From positions 37,457 through 69,456 of the forward strand of contig NZ_BAAAYN010000057.1 of assembly GCF_039536245.1 (NCBI RefSeq): a DNA stretch of 32,000 nt, read 5' to 3'. The notes beneath the pieces were generated by a model that made no database searches, had not been told where the DNA came from, and saw only the letters and a list, made by a program, of their open reading frames with translations. This DNA comes from Cryptosporangium minutisporangium. GTDB taxonomy: Bacteria; Actinomycetota; Actinomycetes; Mycobacteriales; Cryptosporangiaceae. How positions within the stretch are numbered: the stretch's first letter is position 1; the number at the start of each line of letters is the position of its first letter. The translations under genes and the position numbers were made by a program. Shown piece by piece: positions 1 to 32,000 of this stretch.

Positions 1-145
1 GGTCGGCGGCGTGCTCGTCGACCGGCCGGGTGGCGTCACCGCCGCCCTCCTCCTCGCCGCGGTGACCGCGGTAGCCGCGTGGGCGATCGTCGCGTGGCCC
101 GGCACTGGATTGCAGGCGAACAAGCTTTCGGAGGTGTCGTCATGA
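1..145 (+). CDS. 3' end of an upstream membrane-protein gene (partial, runs off the window start)
   Basis: Stop-free frame from nt 2 with G/C at almost every third codon position. Hydrophobic tail (...GVTAALLLAAVTAVAAWAIVAW...). TGA at 143-145 overlaps the ATG at 142 (ATGA coupling). Absent from the ORF track because it has no start in the window. Confidence 0.4.
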   Translation, partial: VGGVLVDRPGGVTAALLLAAVTAVAAWAIVAWPGTGLQANKLSEVSS

Positions 146-1407
146 GTGATCTCTCCTCGACCGGCGACCGGAGAGGCTTCAACGCAGGCTTCAGCCGGTA
201 CGCCGACGTCTGGCGGCTGCCCGGCGGTCGCACGCTGCTGATCGGCAGCGTCCTCGGGCGGCTCCCGATCGGGATGGCGCCGCTGCTGCTGGTCCTACTG
301 GTCGAGGGTTCGACCGGGTCGTACACGGACGCCGGCATCGCGAGCGCCGCTTACGCGGTGGCGAACGCGATCGTCGGGCCGGTGCTCGGTCGTCTCGCCG
401 ACCGGTTCCACCCCGTCCCGGTGCTGCTGGGTACCGCGATCGCGTGGCCGATCGCCGCGGGCGGCGTACTGGCCGCGACCACTGCGGACGCGCCGGCCCC
501 GGTGCTGTGGGCGACGTCCGCGCTGCTCGGTGCCTGCCTCCCGCCGCTTACCGCAACCGTGCGGAGCGTCTGGACGGAGCTGACGACCGGCCCGACGAGC
601 GGGCTGCGGGAGTCCGCGCTGGCGCTGGAGACCACCGCGTTCGAGCTGGTGTTCGTGCTCGGGCCGATGGTCGTCGGTGCGCTGGCCGTGGTGACCGAGC
701 CGACCGTCTCCCTCGTCGTGGCGGCGGTGCTGGCACTCGGCGGAACACTGGCAGTGGCGGCCGGGCGGGCGACGCGCGGATGGCGGCCCGACCCGGGACG
801 CCCCGCCGCGCGAGGGCTCGGACCCGCGGTCGCACTCGGAATGCCGCTGCTGCTCGCCGTCTCCTCGGGGCTGGCGTTCGCGTTCGGCGTCGTCGGGGTC
901 GCGATCCCGGCGTTCGCCGCGGAGCGGTCCGGTGGGGACGCCGACGGGCTGGCCGGGCTGCTGCTCGGTCTCTGGGGAGTCGGCAGCGTGACTGGTGGGC
1001 TCTGGTACGGAACGCGGCAGTTCCGCCGATCGCTGCCGACGCAGTGGGCGGTGGCGCTCGGTGCGGTCGCGGCCGGGCTGGCCACGCTGGCGCTGGTGCC
1101 GTCCGCCGGGGTGATGGCGGTCGCGCTGCTGGTCGGCGGCCTGACCTTGGCGCCCGCGCTGACGGTGGAAAACGCGCTGGTGTCGCGGATCGCTCCGGCC
1201 GGAATGGTGAACGAGGCTTACACCTGGGTCGCCACCGTCGTGTTCGCCGCCTCGGCGGCGGGGGCTGCGGTGGCTGGGGTGCTCGTCGAGCAGGAGTCGG
1301 GGGTGGCGCTCGCGTTCACGCTCGCGGCACTGACCACCGGAGCCGGGGCGGTCGCCGCCGCCTTGCCCCGCAGCGCTCTGCGCCGGGTGACCACGCGCAC
1401 GGCCTGA
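142..1407 (+). CDS. MFS transporter (about 12 TM)
   Basis: ORF 79..1407. Preferred start is ATG 142, with GGAGG at 130-134 and an ATGA overlap with the upstream stop. The product is hydrophobic throughout, with MFS-like loops (GRLADRF). Confidence 0.85.
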   Translation: MSDLSSTGDRRGFNAGFSRYADVWRLPGGRTLLIGSVLGRLPIGMAPLLLVLLVEGSTGSYTDAGIASAAYAVANAIVGPVLGRLADRFHPVPVLLGTAIAWPIAAGGVLAATTADAPAPVLWATSALLGACLPPLTATVRSVWTELTTGPTSGLRESALALETTAFELVFVLGPMVVGALAVVTEPTVSLVVAAVLALGGTLAVAAGRATRGWRPDPGRPAARGLGPAVALGMPLLLAVSSGLAFAFGVVGVAIPAFAAERSGGDADGLAGLLLGLWGVGSVTGGLWYGTRQFRRSLPTQWAVALGAVAAGLATLALVPSAGVMAVALLVGGLTLAPALTVENALVSRIAPAGMVNEAYTWVATVVFAASAAGAAVAGVLVEQESGVALAFTLAALTTGAGAVAAALPRSALRRVTTRTA

Positions 1408-1455
1408 TCGCCCGCGGCGCCACGCCTGAGTGCCGAGCGTCGCCGTGGTGCGCGT

Positions 1456-1568
1456 CCTGGTTGTCGCCGTTTCCGGGTGCCCGCCGAGATGGTTGGCGTG
1501 GATTCCGTGCCATGGTCCGGGATTCACGCCAACACTGCACGCGCAGCCCGGAAAACGCGACAACCAGG
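1456..1568. other. 113-nt extended imperfect hairpin / long inverted repeat in an intergenic region
   Basis: Outer arms 1456-1477 and 1547-1568 pair at 20 of 22 positions. Inner arms 1492-1507 and 1518-1533 pair at 16 positions (2 G-U). An internal loop separates the two stems, and the apex lies around CCATGG (1510-1515). Confidence 0.6.
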
Positions 1569-1674
1569 CCCGATCGACCCGGCAAACGACATCCATCAGC
1601 GCGCCACCCGGCCACTACCTCTGCCGAGCAGTTACGGCCCGCAACTGCGGAAATGAGGAGCGTAAGGATGGATT

Positions 1675-1713
1675 GTGAGACCTGCTTCGGTTAACCCCGG
1701 GGCAGGTCTTCAC
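1675..1713. other. Hairpin/palindrome just upstream of the SMP-30 gene
   Basis: AGACCTGC (1678-1685) pairs with GCAGGTCT (1702-1709) and extends to GTG/CAC with one bulged T. The loop contains the palindromes GGTTAACC and CCCCGGGG. Confidence 0.35.
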
Positions 1714-1749
1714 ACTGAGGGGGTACAACCCCGTCGACCGGAGGTGGAC

Positions 1750-2604
1750 GTGCGAGCTGACCAGGTGACCGATGCGTGCGCGGAACACGGCGAAGGACCG
1801 GTCTGGGACACCGGGAACGGCGTGCTCCGCTTCGTCGACATGCTGGTGGGCGCGGTCCTCACGTTCGACCCGGTGACCGGCGAACTGACCAAGCGCGTCG
1901 TCGCCGACGTCGCCGCCGCCCTGCGTCCGCGCCGGGCCGGCGGGTGGGTGCTCGCCACCCAGCGCGGCTTCGCTTTGCTGGGCCGGGACGGTCTCGACGC
2001 GCCGGACGCCGAGCCGACCTGGATCGAGGCGTTCACCGACAAGTCCATCCGGATGAACGACGGTGGCTGCGACGCACAGGGCCGGTTCTACTGCGGGACG
2101 ATGGCCTACAGCCAGGAGCCGGGTCGCGGCACGCTCTACCGGCTCGATCCCGACCGCTCCGTGCACGAGGTGCTGACCGACCTCACGGTTTCCAACGGCC
2201 TGAGTTGGACGCAGGACGGCGCCCGGGCGTACTTCGTCGACTCGCCGACCAAGCGGGTCGACGTCTTCGACGCCGACCCGGCGACCGGGACGCTGCACAA
2301 CCGGCGTCCGTTCGCCCGCATCGACGACGGCACGCCGGACGGCCTCACGATCGACGCGGACGGCGGCGTCTGGGTGGCGCTCTACGGTGCCGGCACCGTC
2401 CACCGCTACGACCCGCACGGCACGCTCGACCTCGTCGTCGAGGTGCCGGTGAGCCAGCCGACGTCCTGTGCGTTCGTCGATCGTGACCTCTACATCACGA
2501 CGACCAGGGAGAATCTTCCGGAGGGCGCCGAGCCGCAGGCCGGTGCGCTGTTCCACGTCCGGCCCGGCGTCCGAGGCCTGACGCCGTTCGGGTTTGGCGG
2601 TTAG
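1750..2604 (+). CDS. SMP-30/gluconolactonase/LRE family protein (regucalcin-like beta-propeller)
   Basis: ORF 1675..2604. Family-typical N-terminus after GTG 1750 (RADQVTDACAEHGEGPVWD), then NDGGCDAQGRFYCGTM, SNGLSWTQDG and PDGLTIDADGGVWVA. GGAGG at 1740-1744. Confidence 0.85.
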   Translation: MRADQVTDACAEHGEGPVWDTGNGVLRFVDMLVGAVLTFDPVTGELTKRVVADVAAALRPRRAGGWVLATQRGFALLGRDGLDAPDAEPTWIEAFTDKSIRMNDGGCDAQGRFYCGTMAYSQEPGRGTLYRLDPDRSVHEVLTDLTVSNGLSWTQDGARAYFVDSPTKRVDVFDADPATGTLHNRRPFARIDDGTPDGLTIDADGGVWVALYGAGTVHRYDPHGTLDLVVEVPVSQPTSCAFVDRDLYITTTRENLPEGAEPQAGALFHVRPGVRGLTPFGFGG

Positions 2605-2807
2605 GTTTCGAGGGTAGTTACTGAAGTTTCAGTGTTGTCCCGAGGTGCCAGGCGGGGTGCCCGAGTAACTGGGACAGCCGCCTCTGTTGGTCGGGTCGGC
2701 CGGACGGCCAGGGTAAGGAGCATCCAAGTCGCCGATGGCGACGGTCGGCGAGGACGCCGGTCGGCCATCGCGCGGCCATTCGGTTCTCCCCCTGAAGGGA
2801 TACCGCG

Positions 2808-3812
2808 ATGCTCCCGCAGGTCGTCCGCACAGAGTTCCTCCCCCTGGTGGAAACACAGCTGACGCACCAGGACGCCCTAATGGGACGCCCGAACGTGGTC
2901 GGGGTGGGCCTCGGCCACAAGTACAGCGGCGGTATCAACACCGGGGAGCGGGCGATCACGGTCCTCGTCCACCGCAAGATCGACGCCCGGTATCTCGCAC
3001 CGAAGGCGATGGTGCCGACCGAGCTCGAGGGCGTTCCGACCGACGTGCAGGAGGTCGGGCTGATCCGGGCCGGCGGTGGCCCGCCGCCCTGGGCCGACCG
3101 GGGCGCCACCGCGTCGCTGGGTGTCGGCCCGTTCCAGCTCGGACAGCGGGTGCGGCCGGCGTTCGCCGGGGTCAGCGTCGGGCACTACCGAGGCAACGCG
3201 GGCACGCTCGGCACCGGGTGCTTCGACGTGCTCCCGCAGGCCGCCGATCCCGGCCGGTACTACATCCTGAGCACCAACTACGCCCTGGCCGACTGCAACG
3301 CCGGCCGGACGGGGGACCCGATATTGCAGCCGGCCCTGGTCGACGGTGGCCGATACCCAGCCGACGTGATCGGCGGGCTGGTGCGCTTCGTGCCGATCCA
3401 GTTCCACGACGGTGCCCGCAAACCGGTCAACCTCGTGGACGCGGCGATCGCCGAGGCGGTGCACGACGCCGACAGTCGGGTCTATTGGGCCGGCGAGGTG
3501 AAGACGCTCAACGCAGCACCGAACATCAACGACACCGTCCAGAAGTGGGGGCGCACGACCACCTTCACGACCGGACACGTACTGAACATCAACGCGACCG
3601 TCGACGTGCACTACGACGGTGATCGGATCGCCCGGTTCGGCCAGCAGATCGTGACGACCGGCATGTCCGCCGGCGGAGACTCCGGCAGCCTCGTCACCGA
3701 CCCCGACGAGGGCGCCGTGGGCCTGCTGTTCGCCGGCTCCGGCCGGGTCAGCGTCCTCAACAACATCGCCGCCGTCCAATCGCTGCTGGGTGTCCGTGTC
3801 ACCGAGGACTAG
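2808..3812 (+). CDS. Chymotrypsin-fold (S1-like) serine-protease homologue without a signal peptide; His57-equivalent position is Tyr
   Basis: Pattern AGTLGTGCFDV...YYILSTNYALAD (where TNxHV is expected), VDAAIAE (Asp) and GDSGS (Ser). GAAGGGA lies 7 nt before ATG 2808. Confidence 0.8.
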   Translation: MLPQVVRTEFLPLVETQLTHQDALMGRPNVVGVGLGHKYSGGINTGERAITVLVHRKIDARYLAPKAMVPTELEGVPTDVQEVGLIRAGGGPPPWADRGATASLGVGPFQLGQRVRPAFAGVSVGHYRGNAGTLGTGCFDVLPQAADPGRYYILSTNYALADCNAGRTGDPILQPALVDGGRYPADVIGGLVRFVPIQFHDGARKPVNLVDAAIAEAVHDADSRVYWAGEVKTLNAAPNINDTVQKWGRTTTFTTGHVLNINATVDVHYDGDRIARFGQQIVTTGMSAGGDSGSLVTDPDEGAVGLLFAGSGRVSVLNNIAAVQSLLGVRVTED

Positions 3813-3892
3813 GCCACACCGGCGGCGTCGAACGACGACGTCCGGTAACGGGGGGTCGACCTCGCACTCGTGATCCGACGTGCCGCACGCAC

Positions 3893-3927
3893 GAGGAGAC
3901 GTCCCGCGACCCGCGGGACGCCTCCTC
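3893..3927 (+). terminator. Strong GC hairpin 80 nt downstream of the protease-like gene (possible U-tract-less terminator)
   Basis: 16-bp stem with one mismatch: GAGGAGACGTCCCGCG / CGCGGGACGCCTCCTC, loop ACC. No T-tract follows. Confidence 0.4.
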
Positions 3928-4357
3928 GCGCGGGAGCAGCCGGCGCGGGCCATCCGCCCGAACCGGACGCGTCCCGAGGCCGCACGCGAACCGATGCGGC
4001 ACGACGGCCGTGTGGAGTAGCCCGCGCTCCTGCGAGCGAGGGCGCCGAGAGGAGCTGGGGGCTGGTGAGGACATCGGACGCTGCTGCTGCTGTCCTCCGG
4101 GTGGGAGCCGGGATCCGAGGGGGATTCCGGCCCCCACTCGCGCCCCGCGGCAGCCCTGTCTTCGCCTCGCGCACCCCGCAACTGACGGGATGTCGTCATC
4201 GGACACGACGGGCGAGCGCGGCTGCGGTACAACCAGCCCGACAGGGTCGCCGGGTCGCGCACCCGCGCTCCGACGTCCTGCCGGATCCGAAGCTCATTCC
4301 TTCCGTGGAACACGCCCGACGGGACGTTCGCCCCGTCCACAGCGCAGAGGACTTACC

Positions 4358-4849
4358 GTGACCATCTCGGGCTCTGAAGTCACCACCACGTCGGAGACGG
4401 TGTTCGTCATCGACGTCAACGACCGGTTCGCGCACCTGTTCACCAGCGTCAAAGACCTGCTCGGCACGCATGAGGCCACCCACGCGGACCCCCCGCGAGG
4501 GCTCGACTTCTTCGACCAGGACGGCCACCGGCTCGCGCCGGCGTTCGACGACAAATGGCAGCTGACCGGCCTCGTCAAGACCAACGAGAAGCCGGACCCG
4601 GCGGCCGTGCAGGCGCGCCTCGCAACAGTGTTCGCGTTCCTCGCCCGGTACACCGCTGAGCACCCGACGCAGATCGCCGACGACTTCGGTCTGAGCGTCG
4701 ACGAGGCGCTCGGCGAGTTGCCGCAGCTGGACGGCAGGACGCTGGCCGAGAGCATCGCCGCGCTCAGCGCCGTGACCCACGCGGCACCGGAGCCGGGCAC
4801 GCAGGAAGACTCCGGGAGCTGGTTCCACAACTTGATGCACAACATCTGA
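4358..4849 (+). CDS. Hypothetical protein (163 aa), first gene of the kinase-astacin cluster
   Basis: C-terminal part of ORF 4010..4849. Third-position G/C becomes high only from GTG 4358 (GAGG at 4347-4350). The upstream part of that ORF is Arg/Cys-rich with poor GC3. No recognisable motifs. Confidence 0.6.
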   Translation: MTISGSEVTTTSETVFVIDVNDRFAHLFTSVKDLLGTHEATHADPPRGLDFFDQDGHRLAPAFDDKWQLTGLVKTNEKPDPAAVQARLATVFAFLARYTAEHPTQIADDFGLSVDEALGELPQLDGRTLAESIAALSAVTHAAPEPGTQEDSGSWFHNLMHNI

Positions 4850-4873
4850 CGCTCGACGACGAACGGTATCCGG

Positions 4874-7800
4874 ATGCGCATACCTTCTCTGCCCGGACTT
4901 TCGCCCCGCGGTGTCGCGGGGGCGCTGGTCGTCGTCCTGGTCGCGACGGCCGTCCTCATCGGACAGGTCGCGGCCACCGACGTCCCGGACGCAGGCCCGG
5001 TGGGGATCAGCATCGCGGTCGCCCTCAGCTGCACCGCGATGGGTGTGCTCATCCTTCTCGCCGTACCGCGGCACCTGGTCGGCCGGCTGCTGCTGGCAGC
5101 CGGCGCCAGCGCCACCGTCGGCACGCTCGCGGTGAGCTGGACCAGGTGGGAGCCGGTCGCCTGGCTCAGCCAGTGGACCTGGTGGCCGGCGTATGGGCTG
5201 CTTTTCCTCGCCCTCCTGGTCTTCCCCGACGGTCGATTACCCGGTCGTCGCTGGCGCGCGCTGGCAATCGTGCTCGTCGCGGTGACGATGCTCGGCGCAG
5301 TCGCGCTCGCCATCGGTGCGTTGGACGAACCGCGGACGCTTCTCAGCCAGGTCGGCGACAAGACTCCCTTCGCGCGCTTGCTCCTCCGGATCTTCGCGGT
5401 CGCGCTGTTGTTCACGGTTCTCGGGGCGATCGGCGTCCTGGCTGCACTGTGGTTCCGCTGGCGTCGCGCTGACGGGGAGACCCGGCAACAGCTCGCTTGC
5501 CTGCTTCCGGCGGTCGCCCTATTCCTGCTGGGCTGGTTCGCGGACTTTTTCAACCTGTCGGGCGGCTACGTGATCGCGACGGTCGCGGTCCCGCTGGGGA
5601 TGACCGTCGCCATCGTCCGGTACCGGCTCTACGACCTCGACCGGGTGCTCAATCGCACGCTCGTCTGGCTGGTCATGACGTTGCTGGTCGTCGTCGGCTT
5701 CGTCGCGATCGTCACCGTGCTCCGCGAGATCGTCATGCGGAACACGTCGGCCGACTCGATCTCGCTGGTCACCACCGGCCTGATCGCGATCGCGTACGCG
5801 CCGCTGCACCGCCGCGTCCAGCAGGGCGTCAACCACCTGCTCTACGGCGATCGGCACGATCCTTACAAGGTCATCGCCGGCCTCGGCGACGTGCTCGGCC
5901 AGACTGCCGAGCCGAATGCCGTGTTGCCGCTGCTCACCGGCACGATCGCCAGCTCGCTCCAGGTGCCGTACGTCGCCGTGGAGGTCGAGGAGCAGCGCGG
6001 CGCCCGCCTGCTCGCCTGGTACGGCCGGGTCGGACCCACCGTCCAGGCGTTCGACATGATCTCCCGGGGCGAGCACATCGGACGGCTACTCGTCTCGCCG
6101 CGGACCGACGGCGGGCACTTCACCCCGCGGGAGACCCGGCTGCTGGCCGACATCGCGTTGCACGCCGGGGTCGCCGTGGAGGCCAGCCGCCTCACCCGTG
6201 ACTTGCAGCTGTCGCGGGAGCGGTTGGTGCGCGCGCAGGAGGAGGAGCGTCGGCGACTGCGACGCGACCTCCACGACGGGCTGGGGCCGAGCCTCACCGG
6301 CATGTCGATGCAGGTGCGGGCCGCGCGGAAGTTGGCGGGTCCGGGGCGGGTCCGCGACATTCTGGACGCGCTCGCCGGTGACCTGGCCGCGTGTACGGCG
6401 GAGGTTCGGCAGCTCGTCGACGAGTTGCGTCCACCGGCGTTGGACCGCGGTTTGGCGGTGGCGCTGCGGGACGAGTGCCGCCGCTTCGACAGTGCGGCAC
6501 TCTCCGTCCAGCTGGATCTGGACGACGACCTCGACCGGTTGCCTGCCGCCGTCGAGGTGGCCGCGTACCGGGTCGTCGCGGAAGCGCTGAACAACGTCGC
6601 GCGGCACGCCAGCGCGCGGGCCTGCGTGGTCAGCGTGCGTCGCGGGCGTGATCTGACGATCGAGGTCAGCGACGACGGGGTGGGGATCAGCGGGCCGGTG
6701 CGGTCCGGGGTCGGGTTGGCCTCGATGCGGGACCGTGCCGGTGAGCTGGGTGGCGACTGCGAGATCCTGCCGGCGCAGCCGCACGGCACCACGGTGCGCG
6801 TCCACTTCCCGGCCGGGTCGCTGATGCTGGTGCGGCCGCCGTCGACGTCGGTCATCGAGCCGCCCGCCCTGGCGAACGGCAACGCCCCCCACGTTGCCGC
6901 AGCCCTCTCCCCGGCGCCGACCGCCCCCGCTGCGCCCGGCGGGTCGGCGCCGCCGCCGGGACCGGCCGCGAGCGGCGCGACCACGACGGTCGCCGACGTC
7001 ACGGCGGCGCCGGCGCTCACCACGAACACAACAGACACGCCGGCCGCCACCGACGGCTCCGCCACCGACGGCTCCGCCACCGACGGCTCCGCCACCGACG
7101 GCTCCGCGGCGGACGGTGCTGTCCCCGACGGTCCTGCCGAGGACGGCTCGGCGGACAGCCTGGCGAGCACGCGCGTGCAGCTCTGGGCCAGCGGTCTCGT
7201 TCCCTACGAGATCGCGCCCGGAATCGGCCCCGACGAGCACGTCGCCGACGCGATCGCCCACCTGGAGAGCCGCACCCACATCCGGTTCGTCCCGCGAACC
7301 ACCGAGAACGCCGTCGAACATCCGAACTACGTCCGCTTCGTGCTCGGCGACTCGTTCGCGTCCCAGGTCGGCTGCGTCGGCGGTGAGCAGCAGATCGAGC
7401 TGCTGGCCGGCGCGGAGATGGGACGCGTCCTGCACGAGATCGTCCACACGCTCGGCCGCTGGCACGAGCACTGCCGGGCCGACCGCGACCAGTACGTCAC
7501 CATCCAGTGGCCGAACATCGCACCGGAATCCCGGCCGAACTTCCTGATCCAAGCCACCGACCCGGATGACGGCCCGTACGACTACGAGTCGATCATGCAT
7601 TACCCCCGGATCGCCTTCTCGATCAACGGCGAGCGGACGCTGGAGACGCTCCGGCCGTTGCCCGCCGTGCCTCCGGGCCTCCCGGTGGGCCAGCGGCGCC
7701 GCCTCTCCGACGGCGACTGCCGGGTGATCGAGCGGATGTACCGCACCGCGCCCTCGGTGCCGTCGCCGGCGGTGGAGCGGCGCCTCACACAGCCGGTCGA

Positions 7801-8146
7801 CGCCGGCATGGTCACCGGAACCTTGCAGCTGCCGGCCGACGGGCCGTCCGGACGCGCGGCCACCGTCACGGTCATCATTCGCGACACGACGACAACGGGG
7901 GGTCCGATGCGAAGCGTGGGCGAGGCGGTGCTGGTGGACGTCCCGCTCGCGCCCGGCGGGAGCGTTCCGTTCCGGGTGCCGGTGGCGGAGGTCGATCCGG
8001 CGGCGATCTACACCGTCGAGGCGCATGTGGACGTTCAAGGTGACGGCGCGATCGCGACCGGAGACCTGGTCACCGCCCGGGCGTGCGCGGTGCTGACCGG
8101 CGGCGCGCCGACCGAGCTCGCCGTTCCGATGACGAGCGTGGTGTGA
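4874..8146 (+). CDS. Multi-pass sensor histidine kinase (HisKA_3 + HATPase_c) fused to an astacin-family (M12A) zinc metalloprotease domain and a C-terminal YbaY/YscW-like domain
   Basis: Single 1090-codon frame. H-box RRDLHDGLGPSL (His codon 6272-6274). N-box AEALNNVARHA and DDGVGI. Pro/Ala/Thr/Asp linker. HEIVHTLGRWHEHCRADRD (7433-7489). Met-turn SIMHY (7589-7603). YbaY-like tail from about 7811. Confidence 0.85.
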   Translation: MRIPSLPGLSPRGVAGALVVVLVATAVLIGQVAATDVPDAGPVGISIAVALSCTAMGVLILLAVPRHLVGRLLLAAGASATVGTLAVSWTRWEPVAWLSQWTWWPAYGLLFLALLVFPDGRLPGRRWRALAIVLVAVTMLGAVALAIGALDEPRTLLSQVGDKTPFARLLLRIFAVALLFTVLGAIGVLAALWFRWRRADGETRQQLACLLPAVALFLLGWFADFFNLSGGYVIATVAVPLGMTVAIVRYRLYDLDRVLNRTLVWLVMTLLVVVGFVAIVTVLREIVMRNTSADSISLVTTGLIAIAYAPLHRRVQQGVNHLLYGDRHDPYKVIAGLGDVLGQTAEPNAVLPLLTGTIASSLQVPYVAVEVEEQRGARLLAWYGRVGPTVQAFDMISRGEHIGRLLVSPRTDGGHFTPRETRLLADIALHAGVAVEASRLTRDLQLSRERLVRAQEEERRRLRRDLHDGLGPSLTGMSMQVRAARKLAGPGRVRDILDALAGDLAACTAEVRQLVDELRPPALDRGLAVALRDECRRFDSAALSVQLDLDDDLDRLPAAVEVAAYRVVAEALNNVARHASARACVVSVRRGRDLTIEVSDDGVGISGPVRSGVGLASMRDRAGELGGDCEILPAQPHGTTVRVHFPAGSLMLVRPPSTSVIEPPALANGNAPHVAAALSPAPTAPAAPGGSAPPPGPAASGATTTVADVTAAPALTTNTTDTPAATDGSATDGSATDGSATDGSAADGAVPDGPAEDGSADSLASTRVQLWASGLVPYEIAPGIGPDEHVADAIAHLESRTHIRFVPRTTENAVEHPNYVRFVLGDSFASQVGCVGGEQQIELLAGAEMGRVLHEIVHTLGRWHEHCRADRDQYVTIQWPNIAPESRPNFLIQATDPDDGPYDYESIMHYPRIAFSINGERTLETLRPLPAVPPGLPVGQRRRLSDGDCRVIERMYRTAPSVPSPAVERRLTQPVDAGMVTGTLQLPADGPSGRAATVTVIIRDTTTTGGPMRSVGEAVLVDVPLAPGGSVPFRVPVAEVDPAAIYTVEAHVDVQGDGAIATGDLVTARACAVLTGGAPTELAVPMTSVV
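7046..7150 (+). repeat. In-frame 15-bp tandem repeat (4 perfect + 3 degenerate copies) encoding (ATDGS)n in the kinase-protease linker
   Basis: GCCACCGACGGCTCC occurs at 7046, 7061, 7076 and 7091 (identical copies). Degenerate copies start at 7106, 7121 and 7136. Confidence 0.9.
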
Positions 8147-8184
8147 TTCCGGTGAGCGCGTGGGCGTTCCAGGGAGGCACACCG

Positions 8185-8832
8185 GTGGACGAGCCGAAGC
8201 GGGTCCTCATCGTCGACGACCACCCCGTGGTCCGCCGCGGCCTGAAAGTGATGCTGGAGGGCGAGGCCTGGGTGAGCGAGGTCGCCGAGGCGGCCAGCGT
8301 CGAAGAGGCCGTCCGCGAGGCGATCACCTGCCACTCCGACGTCATCGCGATGGACGTCGTCCTGCCCGACGGCGACGGGATCGACGCCACCCGCCGGATC
8401 CTCGAGGCGTGTCCCGACGCGGCGGTCCTGATGCTCACGATGGCCGACGACGACGACATCGTGGCCAAGGCCCTCAACGCCGGCGCCCGGGGGTTCCTGC
8501 TCAAGGACACCGATCCGGACATGGTGATCGATGCGCTGCGAACGGTTGCCAGCGGGGGAGTGGTCCTCGGGCCGCGCGTCGGACCGACCGTCCTCACCGC
8601 GCTGCGCCGGGCCCCGGCGGTGCTCCCGCCTCCGTTCGACCAGCTCACGACGCGGGAGCTCGACATCGTCAACCGGCTGGCGTGCGGCGACACCAACGCG
8701 CAGATCGCCCGCCACCTCAACGTCAGCGAGAAGACGATCCGTAACCAGATGTCGGCCGTGTTCAACAAGCTGAACGTCAGCGACCGCGTGCAGGCGGCGT
8801 TATTGGCCCGCGACGCGGGGATCGTCCGTTAG
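8185..8832 (+). CDS. NarL/LuxR-family response regulator (REC + HTH)
   Basis: ORF 8083..8832. Preferred start is GTG 8185 (GGGAGG at 8171-8176). KRVLIVDDHPVVRRGL, MDVVLPDGDG, and a C-terminal LTTRELDIVNRLACGDTNAQIARHLNVSEKTIRNQ helix-turn-helix. Confidence 0.9.
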   Translation: MDEPKRVLIVDDHPVVRRGLKVMLEGEAWVSEVAEAASVEEAVREAITCHSDVIAMDVVLPDGDGIDATRRILEACPDAAVLMLTMADDDDIVAKALNAGARGFLLKDTDPDMVIDALRTVASGGVVLGPRVGPTVLTALRRAPAVLPPPFDQLTTRELDIVNRLACGDTNAQIARHLNVSEKTIRNQMSAVFNKLNVSDRVQAALLARDAGIVR

Positions 8833-8901
8833 CGACATGGTGTGACGTTGCCATCACGCGTTTCCGCTCCGGTTCCACGGGGGATGCCCCAGGGGCCGGC
8901 A

Positions 8902-10428
8902 TCAGCCGACGCGAAAGTGGAGTCGGCCATCCCGCACGAGGGTCGGCGCTGGAAGTCGGGCCAGGAGGTCATCGCGATGTTCGAACTGCACTGTGGAGCC
9001 TGCGCCCACCCGGGAGCCTCGAGCGACAACCGGGCCGAGGTCCAGACGCTGACCGATCTGCACAACAGCCTGGTGCACCGTGGCAGCCCGGTCGCCAAAC
9101 TCCGTCGCCGACGCTTCGGGCGTCCCCGCAGCGCTGCCGCGTGAACCGATCGGGCTACCGCTGCGCGCCGGTGTAGCAGCCCAGGCGGCGACGAATACCC
9201 CGGCCCAGATCAGGCCGATCAGCAGTGCCGCGGTCGTACTGCTGACAGTTCCCCAGCCCAGGTAGACCCGGTCCGCGGCGAGCAGGATCACGATCGCGGC
9301 ACCGAGCGTCCACGTCGATCCGCGGGCGATCCGGCTGCGACGCTTCCGAGCCACCGTCCAGGTGGCGAGCGCGATCGCGGTCGTGGAGATCGCGTGCTGG
9401 ATCGCGAACAGGTGGTCGGTGCCGGCGATGCCCTCGGCGGCGTTCAGCACGAGACCGAGGATGACCAGCGGAAGTACCGCACCACCGGAGACGAGAACGC
9501 CGAGCGGTCCCTGGTGTCGGGGTGAGTGCACCGGCCGGAGCAGCACCACGACGGCCGCGGCCGCAACGACGGCGTACGACGGGGTGGAGAGCAGCAGTGC
9601 CTTCGCGACGAGGGCGAGGCCGCTGTCGTACTGCGAGGTCAACGCCGCCGCGACCGGCTCGTCGAGCTGCGGCAGCCCACCGGCCCACACCGCGACCGCC
9701 ACCAGTGCGGTGAGCACCCCGCCCACGAGCGTCAACGCCACGATCAGCGCAGCGCTGCTCCACGGGCGGACGCCCACGACCCGGGCGAACAGGCGGGCAG
9801 GTAGGTCCGGGTGGCGCCCCAGCCACCGTCCGGCCGCGATCCCGGCGACGACTGCCACCGCCACCATGACCAGCCCCAGCGACGCTTGCCCCGCGACCGC
9901 GGACACCTGCTGGTACGAGCTGCCCGCCAGGTACCCGGCGCCGACGTAGAGGCCCGACCACAGCAGCCCGGCCGGGACGCTGTAGCGCAGGAACGCCCCG
10001 GGCGACATCCCACCGGCACCGGCCAGGCGCGGCACGAGCGTCCGGGCGCCGACCGCCCAGCGCGCGACGAACACCGCCCGGCCACCGTGCCGCCCCAGGA
10101 GGGCTGCTGCGCGGGTCAGGGCTCCGTCCAGTCGGCGCTGCAGGAACCCGCCGCGCCGCGCGCTGCCTGCGGCCGGGCGCCCCGCCGTGCGTCGTCCGAC
10201 GACGTAACCGGCCCCGTCGCCCGCGATCACCGCGACCATGGCAGTGGCCAGGGCGATCGGAAGGTTGAGCGTCCCGCTGTAGGCGAGGAAGCCCAGGCCG
10301 AGCGCGGTCGAGACGCTCGGGAGCACGACCCCGGCGAGTACCGCGGGTTCGGCCGCGAGGATCACCGCGGCGAGCGCCACGACGAGCGGGCCGGGAAGGC
10401 CGAGTACGCCGTCCAGCAGGCTCTCCAC
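8902..10428 (-). CDS. DedA (VTT/SNARE-associated) domain fused to a degenerate PAP2-like membrane domain
   Basis: ORF 8902..10614. Preferred start is GTG 10428 (GGAGG 7 nt upstream). DedA-like N-half (VLPSVSTALGLGFLAYSG..FVARWAVGARTLVP). C-half carries PAP2-like DRVYLGWGTVSS where SRxxxxxHxxxD is expected. Confidence 0.75.
   Translation of the reverse strand: MESLLDGVLGLPGPLVVALAAVILAAEPAVLAGVVLPSVSTALGLGFLAYSGTLNLPIALATAMVAVIAGDGAGYVVGRRTAGRPAAGSARRGGFLQRRLDGALTRAAALLGRHGGRAVFVARWAVGARTLVPRLAGAGGMSPGAFLRYSVPAGLLWSGLYVGAGYLAGSSYQQVSAVAGQASLGLVMVAVAVVAGIAAGRWLGRHPDLPARLFARVVGVRPWSSAALIVALTLVGGVLTALVAVAVWAGGLPQLDEPVAAALTSQYDSGLALVAKALLLSTPSYAVVAAAAVVVLLRPVHSPRHQGPLGVLVSGGAVLPLVILGLVLNAAEGIAGTDHLFAIQHAISTTAIALATWTVARKRRSRIARGSTWTLGAAIVILLAADRVYLGWGTVSSTTAALLIGLIWAGVFVAAWAATPARSGSPIGSRGSAAGTPEASATEFGDRAATVHQAVVQIGQRLDLGPVVARGSRVGAGSTVQFEHRDDLLARLPAPTLVRDGRLHFRVG
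8977..9144 (+). CDS. Possible small protein (55 aa) with CxxC...HxxxxH
   Basis: ATG 8977 is preceded by AGGAGG (8963-8968) at 8-nt spacing. MFELHCGACAHPGASSDNRAEVQTLTDLHNSLVH... GC3 is about 80%, lower than in confident genes. Lies fully antisense to the tail of the DedA/PAP2 ORF. Confidence 0.3.
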   Translation: MFELHCGACAHPGASSDNRAEVQTLTDLHNSLVHRGSPVAKLRRRRFGRPRSAAA

Positions 10429-10788
10429 GTGGCGACCTCCGGCAGATCCGGCTCCGACGGCCGGGTGATGGTCAGCCTTCCGTCGCGCGTCGTTTCTGAC
10501 ATCCGGGAGCACCCTGGCGCCAACCCTGAGATAGCTCAGCCGTGCTGCATGGCGGACCGCCTTCCCCCCGTGTCGTCGTCTGTCGTCCCTGGTACACGGC
10601 CATACGCGGGCCAAGGTTCGGACGGACGGAGGAGCGCTGCCGAGTCGGGAGTGGGTGGCGGTGAAGAGCGGGCGAAGACCAAACTTTGGGATTTTTCGCC
10701 GTTCAAAGATGCGACGGCCGTCAATTGAGGCAACGATGGAGTCGTCGGTAGCGGTGAGACAAGGTCCAGGCGTCTATCCGGTGAGGAT

Positions 10789-12393
10789 GTGCGTTTGTCT
10801 CGATCTGTCGCGTCCCAGTTATCCGGGTGGTCGCCTGCCCGGGCATTCGGTGACCCGACCTCGAGCCGCCGCTGCTCGGCTGCGGCCGCCGGTCTGTTGA
10901 CGGTGGGGCTGCTCCTGGGTTCGGCGGGTGCCGCCCAGGCCGAGCCGACGCCGACCCCGAGCAGCTCCGCGCAGAAACCGGCCGGCCCATCGGCGTCCCC
11001 CGATTCGGGAACGCCCGAGCGGCCGACGACGGGGACCACGGCCAAGCCGCGGACCGTCGCGGAGCGGGTGAAGCAGCAGCAGATCGCGGCGGAGGCGGTC
11101 GCCGAGCGGCTGGAAGAGGCGAAGGCCGAGCTGGCCACCGCCCGCGACGACCGGGCTCGCGCGGAGGCCCGCAGCACGGTCGCGGCGCAGCGGGTGATCG
11201 CGGCCCGGGCGGAGGTCAACAGCTGGGCGCGCGACTCGTACATCGCGCAGGCCGAACAACCCTCCGGACTGCCGGTCGACCCGCGTCGCCGGATGTTCGG
11301 TCACCCCGACCCGCAAACGGACACCGCCGAAGCGACCCTGGCCACCGCCGAGGCCCAGGACCGGTCGGCGGCGAGCGACCTGGCCGTGGCTACCGCGCTG
11401 GCGGAGACGGCGCAGGCTCGCGTGCAGCGGCTCGGCGCCGACCTGTCCCGCCGCGCGACCACGATCCGGGAACTCCGGACCGGGCGGGAGGACGTGCTCG
11501 CGGCCGCGCAGTCCGACCAGGAGGCGGTGGACGCGGCGCGCTCCTCCGAGTACATCCGGGACGCGCAAGGCTCCGCCGGTGACGCGGCGACGAAGGCGCT
11601 CGAGTTCGCGCTGGCGCAGCGCGGCAAGCCGTACGTGTGGGGAGCAGAGGGGCCCGACACCTACGACTGCTCCGGGTTGGTGCAGACCGCCTACGCGGCG
11701 GCCGGGGTCTCGCTGCCGAGGACCGCGCGTCCGCAGTACCGGGCCACGCCGGTCGTCGAGACGACCGCGCTGCTCCCCGGTGACCTGCTGTTCTTCGCGA
11801 CGAACAAGTCGGACTGGAACACCATTCACCACGTGGCGATCTACCTCGGCAACGGCAAGATGCTGCACGCGCCGACGACCGGCGACGTCGTCCGGGTGGC
11901 GCCGGTGTGGTGGGAGGAGTTCTACGCGGCGACTCGCGTCGTGCCCGGCCGGAAGACGCCGAAGCCGTCGCCTGCGCCGTCGCCGGAGAAGCCCGTTGCG
12001 CCGCCGGTGAAGCCCGCGCCGTCGCCGTCGCGTTCCGCGCCGGGCTCCCCGTCGCCGTCGGATTCCCCGTCGGGGTCGGCCTCGCCCTCGGGCTCCGGTT
12101 CGCCGTCGGGTTCGCCGTCGACGTCGCCGAGCGGGACGCCGTCGCCGGCGCCAGGGCCGAGCGGTACCGGCTCGCCGTCGCCGAGTGCAGGCTCCCCGTC
12201 GGCGGGCTCCCCACCGGCGAGCACTCAGCCGCCGGCATCCGAGCCGTCGGGATCCGCGCGGCCGAGCGAGCCTCCGTGCGACCCCGATGCGTCGCCCAGC
12301 GGATCACCCACCCCGTCGGCGTCCGCGTCGCCGAGCCCGAGCCCGAGCCCGTCGGGAAGCCCGTCCCCGAGCCCGACGCCCTGCCGCGACTGA
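10789..12393 (+). CDS. Secreted NlpC/P60 (C40) cell-wall hydrolase, RipA-like, with coiled-coil N-region and Pro/Ser-rich tail
   Basis: Signal-like SAAAAGLLTVGLLLGSAGAAQA. Ala/Glu/Arg-rich helical region. Catalytic core GKPYVWGAEGPDTYDCSGLV...HHVAIYLGNGKMLHAP. About 150-aa (SP)n tail. Start is GTG 10789 or TTG 10795. Confidence 0.85.
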   Translation: MRLSRSVASQLSGWSPARAFGDPTSSRRCSAAAAGLLTVGLLLGSAGAAQAEPTPTPSSSAQKPAGPSASPDSGTPERPTTGTTAKPRTVAERVKQQQIAAEAVAERLEEAKAELATARDDRARAEARSTVAAQRVIAARAEVNSWARDSYIAQAEQPSGLPVDPRRRMFGHPDPQTDTAEATLATAEAQDRSAASDLAVATALAETAQARVQRLGADLSRRATTIRELRTGREDVLAAAQSDQEAVDAARSSEYIRDAQGSAGDAATKALEFALAQRGKPYVWGAEGPDTYDCSGLVQTAYAAAGVSLPRTARPQYRATPVVETTALLPGDLLFFATNKSDWNTIHHVAIYLGNGKMLHAPTTGDVVRVAPVWWEEFYAATRVVPGRKTPKPSPAPSPEKPVAPPVKPAPSPSRSAPGSPSPSDSPSGSASPSGSGSPSGSPSTSPSGTPSPAPGPSGTGSPSPSAGSPSAGSPPASTQPPASEPSGSARPSEPPCDPDASPSGSPTPSASASPSPSPSPSGSPSPSPTPCRD

Positions 12394-12447
12394 CCCCGTG
12401 CGGTGTCCACTTCGCGGGCGGCGGCCGACCCGGGATGAAAAGAGCGT

Positions 12448-13022
12448 GTGCTGAACGACGGGGAACTACGCGAGATGGCCGCGCGGTTGGTGCGAGTGCC
12501 CGGCGTCGTCGGGGTGATGCTGGGCGGCGGCCGCGCCCGCGGCACGGGCACCCGTTCGGTGTCCCGGACTTCGCCTACGTCGGCGAGGTGGCGCTCGGCC
12601 GGATGTTGGCCGACCCGACCGGCGCGCTGACCCGCCTCCGCGAAGCCGCTCGCGACTACCCGCCCGCGCTGCGGGACCGGGTGGTCACCACGAGCTTGTG
12701 GGAGGCCGACTTCGCGCTGGCGGTAGCGCGGGAGGGAGCCGGCCGGGGGGACACGACGTGCGTCGCCGGCTGCCTGTTCCGGGTGGTCGGTCTCTGCGCG
12801 CACGCGGTCCACGCCCACGCGGGTGCCTGGCTGATCAACGAGAAAGGCGCGGTGGACGCCGCTGCGGCGCTGTCCGGTGCGCCGCTGGACTTCGCCGAGG
12901 CCGCGCACGGCGTCCTGGCGTGCCTCGGCCGGTCGGTGATCGACCTGGAAGCGGCGCTGCGCACCGCCGGCCTCCTCGTCGAGGCGGTCGCCGCCACGTG
13001 CGGCGTCGACCGCCGGAAGTAG
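12448..13022 (+). pseudogene. Nucleotidyltransferase-domain gene remnant (internal deletion + frame change)
   Basis: Frame 1 (12448-) reads LNDGELREMAARLVRVPGVVGVMLGGGRARG, then becomes nonsense. From about 12550 a different frame reads GHPFGVPDFAYVGEVALGRMLADPTG...LINEKGAVD up to 13022. The catalytic middle expected between the two pieces is missing. Confidence 0.6.
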
Positions 13023-13064
13023 AAAGCGGATCATCTGCAACGGAACCAGTCGTACGCTGGGGAC

Positions 13065-13544
13065 ATGACTGCGATGGCGCCGAACCGCACCAGCCCTGAT
13101 CTGTCTTTCCTGCTCGACCACACCAGCCACGTCCTGCGAACCCGGATGGCGGCCGGCCTGGGCGAGATCGGGCTCACCGCACGGATGCACTGCGTCCTCG
13201 TCCACGCGTTGGAGGAGGAGCGGACCCAGATCCAACTGGCCGAACTCGGCGACATGGACAAGACCACGATGGTCGTCACCGTCGACGCGCTGCAGAAGGC
13301 GGGCCTCGCCGAGCGTCGTCCGTCCAGCACCGACCGGCGTGCACGGATCATCGCGGTCACCGAGGAGGGTGCCCGCGTGGCCCAGCGGAGCCAGGAGATC
13401 GTCGACCGGGTGCACGCCGAAACGCTGGCCAGCCTCCCCGACGACGAGCGAACGGTGCTGCTCCGTGCCTTGCAGCACCTGGTGGAGGGGCACCTGGCGG
13501 AGCCGGTCGAGGCGGCTCGGCCGGCTCGTCGAGCCCGTCAATGA
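13065..13544 (+). CDS. MarR-family transcriptional regulator
   Basis: Winged-helix core QIQLAELGDMDKTTMVVTVDALQKAGLAERRPSSTDRRARIIAVTEEG. TACGCT (13053-13058) ends 7 nt before the ATG, suggesting a leaderless transcript. Confidence 0.9.
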   Translation: MTAMAPNRTSPDLSFLLDHTSHVLRTRMAAGLGEIGLTARMHCVLVHALEEERTQIQLAELGDMDKTTMVVTVDALQKAGLAERRPSSTDRRARIIAVTEEGARVAQRSQEIVDRVHAETLASLPDDERTVLLRALQHLVEGHLAEPVEAARPARRARQ

Positions 13545-13569
13545 TCAATAGGTCCCTCAGAGATTGTCT

Positions 13570-13589
13570 GTAACGGAACTATCCGTTAC
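13570..13589. promoter_or_regulatory. Perfect palindrome GTAACGGA-ACTA-TCCGTTAC between marR and the MFS gene (candidate MarR operator)
   Basis: 8-bp arms with a 4-bp spacer. The left half and its flank, TCTGTAACGGAAC (13567-13579), recur as TCTGCAACGGAAC at 13034-13046 upstream of marR (12/13 identical). Confidence 0.5.
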
Positions 13590-13624
13590 GGTCCTTCGTG
13601 TCGGCACTGCGGCAGGAGGACCCC

Positions 13625-15049
13625 ATGTCCCGTTGGATTGCACTCGGCGTCATCGCCACCGGACTACTGATGAGCGTCTTGGACGGAAGCATCGTCACCG
13701 TGGCGATGCCCGCCATCCAGGACGACCTCGATCTCTCCCCCGCCGGGCTGAGTTGGGTGGTGAACGCGTACCTGATCGCGTTCGGCAGCTTGCTGCTCCT
13801 GGCCGGGCGACTCGGTGACCTGATCGGCCGCAAGCGGATGTTCTTGGCCGGCTCGGCGGTGTTCACGCTGGCCTCGCTGCTGGCCGGCGCCGCGACGTCG
13901 CCGACCATGCTGATCGTCGCGCGCTTCCTGCAGGGGATCGGCAGCGCGATGGGGGCGGCGGTGAGCCTCGGCATCCTGGTGACGCTCTTCACCGAGCCGA
14001 AGGAGCGCGCCAAGGCGATCGCGGTCTTCAGCTTCACCGGAGCGGCGGGCGCCTCGATCGGCCAGGTGCTCGGCGGCGTCCTGACCGATGCGCTGAACTG
14101 GCACTGGATCTTCCTCATCAACATCCCGATCGGCATCGCCGCGATCGCTCTCGCGGTGCCGGCACTGCCCGCCGACCGCGGGCTCGGCCTCGGGGCCGGC
14201 GCGGACGTCCTCGGCGCGTTCCTGGTGACCGCCGGCCTGATGTCGGGCATCTACGCGGTCGTCACGCTCGAGAACGACGGCGGGAACTCGCTGCTGTTCG
14301 GCGCCCTGGCCGTCGTGCTGCTGGTCGGCTTCGTCGTGCGCCAGATGGCCGCACGCAACCCGCTGATGCCGCTGCGCATCTTCCGGTCGCGGAGCGTCTC
14401 GGCGGCCAACCTGGTCCAGGTCCTGATGGTGGCCGCGCTGTTCTCGTTCCAGGTCCTCACCGCCCTCTACCTGCAGAAGGTGCTCGGGTACGGCGCCACC
14501 GAGACCGGCCTGGCGATGCTGCCTGCCGCGTTGATGATCGGTGCGGTGTCCTTGGGTGTCGCTACCCGGCTCAACGCCCGCTTCGGGGAGCGAGCCGTCC
14601 TGCTGAGCGGCCTGACCCTGCTGATCGCGATGCTGTTACTGCTGGTCCGCGTCCCGGTGCAGGCGAACTACGTCGTCGACCTGCTGCCGGTGATGTTGCT
14701 GGCCGCCGGGTTCGGACTCGCGCTGCCTGCGCTGACCACGCTCGGTATGTCGGGAGCGAAGCAGGACGACGCCGGGCTGGCGTCCGGCGTGTTCAACACC
14801 ACGCAGCAGATCGGGATGGCGCTCGGCGTCGCGCTGCTGTCGACGTTGGCGGCCTCCCGCACCGAGGCTCTGCTGGACGCGGGGCGGAGCCGGCCCGAGG
14901 CGCTCACCGACGGCTACCAACTGGCGTACGCGATCGGGGCGGGGCTGCTCGTCACGGCGTTCGTCGCCGCGTTCGTCCTGCTCCGCCAGCCGTCGCGGAT
15001 CCGCGTGCTTCCGGAGTCCGCAGAGGTGGCGCCGACGCCGGTCGGCTGA
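13625..15049 (+). CDS. DHA2-type (EmrB/QacA-like, 14-TM) MFS efflux transporter
   Basis: ORF 13598..15049. Preferred start is ATG 13625, after AGGAGGA. LDGSIVTVAMPAIQDDL, GRLGDLIGRKR, and a length and hydrophobicity pattern typical of DHA2. Paired with the upstream MarR. Confidence 0.9.
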   Translation: MSRWIALGVIATGLLMSVLDGSIVTVAMPAIQDDLDLSPAGLSWVVNAYLIAFGSLLLLAGRLGDLIGRKRMFLAGSAVFTLASLLAGAATSPTMLIVARFLQGIGSAMGAAVSLGILVTLFTEPKERAKAIAVFSFTGAAGASIGQVLGGVLTDALNWHWIFLINIPIGIAAIALAVPALPADRGLGLGAGADVLGAFLVTAGLMSGIYAVVTLENDGGNSLLFGALAVVLLVGFVVRQMAARNPLMPLRIFRSRSVSAANLVQVLMVAALFSFQVLTALYLQKVLGYGATETGLAMLPAALMIGAVSLGVATRLNARFGERAVLLSGLTLLIAMLLLLVRVPVQANYVVDLLPVMLLAAGFGLALPALTTLGMSGAKQDDAGLASGVFNTTQQIGMALGVALLSTLAASRTEALLDAGRSRPEALTDGYQLAYAIGAGLLVTAFVAAFVLLRQPSRIRVLPESAEVAPTPVG

Positions 15050-15071
15050 ACCGATACGGGGGGCCTCCACA

Positions 15072-15114
15072 GCGGTGCACCGGCGGTTCGCTTACCGTTC
15101 CGCCGGTGCACCGC
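15072..15114 (+). terminator. Strong hairpin after the MFS gene (intrinsic-terminator candidate)
   Basis: 15-bp perfect stem GCGGTGCACCGGCGG / CCGCCGGTGCACCGC with a 13-nt loop, starting 23 nt after the stop. No T-tract. Confidence 0.6.
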
Positions 15115-15199
15115 CGGGAGGGCGACGTTCTGAACGCTCGTAACTTGGGCAAAATGCGCATAGCGGATCTGCGCATCAAGACGGTGAGCGAGGGCGACG

Positions 15200-16846
15200 A
15201 TGACGGTGAACGACACGCTGCACGGTGACGTGCACACGCCGGTCGGCTCCGAGAGTGGGCGGTCCGGCGGCGGGGCGCTCGCCAACCTCTCGGTCAAGGT
15301 GAAGTTCCTGGCGGCGGTGGCGACCATGGCGATCTGCCTGGTCGCGATGGTCGCCTATGCGGCCACCGGCCTGCAGCGGGTCGAGAACAAGTCCGACGAG
15401 ATGCGGGCTGCGGCATCGCTCGGGGCGCAACTCCAGCAGCTGCGGGCGCTCGCACTGAACGAACGGCTGCTCTCGCTCAACTACTACATGTCCAGCGTGA
15501 CGTTCCGCCGCACCCAACTGGCTTCGCTCCAGACGACCGAAGCGTCGATGACGACTCTGGCCAACGCGTACTTCCCGGCGGCGAAGGCGGTCGACGCGAC
15601 GGCGGCCACGCGCCTGCAGAGTCAGCTGGAGGAGTACCACACGATCCGCAAGGAGCAGATGCTCCCGGCTTCCAACGCCGGAAATCTGTCGGCGTTCTGG
15701 GCCGGCTGGAACAAGGGCACTCAACTCGCCAAACAGATGGACGCCGACTTCGCCACGCTCAACGACGCCCACACGGCCCGGTTCGACGAGGCCGTCGACG
15801 CGGTACACAGCACCAAAAACAAGGTCAGCACCGCGTTGATCGTCGCCGGGATCGCTGCGCTGTTGCTCGGCGTCGGCGTCGCCTGGCTGATGGCCAGCGC
15901 CGTCGTCGGCCGTCTTCGACGGGTCACCACCGTCCTGCAGGCCGTCGCCGCGGGCGACCTCACCAAAGCGGCCGACGTGGTCGGGCGCGACGAGGTCGGA
16001 CTCGCCGCCAGGGCGGTCGACGAGGCGACCGCCTCGATCCGCCAGACCGTCGCCGCGCTCTCCGACTCGGCCCGCACGCTGGCGGAATCGTCACGGCAGC
16101 TCTCCAGCTCCGCCGAGGCCATCGCCAGCACCGCCGACGAGACGTCGAGCCAAGCGAACGTGCTCGCCACGGCCTCCGAGGACGTCTCGCGGAACGTGCA
16201 GACCGCCGCTGCGGGCACCGAGGAGATGGGGGCGGCGATCCGGGAGATCTCGCAGTCGGCCAACGACGCCGCCGGTGTCGCCTCCCACGCGGTGACGGCC
16301 GCGGCGACGACGAACGCGACGGTGGCGAAACTGGGCGCATCGTCGGCGGAGATCGGGAACGTCGTCAAGGTCATCACGTCGATCGCGGAGCAGACCAACC
16401 TGCTCGCGCCCAACGCCACGATCGAGGCGGCCAGGGCCGGCGAGGCGGGTAAGGGGTTCGCGGTCGTCGCGAACGAGGTGAAAGACCTCGCGCAGGAGAC
16501 GGCGAAGGCGACCGAGGACATCTCTCATCGGGTGGAGGCGATCCAGGCCGACACCGACAGTGCCGTCGTGGCCATCGAGGAGATCTCCGAGATCATCGCC
16601 AAGATCAACGACTACCAGATGACGATCGCCAGCGCGGTGGAGGAGCAGACCGCGACGACGAACGAGATGAGCCGCTCGATCGCCGAGGCTTCGACCGGTT
16701 CGGCCAGCATCGCCGACAACATCGCGAGCGTTGCGGCGGCGGCCCGGACGACCAGTGCCACGGTCGGCGAGACCCGGCGCTCCGCCGAACACCTGGCCGG
16801 GATGTCGACGCAGCTGCAGAGCCTGGTCGCCCGCTTCCGCTCCTGA
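15200..16846 (+). CDS. Methyl-accepting chemotaxis protein (4HB-like sensor, HAMP, MA domain)
   Basis: TM1 [21 protein letters not shown]2 [25 protein letters not shown], and the signalling hairpin [35 protein letters not shown]. Confidence 0.9.
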
Positions 16847-16864
16847 AGCGTGGGTGGCGCGTGG

Positions 16865-17317
16865 TCAGTCGGGTGGGGAGCACGGACCGGGGCAGCTGGG
16901 CGACGAGTGCTGGGCGACTCGATCGAGCAGGTCGCGTAGCTGTCGTCGCTCGGCGTCGGGCAGGGCGAACAGAGCCTCGGCCTGCATGCGGCTCCGGGAG
17001 TGCAGCTCGGTGCGCCGCCGTTCGCCTTCGTCGGTCAGCACCACCTGCTTGACCCGCCGATCCGCGGCACCAGGCTGCCGGGTGACGAGCCCTCGGCGCT
17101 CCAGGCCGTCCACGATGCCGGTCACGTTCGACGGCTCACAGGACAGCCACTCCGCCAGCTGCCGCATCGGCGTCGGCCCCGACAGGTTCACCAGCACGAG
17201 CGCCTGAGCCGGGGGAAGGTCCAGCTGCGCCGCGGCCGCGTTGAACTCCGCCCTGAGCTGTCCGGTGATCCGAAAGGCCAAGTCGGTCAGCTCGTCGACG
17301 ATCGGATCCGCGCTCAC
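16865..17317 (-). CDS. MarR-family transcriptional regulator
   Basis: PMRQLAEWLSCEPSNVTGIVDGLERRGLVTRQPGAADRRVKQVVLTDEG. The C-terminus carries SCPGPC. Confidence 0.9.
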   Translation of the reverse strand: MSADPIVDELTDLAFRITGQLRAEFNAAAAQLDLPPAQALVLVNLSGPTPMRQLAEWLSCEPSNVTGIVDGLERRGLVTRQPGAADRRVKQVVLTDEGERRRTELHSRSRMQAEALFALPDAERRQLRDLLDRVAQHSSPSCPGPCSPPD

Positions 17318-17336
17318 GAACCCAGAATACGTCGTT

Positions 17337-17399
17337 CAGTCCATGGACTGTTCAGGTGCTGAAGTAATCCGTTAGGGTGGCGATTGTTCAGCACCTGAA
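17337..17399. promoter_or_regulatory. Three palindromic boxes in the divergent marR / membrane-protein intergenic region (candidate MarR operators)
   Basis: CAGTCCATGGACTG (17337-17350, perfect 14-bp palindrome), TTCAG-GTG-CTGAA (17351-17363) and TTCAG-CAC-CTGAA (17387-17399). The last two are exact reverse complements of each other. Confidence 0.55.
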
Positions 17400-17424
17400 C
17401 TATCAAGCTACTGAAGGAGATCTC

Positions 17425-17907
17425 ATGGCTTCGGAGACCGTTGCGAGTCAGTCGGACGGCCGGACCCGGCTCCGGGCGCGCGCTCTCGCGGTGGGCGGTG
17501 CGGTGGCGGCGAACGTCGCTCTCTGGGTGATCGGGGAGCCGCTGCTCGGCCACGATCTGGTCGTGACCCAACCGGGGGAGGAGGCGCTCGACTTGGGCTT
17601 CGGCGCGATCGCGGTCGTCTCGCTGATCGTCGCGTTGCTGGGCTGGGCTTCGCTCGCGGTGCTGGAGCGGGTGACCCGACGCGCCCGCGTCGTCTGGACC
17701 GTCGTCGCGGTGCTGGTGCTGGCGGCGTCGTTCATGCCGGTTCTGCAGGTCGAAGCGTCCGCAGGGACGAAGACCGTCCTCGCGCTCACCCACCTCGCCG
17801 TCGGCCTCGTCCTCATCCCCGTCTTCTGGCGGACGTCCACCCGCCGCGCGACGCCAGAATCCGTCGCACCGTCGCGCCCCGACGCGCCGGCTACCCCGGT
17901 TCACTGA
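17425..17907 (+). CDS. Small integral membrane protein (about 4 TM; resembles actinobacterial DUF6069-type proteins)
   Basis: ORF 17377..17907. Preferred start is ATG 17425 (AAGGAG 5 nt upstream). Hydrophobic segments include ALAVGGAVAANVALWVIG, FGAIAVVSLIVALLGWASLAVL and VVWTVVAVLVLAASF. Divergent from marR. Confidence 0.65.
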   Translation: MASETVASQSDGRTRLRARALAVGGAVAANVALWVIGEPLLGHDLVVTQPGEEALDLGFGAIAVVSLIVALLGWASLAVLERVTRRARVVWTVVAVLVLAASFMPVLQVEASAGTKTVLALTHLAVGLVLIPVFWRTSTRRATPESVAPSRPDAPATPVH

Positions 17908-17915
17908 CCGACGGC

Positions 17916-18875
17916 TCAGGCCGGCACTCCGAACAGGCGGAGCAGCGACGGGTCGGCGAACGTCACGCAGCGCTGGATCAGGCCGCCGGCCACCGTGAAC
18001 ACCTGGAGCGAGTGAGCCCTGACCCCTCCGGTGGCCGGATCCGGTGCGTAGGCGGCCAGGGCCGGGCTCCCGTTGGCGCGTACGGGCAGCAGGCGCCAGC
18101 CGGACCCGCGCAGATCGAACACCCGCTCCATGAACTCGCGGTAGTGCGCCCGGCCGGTGAGCCAGAGCGCTACCGGCGGCATCTCCAGCACGACGTCGTC
18201 GGCGAGCAGCCGAGTCAGTCCGGGCACGTCGGCGGCCTCGAACGCGGCCAGATACCGCTCGACCACGGCACGTTCGTCGGGGTCGGCGGGCTCGCGCCAC
18301 TCGTCCAACGCCGGGCCGGCGGCCCGCAGCGTGGCCCTGGCGCGCTGCAGACTGCTGTTCACCGACGCCACGCTGCTGTCCAAGACGTGCGCCACCTCGC
18401 TGGCCGGTAGCTGCAGCACATCGCGCAGCACCAGCGCCGCGCGCTGCCGCGGGGGCAGGAGTTGCAAGGCGGCGACCAGGGCCAGCCGCAGCCCCGCGCG
18501 CTGCTCGGTGACGTCCGCGGGGTCGCCCCAGGCCGGGTCGCCCAGCCGGGCGTCCGGGAACGGTTGCAACCACGGGACGTCGAGGCTCGGTGTCAGCGCC
18601 GCCTGCGGGTCGTCGCCGGGCGGGCCCAACCCGCTCGGCAACGGACGGCGGACCCGGCCCTGCAACGCGCTGAGGCAGGCGTTGGTGGCGATCCGGTGCA
18701 GCCAGGTGCGCAGCGACGCCCGCTGCGGGTCGTACCGGTCGGCCGCCCGCCAGGCCCGCACCAGCGTCTCCTGGACCAGGTCCTCGGCCTCGTCGAACGA
18801 TCCGAGCATCCGATAGCAGTGCGCCAGCAGGTCACCGCGGTAGGCCTCGTGCTCCTCCTGCGTCGGCGCCGCCAC
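17916..18875 (-). CDS. ECF sigma factor with fused C-terminal NTF2/SnoaL-like domain (SigG / TIGR02960 / ECF56-like)
   Basis: [28 protein letters not shown] (region 2), RQRAALVLRDVLQLPASEVAHVLDSSVASVNSSLQRAR (region 4), then an NTF2-like extension of about 120 aa. GTG start. Confidence 0.9.
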   Translation of the reverse strand: MAAPTQEEHEAYRGDLLAHCYRMLGSFDEAEDLVQETLVRAWRAADRYDPQRASLRTWLHRIATNACLSALQGRVRRPLPSGLGPPGDDPQAALTPSLDVPWLQPFPDARLGDPAWGDPADVTEQRAGLRLALVAALQLLPPRQRAALVLRDVLQLPASEVAHVLDSSVASVNSSLQRARATLRAAGPALDEWREPADPDERAVVERYLAAFEAADVPGLTRLLADDVVLEMPPVALWLTGRAHYREFMERVFDLRGSGWRLLPVRANGSPALAAYAPDPATGGVRAHSLQVFTVAGGLIQRCVTFADPSLLRLFGVPA

Positions 18876-18994
18876 CCGCGCGAGCCTACGCCCGCAAATC
18901 TCGCTGCCCGAGACCGATGAGTTCGTCGCCCGGCCTCGGTACGTGCTGGATGAGGGCGGCCGGACCTGAGCCGCCGCGGCAGGAGGGAAGAGCG

Positions 18995-19570
18995 ATGGGC
19001 GACGTCATCGTCATTCAATTCACCACGTTGGACGGTGTGGTCTCCGACCCCGACGGGCGCTGGGGGACTGGCCACGGCGGCTGGGCGTTCCGGTACGGGC
19101 CGGGGCCGGTCAGCGACGACAAGTTCCGCCTCGGAGCGCGGATGGAGCACGGCGTCCAGCTCTACGGGCGGCGGACGTGGGAGCACTTCGCCCGGCTCTG
19201 GCCGAGTCGCGACGGCAGCTACGCCCAGCTGATGAACGCCGTGCCCAAACGCGTCGCCACCCGCACCGGCGTCGACCCGGCTGCGTGGTCGAACTCGGCG
19301 GCGATCGACGGCGACCCGGTGGTCTGGGCCGCCGACGAGCGCACCCGGCGCGACGTCGTCGTGATCGGCAGCCTGAGCTTGGTGCACACGCTGGCGGCGG
19401 CCGATCTGGTCGACGAGTACCGGTTGCTCACGTTCCCGACTGTCGTCGGGGCAGGCGACCAGCTGTTCGCCGCGGACGCGCCCGCCGACTTCCGGTTCAC
19501 GCTGGTGGAGCCCGCCGACATGGCGACGCTGACCGTGCTCCGCCGCCAACCGGCGGCGGAGCCCCGGTGA
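18995..19570 (+). CDS. Dihydrofolate-reductase-family (RibD C-terminal domain) protein
   Basis: ORF 18917..19570. Start is ATG 18995 (CAGGAGGGAAG upstream). IQFTTLDGVV..DPDG, LYGRRTWEHF, DEYRLLTFPTVVGAGDQLF. Confidence 0.8.
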   Translation: MGDVIVIQFTTLDGVVSDPDGRWGTGHGGWAFRYGPGPVSDDKFRLGARMEHGVQLYGRRTWEHFARLWPSRDGSYAQLMNAVPKRVATRTGVDPAAWSNSAAIDGDPVVWAADERTRRDVVVIGSLSLVHTLAAADLVDEYRLLTFPTVVGAGDQLFAADAPADFRFTLVEPADMATLTVLRRQPAAEPR

Positions 19571-19593
19571 GCGGGCCCGTCGTCCGCTGCGTG

Positions 19594-20412
19594 CTACGGA
19601 CGCAGATCGGTTCTCGCTGCTCCGGTGTCGGTGTCGGCCGGCCAGGACACGTGCTGGTGCACCATCTGCCAGTCGCCTCCGAACCGTCGGAACACCCGGG
19701 TGCCGCGGGACCAGGTCTCGGCGACCGAGCCGTCCGGCTGCTCCGCGGTCATCCGGTTGAGTCCCCAGGAGACGGCCAGGTCGCCGCGGGCGACGATCCG
19801 CAGGTCGGGCACGGTCCAGGTAACGGTGCCGTCGACGGCGTCCAACCCGTCCGCGCAGACCGCGCGGACGCTGTCGAGCCCGGTGTACTGCAGCGGCGCG
19901 TCGTGCTCGTAGGAGACGACGTCCTCGGCGATGCCCGCCATCATGCCGTCCAGGTCCTTGGCGACCGTGTCGTCGAACCACCGCCGGTGCAGGTCCTCGA
20001 CGGCCAGCTCCGCCGCGCGGTCGCTGCCCGACGCGTCGGTGAACGAGTGGTGCTCGTGCGCCACCACCCATCGGCCGTCGTCCCGGCGCAGGCCGAGCGT
20101 CAGCCGAAGCCGACGGTCCGGATCGGCGGCCAGGTGCTCCGGCGTCCCGCAGCGCAGCAGCGCGTGGGCGAACGCGACGTCCGCACCCGCAGTGACCTCG
20201 AGCGACGTGATCTCGAACAGCGCTCCGGTCGCCAGCCACTCGAAGAACGGCGGCCAGCTCTTTCGGTACGCGTCGAGTCCGCGCACGCCCCTCTCCGGCG
20301 GCGGCACGTCGAACATCACGATGTCCTCGGCGTGGTCGGCCAGCACGCCGTCCAGGTCACCCGCCTGCACGGCGAGCGCCCAGCGTTCGATGAGTTCCCG
20401 AATCTCGTCCAT
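19594..20412 (-). CDS. Tandem NTF2-like (SnoaL/DUF4440-type) two-domain protein
   Basis: Two repeats of the pattern IRELIERWALAVQAGDLDGV...DGRWVVAHEHHS and VEDLHRRWFDDTVAKDLDGM...GGDWQMVHQHVS. Its start lies 30 nt downstream of the sigma-factor gene's stop. Confidence 0.8.
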   Translation of the reverse strand: MDEIRELIERWALAVQAGDLDGVLADHAEDIVMFDVPPPERGVRGLDAYRKSWPPFFEWLATGALFEITSLEVTAGADVAFAHALLRCGTPEHLAADPDRRLRLTLGLRRDDGRWVVAHEHHSFTDASGSDRAAELAVEDLHRRWFDDTVAKDLDGMMAGIAEDVVSYEHDAPLQYTGLDSVRAVCADGLDAVDGTVTWTVPDLRIVARGDLAVSWGLNRMTAEQPDGSVAETWSRGTRVFRRFGGDWQMVHQHVSWPADTDTGAARTDLRP

Positions 20413-20442
20413 GCCACTAGAACCCCGGGAAGGGGCTCGAAC

Positions 20443-21393
20443 TCATCGCTCCCGCGGAAGATTCTCCGGAAGACCGAACGCGGTCAGATCGGCGGTGAGG
20501 AACGAGACCACCTCGGCGACCCGGCCGCTCCGCACCGTGAGGACGTCCAGCCCGGACGGCCGGTAGACGTCGCCCTCGAGCAGATAGGTTCCGAACGCGA
20601 GCTGGCCGTTCGCCACCGTGGGCAGGAACCGCCAGCGATACGTCAGCGGTGCCTCGACCAGGAACCGCCGGATCGCGTCCACCCCCTGGTACCAGGCCAC
20701 CTCCGGCGGCATCGAGTACCGCGCGTCGTCGGCGAGCAGCGCGACGATCGTGTCGACGTCGCCGGCCTCCCACGCGGCCGCGTACCGCCGGGCCAGCTCT
20801 CGCACGGTCGGATCCTCGGGCGCCGCGGACGCGGACACCGCAGGCAACGCCCGGCGGGCGCGCTGCAGGGCGCTGTTGACCGCCGGGACCGAGGTGTCGA
20901 GGAACTCGGCCACCTCCCGCGCGGAGAACCCCTGCGCTTCGCGCAGGAGCAGCACCGCCCGCTGCAAACCCGGGAGGTGCTGGAGCGCGGCGACGAACGC
21001 GACCTCGAGGCTCTCCCTCGCCAGGGTCCCGCTCTGCGGATCCGGGTACGGCTCCAGCCAATGGGGGTCCGACGTCGCGCGCAGGTCGGTCGGGAGCTCC
21101 CGTCGCGCTCGCCCCTTCAACAGCGTGAGGCACCGGTTGGTGGCGATCCGGTACAGCCACGGACGCAGGGAGCGGCCGGGATCGTGCTCGTCGAACCGGT
21201 CGAGACCCCGCCAGGCCCGGACCAGGGTCTCCTGCACGGCGTCGTCCGCGTCGTGCACCGATCCGAGCATGCGGTAGCAGTGTGCGTGCAGCTCCGCGCG
21301 GAGGGGAGCGGCGAGTGTGCTGAACGCGTCGGCGTCACCGGCGCGGGCGGCGGCCAGCACCGACAGTGTTTCGGTCGAGAACCGGCCGCTCAT
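20443..21393 (-). CDS. Second ECF sigma factor with fused NTF2/SnoaL-like domain (paralogue of 17916-18875)
   Basis: [41 protein letters not shown] and [38 protein letters not shown], plus an NTF2-like C-terminal extension. Confidence 0.9.
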
Positions 21394-21402
21394 TCCCTGC
21401 CT

Positions 21403-21455
21403 CCTCGCGTCGGGGCGCCGCCCCAGCCTGCTACAGCCCTCTCTCCGACGCGAGG
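21403..21455 (-). other. Hairpin between the oxidoreductase stop and the sigma-factor start; the 3' arm overlaps the SD
   Basis: Perfect 11-bp arms CCTCGCGTCGG (21403-21413) and CCGACGCGAGG (21445-21455) with a 31-nt loop. On the minus-strand RNA the downstream arm runs into GAGGAGG, 6 nt before ATG 21393. Confidence 0.4.
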
Positions 21456-21465
21456 CCGCAGCGGA

Positions 21466-22398
21466 TCAGGGCACCAGGACCACGCGACCGCGGAGGCCGC
21501 CGCCGGCGACCCGTTCGTGGGCGGCGGCGATCTTCTCCAGCGGTACGGTCTCGGCCGGCGGCAGCGTGAGCCGCCCCGCGTCCACCAGGGCGGACAGCTC
21601 GGCCAGGCGTGCACCGTCGGCCCGGACCTCCTGCACCACGACCTGGGTGGCCCGCAGCGGACGCGGAGCGAACGGTGCGACCAGCGCGACGAAGACGCCG
21701 CCGCCGCGCAGCGCCTCGTGTGCGGGGATGCCCGCCACGGCGGCGTCGATCACCGCGTCCACACCGCCGGGCACCACGTCGCGGACCGCGGCCGCGAGCG
21801 CGTCGGTGCGTGGCACGAACCAGGTGGCTCCCGACCGGCGGACCTGTGCCTCGTCGTCCGCCCCGGCCACCGCGACCGTGCGAACGCCGCGGTGGCGGGC
21901 CAGCTGCAGAACCAGCCCGCCCACTCCACCTGCCGCCCCGGTGACCAGCAGAGTTCCACCGGCGCGGAGCCCGGTCAGCGCCAGGGACCGGTCGGCGGTC
22001 AGGCCGATCAGCGGGAGCGTCGCCGCCACCGTCGGCGAAACCGTCACCGGGGCGGGCGCCACCGCGCCGGCGTCCAGGACGACGTAGTCGGCGTGGGTGC
22101 CCGGCGCCGACAGCACGTCCCGCAGGCCGATCACCGCGTCGCCGACCTCGAACTGTTCGACCGCCGGGCCGACGTCCTCCACGGTGCCGGCGACGTCCCA
22201 GCCCAACCAGTACCGAGCGGACGGGGCGAGCAGACCGCCCTGAGCCAACGCACCGTTGCGTGTGGACAGGTCGATGCGGTTGACCGCCGCCGCGGCCACT
22301 CGCACCAGCACTTGCCCGGTGCCCGGTGCCGGCCGCGGCACGTCGACGATCTCCAGTACCTCCGGTCCGCCGAAGCGGTGTACCACTGCAGCTCTCAT
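21466..22398 (-). CDS. NADPH:quinone oxidoreductase / zinc-type alcohol dehydrogenase superfamily (MDR) protein
   Basis: MRAAVVHRFGGPEVLEIVDVPRPAPGTGQVLVRVAAAAVNRIDL... and LVTGAAGGVGGLVLQLA (Rossmann fold). Confidence 0.9.
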   Translation of the reverse strand: MRAAVVHRFGGPEVLEIVDVPRPAPGTGQVLVRVAAAAVNRIDLSTRNGALAQGGLLAPSARYWLGWDVAGTVEDVGPAVEQFEVGDAVIGLRDVLSAPGTHADYVVLDAGAVAPAPVTVSPTVAATLPLIGLTADRSLALTGLRAGGTLLVTGAAGGVGGLVLQLARHRGVRTVAVAGADDEAQVRRSGATWFVPRTDALAAAVRDVVPGGVDAVIDAAVAGIPAHEALRGGGVFVALVAPFAPRPLRATQVVVQEVRADGARLAELSALVDAGRLTLPPAETVPLEKIAAAHERVAGGGLRGRVVLVP

Positions 22399-22473
22399 GC
22401 CGACGACGCTAGAAATGTCGGTGCAGGCCGGTAAGACGGTACTTGCGAGTGCCTATGGACCCTCGGAGAGCTC

Positions 22474-22881
22474 ATGACCACCAGCAGCGCCGCGCAGCGC
22501 CGGGCCGAGCGGGCCCGTGCCTACAACGCCAACCTGGCCGAGTGCCCAGGCCACGACCTGCTCGGCACGTTGAGCGACAAGTGGCTGACGCTCGTCCTGG
22601 CCGCGCTGGCAGACGGGCCGCGGCGCCACGCCGAGCTGGCCGCGACGGTCGCCGGTGCGACCCAGAAGATGCTCACCCAGACCCTGCGCAAACTGGAGCG
22701 CGAAGGGCTGGTCACCCGCACGCTGACCGCCTCGGTGCCGGTCCGGGTCGACTACGCGCTGACGCCGCTGGGTGAGAGCCTGCTGCCGGTGCAGCGGGCG
22801 ATCAAGGACTGGGCCGAGACCCACATCGAGGAGGTGCACCGAGCCCGTGCCGCCTACGACGCCGAGCGCGCGGCGGGCTGA
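22474..22881 (+). CDS. HxlR-family transcriptional regulator
   Basis: CPGHDLLGTLSDKWLTLVLAALADGPRRHAELAATVAGATQKMLTQTLRKLEREGLVTR...VDYALTPLG. Divergent from the oxidoreductase, a classic pairing. Confidence 0.9.
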   Translation: MTTSSAAQRRAERARAYNANLAECPGHDLLGTLSDKWLTLVLAALADGPRRHAELAATVAGATQKMLTQTLRKLEREGLVTRTLTASVPVRVDYALTPLGESLLPVQRAIKDWAETHIEEVHRARAAYDAERAAG

Positions 22882-22897
22882 CGGCTGAGCGCGGGCG

Positions 22898-23404
22898 TTA
22901 TCCGAAGATGGCGGTGGGGGTACCGCGGTACCAAGCGTTGTCGATGCGCATGCGGCGGATGACCCAGCGGGCCCCGTCCCGCACCAGGTCGACGTCGTAT
23001 GGGTTCTTCAGCAGGGCGAACGTGCCGTGGTCGGCGGCGAGAAGGTGCTGGGCCTCCACCAACGCGGTCAGATGGGAGGTGTCGCCGTCGATGGTGACGC
23101 GCGGATTGGTGACCTGGTGAGTGGTGTCGACCCGGTCGGTGAACAGCGTCAAGATCGTGGTGACGATGGTGTCCCGCCCGGTCATCAGCGGTGGCTGCCC
23201 ACCCCACCGGGCGGCGGCGGGGCGGAAGTCGAGCTCGGCGTCGGCGGCGAAGGCCGAGGCGAACAGCTCCTTGTCCTTGAGGTCCTGGCCGAGGCCGAAC
23301 CGGTACAGCGCGTCCACGACCTCGGCCCGGTCTCGTAGCTCCCGGAGGACCGCCTCGAAATCTGCGGCCGGGGCCGATATCGCGTGCGCATCGGTGCCGT
23401 ACAT
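22898..23404 (-). CDS. NTF2-family (SnoaL_4-like) protein
   Basis: LRDRAEVVDALYRFGLGQDLKDKELFASAF...HQVTNPRVTIDGDTSHL...GARWVIRRMRID. Confidence 0.8.
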   Translation of the reverse strand: MYGTDAHAISAPAADFEAVLRELRDRAEVVDALYRFGLGQDLKDKELFASAFAADAELDFRPAAARWGGQPPLMTGRDTIVTTILTLFTDRVDTTHQVTNPRVTIDGDTSHLTALVEAQHLLAADHGTFALLKNPYDVDLVRDGARWVIRRMRIDNAWYRGTPTAIFG

Positions 23405-23523
23405 GGGTGCTCCCGTGCTGGTGAGAGTGGTGTTGAGGCCCTCTCACCCTCGACCGGGGACGACGGTGGATCAACGTGGCGCTGTGCAAAGATCGTGAAG
23501 CGAGAGTTAACGATGGGGGCGCC

Positions 23524-24420
23524 ATGCTGGAGCGGCACGAGCTGGAAGCGTTCCTCACCCTCGTCGAAGAGCTGCACTTCGGCCGCACCGCCGAGCGGTT
23601 GCACGTGTCCACCGCCCGGGTCAGCCAGACCATCGCCAAACTCGAGCGCCGCGCCGGAGTGCCGCTGTTCAACCGCACCAGCCGCCGGGTGGAGCCGACG
23701 GCGGTGGGACAGCGGCTCTACGAGGAGCTGCGCCCGGCCTGGGATCAGATCACCAGCGCGTTCGAACAGGCCATCGCCAGCGGCCGCGGGCTCACCGGCA
23801 CGCTGCGGGTCGCCTTCGTCGGCGCCGCGGGCGGGCAGCTGCTGGCCGGGGCCGCCGAGCTGTTCCGCGAGCGCCAACCCGACTGCGACGTCCAGCTCCG
23901 CGAAGCCCAGCTGGCCGATCTCATGCCGTGGCTGCGCGACCGCGAGATCGATCTTGCCCTCGGCACCTTCCCGATCGACGAGCCCGGCATCACCACCGGA
24001 CCCGTCCTGGTCTCCGAGGCACGCATGCTGGCCGTCCCGATCCAGCATCCGTTCGCGCGCCGCTCGTCGGTCTCCCTGGAAGACCTGGCTCGCGTCACGC
24101 TGCTCCAGCTCCCCGACACGCTGCCGGATTCCCTGCGTCAGGACCTCACCCCGCGGACCACGCCGTCCGAGCGTCCGATCGACGTCGGGCCTTCCGCCGC
24201 CACGTTCAACGAGCTGCTCACCCTCGTCGGAGCCGGCCGCGGTGTCTTCCCGGTCGGTGCTCAGGCCAGGCGCTACTACGCGCGCCCCGACGTCGCCTAC
24301 CTCCCGTTCGACGACGCCCCGGTGCTGCAGTGGGGCTTGATCTGGCGTGCCGACAACGCCACCGCACGCGTCCGCGCCTTCACCCGGGCCGCCCACGACC
24401 TCCTCGACGGCAGCACCTGA
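23524..24420 (+). CDS. LysR-family transcriptional regulator
   Basis: ORF 23476..24420. Start is ATG 23524. LEAFLTLVEELHFGRTAERLHVSTARVSQTIAKLERRAGVPLFNRTSRRVEPT. Divergent from the NTF2 gene. Confidence 0.9.
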   Translation: MLERHELEAFLTLVEELHFGRTAERLHVSTARVSQTIAKLERRAGVPLFNRTSRRVEPTAVGQRLYEELRPAWDQITSAFEQAIASGRGLTGTLRVAFVGAAGGQLLAGAAELFRERQPDCDVQLREAQLADLMPWLRDREIDLALGTFPIDEPGITTGPVLVSEARMLAVPIQHPFARRSSVSLEDLARVTLLQLPDTLPDSLRQDLTPRTTPSERPIDVGPSAATFNELLTLVGAGRGVFPVGAQARRYYARPDVAYLPFDDAPVLQWGLIWRADNATARVRAFTRAAHDLLDGST

Positions 24421-24440
24421 CGACCTCCGAAGGAACCACC

Positions 24441-24950
24441 ATGTCCGACGTGTGGACCACCCGTCCCGAATCCGAACCGGACGTCGCCGCGATCCGCGAC
24501 GTCAACCTCGGCGCGTTCCCCACCCCCCTGGAGGCCGACCTCGTCGAGGCGTTGCGCTCCGACCCGGCGTGGATGCCCGGCTTGTCGATCGTGGCGGAGA
24601 GCGCTGCGGGCGTGATCGCCGGCTACGCGTTGCTCACCCGGTGCCACGTCGACGGTGCCCCGGCGCTGGCGCTGGGTCCGTGCGCCGTCCGGCCCGGGTA
24701 CCAGAAGCAGGGCGCAGGCTCGGCCGCGATCCGAGCCGGCCTGGACGCCGCCCGAGCGAGGGCCGAGAACCTCGTCCTCGTGCTCGGTCACGCCTCGTAC
24801 TACCCGCGGTTCGGGTTCGTTCGGGCCTCCGCCTACGGAATCCGCCCGTCGTTCGAGGTGCCCGATGAAGCGATGATGGCGCTCGTCTTCGACGACACCC
24901 TCCCGGTGCCCAGCGGGGTCATCACCTATCCGGCGCCGTTCGGCGTCTGA
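24441..24950 (+). CDS. GNAT-family N-acetyltransferase (YhbS-like)
   Basis: In-frame ATG 24441 within ORF 23928..24950 (GAAGGA upstream). AVRPGYQKQGAGSAAI (acetyl-CoA loop) and GHASYYPRFGF. Confidence 0.85.
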   Translation: MSDVWTTRPESEPDVAAIRDVNLGAFPTPLEADLVEALRSDPAWMPGLSIVAESAAGVIAGYALLTRCHVDGAPALALGPCAVRPGYQKQGAGSAAIRAGLDAARARAENLVLVLGHASYYPRFGFVRASAYGIRPSFEVPDEAMMALVFDDTLPVPSGVITYPAPFGV

Positions 24951-24956
24951 TCCTCT

Positions 24957-24995
24957 CGGTCTGTTCGGGGTGGGAACCCCGCCCCGAACAGACCG
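24957..24995. terminator. Bidirectional terminator hairpin between convergent GNAT and SDR genes
   Basis: 14-bp perfect stem CGGTCTGTTCGGGG / CCCCGAACAGACCG with an 11-nt loop. It lies 7 nt after the GNAT stop and 24 nt after the SDR stop. Confidence 0.65.
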
Positions 24996-25018
24996 TCCGT
25001 TCGCGAGAGCCTGCGCGG

Positions 25019-25765
25019 TCAGCTAGTGAAACCGCCGTCGACGTCGAGGGTGGCTCCGGTGACGTAGCGGCCGTCCGGACCGGCGAGGAAAGCGACCATG
25101 GCGGCCACATCGGTCGGAGCCCCGTACTCGCCGAGCGCGATGAACCCGTTGATCGTGGCGGCGTTCGGGCCGTCGGCCGGGTTCAACTCCGTGTCCGTGG
25201 CTCCGGGGTTCACCAGGTTGACCGTGATCGCGCGGGGCCCCAGTTCCCGGCCCAGAGCCTTGGTCAGGCCGATGAGCGCGGTCTTGCTCATCGAGTACAG
25301 CGAGAAGCCCGGGAACACCACCCGCTCGGCCGCGTTGCTGCCGATGTTGATGATGCGCCCACCGGCCCGCATGTGCCGGACCGCTGCCTGCGACGCCACG
25401 AACGGCGCCCGGACGTTGACCGCGACCGTCTGCTCGAAGGCGTCGAGGGTCAACTCTTCCAACGGGCCGAGCAGGAACGCGCCGGCGTTGTTGACGAGGA
25501 TGTCCAGGCGTCCCAGTTCGCCGGAGACCCGGTCGACCCCGCTGATCACCGCGGCCGGGTCAGCGCTGTCGACCTGCAGGGCCAGGGCCCGGCGGCCGAG
25601 TGCTTTGATCTGCTCGACGACGCCGTCGGCGCGCTGCTGGTTGTGCTGGAAGGTGAACGCGACGTCCGCGCCCTCCTGCGCCAACCGCACCGCAACCGCC
25701 GCGCCGATTCCACGGCCACCGCCGGTGACGAGGGCGGTCTTGCCATCAAGGCTGTTGTTGTTCAC
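25019..25765 (-). CDS. SDR-family oxidoreductase (FabG-like)
   Basis: TALVTGGGRGIGAAVA, NNAG, and a YSMSK catalytic Tyr/Lys. Confidence 0.9.
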   Translation of the reverse strand: MNNNSLDGKTALVTGGGRGIGAAVAVRLAQEGADVAFTFQHNQQRADGVVEQIKALGRRALALQVDSADPAAVISGVDRVSGELGRLDILVNNAGAFLLGPLEELTLDAFEQTVAVNVRAPFVASQAAVRHMRAGGRIINIGSNAAERVVFPGFSLYSMSKTALIGLTKALGRELGPRAITVNLVNPGATDTELNPADGPNAATINGFIALGEYGAPTDVAAMVAFLAGPDGRYVTGATLDVDGGFTS

Positions 25766-25850
25766 GGGATCGAGCCTGGTTGGTTCCGGCGCGATCGTCT
25801 GGCGGCGATCGGTCGTCGCGTTCGATGCCCTGCCGACGGCTCAGCGAGTG

Positions 25851-25908
25851 TTGACACCACTGCAACTGAAGTAGTAACTTTCAAACCACTTCAATCGAAG
25901 TGGTTTGA
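25851..25908 (+). promoter_or_regulatory. Candidate housekeeping-type promoter (TTGACA-18-TAACTT) immediately followed by a 28-bp perfect palindrome
   Basis: TTGACA at 25851-25856 and TAACTT at 25875-25880. Palindrome TCAAACCACTTC-AATC-GAAGTGGTTTGA at 25881-25908, 21 nt before ATG 25929. Confidence 0.45.
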
Positions 25909-25928
25909 ACAGAGAAGAGAGAGACCGG

Positions 25929-26498
25929 ATGCGCACGCTCACCTACTACGTTGCTGCCAGCCTCGACGGGTACATCGCCGCTCCGGACGGCAGTTACGAA
26001 TTCTTGCCTTTCGAGGGGGAGGTCCGGGACGCGATCCTCGCCGAGTACCCCGAGACGATGCCGGTCCACGTCCGCGAGCCGTTCGGCCTGACCGCCGTTC
26101 CGCATCGGCACTTCGACACCGTGCTCATGGGCCGCGGCACGTACGAGCCGGCCCTGAAGGCAGGCATCACGAGTCCCTACGCCCACCTGAAGCAGTACGT
26201 CGTGTCCCGCACTCTGCGCCCCACCGACTCGGAGGTGGAGATCGTCGCCGACGACCCCGCCGCGCTGGTGCGCGCCCTCAAGAAGCAGGACGGCATGGGG
26301 ATCTGGCTCGCCGGCGGCGGCAAGCTGGCCGCCGCGCTCCGCGACGAGATCGACGTGCTGATCATCAAGCACAATCCGGTCGTCGTCGGTTCCGGCATCC
26401 CGCTCTTCGACGGACCGTTCGCTCCCACGAACTTCCTGCCGACCGCGCGCCGCGACTTCGACTCCGGCGTCAGCATCGTCACCTACGCGAAGAGATGA
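25929..26498 (+). CDS. Dihydrofolate-reductase-family (RibD C-terminal domain) protein
   Basis: ORF 25905..26498. Start is ATG 25929. MRTLTYYVAASLDGYIAAPDGSYEFL, VLMGRGTYE, IWLAGGGKLAAAL. Confidence 0.8.
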   Translation: MRTLTYYVAASLDGYIAAPDGSYEFLPFEGEVRDAILAEYPETMPVHVREPFGLTAVPHRHFDTVLMGRGTYEPALKAGITSPYAHLKQYVVSRTLRPTDSEVEIVADDPAALVRALKKQDGMGIWLAGGGKLAAALRDEIDVLIIKHNPVVVGSGIPLFDGPFAPTNFLPTARRDFDSGVSIVTYAKR

Positions 26499-26593
26499 GA
26501 CCTCTCAGGTCGCTTCTCGCAGCGTCGATCGGGTGCCGGATCGCCGAACTCATGCGTTCGGCGGCGATCTGATTCGGCTTCCGAGGAGAACCG

Positions 26594-26953
26594 TTGAAGC
26601 GCTTAAGCAAGGCGGTTGTCGCTGGGCTGTCGATCTTCACGATCGGCGCACTCATCAGTCCCACTGCGGTCGAGGCTGCGACGAAGTACTTCAGCACCAC
26701 GAAGACGGTGACCGCCCGCGGTAGCGTCAACTGTCCCGCTGGATACAAGGTCACCGGCGGTGGATACAGCATTCCGTCGGATCGCTACACCGATACCCTT
26801 GTCGACCAGTACGTGGTCACGGCCTCCTATCCGAGCGCGAGCGGTTGGCGCGTCACCGCCACTCGGACGCGTACCACGCTGGACGAGAAGGAGGGAATCG
26901 TCAGCACGACGACTCCCTACTCCGCCACTGTCTACGCGATGTGTGTCGGCTGA
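26594..26953 (+). CDS. Small secreted protein of unknown function (119 aa, 2 Cys)
   Basis: TTG start with GAGGAG 5 nt upstream. Signal peptide MKRLSKAVVAGLSIFTIGALISPTAVEA|AT. Mature part is Thr/Ser/Tyr-rich with CPAGYKVTGGGY...YAMCVG. A/T-richer codons than the left flank. Confidence 0.6.
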   Translation: MKRLSKAVVAGLSIFTIGALISPTAVEAATKYFSTTKTVTARGSVNCPAGYKVTGGGYSIPSDRYTDTLVDQYVVTASYPSASGWRVTATRTRTTLDEKEGIVSTTTPYSATVYAMCVG

Positions 26954-27103
26954 CGGATCGACCTGGTCGAGGTGTTGCACGTTCGTGTCCCCCATGACGG
27001 CGCCGAATGTGCAACGCCTGTGGCGAGTCCGGGGCATCCCCTATCGCTGGCATATCGAAAACCACATACGGACTGAGAACACTCGGCTGTCTTGACTAAA
27101 AGC

Positions 27104-28123
27104 ATGCCTGACAGCGAACAAGCCCGAACACTGGCGTCCTCGTCCTCGGCCGAGGCGCATCGAACGGGAATCACCGTCTACGGATGCGGGCCGGACGAGG
27201 CCGTCTTGTTCCGGAAGATGGCGCCTCGCTTCGGCATCGTACCGACGATCACCGAGGCGCCGATGTCCGAGGCCACCATTGAGTTGGCCGACGGGAACCG
27301 ATGTATCAGCGTCGGCCACAAGAGCCGAATCGCGAACTCCGATCTCCGTGCGCTCAGCCGGGTCGGTGTCGGGTACGTGTCCACGCGAAGCATCGGATAC
27401 GACCATATCGACGTCGGGTACGCGGAGAGCGTCGGCGTCAGGGTCGAGAACGTCGCCTATTCGCCGGACAGCGTGGCCGACTTCACGCTGATGCTGATGC
27501 TCATGGCGGTGCGGCAGGCCAAATCGACCGTCCGCCGCGCCGATGTCCACGACTACCGACTGAGCGAGATACGCGGGAAAGAACTGCGCGATCTGACCGT
27601 TGGAGTCGTCGGAACAGGACGCATCGGCGCGGCGGTCATCGATCGGCTGCGAGGTTTCGGCTGCCGAATTCTGGCCCACGACAGTCGCCCAACGGCCGCT
27701 GCCGACTACGTGGCCTTCGCCGAATTGCTGCAGCGAAGCGACATCGTCACGCTCCACACGCCGCTGACTGCGGACACGCACCATCTCCTGGATCGTCGAC
27801 GCATCGAGCAGATGAAGCGCGGGGCGTTCGTGATCAATACCGGTCGCGGCTCGCTTCTCGACACCGACGCTCTTGTCTCGGCGTTGGAGAGCGGCAGGTT
27901 GGGCGGCGCGGCGTTGGACGTCCTCGAAGGTGAGGAAGGGATCTTCTACACCGACTGCCGAGAGGGCTCCGTCGAAAACAAGCTGCTGCTGCGGTTGCAA
28001 GAGATGCCGAACGCGCTGATCAGTCCGCACACCGCCTATTACACGGACCACGCCCTGAGTGACACCGTCGAAAACAGTCTGATCAATTGTCTGGCGTTCG
28101 AGAACGGGACACGACATGGATAG
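27104..28123 (+). CDS. vanH: VanH, D-lactate (D-2-hydroxyacid) dehydrogenase
   Basis: ITVYGCGPDEA..., CISVGHKSRI, YSPDSVADFT, VGVVGTGRIGAAV, FVINTGRGSL and AALDVLEGEEGIFY match VanH almost motif-for-motif. The ORF opens at TTG 27092; ATG 27104 is preferred. The stop overlaps the vanA start by 8 nt. Confidence 0.9.
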   Translation: MPDSEQARTLASSSSAEAHRTGITVYGCGPDEAVLFRKMAPRFGIVPTITEAPMSEATIELADGNRCISVGHKSRIANSDLRALSRVGVGYVSTRSIGYDHIDVGYAESVGVRVENVAYSPDSVADFTLMLMLMAVRQAKSTVRRADVHDYRLSEIRGKELRDLTVGVVGTGRIGAAVIDRLRGFGCRILAHDSRPTAAADYVAFAELLQRSDIVTLHTPLTADTHHLLDRRRIEQMKRGAFVINTGRGSLLDTDALVSALESGRLGGAALDVLEGEEGIFYTDCREGSVENKLLLRLQEMPNALISPHTAYYTDHALSDTVENSLINCLAFENGTRHG

Positions 28124-29156
28124 GTTGAAGGTCGGCATCGTCTTCGGAGGTAGCTCGGAGGAGCACCCCGTCTCCGTCATCTCCGCGCGAGAGGTCGCGA
28201 ACAACCTCGACTCCGGCAAGTACGAGCCGTTCTGGATCGGGATCACGAAGAGCGGCGACTGGAAGCTCTGTGACGGTCCGGACGTGGACCTGGAGAGCGG
28301 TAGTTGCCGTCCGGCCGTGCTCTCGCCGGACCGGAACGAGCGCGGGTTGCTCGTGCTGGACGAGGGGAAATACGAGTCGGTCGGCCTCGACCTGGTGTTT
28401 CCCGTATTGCACGGCAAGCTTGGCGAGGACGGCGCGGTACAGGGTTTGCTGGAGCTCTCCGGCATCCCCTACGTCGGCTGCGACGTCCCGACCTCGGCCC
28501 TGTGCATGGACAAGTCTCTGACCTACCTGGTGGCTCGGAGCGTTGGAGTAGCCACGCCGAAGTTCTGGACCGTCACGGCGAGCGTTGACGTTGATCCGGA
28601 ATTGCTTCCCTATCCTGTTTTTGTGAAGCCGGCGCGTTCGGGCTCCTCGTTCGGCGTCACCAAAGTAGCTCGGGGAGAAGAATTGCGGAGTGCGGTGGAG
28701 ACCGCAAGACGGTATGACTCGAAGGTGCTGATCGAAGAGGCGGTCGTGGGTAGCGAGGTCGGCTGCGCGATTCTGGGCAACGATCCCGATTTGATCGCGG
28801 GTGAAGTGGATCGGATCGCGCTGTCCCATGGATTCTTCCGGATCCATCAGGAGAGCGAGCCGGAAAGCGGTTCCGAGAACTCCACTCCAGTCGTTCCCGC
28901 GGACATCCCGGCAGAGTCGCGCTCGCTCGTCCAGGAGACCGCGAAGACTCTCTATCGCGCCTTGGGCTGCCGAGGGCTGGCGCGGGTGGACCTGTTCCTC
29001 ACGGAAGACGGAACGGTCGTGCTCAACGAAGTCAACACTCTGCCCGGTCTGACCTCGTACAGCCGTTATCCGAGGATGATGGCGGCTGCCGGCTTGCCGC
29101 TCACCGAGGTGATCGATCGGATCGTGTCGCTCGCCTTGACCGGACGAGCCCGATGA
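28116..29156 (+). CDS. vanA: VanA-type D-alanine--D-lactate ligase
   Basis: LKVGIVFGGSSEEHPVSV, FPVLHGKLGEDGAVQGLLELSGIPYVGC, GFFRIHQESEPESGSENS (the His typical of D-Lac ligases), and ALGCRGLARVDLFLTEDGTVVLNEVNTLPGLTSYSRYPRMMAAAG. Confidence 0.92.
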   Translation: MDRLKVGIVFGGSSEEHPVSVISAREVANNLDSGKYEPFWIGITKSGDWKLCDGPDVDLESGSCRPAVLSPDRNERGLLVLDEGKYESVGLDLVFPVLHGKLGEDGAVQGLLELSGIPYVGCDVPTSALCMDKSLTYLVARSVGVATPKFWTVTASVDVDPELLPYPVFVKPARSGSSFGVTKVARGEELRSAVETARRYDSKVLIEEAVVGSEVGCAILGNDPDLIAGEVDRIALSHGFFRIHQESEPESGSENSTPVVPADIPAESRSLVQETAKTLYRALGCRGLARVDLFLTEDGTVVLNEVNTLPGLTSYSRYPRMMAAAGLPLTEVIDRIVSLALTGRAR

Positions 29157-29761
29157 ACGACGACTTCGTCTACGTGGACGACCTCGTGCCCGGGGTGCGG
29201 TGGGATGCCAAGTACGCCACCTGGGACAACTTCACCGGCAAGCCCGTGGAGGGCTACCTCGCAAACCGAATCGTCGGCACGAGGGTCTTATGCGCAGCTC
29301 TGGAAAGAGTGCAGGAACGGGCCGCGGACCTCGGCTTCGGCTTGCTTCTCTGGGACGGCTATCGCCCGCAGCGGGCCGTGGATAGCTTCCTGCGCTGGTC
29401 GAAACAGCCGGAGGACGGGCGGACGAAGCGACGGCACTATCCGAACATCGATCGAGCCGAGATGTTCGAGAAGGGGTATGTAGCGGCGATGTCGGGTCAC
29501 AGCCGAGGTAGCACGGTCGACCTGACGCTCTATGACTTGTCCACCGGTGAACTCGCTCCCATGGGCGGTGGCCACGATCTGATGGATCCGATCTCACATC
29601 ATGGCGCGAGCGGAATCACACCGGTCGAAGCGAGGAACCGGCAACATCTCCGTTCCGTCTTGGAGGCGTGCGGTTTCAGTTCGTACGGCTGCGAGTGGTG
29701 GCACTACACACTGCGGGACGAGCCGTATCCGGACACCTACTTCGATTTCCCGATCACCTGA
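29153..29761 (+). CDS. vanX: VanX, D-Ala-D-Ala dipeptidase
   Basis: ATGA overlap with vanA. RWDAKYATWDNFTGKPVEGY, LLLWDGYRP, SGHSRGSTVDLTLYD, EWWHYTL. Confidence 0.92.
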   Translation: MNDDFVYVDDLVPGVRWDAKYATWDNFTGKPVEGYLANRIVGTRVLCAALERVQERAADLGFGLLLWDGYRPQRAVDSFLRWSKQPEDGRTKRRHYPNIDRAEMFEKGYVAAMSGHSRGSTVDLTLYDLSTGELAPMGGGHDLMDPISHHGASGITPVEARNRQHLRSVLEACGFSSYGCEWWHYTLRDEPYPDTYFDFPIT

Positions 29762-30881
29762 TGTCGAGCGTCGTGTCACCGGACGCGGCCGGCAGCTGCA
29801 CCCTCACGTGGAGCCCTCCGGCGTCCCGGCGGGTGAGCGTGAGCGTCCCGTCGTGGGCTTGGGTGATGCTCTTGACGATCGCCAGGCCGAGGCCGAGGCC
29901 CGCTTGGTCACTGCGGATGCGTTCGGTGCCGCGCTGGAACGGCTCGGTGAGGGTCGAGATCAGCTGGGGAGTGAGCTTCTCGCCGGTGTTCTCGACGGTG
30001 AGCACGACGGCGTTGGAGTGAGCGGCGGTGGTGTTGACCCACACGGTGCCGTGGTCGGCGACGTTGTGGACGACGGCGTTGTGCAGGAGGTTGGTGGTCA
30101 GCTGCAGCAGAAGCGCGTGCGAGCCGACGGTGGGGGCGACGTCCCCGGAGGTCTCGATCGTGATCCCGTGCTTCTCTGCGAGCGGCAGCAGCGTTTCGGT
30201 GGCTTCCTCCGCGACCAGGGACAGGTCGACGTGTTCTCGGCTGAACGATCGCCGGTCGGCGCGGCTGAGCAGGAGCAACGCTTCGGTGAGATCGATCGCT
30301 CGGGTGTTGACGACGCGGAGGCGTTCCACGAGCTCGCCGGTGTCGCGGTTCGGATCGTTGCGCGCGACGTCGAGAAGGGTCTGCGTGATCGCCAGCGGGG
30401 TGCGCAGTTCGTGGGACGCGTTGGCTGCGAAGCGCTGCTGTTCGGCGACGTGCGCTTCGAGCCGCGCGAGCATGGCGTCGAAGCTGTCGGCGAGTTCGCG
30501 GAACTCGTCGGCATGGCCCTCCAACGCGATCCGGTGGGAGAGCGACCCCCTCGCAGCCATGCGGGTTGCGTCCGTGATTCGGGACAGGGGGGCCAGCATG
30601 CGGCCGGCCAGGATCCACCCCCCGAGCAGACCGAAAATCAGCAGGAACACCAACATCTCGATGGCCCGCGGGGCGAACGCGCGCTGGAGATCGTCGCGGT
30701 TGGGACCTCGGGGGAAGTGGCCGCCGGGGCCCGGCGGTGCTGAGACGTCGGGTACGTATCGCAAGAGGAACACCCACACGACCGCGAGCAGCATGGCGCC
30801 TGCGAGCATCAGGAACCCCGCGTAGCTGAGGGTGAGCTTCAGGCGAACGCTCAAACCACGCGGCCTATCCACGCTGGTCAT
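29754..30881 (-). CDS. vanS: VanS-type sensor histidine kinase (HAMP, HisKA, HATPase_c)
   Basis: Two N-terminal TM segments flank a short loop. H-box FAANASHELRTPLA. HNAVVHN and GLGLGLAIVKSI. Its start overlaps the vanR stop by 17 nt. Its stop overlaps the vanX stop by 8 nt (convergent). Confidence 0.85.
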   Translation of the reverse strand: MTSVDRPRGLSVRLKLTLSYAGFLMLAGAMLLAVVWVFLLRYVPDVSAPPGPGGHFPRGPNRDDLQRAFAPRAIEMLVFLLIFGLLGGWILAGRMLAPLSRITDATRMAARGSLSHRIALEGHADEFRELADSFDAMLARLEAHVAEQQRFAANASHELRTPLAITQTLLDVARNDPNRDTGELVERLRVVNTRAIDLTEALLLLSRADRRSFSREHVDLSLVAEEATETLLPLAEKHGITIETSGDVAPTVGSHALLLQLTTNLLHNAVVHNVADHGTVWVNTTAAHSNAVVLTVENTGEKLTPQLISTLTEPFQRGTERIRSDQAGLGLGLAIVKSITQAHDGTLTLTRRDAGGLHVRVQLPAASGDTTLDIR

Positions 30882-31560
30882 CCTCGTCTCCGGCGGCGGG
30901 TCCGGTGCCGATGCGGTAGCCGACGCCGGGCACCGTCGCGATCAGCCAGGGTTCGCCGAGTCGCTTGCGGAGGGCGGAGACCGTGATGCGCACGGCGTTG
31001 GTGAACGGGTCGGCGTTCTCGTCCCACGCCCGTTCCAGGAGTTCTTCGGCGCTGATGACGCCGCCCTCGGCGGCGACCAGGACTTCGAGCACGGCGAACT
31101 GCTTCCGGGTGAGCGCGACGTAGCGGCCGTCGCGGTAGACCTCGCGGCGGAATGGGTCCAGGCGCAGGCCGGCGAGCTCTCGCACGGGCGGCCTGTTGTG
31201 TGCGCGCCTGCGGTCGAGTGCTCTGAGCCTGAGGACGAGTTCCCGCAGCTCGAACGGCTTGGTGAGGTAGTCGTCGGCGCCGAGCCCGAACCCGGACGCC
31301 TTGTCGTCGAGCCGGTCGGCAGCGGTGAGCATCAGGATCGGCATGCCGCTGCCGGAGGCGACGATGCGTGCGGCGATCTCGTCGCCGGAGGGGCCGGGGA
31401 TGTCGCGGTCTAGGACGGCGATGTCGTAGGCGTTGACGCTCAGCATCTCCAGTGCGGTGTTGCCGTCACCGGCGATGTCGGCCGCGATCGCCTCCAGGCG
31501 TAGTCCATCGCGGATGGCCTCGGCCATGTAGGGCTCGTCCTCGACGACCAAGACACGCAT
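30865..31560 (-). CDS. vanR: VanR-type OmpR-family response regulator
   Basis: ORF 30865..31677. Start is ATG 31560. MRVLVVEDEPYMAEAIRDGL, DIAVLDRDIPGPSGDE, LTAADRLDDKASGFGLGADDYLTKPF, and the winged helix LTRKQFAVLEVL...VPGVGYRI. Confidence 0.9.
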   Translation of the reverse strand: MRVLVVEDEPYMAEAIRDGLRLEAIAADIAGDGNTALEMLSVNAYDIAVLDRDIPGPSGDEIAARIVASGSGMPILMLTAADRLDDKASGFGLGADDYLTKPFELRELVLRLRALDRRRAHNRPPVRELAGLRLDPFRREVYRDGRYVALTRKQFAVLEVLVAAEGGVISAEELLERAWDENADPFTNAVRITVSALRKRLGEPWLIATVPGVGYRIGTGPAAGDEDDQRG

Positions 31561-31691
31561 GCACTCAACGCTACGACCTGGGGCATATCGTCGGGATACG
31601 AAAAACCGCGGGCGGGCGCCGACAGGTGTGAGGAGATGTGTGCCATGACGTCCGACAGCCAAGGTGCCCGGCCCCAAGTGGTGATCCGCCC

Positions 31692-32000
31692 GTGAAGCGC
31701 ATCCTGATGGCGATCCTCGGCGCAGCGCTCATCGTCGTCGGTGTGCTTCTCTTGGTCCTTCCCGGGCCGGGCCTGCTGTTGGTACTCGCCGGGTTGCTCC
31801 TCCTGGCGTCGGAGTTCCCGTGGGCGAGGCGCTACGTGGAGCCGGTACGGGAGCGAGCGATGCAAGCGGCCGACGCGAGCGTCTCCTCACCCTGGCGGCT
31901 GACCGGCTCGGTCGCGGCGGGTCTGTTCCTGATCGGCGCAGGCATCGTGTGGGGAGTGCAGGAGTCGTTGCCGTTCGGCGGCTGGGGCACCGGGACGAGT
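31692..32000 (+). CDS. PGPGW-motif small membrane protein (partial, runs off the window end)
   Basis: GTG 31692. VKRILMAILGAALIVVGVLLLVLPGPGLLLVLAGLLLLASEFPWARRY... Stop-free to nt 32000 with high GC3. Not in the ORF track because it has no stop. Confidence 0.6.
   Translation, partial: MKRILMAILGAALIVVGVLLLVLPGPGLLLVLAGLLLLASEFPWARRYVEPVRERAMQAADASVSSPWRLTGSVAAGLFLIGAGIVWGVQESLPFGGWGTGTS

Follow-up and report, generated by a model that had tools for sequence, protein, structure and literature searches.

A putative actinobacterial p163/HisKA_3 kinase/NarL module with a kinase-linked astacin, fused in Cryptosporangium

A 32,000-nucleotide stretch of Cryptosporangium minutisporangium DNA (the window) encodes a protein in which a sensor histidine kinase and an astacin metalloprotease are joined. 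Which of the neighboring genes belong with this protein, and what might a protease do in a two-component system? The original prediction grouped five plus-strand ORFs into one protease-linked module. Their coordinates and gaps were confirmed, and all five proved to be real genes, the 55-codon ORF included. They encode an NAL1-like S1-fold protein of 334 aa (2808..3812), a soluble, putatively accessory protein of 163 aa (p163; 4358..4849), the sensor kinase-astacin fusion of 1090 aa (4874..8146), a NarL/GerE-type response regulator of 215 aa (8185..8832; Pfam Response_reg and GerE, NCBIfam NarL-like), and an unannotated 55-aa protein (8977..9144). Position 2605, where the module had been taken to begin, is merely the first base past the stop codon of the upstream SGL gene.

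Genes and conserved elements of the locus

The gaps from p163 to the kinase, from the kinase to the regulator, and from the regulator to the 55-aa ORF are 24, 38, and 144 nt, respectively. Third-position GC is 0.90 to 0.94 in the four large genes (0.90 for the S1-like gene and 0.92 for p163). Throughout 4874-8146 it is high in a single frame, and the kinase/astacin junction is therefore part of one continuous ORF, without a frameshift.

The predicted strong AGGAGG Shine-Dalgarno sequence of the 55-codon ORF was confirmed, and five genomes share this sequence, the ATG, and the TGA. Codon positions 1, 2, and 3 carry 13, 12, and 61 substitutions, compared with 26, 24, and 28 in the spacer upstream; this bias and the conserved start and stop signals are the basis for regarding the ORF as a gene. 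The 144-nt spacer itself is unconserved. The encoded protein contains the motif CxxC...HNxxxH, its tail is basic, and its C terminus is LAA/AAA; it had no Pfam match, and none of its exact sequences was present in a 15-billion-protein collection. The ORF also occurs in L087, a metagenome contig that is more distant. An open frame encoding a convergent DedA/VTT plus PAP2 membrane protein (8902..10614, minus strand; Pfam and NCBIfam) runs antisense through it, with a tail that lacks coding constraint: minus-strand codon periodicity is seen only from ∼9170 onward. This gene is outside the module.

The S1-like protein keeps GDSGS and has no hydrophobic segment at its N terminus. The Pfam NAL1_N model matched it at 28.5 bits (cut-off, 27); around the Ser it resembles Streptomyces S1 proteases, and in the PDB it matched NAL1 and proteases of the SGPA type. 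The catalytic His of NAL1 is H234 (PMC12012508), and the site that contains it, TNHHVA, aligns with STNYAL of the S1-like protein. Thus, the predicted absence of a signal peptide, presence of GDSGS, and loss of the His all stood, while the predicted Tyr at this site depends on the register: the position is Tyr or Ala in either register and never His. The loss is invariant in the five Cryptosporangium orthologues. The S1-like gene and p163 are 545 nt apart, and the sole conserved block of this spacer is a pair of consecutive GC-rich hairpins (4056..4139, plus strand). The RNAalifold model has 25 pairs (−42.6 kcal/mol; second stem of 18 bp) with little covariation, and the modeled hairpins look terminator-like, without a U-tract.

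A conserved unit of p163, kinase, and regulator

The membrane sensor region of the kinase (4874..5833) was the seed of a genome scan in which 213 relatives were confirmed by tblastn. In 69/80 genome loci across Actinomycetota, the kinase has a p163 homologue immediately 5' of it (57/59 for sensors of 45% identity or more), and the regulator adjoins the kinase in 70/80. These frequencies bear out the grouping of p163 and the NarL regulator with the kinase-astacin as one unit; to judge from gene neighborhoods, p163, the kinase, and the regulator are a conserved unit. p163 represents a small actinobacterial family, which forms 113 clusters at 50% identity in a set of 1.8 billion representatives and has invariant residues H26, R87, and H157 and a C-terminal HNxxH motif in the family alignment. 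It had no Pfam match, and its AF2 model (pLDDT, 77.6) had no fold match in the PDB. A palindrome 5' of p163 was found in other genera (36/79 loci) and is absent from Cryptosporangium. The regulator is 94 to 96% identical across Cryptosporangium. In the junction alignment, the 38 nt between kinase and regulator are almost invariant, with indels in frame, and the regulator could start at an alternative GTG (8143), which overlaps the kinase stop as GTGA, instead of at 8185.

The neighborhood conservation seen for p163, kinase, regulator, and astacin did not extend to the two outer genes. Both the S1-like "pseudoprotease" and the 55-aa ORF, claimed as module members, lie beside the module only in Cryptosporangium-type, fully syntenic loci; none of the 75 non-Cryptosporangium loci had either gene less than 8 kb from the kinase. 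Within Cryptosporangium the entire 15-kb region is syntenic, from MFS to VTT and with SGL included, and co-occurrence of the two genes with the module is therefore uninformative on function. In a system in which all five genes cooperate, the inactive S1 fold could serve, for instance, as a decoy or as a trap for substrates, and the astacin could have the small protein as its substrate or be modulated by it. Such a system is rather unlikely, even though the genes are co-directional, their order is kept in five Cryptosporangium genomes (with the 55-aa ORF also in L087), and only the regulator is more conserved than the S1-like protein (85 to 86% identity in the five genomes). The hairpins between the S1-like gene and p163 also argue against it, as does the separate Shine-Dalgarno sequence of the 55-aa ORF after an unconserved spacer. 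The S1-like and 55-aa proteins are real genes and, as module members, unproven candidates at most.

The slot directly 5' of p163 is occupied in Pseudonocardiales by TPR-CHAT, a gene for a caspase-like protease fold, a point in favor of the earlier idea of an upstream protease and of a larger system. Two unrelated cytoplasmic proteases would then have been recruited to one module in different lineages, all in filamentous or multicellular actinomycetes, and conflict systems typically employ CHAT and trypsin-like effectors (PMC7159879). The many-pass membrane kinase might sense envelope damage or infection, with the cytoplasmic proteases (astacin and, in some lineages, TPR-CHAT) as destructive effectors that bring about growth arrest or cell death, like those of protease-armed conflict systems in multicellular bacteria. 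We consider this unlikely: PADLOC gave generic receiver/HTH matches and nothing else, the locus lies in an ordinary chromosomal context of stable synteny and not in a variable island, and the systems of that study are NTPase- or vWA-centered, with no histidine kinase reported by its authors among vWA-associated effectors (PMC7159879).

The kinase-astacin protein and its relatives

The 1090-aa protein begins with a polytopic membrane sensor region of ∼9 to 10 hydrophobic segments (4874..5833; hydropathy scan). Between the membrane part and the DHp domain comes a GAF-like cytoplasmic region (5846..6193); at NCBI, orthologues carry the name "GAF domain-containing sensor histidine kinase," and the assignment is weak because the region had no Pfam match. 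The kinase core (6245..6814) consists of HisKA_3 (6245-6442; 57 bits), with the H-box His at 6272-6274, and HATPase_c (6554-6814; 43 bits), and the N, G1, and G2 boxes are all present. A Pro/Ala/Thr-rich linker (6836..7168), which holds a perfect, in-frame tandem repeat (7044-7107; 4.3 copies of a 15-nt unit by TRF), leads to the astacin (M12A) catalytic domain (7184..7744; Pfam, 124 bits against a cut-off of 22.5). The C terminus is a beta-sandwich with a YscW/AspS pilotin-like fold (7796..8140; Foldseek match to 5wec, TM 0.68 to 0.70, E 3e-5; weak Pfam YscW match). No hydrophobic segment was detected past residue 330 in the hydropathy scan, and the astacin domain should therefore be cytoplasmic, a location predicted from hydropathy alone. 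Eight full-length homologues (996 to 1150 aa), every one a Cryptosporangium or metagenome protein, share the HisKA_3, HATPase_c, and Astacin architecture with differing linkers. On this comparison, the fusion is conserved and not an assembly artefact.

Fusion to the kinase was found solely in Cryptosporangium. A separate astacin gene without signal or prodomain abuts or overlaps the kinase stop in Pseudonocardiaceae, Nocardioidaceae, and Mycobacteriales (L039, L043, L050, L054, L055, and L056), with a gap of 35 to 95 nt or with ATGA/GTGA start/stop overlaps (L043, L054, and L055). These separate genes begin 84 to 91 aa ahead of the zinc motif, at M..LWP.G.VPY. A reverse search yielded 19 metagenome loci with an astacin at least 51% identical, of which the 15 with upstream sequence were informative; the kinase was directly 5' of the astacin in all 15. 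No astacin at or below 39% identity in this search had a kinase upstream. The predicted protease link thus held for the astacin, which is adjacent or fused to the kinase in several families of actinobacteria, in both search directions; the pattern of adjacent genes elsewhere and fusion in Cryptosporangium fits a Rosetta-stone fusion. By tblastn, the beta-sandwich matched 3' of the astacin in L013, L039, L043, L050, and L088-L104; on these matches, the domain is one that travels with kinase-linked astacins, and its sharing argues for a common origin of the fused and adjacent forms. The fused and adjacent-gene clades are not strict sisters in a crude NJ tree, and astacin may have been recruited independently into the two forms.

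Astacin is present in just 10/80 kinase loci and is thus optional; the core module, as judged by this distribution, is one that works without it. Its absence from most members of the kinase family, together with the long, disordered linker, which varies in length and sequence between Cryptosporangium homologues, would suit an ordinary cytoplasmic peptidase carried as co-transcribed cargo, with a neutral fusion and no coupling to signaling. Such incidental linkage is quite unlikely, given adjacency in both search directions and several families at only 35 to 45% protein identity, the overlapping start and stop codons, and a fusion kept with intact catalytic motifs over at least 25 to 30% sequence divergence.

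The zinc motif HEIVHTLGRWHE (7433-7468) and the Met-turn SIMHY (7589-7603) are intact, and HExxH, the third His, the family Glu, and the Met-turn with its Tyr are conserved across all fused and adjacent forms. The AF2 model of the domain, confident over the active site, superimposes on crayfish astacin, ZHE1, and BMP1 with TM values of 0.81 to 0.84 at 32 to 36% identity. The NCBIfam LegP model scored 183 bits, under its equivalog cut-off of 300. Astacins are described as secreted enzymes with prodomains in a 2023 review, which places bacterial astacins sporadically, mostly in animal-associated bacteria, and the text of which does not contain the word "kinase" (PMC9848320). Neither a signal peptide nor an FxGDI prodomain is present in the kinase-linked astacin. 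Free-standing bacterial relatives mostly have FEGDI and at least 138 aa ahead of the zinc motif, with three exceptions (P0286, P0287, and P0291) that have 89 to 94 aa and no FEGDI match. In 8/8 fused forms the usual disulfide Cys pair is replaced, and an unusual Cys straight after the third zinc His (HEHC) is conserved. The absent prodomain, the lost disulfide, and this Cys could speak for a non-proteolytic zinc- or ligand-binding sensory or scaffold part of the kinase, a reading made highly improbable by the catalytic elements conserved in every form and the confident active-site model.

We therefore favor, as the probable explanation, a conserved actinobacterial p163/HisKA_3 kinase/NarL module, part of whose family has a dedicated cytoplasmic astacin that is fused in Cryptosporangium. 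There, the disordered Pro/Ala/Thr linker would suspend the astacin from the kinase's cytoplasmic end and keep it at the membrane beside the kinase, on the cytoplasmic side, as a proteolytic branch acting inside the pathway. One possibility is that it cleaves p163, the regulator, or the kinase linker as a component of the pathway and so tunes or resets signaling; alternatively, it may give the sensor a second output that is non-transcriptional. Because the prodomain is missing, control would have to come from tethering, the beta-sandwich domain, or the state of the kinase. Kinase and astacin look like dedicated partners, fused in a soil actinomycete and encoded by neighboring genes in relatives. 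The arrangement had not been recognized as a described system, and our literature search likewise found no description of a module of kinase, astacin, p163, and regulator.

Comparison with known systems

TPR-CHAT conflict effectors (Kaur et al. 2020, PMC7159879) share with the present module CHAT and TPR, found inside the same module in Pseudonocardiales, and multicellular actinomycete hosts. Those systems are built on STAND, vWA, or NTPase components, whereas this module has a histidine kinase and response regulator and lacks a defence-island context. The S1-like protein shares with plant NARROW LEAF 1 (NAL1) the NAL1_N match, the S1 barrel with GDSGS, and the lack of a signal peptide; it is bacterial and much shorter and has Tyr/Ala in place of the catalytic His (H234; PMC12012508).

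The astacin domain has the zinc motif HExxHxxGxxHE, the Met-turn SxMHY, and the fold of the astacin family (MEROPS M12A), including its LegP-like bacterial members. It differs in lacking a signal peptide and FxGDI prodomain, in its lost Cys pair and predicted cytoplasmic location, in being fused to or encoded directly 3' of a histidine kinase, and in its hosts, which are soil actinomycetes and not bacteria associated with animals.

LiaFSR is a three-component HisKA_3/NarL system with an accessory protein, LiaF, which is a membrane protein. The likeness lies in the intramembrane-type HisKA_3 kinase, the NarL regulator, and the small accessory gene directly upstream. However, p163 is soluble and of no known family, and the sensor here differs, with its ∼10 membrane segments and GAF-like region. 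We know of no protease in the known HisKA_3/NarL accessory-protein systems. ImmA/IrrE-type proteins are cytoplasmic zinc metalloproteases paired with an Xre-type repressor. Their fold is not that of astacin, and the partner here is a two-component system, the cleavage of which is only proposed; the proposed logic is nevertheless alike, in that a dedicated cytoplasmic zinc protease would be encoded beside the component on which it acts.

Reading frames of the kinase-astacin region

The window is an actinomycete chromosome segment with a GC content of ∼70%, and the five plus-strand ORFs of the original prediction were all found where it had placed them. They encode a 334-aa S1-like protein (2808-3812, +), a 163-aa protein termed p163 (4358-4849, +), the 1,090-aa kinase-astacin (4874-8146, +), a NarL-type regulator (8185-8832, +), and a tiny ORF of 55 codons (8977-9144, +). 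Pfam searches assigned HisKA_3, HATPase_c, and Astacin domains to kinase-astacin, both Pfam and NCBIfam recognized the regulator as NarL type, the S1-like protein matched Pfam NAL1_N barely over the threshold, and p163 and the tiny ORF had no Pfam or NCBIfam match. The four large ORFs have a third-position GC of 0.90 to 0.94, and a single frame runs through 4874-8146 in the frame plot, so the kinase and astacin parts share one reading frame. The nearest homologs of kinase-astacin are from Cryptosporangium species (67 to 82% identity).

Flanking genes encode an MFS transporter, an SMP-30/gluconolactonase, a convergent DedA/VTT-PAP2 membrane protein, and an NlpC/P60 protein, with ordinary regulators and dehydrogenases farther downstream. 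Two neighboring ECF-type sigma factors with C-terminal SnoaL-like domains (17919-19004, −, and 20446-21465, −) enclose a SnoaL/DUF4440 protein (19597-20442). A membrane protein containing PAP2 lies convergent to the regulator both in the window (8902-10614, a VTT-PAP2 fusion) and in the Plantactinospora locus L003 (11064-15994), where the PAP2 gene is found together with Exo_endo_phos, BrkB, and diacylglycerol kinase genes. The PAP2 neighbors in both lineages may hint at an envelope-lipid theme; homology between the Cryptosporangium and Plantactinospora PAP2 proteins was not detected at an E value of 1e-5. Rfam and sigma-70 promoter scans returned no matches, and a terminator scan returned matches at chance level only (3 found versus 1.9 expected).

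Hydropathy analysis placed approximately 9 to 10 membrane segments within residues 1 to 320 of kinase-astacin and none past residue 330, and the downstream part should therefore be cytoplasmic, alongside the ATP-dependent kinase core. The kinase boxes are intact (H-box DLHDG, N box EALNNV, G1 DDGVGI, and G2 GVGLAS; HisKA_3, 57 bits; HATPase_c, 43 bits), and the regulator (Response_reg, 90 bits; GerE, 59 bits) carries the receiver residues in DD, AMDVVLPD, LTMAD, and LLKD. Judged by motif, both are ordinary two-component members for which phosphotransfer is predicted. The 38-nt kinase-regulator junction (8143-8184) is near-invariant across Cryptosporangium and contig L087; its indels are all in-frame changes of 3 nt. 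The junction carries GGGAGG ahead of the GTG at 8185 and could itself be coding from a GTG at 8143 that overlaps the kinase stop.

The kinase and astacin parts are joined by a linker of 110 residues rich in Pro, Ala, and Thr, in which a perfect 15-nt tandem repeat (7044-7107; 4.3 copies, in frame) encodes GSATD repeats. Eight homologs (996 to 1,150 aa) have quite different linkers and the same kinase-astacin fusion. One homologous protein of 726 aa (P0008), identical to residues 1 to 726 of kinase-astacin, ends exactly at the tandem repeat. It was rejected as counterevidence because the eight homologs with other linkers are fused; its end suggests that the protein call, or the contig, was interrupted at the repeat in another assembly. 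Protein P0250 was likewise rejected as a free-standing astacin between kinase and regulator: its reading frame continues without a stop across an Ala/Pro linker as far as the beginning of the contig, and it is probably a truncated fusion, hence not counted among the split genes.

The conserved core and its neighbors

Genome scanning with p163 as the seed was abandoned when its alignments (A3 and A4) gave no sufficiently conserved stretch, and the sensor region of the kinase (residues 1 to 440) was used instead, with one genome per GTDB species. This forward scan confirmed 213 relatives, and the 80 best loci among them were retrieved. A p163-family ORF ends just upstream of the kinase on the same strand in 69 of the 80 loci, and in 57 of the 59 whose sensor is at least 45% identical. 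The NarL-type regulator adjoins the kinase in 70 of 80; most of the others are short contigs. The loci cover Micromonosporaceae, Pseudonocardiaceae, Nocardioidaceae, Nonomuraea, Virgisporangium, and others. These counts indicate that p163, kinase, and regulator form a conserved unit with p163 as an uncharacterized soluble accessory protein.

The p163 family is small: 1.8 billion representatives, searched exhaustively with a profile, contained 113 clusters. H26, R87, and H157 are invariant, an HNxxH motif lies at the C terminus, and there is no hydrophobic segment. A Foldseek search of the PDB with the AlphaFold2 model of p163 (pLDDT, 77.6) gave no fold match, with nothing below an E value of 0.2; weak PAS/GAF-like matches were set aside. 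Of 79 loci, 36, belonging to several families, have a palindrome, (T)GTCCC-N8-GGGAC(A), 60 to 195 nt before the p163 start (for example, at −163 in L015 and −76 in L043; loci range from L003 to L094). It may be the operator of the NarL-type regulator. A weight matrix of this palindrome, which was derived from the p163 upstream regions of other genera, detected no site in the window or in any Cryptosporangium locus.

The gene upstream of p163 differs between lineages. In the window, it is that of the S1-like protein, which is NAL1-like, with an N-terminal NAL1 domain (28.5 bits against a cutoff of 27) and an S1 barrel. Its GDSGS aligns with SGPA-type proteases and with the GDSGSL of NAL1, whose catalytic triad is H234/D291/S385 (PMC12012508). 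A motif-only alignment of NAL1 FLTNHHVAVD with ILSTNYALAD of the S1-like protein places Tyr or Ala, and no His, at the catalytic position in either register, and the absence of this His is invariant in five orthologs (85 to 86% identical), which bears out the earlier description of a GDSGS protein with Tyr at the catalytic-His position. The S1-like gene and p163 are separated by 545 nt in the window (3813-4357) versus ∼175 to 185 nt in other Cryptosporangium genomes. The only conserved block of this spacer (65 to 106 nt within 4032-4156) folds into two GC-rich hairpins (∼4056-4139) that look like terminators, with minimal covariation, and the extra sequence has no coding periodicity and no Rfam match.

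In Pseudonocardiales-type loci, the same slot upstream of p163 holds a TPR-CHAT caspase-like gene (CHAT, 133 bits), which lies between regulator and p163 in twelve loci. The His/Cys dyad is intact in L005 (4581-7370) and also in L035, L037, L039, L050, L090, L091, and L094. TPR-CHAT of L005 runs in frame into p163, and the two are annotated as a single 1,130-aa protein. This was rejected as a fusion and taken as adjacency only: the palindrome sits in the junction, so these are probably two genes, and the frames differ in L039.

The tiny ORF downstream of the regulator is a genuine gene. Five genomes and contig L087 conserve its AGGAGG, ATG, and TGA, and substitutions by codon position 1/2/3 number 13/12/61, versus 26/24/28 in the upstream spacer; the VTT core farther downstream shows minus-strand periodicity. 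It lies wholly within the open antisense tail of the DedA/VTT-PAP2 ORF (8902-10614, −), and public annotations of related genomes stretch the VTT gene over it and miss the tiny gene, which appears not to have been called by any pipeline. A collection of 15 billion proteins did not contain the exact tiny-protein sequences. The protein carries HCGxC...HNxxxH and a basic tail, and all six versions terminate in LAA or AAA, which in our reading may resemble an ssrA-like degradation tag; it had no Pfam, NCBIfam, PADLOC, or PDB match.

The astacin domain and its association with the kinase

Astacins are textbook secreted enzymes whose latency is imposed by a prodomain. The C-terminal part of kinase-astacin contains the zinc motif HEIVHTLGRWHE (aa 854 to 865), which fits the consensus HExxHxxGxxHE, and the Met-turn SIMHY (aa 906 to 910), which fits SxMHY; both are kept in all fused and adjacent homologs. 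Pfam PF01400 (Astacin) matched with 124 bits against a cutoff of 22.5. The last 331 residues were modeled with AlphaFold2 (mean pLDDT, 80; catalytic core, >90), and the model superimposed on crayfish astacin, zebrafish hatching enzyme, and BMP1 (1ast, 3lqb, and 3edh) with TM scores of 0.81 to 0.84 at 32 to 36% identity. The final ∼115 residues were modeled as a beta-sandwich resembling the AspS/YscW pilotins (TM, 0.68 to 0.70; E value, 3e-5). Sequence and modeled fold are thus those of an astacin, and peptidase activity is predicted.

The domain departs from the canonical architecture twice, in the signal peptide with the prodomain and in a disulfide. The minimal astacin architecture consists of a signal peptide and an N-terminal prodomain with FxGDI (PMC9848320), and FxGDI is absent upstream of the fused catalytic domain. 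In the split astacin genes, the coding sequence begins at M..LWP.G.VPY, where the mature catalytic domain starts, 84 to 91 aa ahead of the zinc motif. Searches with the astacin part recovered free-standing bacterial relatives, most of which have the classical Asp-switch motif, FEGDI, together with 138 or more residues preceding the zinc motif; the exceptions are P0286, P0287, and P0291, with 89 to 94 residues and FEGDI unmatched. The kinase-linked astacins have neither FEGDI nor the long N-terminal region. Of the two disulfide Cys columns of the upper subdomain, one has Cys in 79% and the other in 88% of free-standing relatives; all eight fused forms have F/Y and A/G at these positions.

Among the 80 kinase loci of the forward scan, 10 include an astacin, fused to the kinase in 3 and encoded by a separate gene in 7. 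The astacin gene directly follows the kinase gene in six of these seven (L039, Pseudonocardiaceae; L043, Nocardioidaceae; L050, a Mycobacteriales MAG; L054; and L055 and L056, Nocardioides); in the remaining one (L013, Pseudonocardiaceae), it is found just ahead of p163. In L043, L054, and L055, the astacin start and the kinase stop share nucleotides (GTGA or ATGA). The beta-sandwich follows astacin in the same ORF in L039, and tblastn matches to it lie past the astacin stop in L013 (947-1273), L043 (10552-10947), and L050 (10619-10972), where it may be a separate small gene.

For the reverse scan, kinase-linked astacins were aligned and the alignment was run against JGI/ENA metagenome contigs; 19 loci had an astacin sharing 51% identity or more with the kinase-linked type. 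The kinase was immediately upstream in 15 of the 15 whose contig extends upstream, in a frame other than that of astacin and with a gap of 35 to 95 nt or an overlap, and p163 preceded the kinase in every contig long enough to include that position. No such kinase was present in 18 reverse-scan loci with astacins of 39% identity or less. Together, the forward and reverse results show a specific association whichever partner serves as the query, and the Cryptosporangium protein is consistent with a Rosetta-stone fusion between the two partners. In a crude neighbor-joining tree, the fused and split clades fall within the same 'HEH' astacin group and are not strict sisters; one or two astacin recruitment events are possible.

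Interpretation and comparison with known systems

The main new point, and a solid one, is that an astacin lacking a prodomain, and predicted to be cytoplasmic, shows conserved coupling, through adjacency and fusion, to one actinobacterial sensor-kinase family that is also accompanied by p163. The reading that we favor, with moderate confidence, is a conserved p163-kinase-regulator core, a subset of which has a dedicated, cytoplasmic, kinase-linked pathway astacin. Held beside the kinase, the astacin would act within the pathway and might cut p163, the regulator, or the linker, by which signaling would be tuned or reset; alternatively, it could serve as a second output of the sensor. Since there is no prodomain, control would have to come from tethering, the beta-sandwich domain, or the state of the kinase. 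We are much more confident of the partnership than of any particular substrate.

A broader reading, which we put forward tentatively, is an unrecognized signaling unit in which the membrane histidine kinase directly gates tethered cytoplasmic proteases, the astacin on the kinase side and the CHAT caspase or S1-like protein on the p163 side. The original prediction had united all five genes in one candidate protease-linked module and had proposed neighborhood conservation as a check. When this was analyzed, the core and the astacin co-occurred across families, and the counts support p163, kinase-astacin, and regulator as belonging together, whereas the S1-like gene and the tiny ORF were found near the kinase in the Cryptosporangium lineage only. 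There, the whole stretch from the MFS genes through the VTT gene is syntenic, and the five-gene system is unlikely, although TPR-CHAT in the equivalent slot keeps the idea alive without proving it. An effector system for stress or conflict is rather improbable: among the five proteins, only the regulator matched PADLOC profiles, and these were the generic HTH and receiver profiles rather than those of a defense system. We doubt still more that kinase and astacin are cotranscribed incidentally, given an association that is specific in both search directions. That the astacin is noncatalytic is scarcely credible with all catalytic motifs intact.

If the kinase does gate tethered proteases as in the broader reading, one sensor would drive both transcription, through the NarL-type regulator, and regulated proteolysis, and kinase-astacin would be the first intracellular, kinase-controlled astacin. 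For two-component signaling, the fusion provides a naturally occurring example of a sensor kinase that has a protease joined to it. The analysis also defines an uncharacterized three-gene core with a candidate operator; its kinase was detected in no fewer than 213 stretches from species-representative genomes, and the fused and split arrangements offer matched experimental systems.

A literature search on kinase-linked or intracellular astacins, CHAT-linked two-component systems, and this module found no description of them. A 2023 review treats astacins as extracellular and the bacterial ones as sporadic and mainly from animal-associated bacteria (PMC9848320), and the word "kinase" is absent from its text (PMC9848320). 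The closest comparison for the accessory protein is LiaFSR, in which this role belongs to a membrane-anchored LiaF-family protein; p163 is not LiaF type. For the protease, it is the Dot/Icm effector astacin LegP (NCBIfam NF045530), against which the window domain scored 182.9 bits over profile positions 56 to 243 only, below the equivalog cutoff of 300, so it is not a LegP member. The present domain belongs to a soil-actinomycete clade that has shed the signal peptide and prodomain, and in the fused forms the disulfide as well, and is genetically locked to one histidine-kinase family. This extends the biology of astacins and prompts one to ask how such an enzyme would be restrained inside the cell.

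Follow-up and report, generated by a model that had tools for sequence, protein, structure and literature searches.

An in-frame fusion of a NarL-type sensor histidine kinase, an astacin metalloprotease and a YscW-like domain in Cryptosporangium minutisporangium

Organisation of the locus

The window analysed here is a stretch of 32,000 nucleotides of DNA from the soil actinomycete Cryptosporangium minutisporangium (contig NZ_BAAAYN010000057.1). An open reading frame which starts with ATG, has no internal stops and codes for 1090 aa is located between a small gene and a response regulator gene. The relevant features are as follows.

4358..4849, + strand: small upstream gene, GTG start, 163 aa, product ending in the conserved GSWFHNLMH; first gene of the module
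4874..8146, + strand: whole fused gene (sensor kinase, astacin and YscW-like domain), 1090 aa plus stop
4874..5845, + strand: polytopic membrane sensor region, residues 1-324, about 10 TM helices (hydropathy peaks 1.8-2.8; AF2)
5846..6124, + strand: GAF-like alpha/beta module, residues 325-417 (AF2 secondary structure, pLDDT >90)
6245..6442, + strand: HisKA_3 dimerisation/phosphoacceptor domain, residues 458-523 (Pfam 2.7e-15)
6554..6814, + strand: HATPase_c catalytic ATP-binding domain, residues 561-647 (Pfam 5.7e-11)
6824..7174, + strand: disordered Pro/Ala/Thr/Gly/Ser/Asp linker, residues 651-767, 117 aa (AF2 pLDDT ~30)
7044..7107, + strand: perfect tandem repeat within the linker, 15 bp x 4.3 copies, encoding (TDGSA)n (TRF 100% matches, score 128)
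7184..7744, + strand: astacin (M12A) catalytic domain, residues 771-957 (Pfam Astacin 7.5e-36)
7745..7801, + strand: spacer between astacin and C-terminal domain, residues 958-976, variable in length (AF2 pLDDT <50 at 963-976)
7802..8143, + strand: YscW/YbaY (pilotin-like) beta-sandwich domain, hereafter CTD (Pfam YscW, Foldseek, alignment with partner proteins)
8185..8832, + strand: cognate NarL/LuxR-type response regulator, REC and GerE domains (Pfam Response_reg 1.6e-25, GerE 3.3e-16)

An earlier note, made from the sequence alone, described this gene as one unbroken frame of 1090 codons, in which a kinase, a linker, a complete astacin and a YscW-like domain follow each other with neither a TM helix nor a signal sequence in between. 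Translation of the frame and the continuous GC3 (0.85-0.96 throughout the linker, with the frame unchanged) bear out the former claim, while Pfam, hydropathy and AF2 support the latter. Its coordinates are all correct, including those of the H-box His467 (6272-6274), the zinc site HEIVHTLGRWHEHCRADRD (7433-7489) and the Met-turn SIMHY with its Tyr ligand (7589-7603).

The kinase and its operon

The multi-pass N-terminal membrane region is evident from both hydropathy and the AF2 model, which places its helices at residues 11-33, 41-63, 68-88, 103-116, 126-151, 165-198, 201-225, 231-249, 255-286 and 293-324. Loop charges fit the N-in/C-in topology that we infer for this region. The proposed GAF-like segment appears in the AF2 model as an alpha/beta module at residues 330-410, and NCBI gives homologues the name "GAF domain-containing sensor histidine kinase", but Pfam does not detect a GAF domain in the fused protein. 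This module has the lowest dN/dS of all segments (0.05-0.12). The HisKA_3 and HATPase_c assignments were confirmed by Pfam; RRDLHDGLGPSL of HisKA_3 and the N-box and G-box residues of HATPase_c are invariant in the alignment of nine orthologues.

The nearest named kinase models are MctS, UhpB, NarX and LiaS, and the nearest kinase sequences are unfused proteins of Micromonospora, Plantactinospora and Actinoplanes (55-62% identity over the kinase part). The fused protein shares with NarL-type (HisKA_3) kinases the TM sensor, the GAF-like module, HisKA_3 and HATPase_c, as well as the small gene upstream and the LuxR/GerE regulator downstream. In contrast, unfused NarL-type kinases end at HATPase_c or in a disordered tail, and none of them carries a protease. 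Of 103 unfused homologous kinases, 27 already end in a disordered stretch of 50 aa or more.

The kinase gene starts 24 nt past the end of the small upstream gene, whose product has no Pfam match. Homologues of about 165 aa are encoded immediately 5' of the kinase in three loci: L002 and L004, which carry the fusion, and L003 of Plantactinospora, which does not. The regulator gene likely starts with GTG at 8185, with AGGGAGG ahead of it (8171-8177), and is located 3' of the kinase in every fused and unfused locus examined. A protease-free module of three genes (small protein, HisKA_3 kinase, NarL-type regulator) occurs in related actinomycetes, and comparison of these loci indicates that the three-gene kinase module is older than the fusion.

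Conservation of the fusion

Apart from this protein, eight full-length kinase-astacin proteins were found (local identity 67-82%), and the frame is continuous in three reference genomes, those of C. japonicum and two Cryptosporangium sp. Neither a stop nor a frameshift separates kinase from protease in the orthologues, and the in-frame junction is retained across a divergence of dS ~0.5-0.8. No kinase-astacin fusion was found outside this clade among the best 150 representatives, and no kinase-astacin fusion at all is described in the literature searched, within which the earlier statement that no characterised histidine kinase has an astacin domain holds.

A repeat-rich linker is a place where sequencing errors could merge two or three genes. 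Indeed, the partial protein P0008 (726 aa, 100% identical), from another public assembly of this species, stops near the linker repeat, which suggests that this assembly broke there. In addition, contig L001 was split at an internal GTG by a gene caller. However, at least eight further sequences, each assembled independently and some of them on contigs of 313-744 kb, have the same continuous frame, and GC3 is continuous along the gene. In L001, no stop interrupts the frame between the astacin and the contig edge, a stretch that includes more than 200 aa of linker; neither an internal start nor an SD motif is conserved within the fused gene. An assembly or annotation artefact is thus effectively refuted, and the kinase-astacin fusion is genuine.

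The astacin domain

The catalytic domain scores 124 bits with Pfam Astacin (PF01400; cutoff 22.5), a highly significant match, is matched by the PDB astacin 1AST at 2.9e-29 and is modelled by AF2 with pLDDT >90. Residues H854, E855, H858, G861, H864, E865, R868, D870-D872, M908 and Y910 are invariant in nine orthologues. The domain is therefore complete, as claimed before, and with the whole catalytic set present the protease is apparently active. Its dN/dS (0.25-0.32) and that of the CTD (0.30-0.32) indicate purifying selection on both.

M12A peptidases include crayfish astacin (1AST), meprins and BMP-1; characterised bacterial members are flavastacin, myroilysin and the Legionella effector LegP. 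The fused domain shares with them the full catalytic domain, the signature HExxHxxGxxHExxRxDRD, the Met-turn SxMHY and the Tyr ligand. Unlike them, the fusion protein has no signal peptide, no Asp-switch prosegment and neither the Cys42-Cys198 nor the Cys64-Cys84 disulfide, and its astacin sits on the cytoplasmic end of a kinase. The prosegment of myroilysin acts by a Cys switch, which the fusion astacin also lacks. LegP is the best NCBIfam match, but its score (183 bits) is below the 300-bit cutoff of the model, and LegP itself is secreted through T2SS/T4SS (PMC6617341).

Equivalents of Cys42, Cys64 and Cys84 are absent from this astacin. Among 191 related astacin domains, those of Cys64 and Cys84 are present in 172 and 177, respectively, whereas in all ten members of the fused clade Phe/Tyr replaces Cys64 and Gly/Ala replaces Cys84. 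The F-x-G-D propeptide motif is found in 85 of the 191 relatives and in none of the ten. By this comparison, the fused clade has lost both the Asp-switch motif and the Cys64-Cys84 disulfide, which fits a reducing cytoplasm.

The same losses show that "classical" constraints are relaxed, and could be read as a sign of a pseudo-protease, i.e., a non-catalytic astacin fold serving as a zinc/ligand sensor or a kinase-modulating scaffold. A precedent exists in conflict systems, where metallopeptidase homologues without activity are known (PMC8195603). Since the general base Glu855, the three His, the Met-turn and the Tyr ligand are all invariant across the clade, we regard such a role as very improbable.

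The linker

No hydrophobic segment was found past residue 640 (the maximal 19-residue Kyte-Doolittle mean is 1.13, and 0.79 in the linker, compared with 1.8-2.8 in the N-terminal helices). Hydropathy thus places no TM helix in the linker; C-terminal of the kinase, neither a signal peptide nor a TM helix nor any recognisable motif for secretion was found, although the hydropathy-based signal-peptide calls are crude.

The linker was noted before as Asp-rich and, by way of speculation, as a possible propeptide. It is indeed Asp-rich in this strain, but this is a peculiarity caused by the 15-bp tandem repeat: in orthologues the corresponding 60 residues contain 0-4 Asp. The propeptide role is not supported, as there is no conserved Asp, F-x-G-D is missing in all clade members, linker length varies between about 25 and 170 aa among orthologues (never with a stop) and dN/dS is ~0.4-1.1. 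Such hypervariability also disfavours a rigid allosteric link from kinase to protease.

The C-terminal domain and the two-gene cassette

In profile searches bearing on the YbaY/YscW assignment of the CTD, Pfam YscW (PF09619) is marginal in the full protein (17.2 bits, under the cutoff of 22.6), but the CTD scanned alone passes (23.0 bits), and all eight clade members scanned match. Foldseek of its AF2 model finds the AspS pilotin 5WEC (E=1.9e-5, TM 0.69/0.75) and ExsB 2YJL (E=7.6e-4). The CTD has a beta-sandwich fold in common with the secretin pilotins YscW, ExsB and AspS and with E. coli YbaY, and its PF09619 match is weak but recurs consistently. In diderm bacteria, pilotins and YbaY are lipoproteins exported to the outer membrane, and they carry a signal peptide and a lipobox. 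The CTD and its free-standing relatives have neither, and the host is an actinomycete; actinomycetes are not known to have secretins.

In genomes of other phyla, a gene for a signal-less astacin and one for a free-standing YscW-like protein of about 120 aa lie side by side, usually near a caspase/CHAT protease gene. Such cassettes, among them L008, L009, L011 and L013, were found in cyanobacteria, Acidobacteriota, Desulfobacterota and Bradyrhizobium. There are at least 232 free-standing YscW-like partners; in all four partner contexts sampled, an astacin gene lies within ~2.4 kb and a caspase/CHAT gene is near, and in L056 and L059 the astacin gene directly adjoins the partner gene. No signal-like N-termini were detected in cassette astacins, partners or caspases by hydropathy, a crude measure. 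The literature searched contains no published description of an astacin and YscW/YbaY-like cassette.

The cassette astacins are homologous to the fused one (38-49% identity), and the CTD aligns end to end with the partner proteins (113-122 aa) of L008, L009, L011 and L013; in the first three of these loci the gene order is also the same, astacin before partner. Judged by this alignment, the CTD is equivalent to an entire partner protein. Free-standing partners begin where the CTD begins, so the spacer, which in P0003 carries a ~60-aa insertion, is likely a remnant of the intergenic gap. In the cassettes, by contrast, the genes are separate and no kinase takes part; a caspase-like gene is near, and the astacin has kept both the Cys pair and the FEGD/FEGC prosegment motif. 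In Cryptosporangium, astacin and partner are fused to each other and to the kinase, and the window contains neither a caspase nor any further component of the cassettes.

The earlier assumption that these domains descend from exported proteins is not supported, since homologues of the CTD are signal-less proteins of ~120 aa encoded beside signal-less astacins. With the protease and CTD derived from a signal-less two-gene cassette, little of the export paradox remains.

Potempins of the KLIKK peptidases, serralysin inhibitors and staphostatins are co-transcribed protein inhibitors of bacterial peptidases. They offer a precedent in that a small all-beta protein of ~100-130 aa is encoded beside a metallopeptidase (PMC9890683). 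They differ in being OB-folds or 8-stranded barrels and exported lipoproteins, and may serve as a functional analogy for a putative inhibitory role of the YscW-like partner and the CTD.

Possible role of the fused protease

We consider it fairly probable that the gene encodes a cytoplasm-facing, membrane-anchored astacin endopeptidase, joined with its YscW-like partner and a NarL-type sensor kinase and coupled to the two-component sensor. The lack of a TM helix or signal after the kinase supports the cytoplasmic placement, one of two alternatives given in the earlier note. The astacin-partner pair would have been inserted between the kinase and regulator genes in the Cryptosporangium lineage, with the cassette astacin fused in frame to the disordered C-terminal tail of the kinase and the two cassette genes fused together. 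Kinase core, linker, protease and partner domain would then all be cytoplasmic, held at the membrane by the ~10-helix sensor, and the protease may cut a cytoplasmic or membrane-proximal substrate, making proteolysis a second arm of the signalling module alongside phosphotransfer to the regulator. By analogy, latency or specificity without a propeptide would probably be provided by the YscW-like domain, as a putative inhibitor or adaptor, and/or by the tether.

Alternatively, the fusion may be functionally uncoupled, with the kinase gene giving only expression and anchoring to a protease whose housekeeping or defence role is independent of signalling. The linker is disordered, highly variable in length and nearly neutral, the ancestral cassette operates without a kinase, and the fusion is confined to one clade among the representatives compared. 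Nevertheless, the junction has stayed in frame although the linker is repeat-rich and indel-prone, so that a stop or frameshift could easily arise, and the insertion lies exactly between the kinase and its regulator, within the operon. We therefore see uncoupling as unlikely.

Astacins normally bury their N-terminus against a conserved Glu following the third zinc-binding His, which we take to be E865 here. Canonical activation requires a free N-terminus, and a permanently tethered domain has none. In the main reading, linker cleavage could free an N-terminus and so release or activate the astacin. As a further alternative, if the linker were cut and the astacin-CTD part freed non-classically or by (programmed) lysis, it could act on extracellular or foreign substrates as the characterised, extracellular astacins do, and the conserved E865 is compatible with activation through a newly made N-terminus. 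Cassette neighbourhoods hold signal-less versions of domains that are cell-wall-active or typically secreted (LysM, GH17/19 and CAP), and also caspase-like proteases of the kind common in suicide/conflict systems. The lack of any export signal past the kinase, the loss of the conserved disulfide pair specifically in the fused clade and the absence of cassette components from the window argue against extracellular action, which we hold to be rather improbable. The LysM, GH17/19 and CAP domain types near the cassettes nevertheless tell against the main reading too, in that this astacin lineage might ultimately act extracellularly, e.g., after lysis.

Counting against the main reading of a sensor-coupled cytoplasmic protease are the tethered domain lacking a free N-terminus, the secretion of LegP and the fact that all characterised astacins are extracellular (PMC9848320). 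Overall, the fusion suggests that astacins, held to be extracellular enzymes, may work within bacterial cells, here bound to a signalling protein.

Organisation of the fused gene

Sensor kinase, astacin and YscW-like C-terminal domain (CTD) are encoded by a single stop-free ORF of 1090 codons (4874-8146, +). The window DNA has a G+C content of about 72%; within the gene, G+C at third codon positions is 0.85-0.96 in a single frame all the way from the start codon across the linker to the stop, after which the frame switches. The following parts were recognised by Pfam and in an AlphaFold2 (AF2) model of the full-length protein (73-sequence alignment, mean pLDDT 77.7).

Parts of the fused protein (residues)
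N-terminal region: about ten transmembrane (TM) helices (AF2 model)
330-410: GAF-like small alpha/beta module (AF2 model)
458-523: HisKA_3 (PF07730; 2.7e-15, 57.1 bits)
561-647: HATPase_c (PF02518; 5.7e-11, 43.3 bits)
Kinase core: long DHp hairpin, then CA domain (AF2 model)
653-765: disordered linker (AF2 pLDDT about 30)
771-957: Astacin (PF01400; 7.5e-36, 124 bits, profile positions 2-187 of 189); confident fold (AF2 pLDDT above 90)
977-1090: beta-sandwich (AF2 model)

As HisKA_3, the phosphoacceptor histidine and HATPase_c are all present, the predicted function of the N-terminal half is that of a HisKA_3 (NarL-type) sensor kinase. Its H-box RRDLHDGLGPSL is invariant across the orthologue alignment. 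The positions assigned to His467, the zinc motif and the Met-turn in the earlier note were reproduced exactly on re-derivation, and hydropathy agrees with its view that neither a TM helix nor a signal sequence separates kinase and protease. Using Kyte-Doolittle hydropathy as a proxy for signal peptides and TM segments, we found no hydrophobic stretch after residue 640 (best 19-residue mean 1.13 vs 1.8-2.8 in the N-terminal helices). Loop charges are compatible with an N-in/C-in topology, provided that the tenth helix (293-324) crosses the membrane.

Conservation of the fusion

An assembly artefact behind the fusion is effectively excluded. A search of 5.8 billion proteins retrieved eight further full-length proteins combining HisKA_3, HATPase_c and Astacin (67-82% local identity) from Cryptosporangium japonicum, C. 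phraense, two Cryptosporangium sp. strains and metagenomes, named 'M12 family metallopeptidase' at NCBI. The stop-free junction between kinase and protease, whose conservation the earlier note had proposed to check, is preserved both in the alignment of the nine fused proteins and at the DNA level, where the frame is single and continuous in three reference genomes. All catalytic residues of both kinase and astacin are invariant in this alignment, and the linker, whose length ranges between about 25 and 170 residues, is free of stops in every case.

Two shorter database proteins could have pointed to a split gene. P0008, a 726-aa partial C. minutisporangium protein 100% identical to the window protein, stops within the linker, which contains a perfect 15-bp x 4.3 tandem repeat (7044-7107) encoding (TDGSA)n. 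The repeat looks like a recent expansion and is probably the assembly break point behind this partial protein. P0121 (329 aa), seemingly a stand-alone astacin with CTD, is a truncated fusion: its contig ends inside the linker with the frame open to the contig edge, and the gene caller picked an internal GTG. Separate translation of the protease from an internal start is unsupported, because no Shine-Dalgarno-like motif accompanies the in-frame start codons near the protease domain, none of which is conserved, and the invariant Val768 is encoded by GTC in one orthologue.

Nei-Gojobori dN/dS values for the window gene against four orthologues were 0.26-0.33 for the TM region, 0.05-0.12 for the GAF-like module, 0.11-0.16 for DHp and CA, about 0.4-1.1 for the linker, 0.25-0.32 for the astacin and 0.30-0.32 for the CTD. 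Two rival readings can be set beside these values. One is a fusion whose halves are functionally uncoupled, joined by this fast-evolving linker, and yet kept in one frame in every orthologue. The other is a pseudo-protease; since all catalytic residues are intact and the domain is under purifying selection, we infer that the astacin is active.

A search of 1.84 billion entries with a query spanning HATPase_c, linker and astacin returned no second kinase-astacin fusion among the best 150 representatives, a set that reaches down to about 139 bits, below which more divergent fusions could score. Where a match covered several stretches of the query, the protein was a tandem astacin, a CUB/EGF astacin, a caspase + astacin or an astacin + Peptidase_C70 protein. 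Among these architectures, P0209 (974 aa) joins a caspase C14 to a C-terminal astacin, and P0215 and P0297 combine astacin with an AvrRpt2-like Peptidase_C70.

Full-text literature searches for astacins with histidine kinases and for kinase-metalloprotease architectures gave nothing relevant, and a kinase is nowhere mentioned in the 2023 astacin review (PMC9848320). The kinase-astacin proteins are already public under a generic name, and the finding is an uncharacterised variant made from known parts.

An older kinase module and its neighbourhood

The closest unfused kinases (Micromonospora, Plantactinospora, Actinoplanes; 55-62% identity) end after HATPase_c. Of 103 unfused kinases, 27 extend into a disordered C-terminal tail that is 50-164 residues long and rich in Pro, Ala, Gly, Ser and Thr. 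Two genes flank the fused gene in the window.

4358-4849, +: small upstream gene (~165 aa, no Pfam match), with the conserved C-terminal motif GSWFHNLMH in its product
8185-8832, +: response regulator, REC + GerE (LuxR-type; Response_reg 1.6e-25, GerE 3.3e-16)

A homologous gene of ~165 aa lies directly 5' of the kinase in fused and unfused loci alike, and its product is likely a third component of the signalling module. The regulator gene is found 3' of the kinase in all related loci, fused and unfused. Since small gene, kinase and regulator are common to both kinds of locus, the astacin-CTD module appears to have been inserted between the kinase and regulator genes of an older three-gene module.

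Several other genes of the window deserve mention. Two genes upstream of the kinase (2808-3812, +) lies the gene for a trypsin-like serine protease that has no signal peptide, carries a NAL1_N (NARROW LEAF 1) domain at its N-terminus and contains the motif GDSGS; C. japonicum has it at the corresponding position (L002:4300-5307), and the unfused Plantactinospora locus lacks it. Two ECF-type sigma factors fused to C-terminal SnoaL-like domains (17916-19004, - and 20443-21465, -) enclose a double-SnoaL/DUF4440 protein gene (19594-20442). The G+C content drops to 0.62-0.65 at 27000-30000 vs about 0.72 elsewhere, with few high-GC3 ORFs detected, and this stretch may be acquired DNA. Scanning the window for tRNAs and Rfam families gave no matches.

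An astacin without signal peptide, prosegment and disulfides

The protease domain is an astacin by profile and by catalytic motifs, with peptidase activity predicted. PF01400, whose failure to score would have counted against the assignment in the earlier note, matches with 124 bits vs a cutoff of 22.5, and the comparison with PDB 1AST gives E=2.9e-29. The zinc site HEIVHTLGRWHEHCRADRD (residues 854-872) fits HExxHxxGxxHExxRxDRD, and the Met-turn SIMHY (906-910) supplies the tyrosine fifth ligand; both are invariant in nine orthologues. Cys867 (nt 7472-7474), located in an HEHC motif directly past the zinc-site Glu-His, is invariant in all members of the fused clade (the window protein and its kinase-astacin-CTD orthologues), and Cys949 (nt 7718-7720) is kept in all but one.

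Canonical astacins follow the S-PRO-CD architecture: a signal peptide, a prosegment bearing the Asp-switch motif F-x-G-D(I) and a catalytic domain (PMC9848320). The window astacin, in contrast, lacks signal peptide, Asp-switch prosegment and disulfides. F-x-G-D is found in none of 10 fused-clade members vs 85 of 191 related astacins. The earlier note had speculated that the Asp-rich linker might act as a propeptide; the orthologue alignment and the missing motif rule against this, as Asp richness is strain-specific, with only 0-4 Asp in the equivalent 60 residues of the orthologues.

Both conserved disulfides, Cys42-Cys198 and Cys64-Cys84, are absent from the window astacin. The equivalents of Cys64 and Cys84, which are Cys in 172 and 177 of 191 related astacin domains, respectively, are Phe/Tyr and Gly/Ala in 10/10 fused-clade members, and that of Cys42 is His, Arg or Ser. 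In the window protein Cys42 is replaced by His and Cys64 by Phe, and the Cys84 position falls in a gap or on Gly/Ala. Exported actinobacterial proteins use disulfides, and loss of the conserved ones is expected once a domain folds in the reducing cytoplasm. The loss in the fused clade agrees with such folding.

The NCBIfam model for the LegP equivalog (NF045530) gives 182.9 bits, under its cutoff of 300, so the window astacin is related to LegP yet distinct from it. LegP does not offer a precedent for a cytoplasmic astacin, since it is a T2SS/T4SS substrate and hence secreted (PMC6617341). Four closely related astacins in which no signal peptide is evident (P0122, P0123, P0127, P0128) have tandem repeats of KDPIQDTLKEVR or PPKGW type towards the C-terminus and then a helical tail.

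The C-terminal domain

PF09619 (YscW) scores 17.2 bits in the full protein, under its cutoff of 22.6, and 23.0 bits, barely over it, when the CTD is scanned alone; a YscW match was obtained in 8/8 clade members. The AF2 model of the CTD (pLDDT 72, pTM 0.67) has only two significant matches in the PDB, both secretin pilotins: AspS (5WEC, E=1.9e-5, TM 0.69/0.75) and the YscW-family member ExsB (2YJL, E=7.6e-4). At the level of the predicted fold, the YscW/YbaY-like assignment made earlier thus appears right. Pilotins are outer-membrane lipoproteins which have a signal peptide and a lipobox and bind secretin, whereas the CTD is internal to a chain predicted to be cytoplasmic, lacks both signals and belongs to an actinomycete.

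Origin from a two-gene cassette

Among species-representative genomes, the full astacin + CTD match occurs in three Cryptosporangium species, and homologues of the two parts also occur as two neighbouring genes in distant phyla. L023, a seeming match that included the CTD, is a secreted multidomain astacin and has no bearing here. This separate-gene form, found in seven distinct loci (L013 and L057 counted as one) and spread over cyanobacteria, Acidobacteriota, Desulfobacterota and Bradyrhizobium, consists of a signal-less astacin and a free-standing YscW-like partner.

Cassette loci
L008:4782-7933, Syntrophaceae: astacin (257 aa), YscW-like (116 aa, 31 bits), caspase C14
L009:3006-6860, uncultured bacterium: astacin, YscW-like (122 aa), C14 (88.7 bits)
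L011:4704-5989, Pyrinomonadaceae: astacin, YscW-like (120 aa, 37.7 bits), two unknown genes
L013:4719-8415, Bradyrhizobiaceae: astacin, C14, unknown gene, YscW-like (opposite strand)
L056:3808-9414, L057:5001-8547, L058:1338-5375, L059:2565-7007: cassettes on sampled long contigs

On all four sampled long contigs the astacin gene lies at most about 2.4 kb from the partner gene (adjacent in L056 and L059, after-next in L057, separated by two small ORFs in L058), with caspase/CHAT nearby; one of these loci also encodes a bDLD1 death-like domain and another an nSTAND1 protein. Overall, a caspase C14/CHAT gene is present in 6/7 distinct cassette loci, Pfam detecting none in L011. Neither C14 nor CHAT was found among the window genes scanned by Pfam.

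Free-standing relatives match PF09619 with 24.6-37.7 bits. A profile search found at least 232 such partners of 113-130 aa, many in filamentous cyanobacteria. Despite the database label 'YbaY family lipoprotein', they are too short for a signal peptide plus the domain, and they start directly at the domain with neither lipobox, signal peptide nor hydrophobic N-terminus. Likewise, hydropathy revealed no signal-like N-terminal segment in the astacins, partners and caspases of all these loci. The partners align with the window CTD from their residue 1 to the common C-terminus, so the CTD is a complete partner gene joined in frame, and the variable spacer at residues 958-976 likely marks the former intergenic gap. 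Astacin and partner stand in the same order in the window as in the cassette, fused instead of separate. At the level of sequence, the protease module of the window is thus shown to stem from the signal-less astacin + partner cassette.

Cassette astacins retain the Cys pair as well as the prosegment motif, which reads F-E-G-D or F-E-G-C. F-E-G-C replaces F-E-G-D at the switch position in L013:4719-5546, L009:3006-4193 and L056:3808-4830, which suggests a myroilysin-like Cys switch in the same clade as Asp-switch forms. Around the cassettes of Scytonema hofmannii (L056:249-7248) and the related L059:1599-4559, typically extracellular domain types are encoded without signal peptides (CAP, GH17, LysM/3D, crystallin and a LysM-GH19-astacin fusion), a thaumatin-like protein with 17 Cys being the only one with a signal peptide. 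We found no published description of the signal-less astacin + YscW-like + caspase cassette; Aravind-lab conflict-system papers do not describe it, touching on astacin solely via a reference and on metallopeptidase effectors in passing.

Possible mode of action

The sensor would hold the whole C-terminal half at the membrane on its cytoplasmic side. The protease would form a second arm of the signalling module, cutting a substrate located in the cytoplasm or close to the membrane. Since the prosegment has been lost, the obvious candidate for a regulator or adaptor is, by analogy, the YscW-like domain; potempins and serralysin inhibitors are co-transcribed small beta-protein inhibitors of bacterial metallopeptidases (PMC9890683). 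Linker cleavage could activate the astacin and set it free at the same time, because astacins bury a free N-terminus against the position of E865. This burial against the Glu following the third zinc-binding His is a feature of canonical astacins, and E865 is invariant in the fused proteins.

Release of the astacin-CTD part to the outside, after cleavage or lysis, keeps some weight as an alternative to action in the cytoplasm. Signal-less LysM, GH17/19 and CAP proteins are encoded in the cassette neighbourhoods, and every characterised astacin is extracellular (PMC9848320); on the other side stands the disulfide loss. A true signal-gated intracellular protease, in which kinase conformation or phosphorylation times astacin cutting via the YscW-like domain or linker cleavage, is a tentative reading that we consider rather unlikely. 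Its target would be cytoplasmic, for example the product of the small upstream gene, the response regulator or a factor involved in development.

Significance

Bacterial astacins are regarded as sporadic imports in animal-associated bacteria. Only flavastacin and myroilysin have been characterised biochemically and structurally, and the family is described as extracellular (PMC9848320). This extracellular-only view is touched by an astacin, catalytically intact as judged by its residues, that a soil actinomycete with a free-living habit carries at the predicted cytoplasmic end of a kinase, and equally by its origin in widespread signal-less astacins paired with a YscW-like protein and caspase-like proteases. 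Histidine kinases ordinarily signal by phosphotransfer; a covalently attached endopeptidase on a conserved kinase would add proteolysis as output or feedback. The partner domain may represent a novel kind of metalloprotease regulator. With one gene, clear point mutants (the H-box H467 and the HExxH E855) and a culturable genus, the system is small and readily tested.

If the astacin is indeed signal-gated, this two-component system would have a direct irreversible proteolytic output beside transcription, parallel to the caspase-linked source cassettes and with a possible role in the life cycle of sporangia and zoospores or in abortive defence. Bacteria would then possess a native intracellular astacin branch, as opposed to solely extracellular enzymes from animals.
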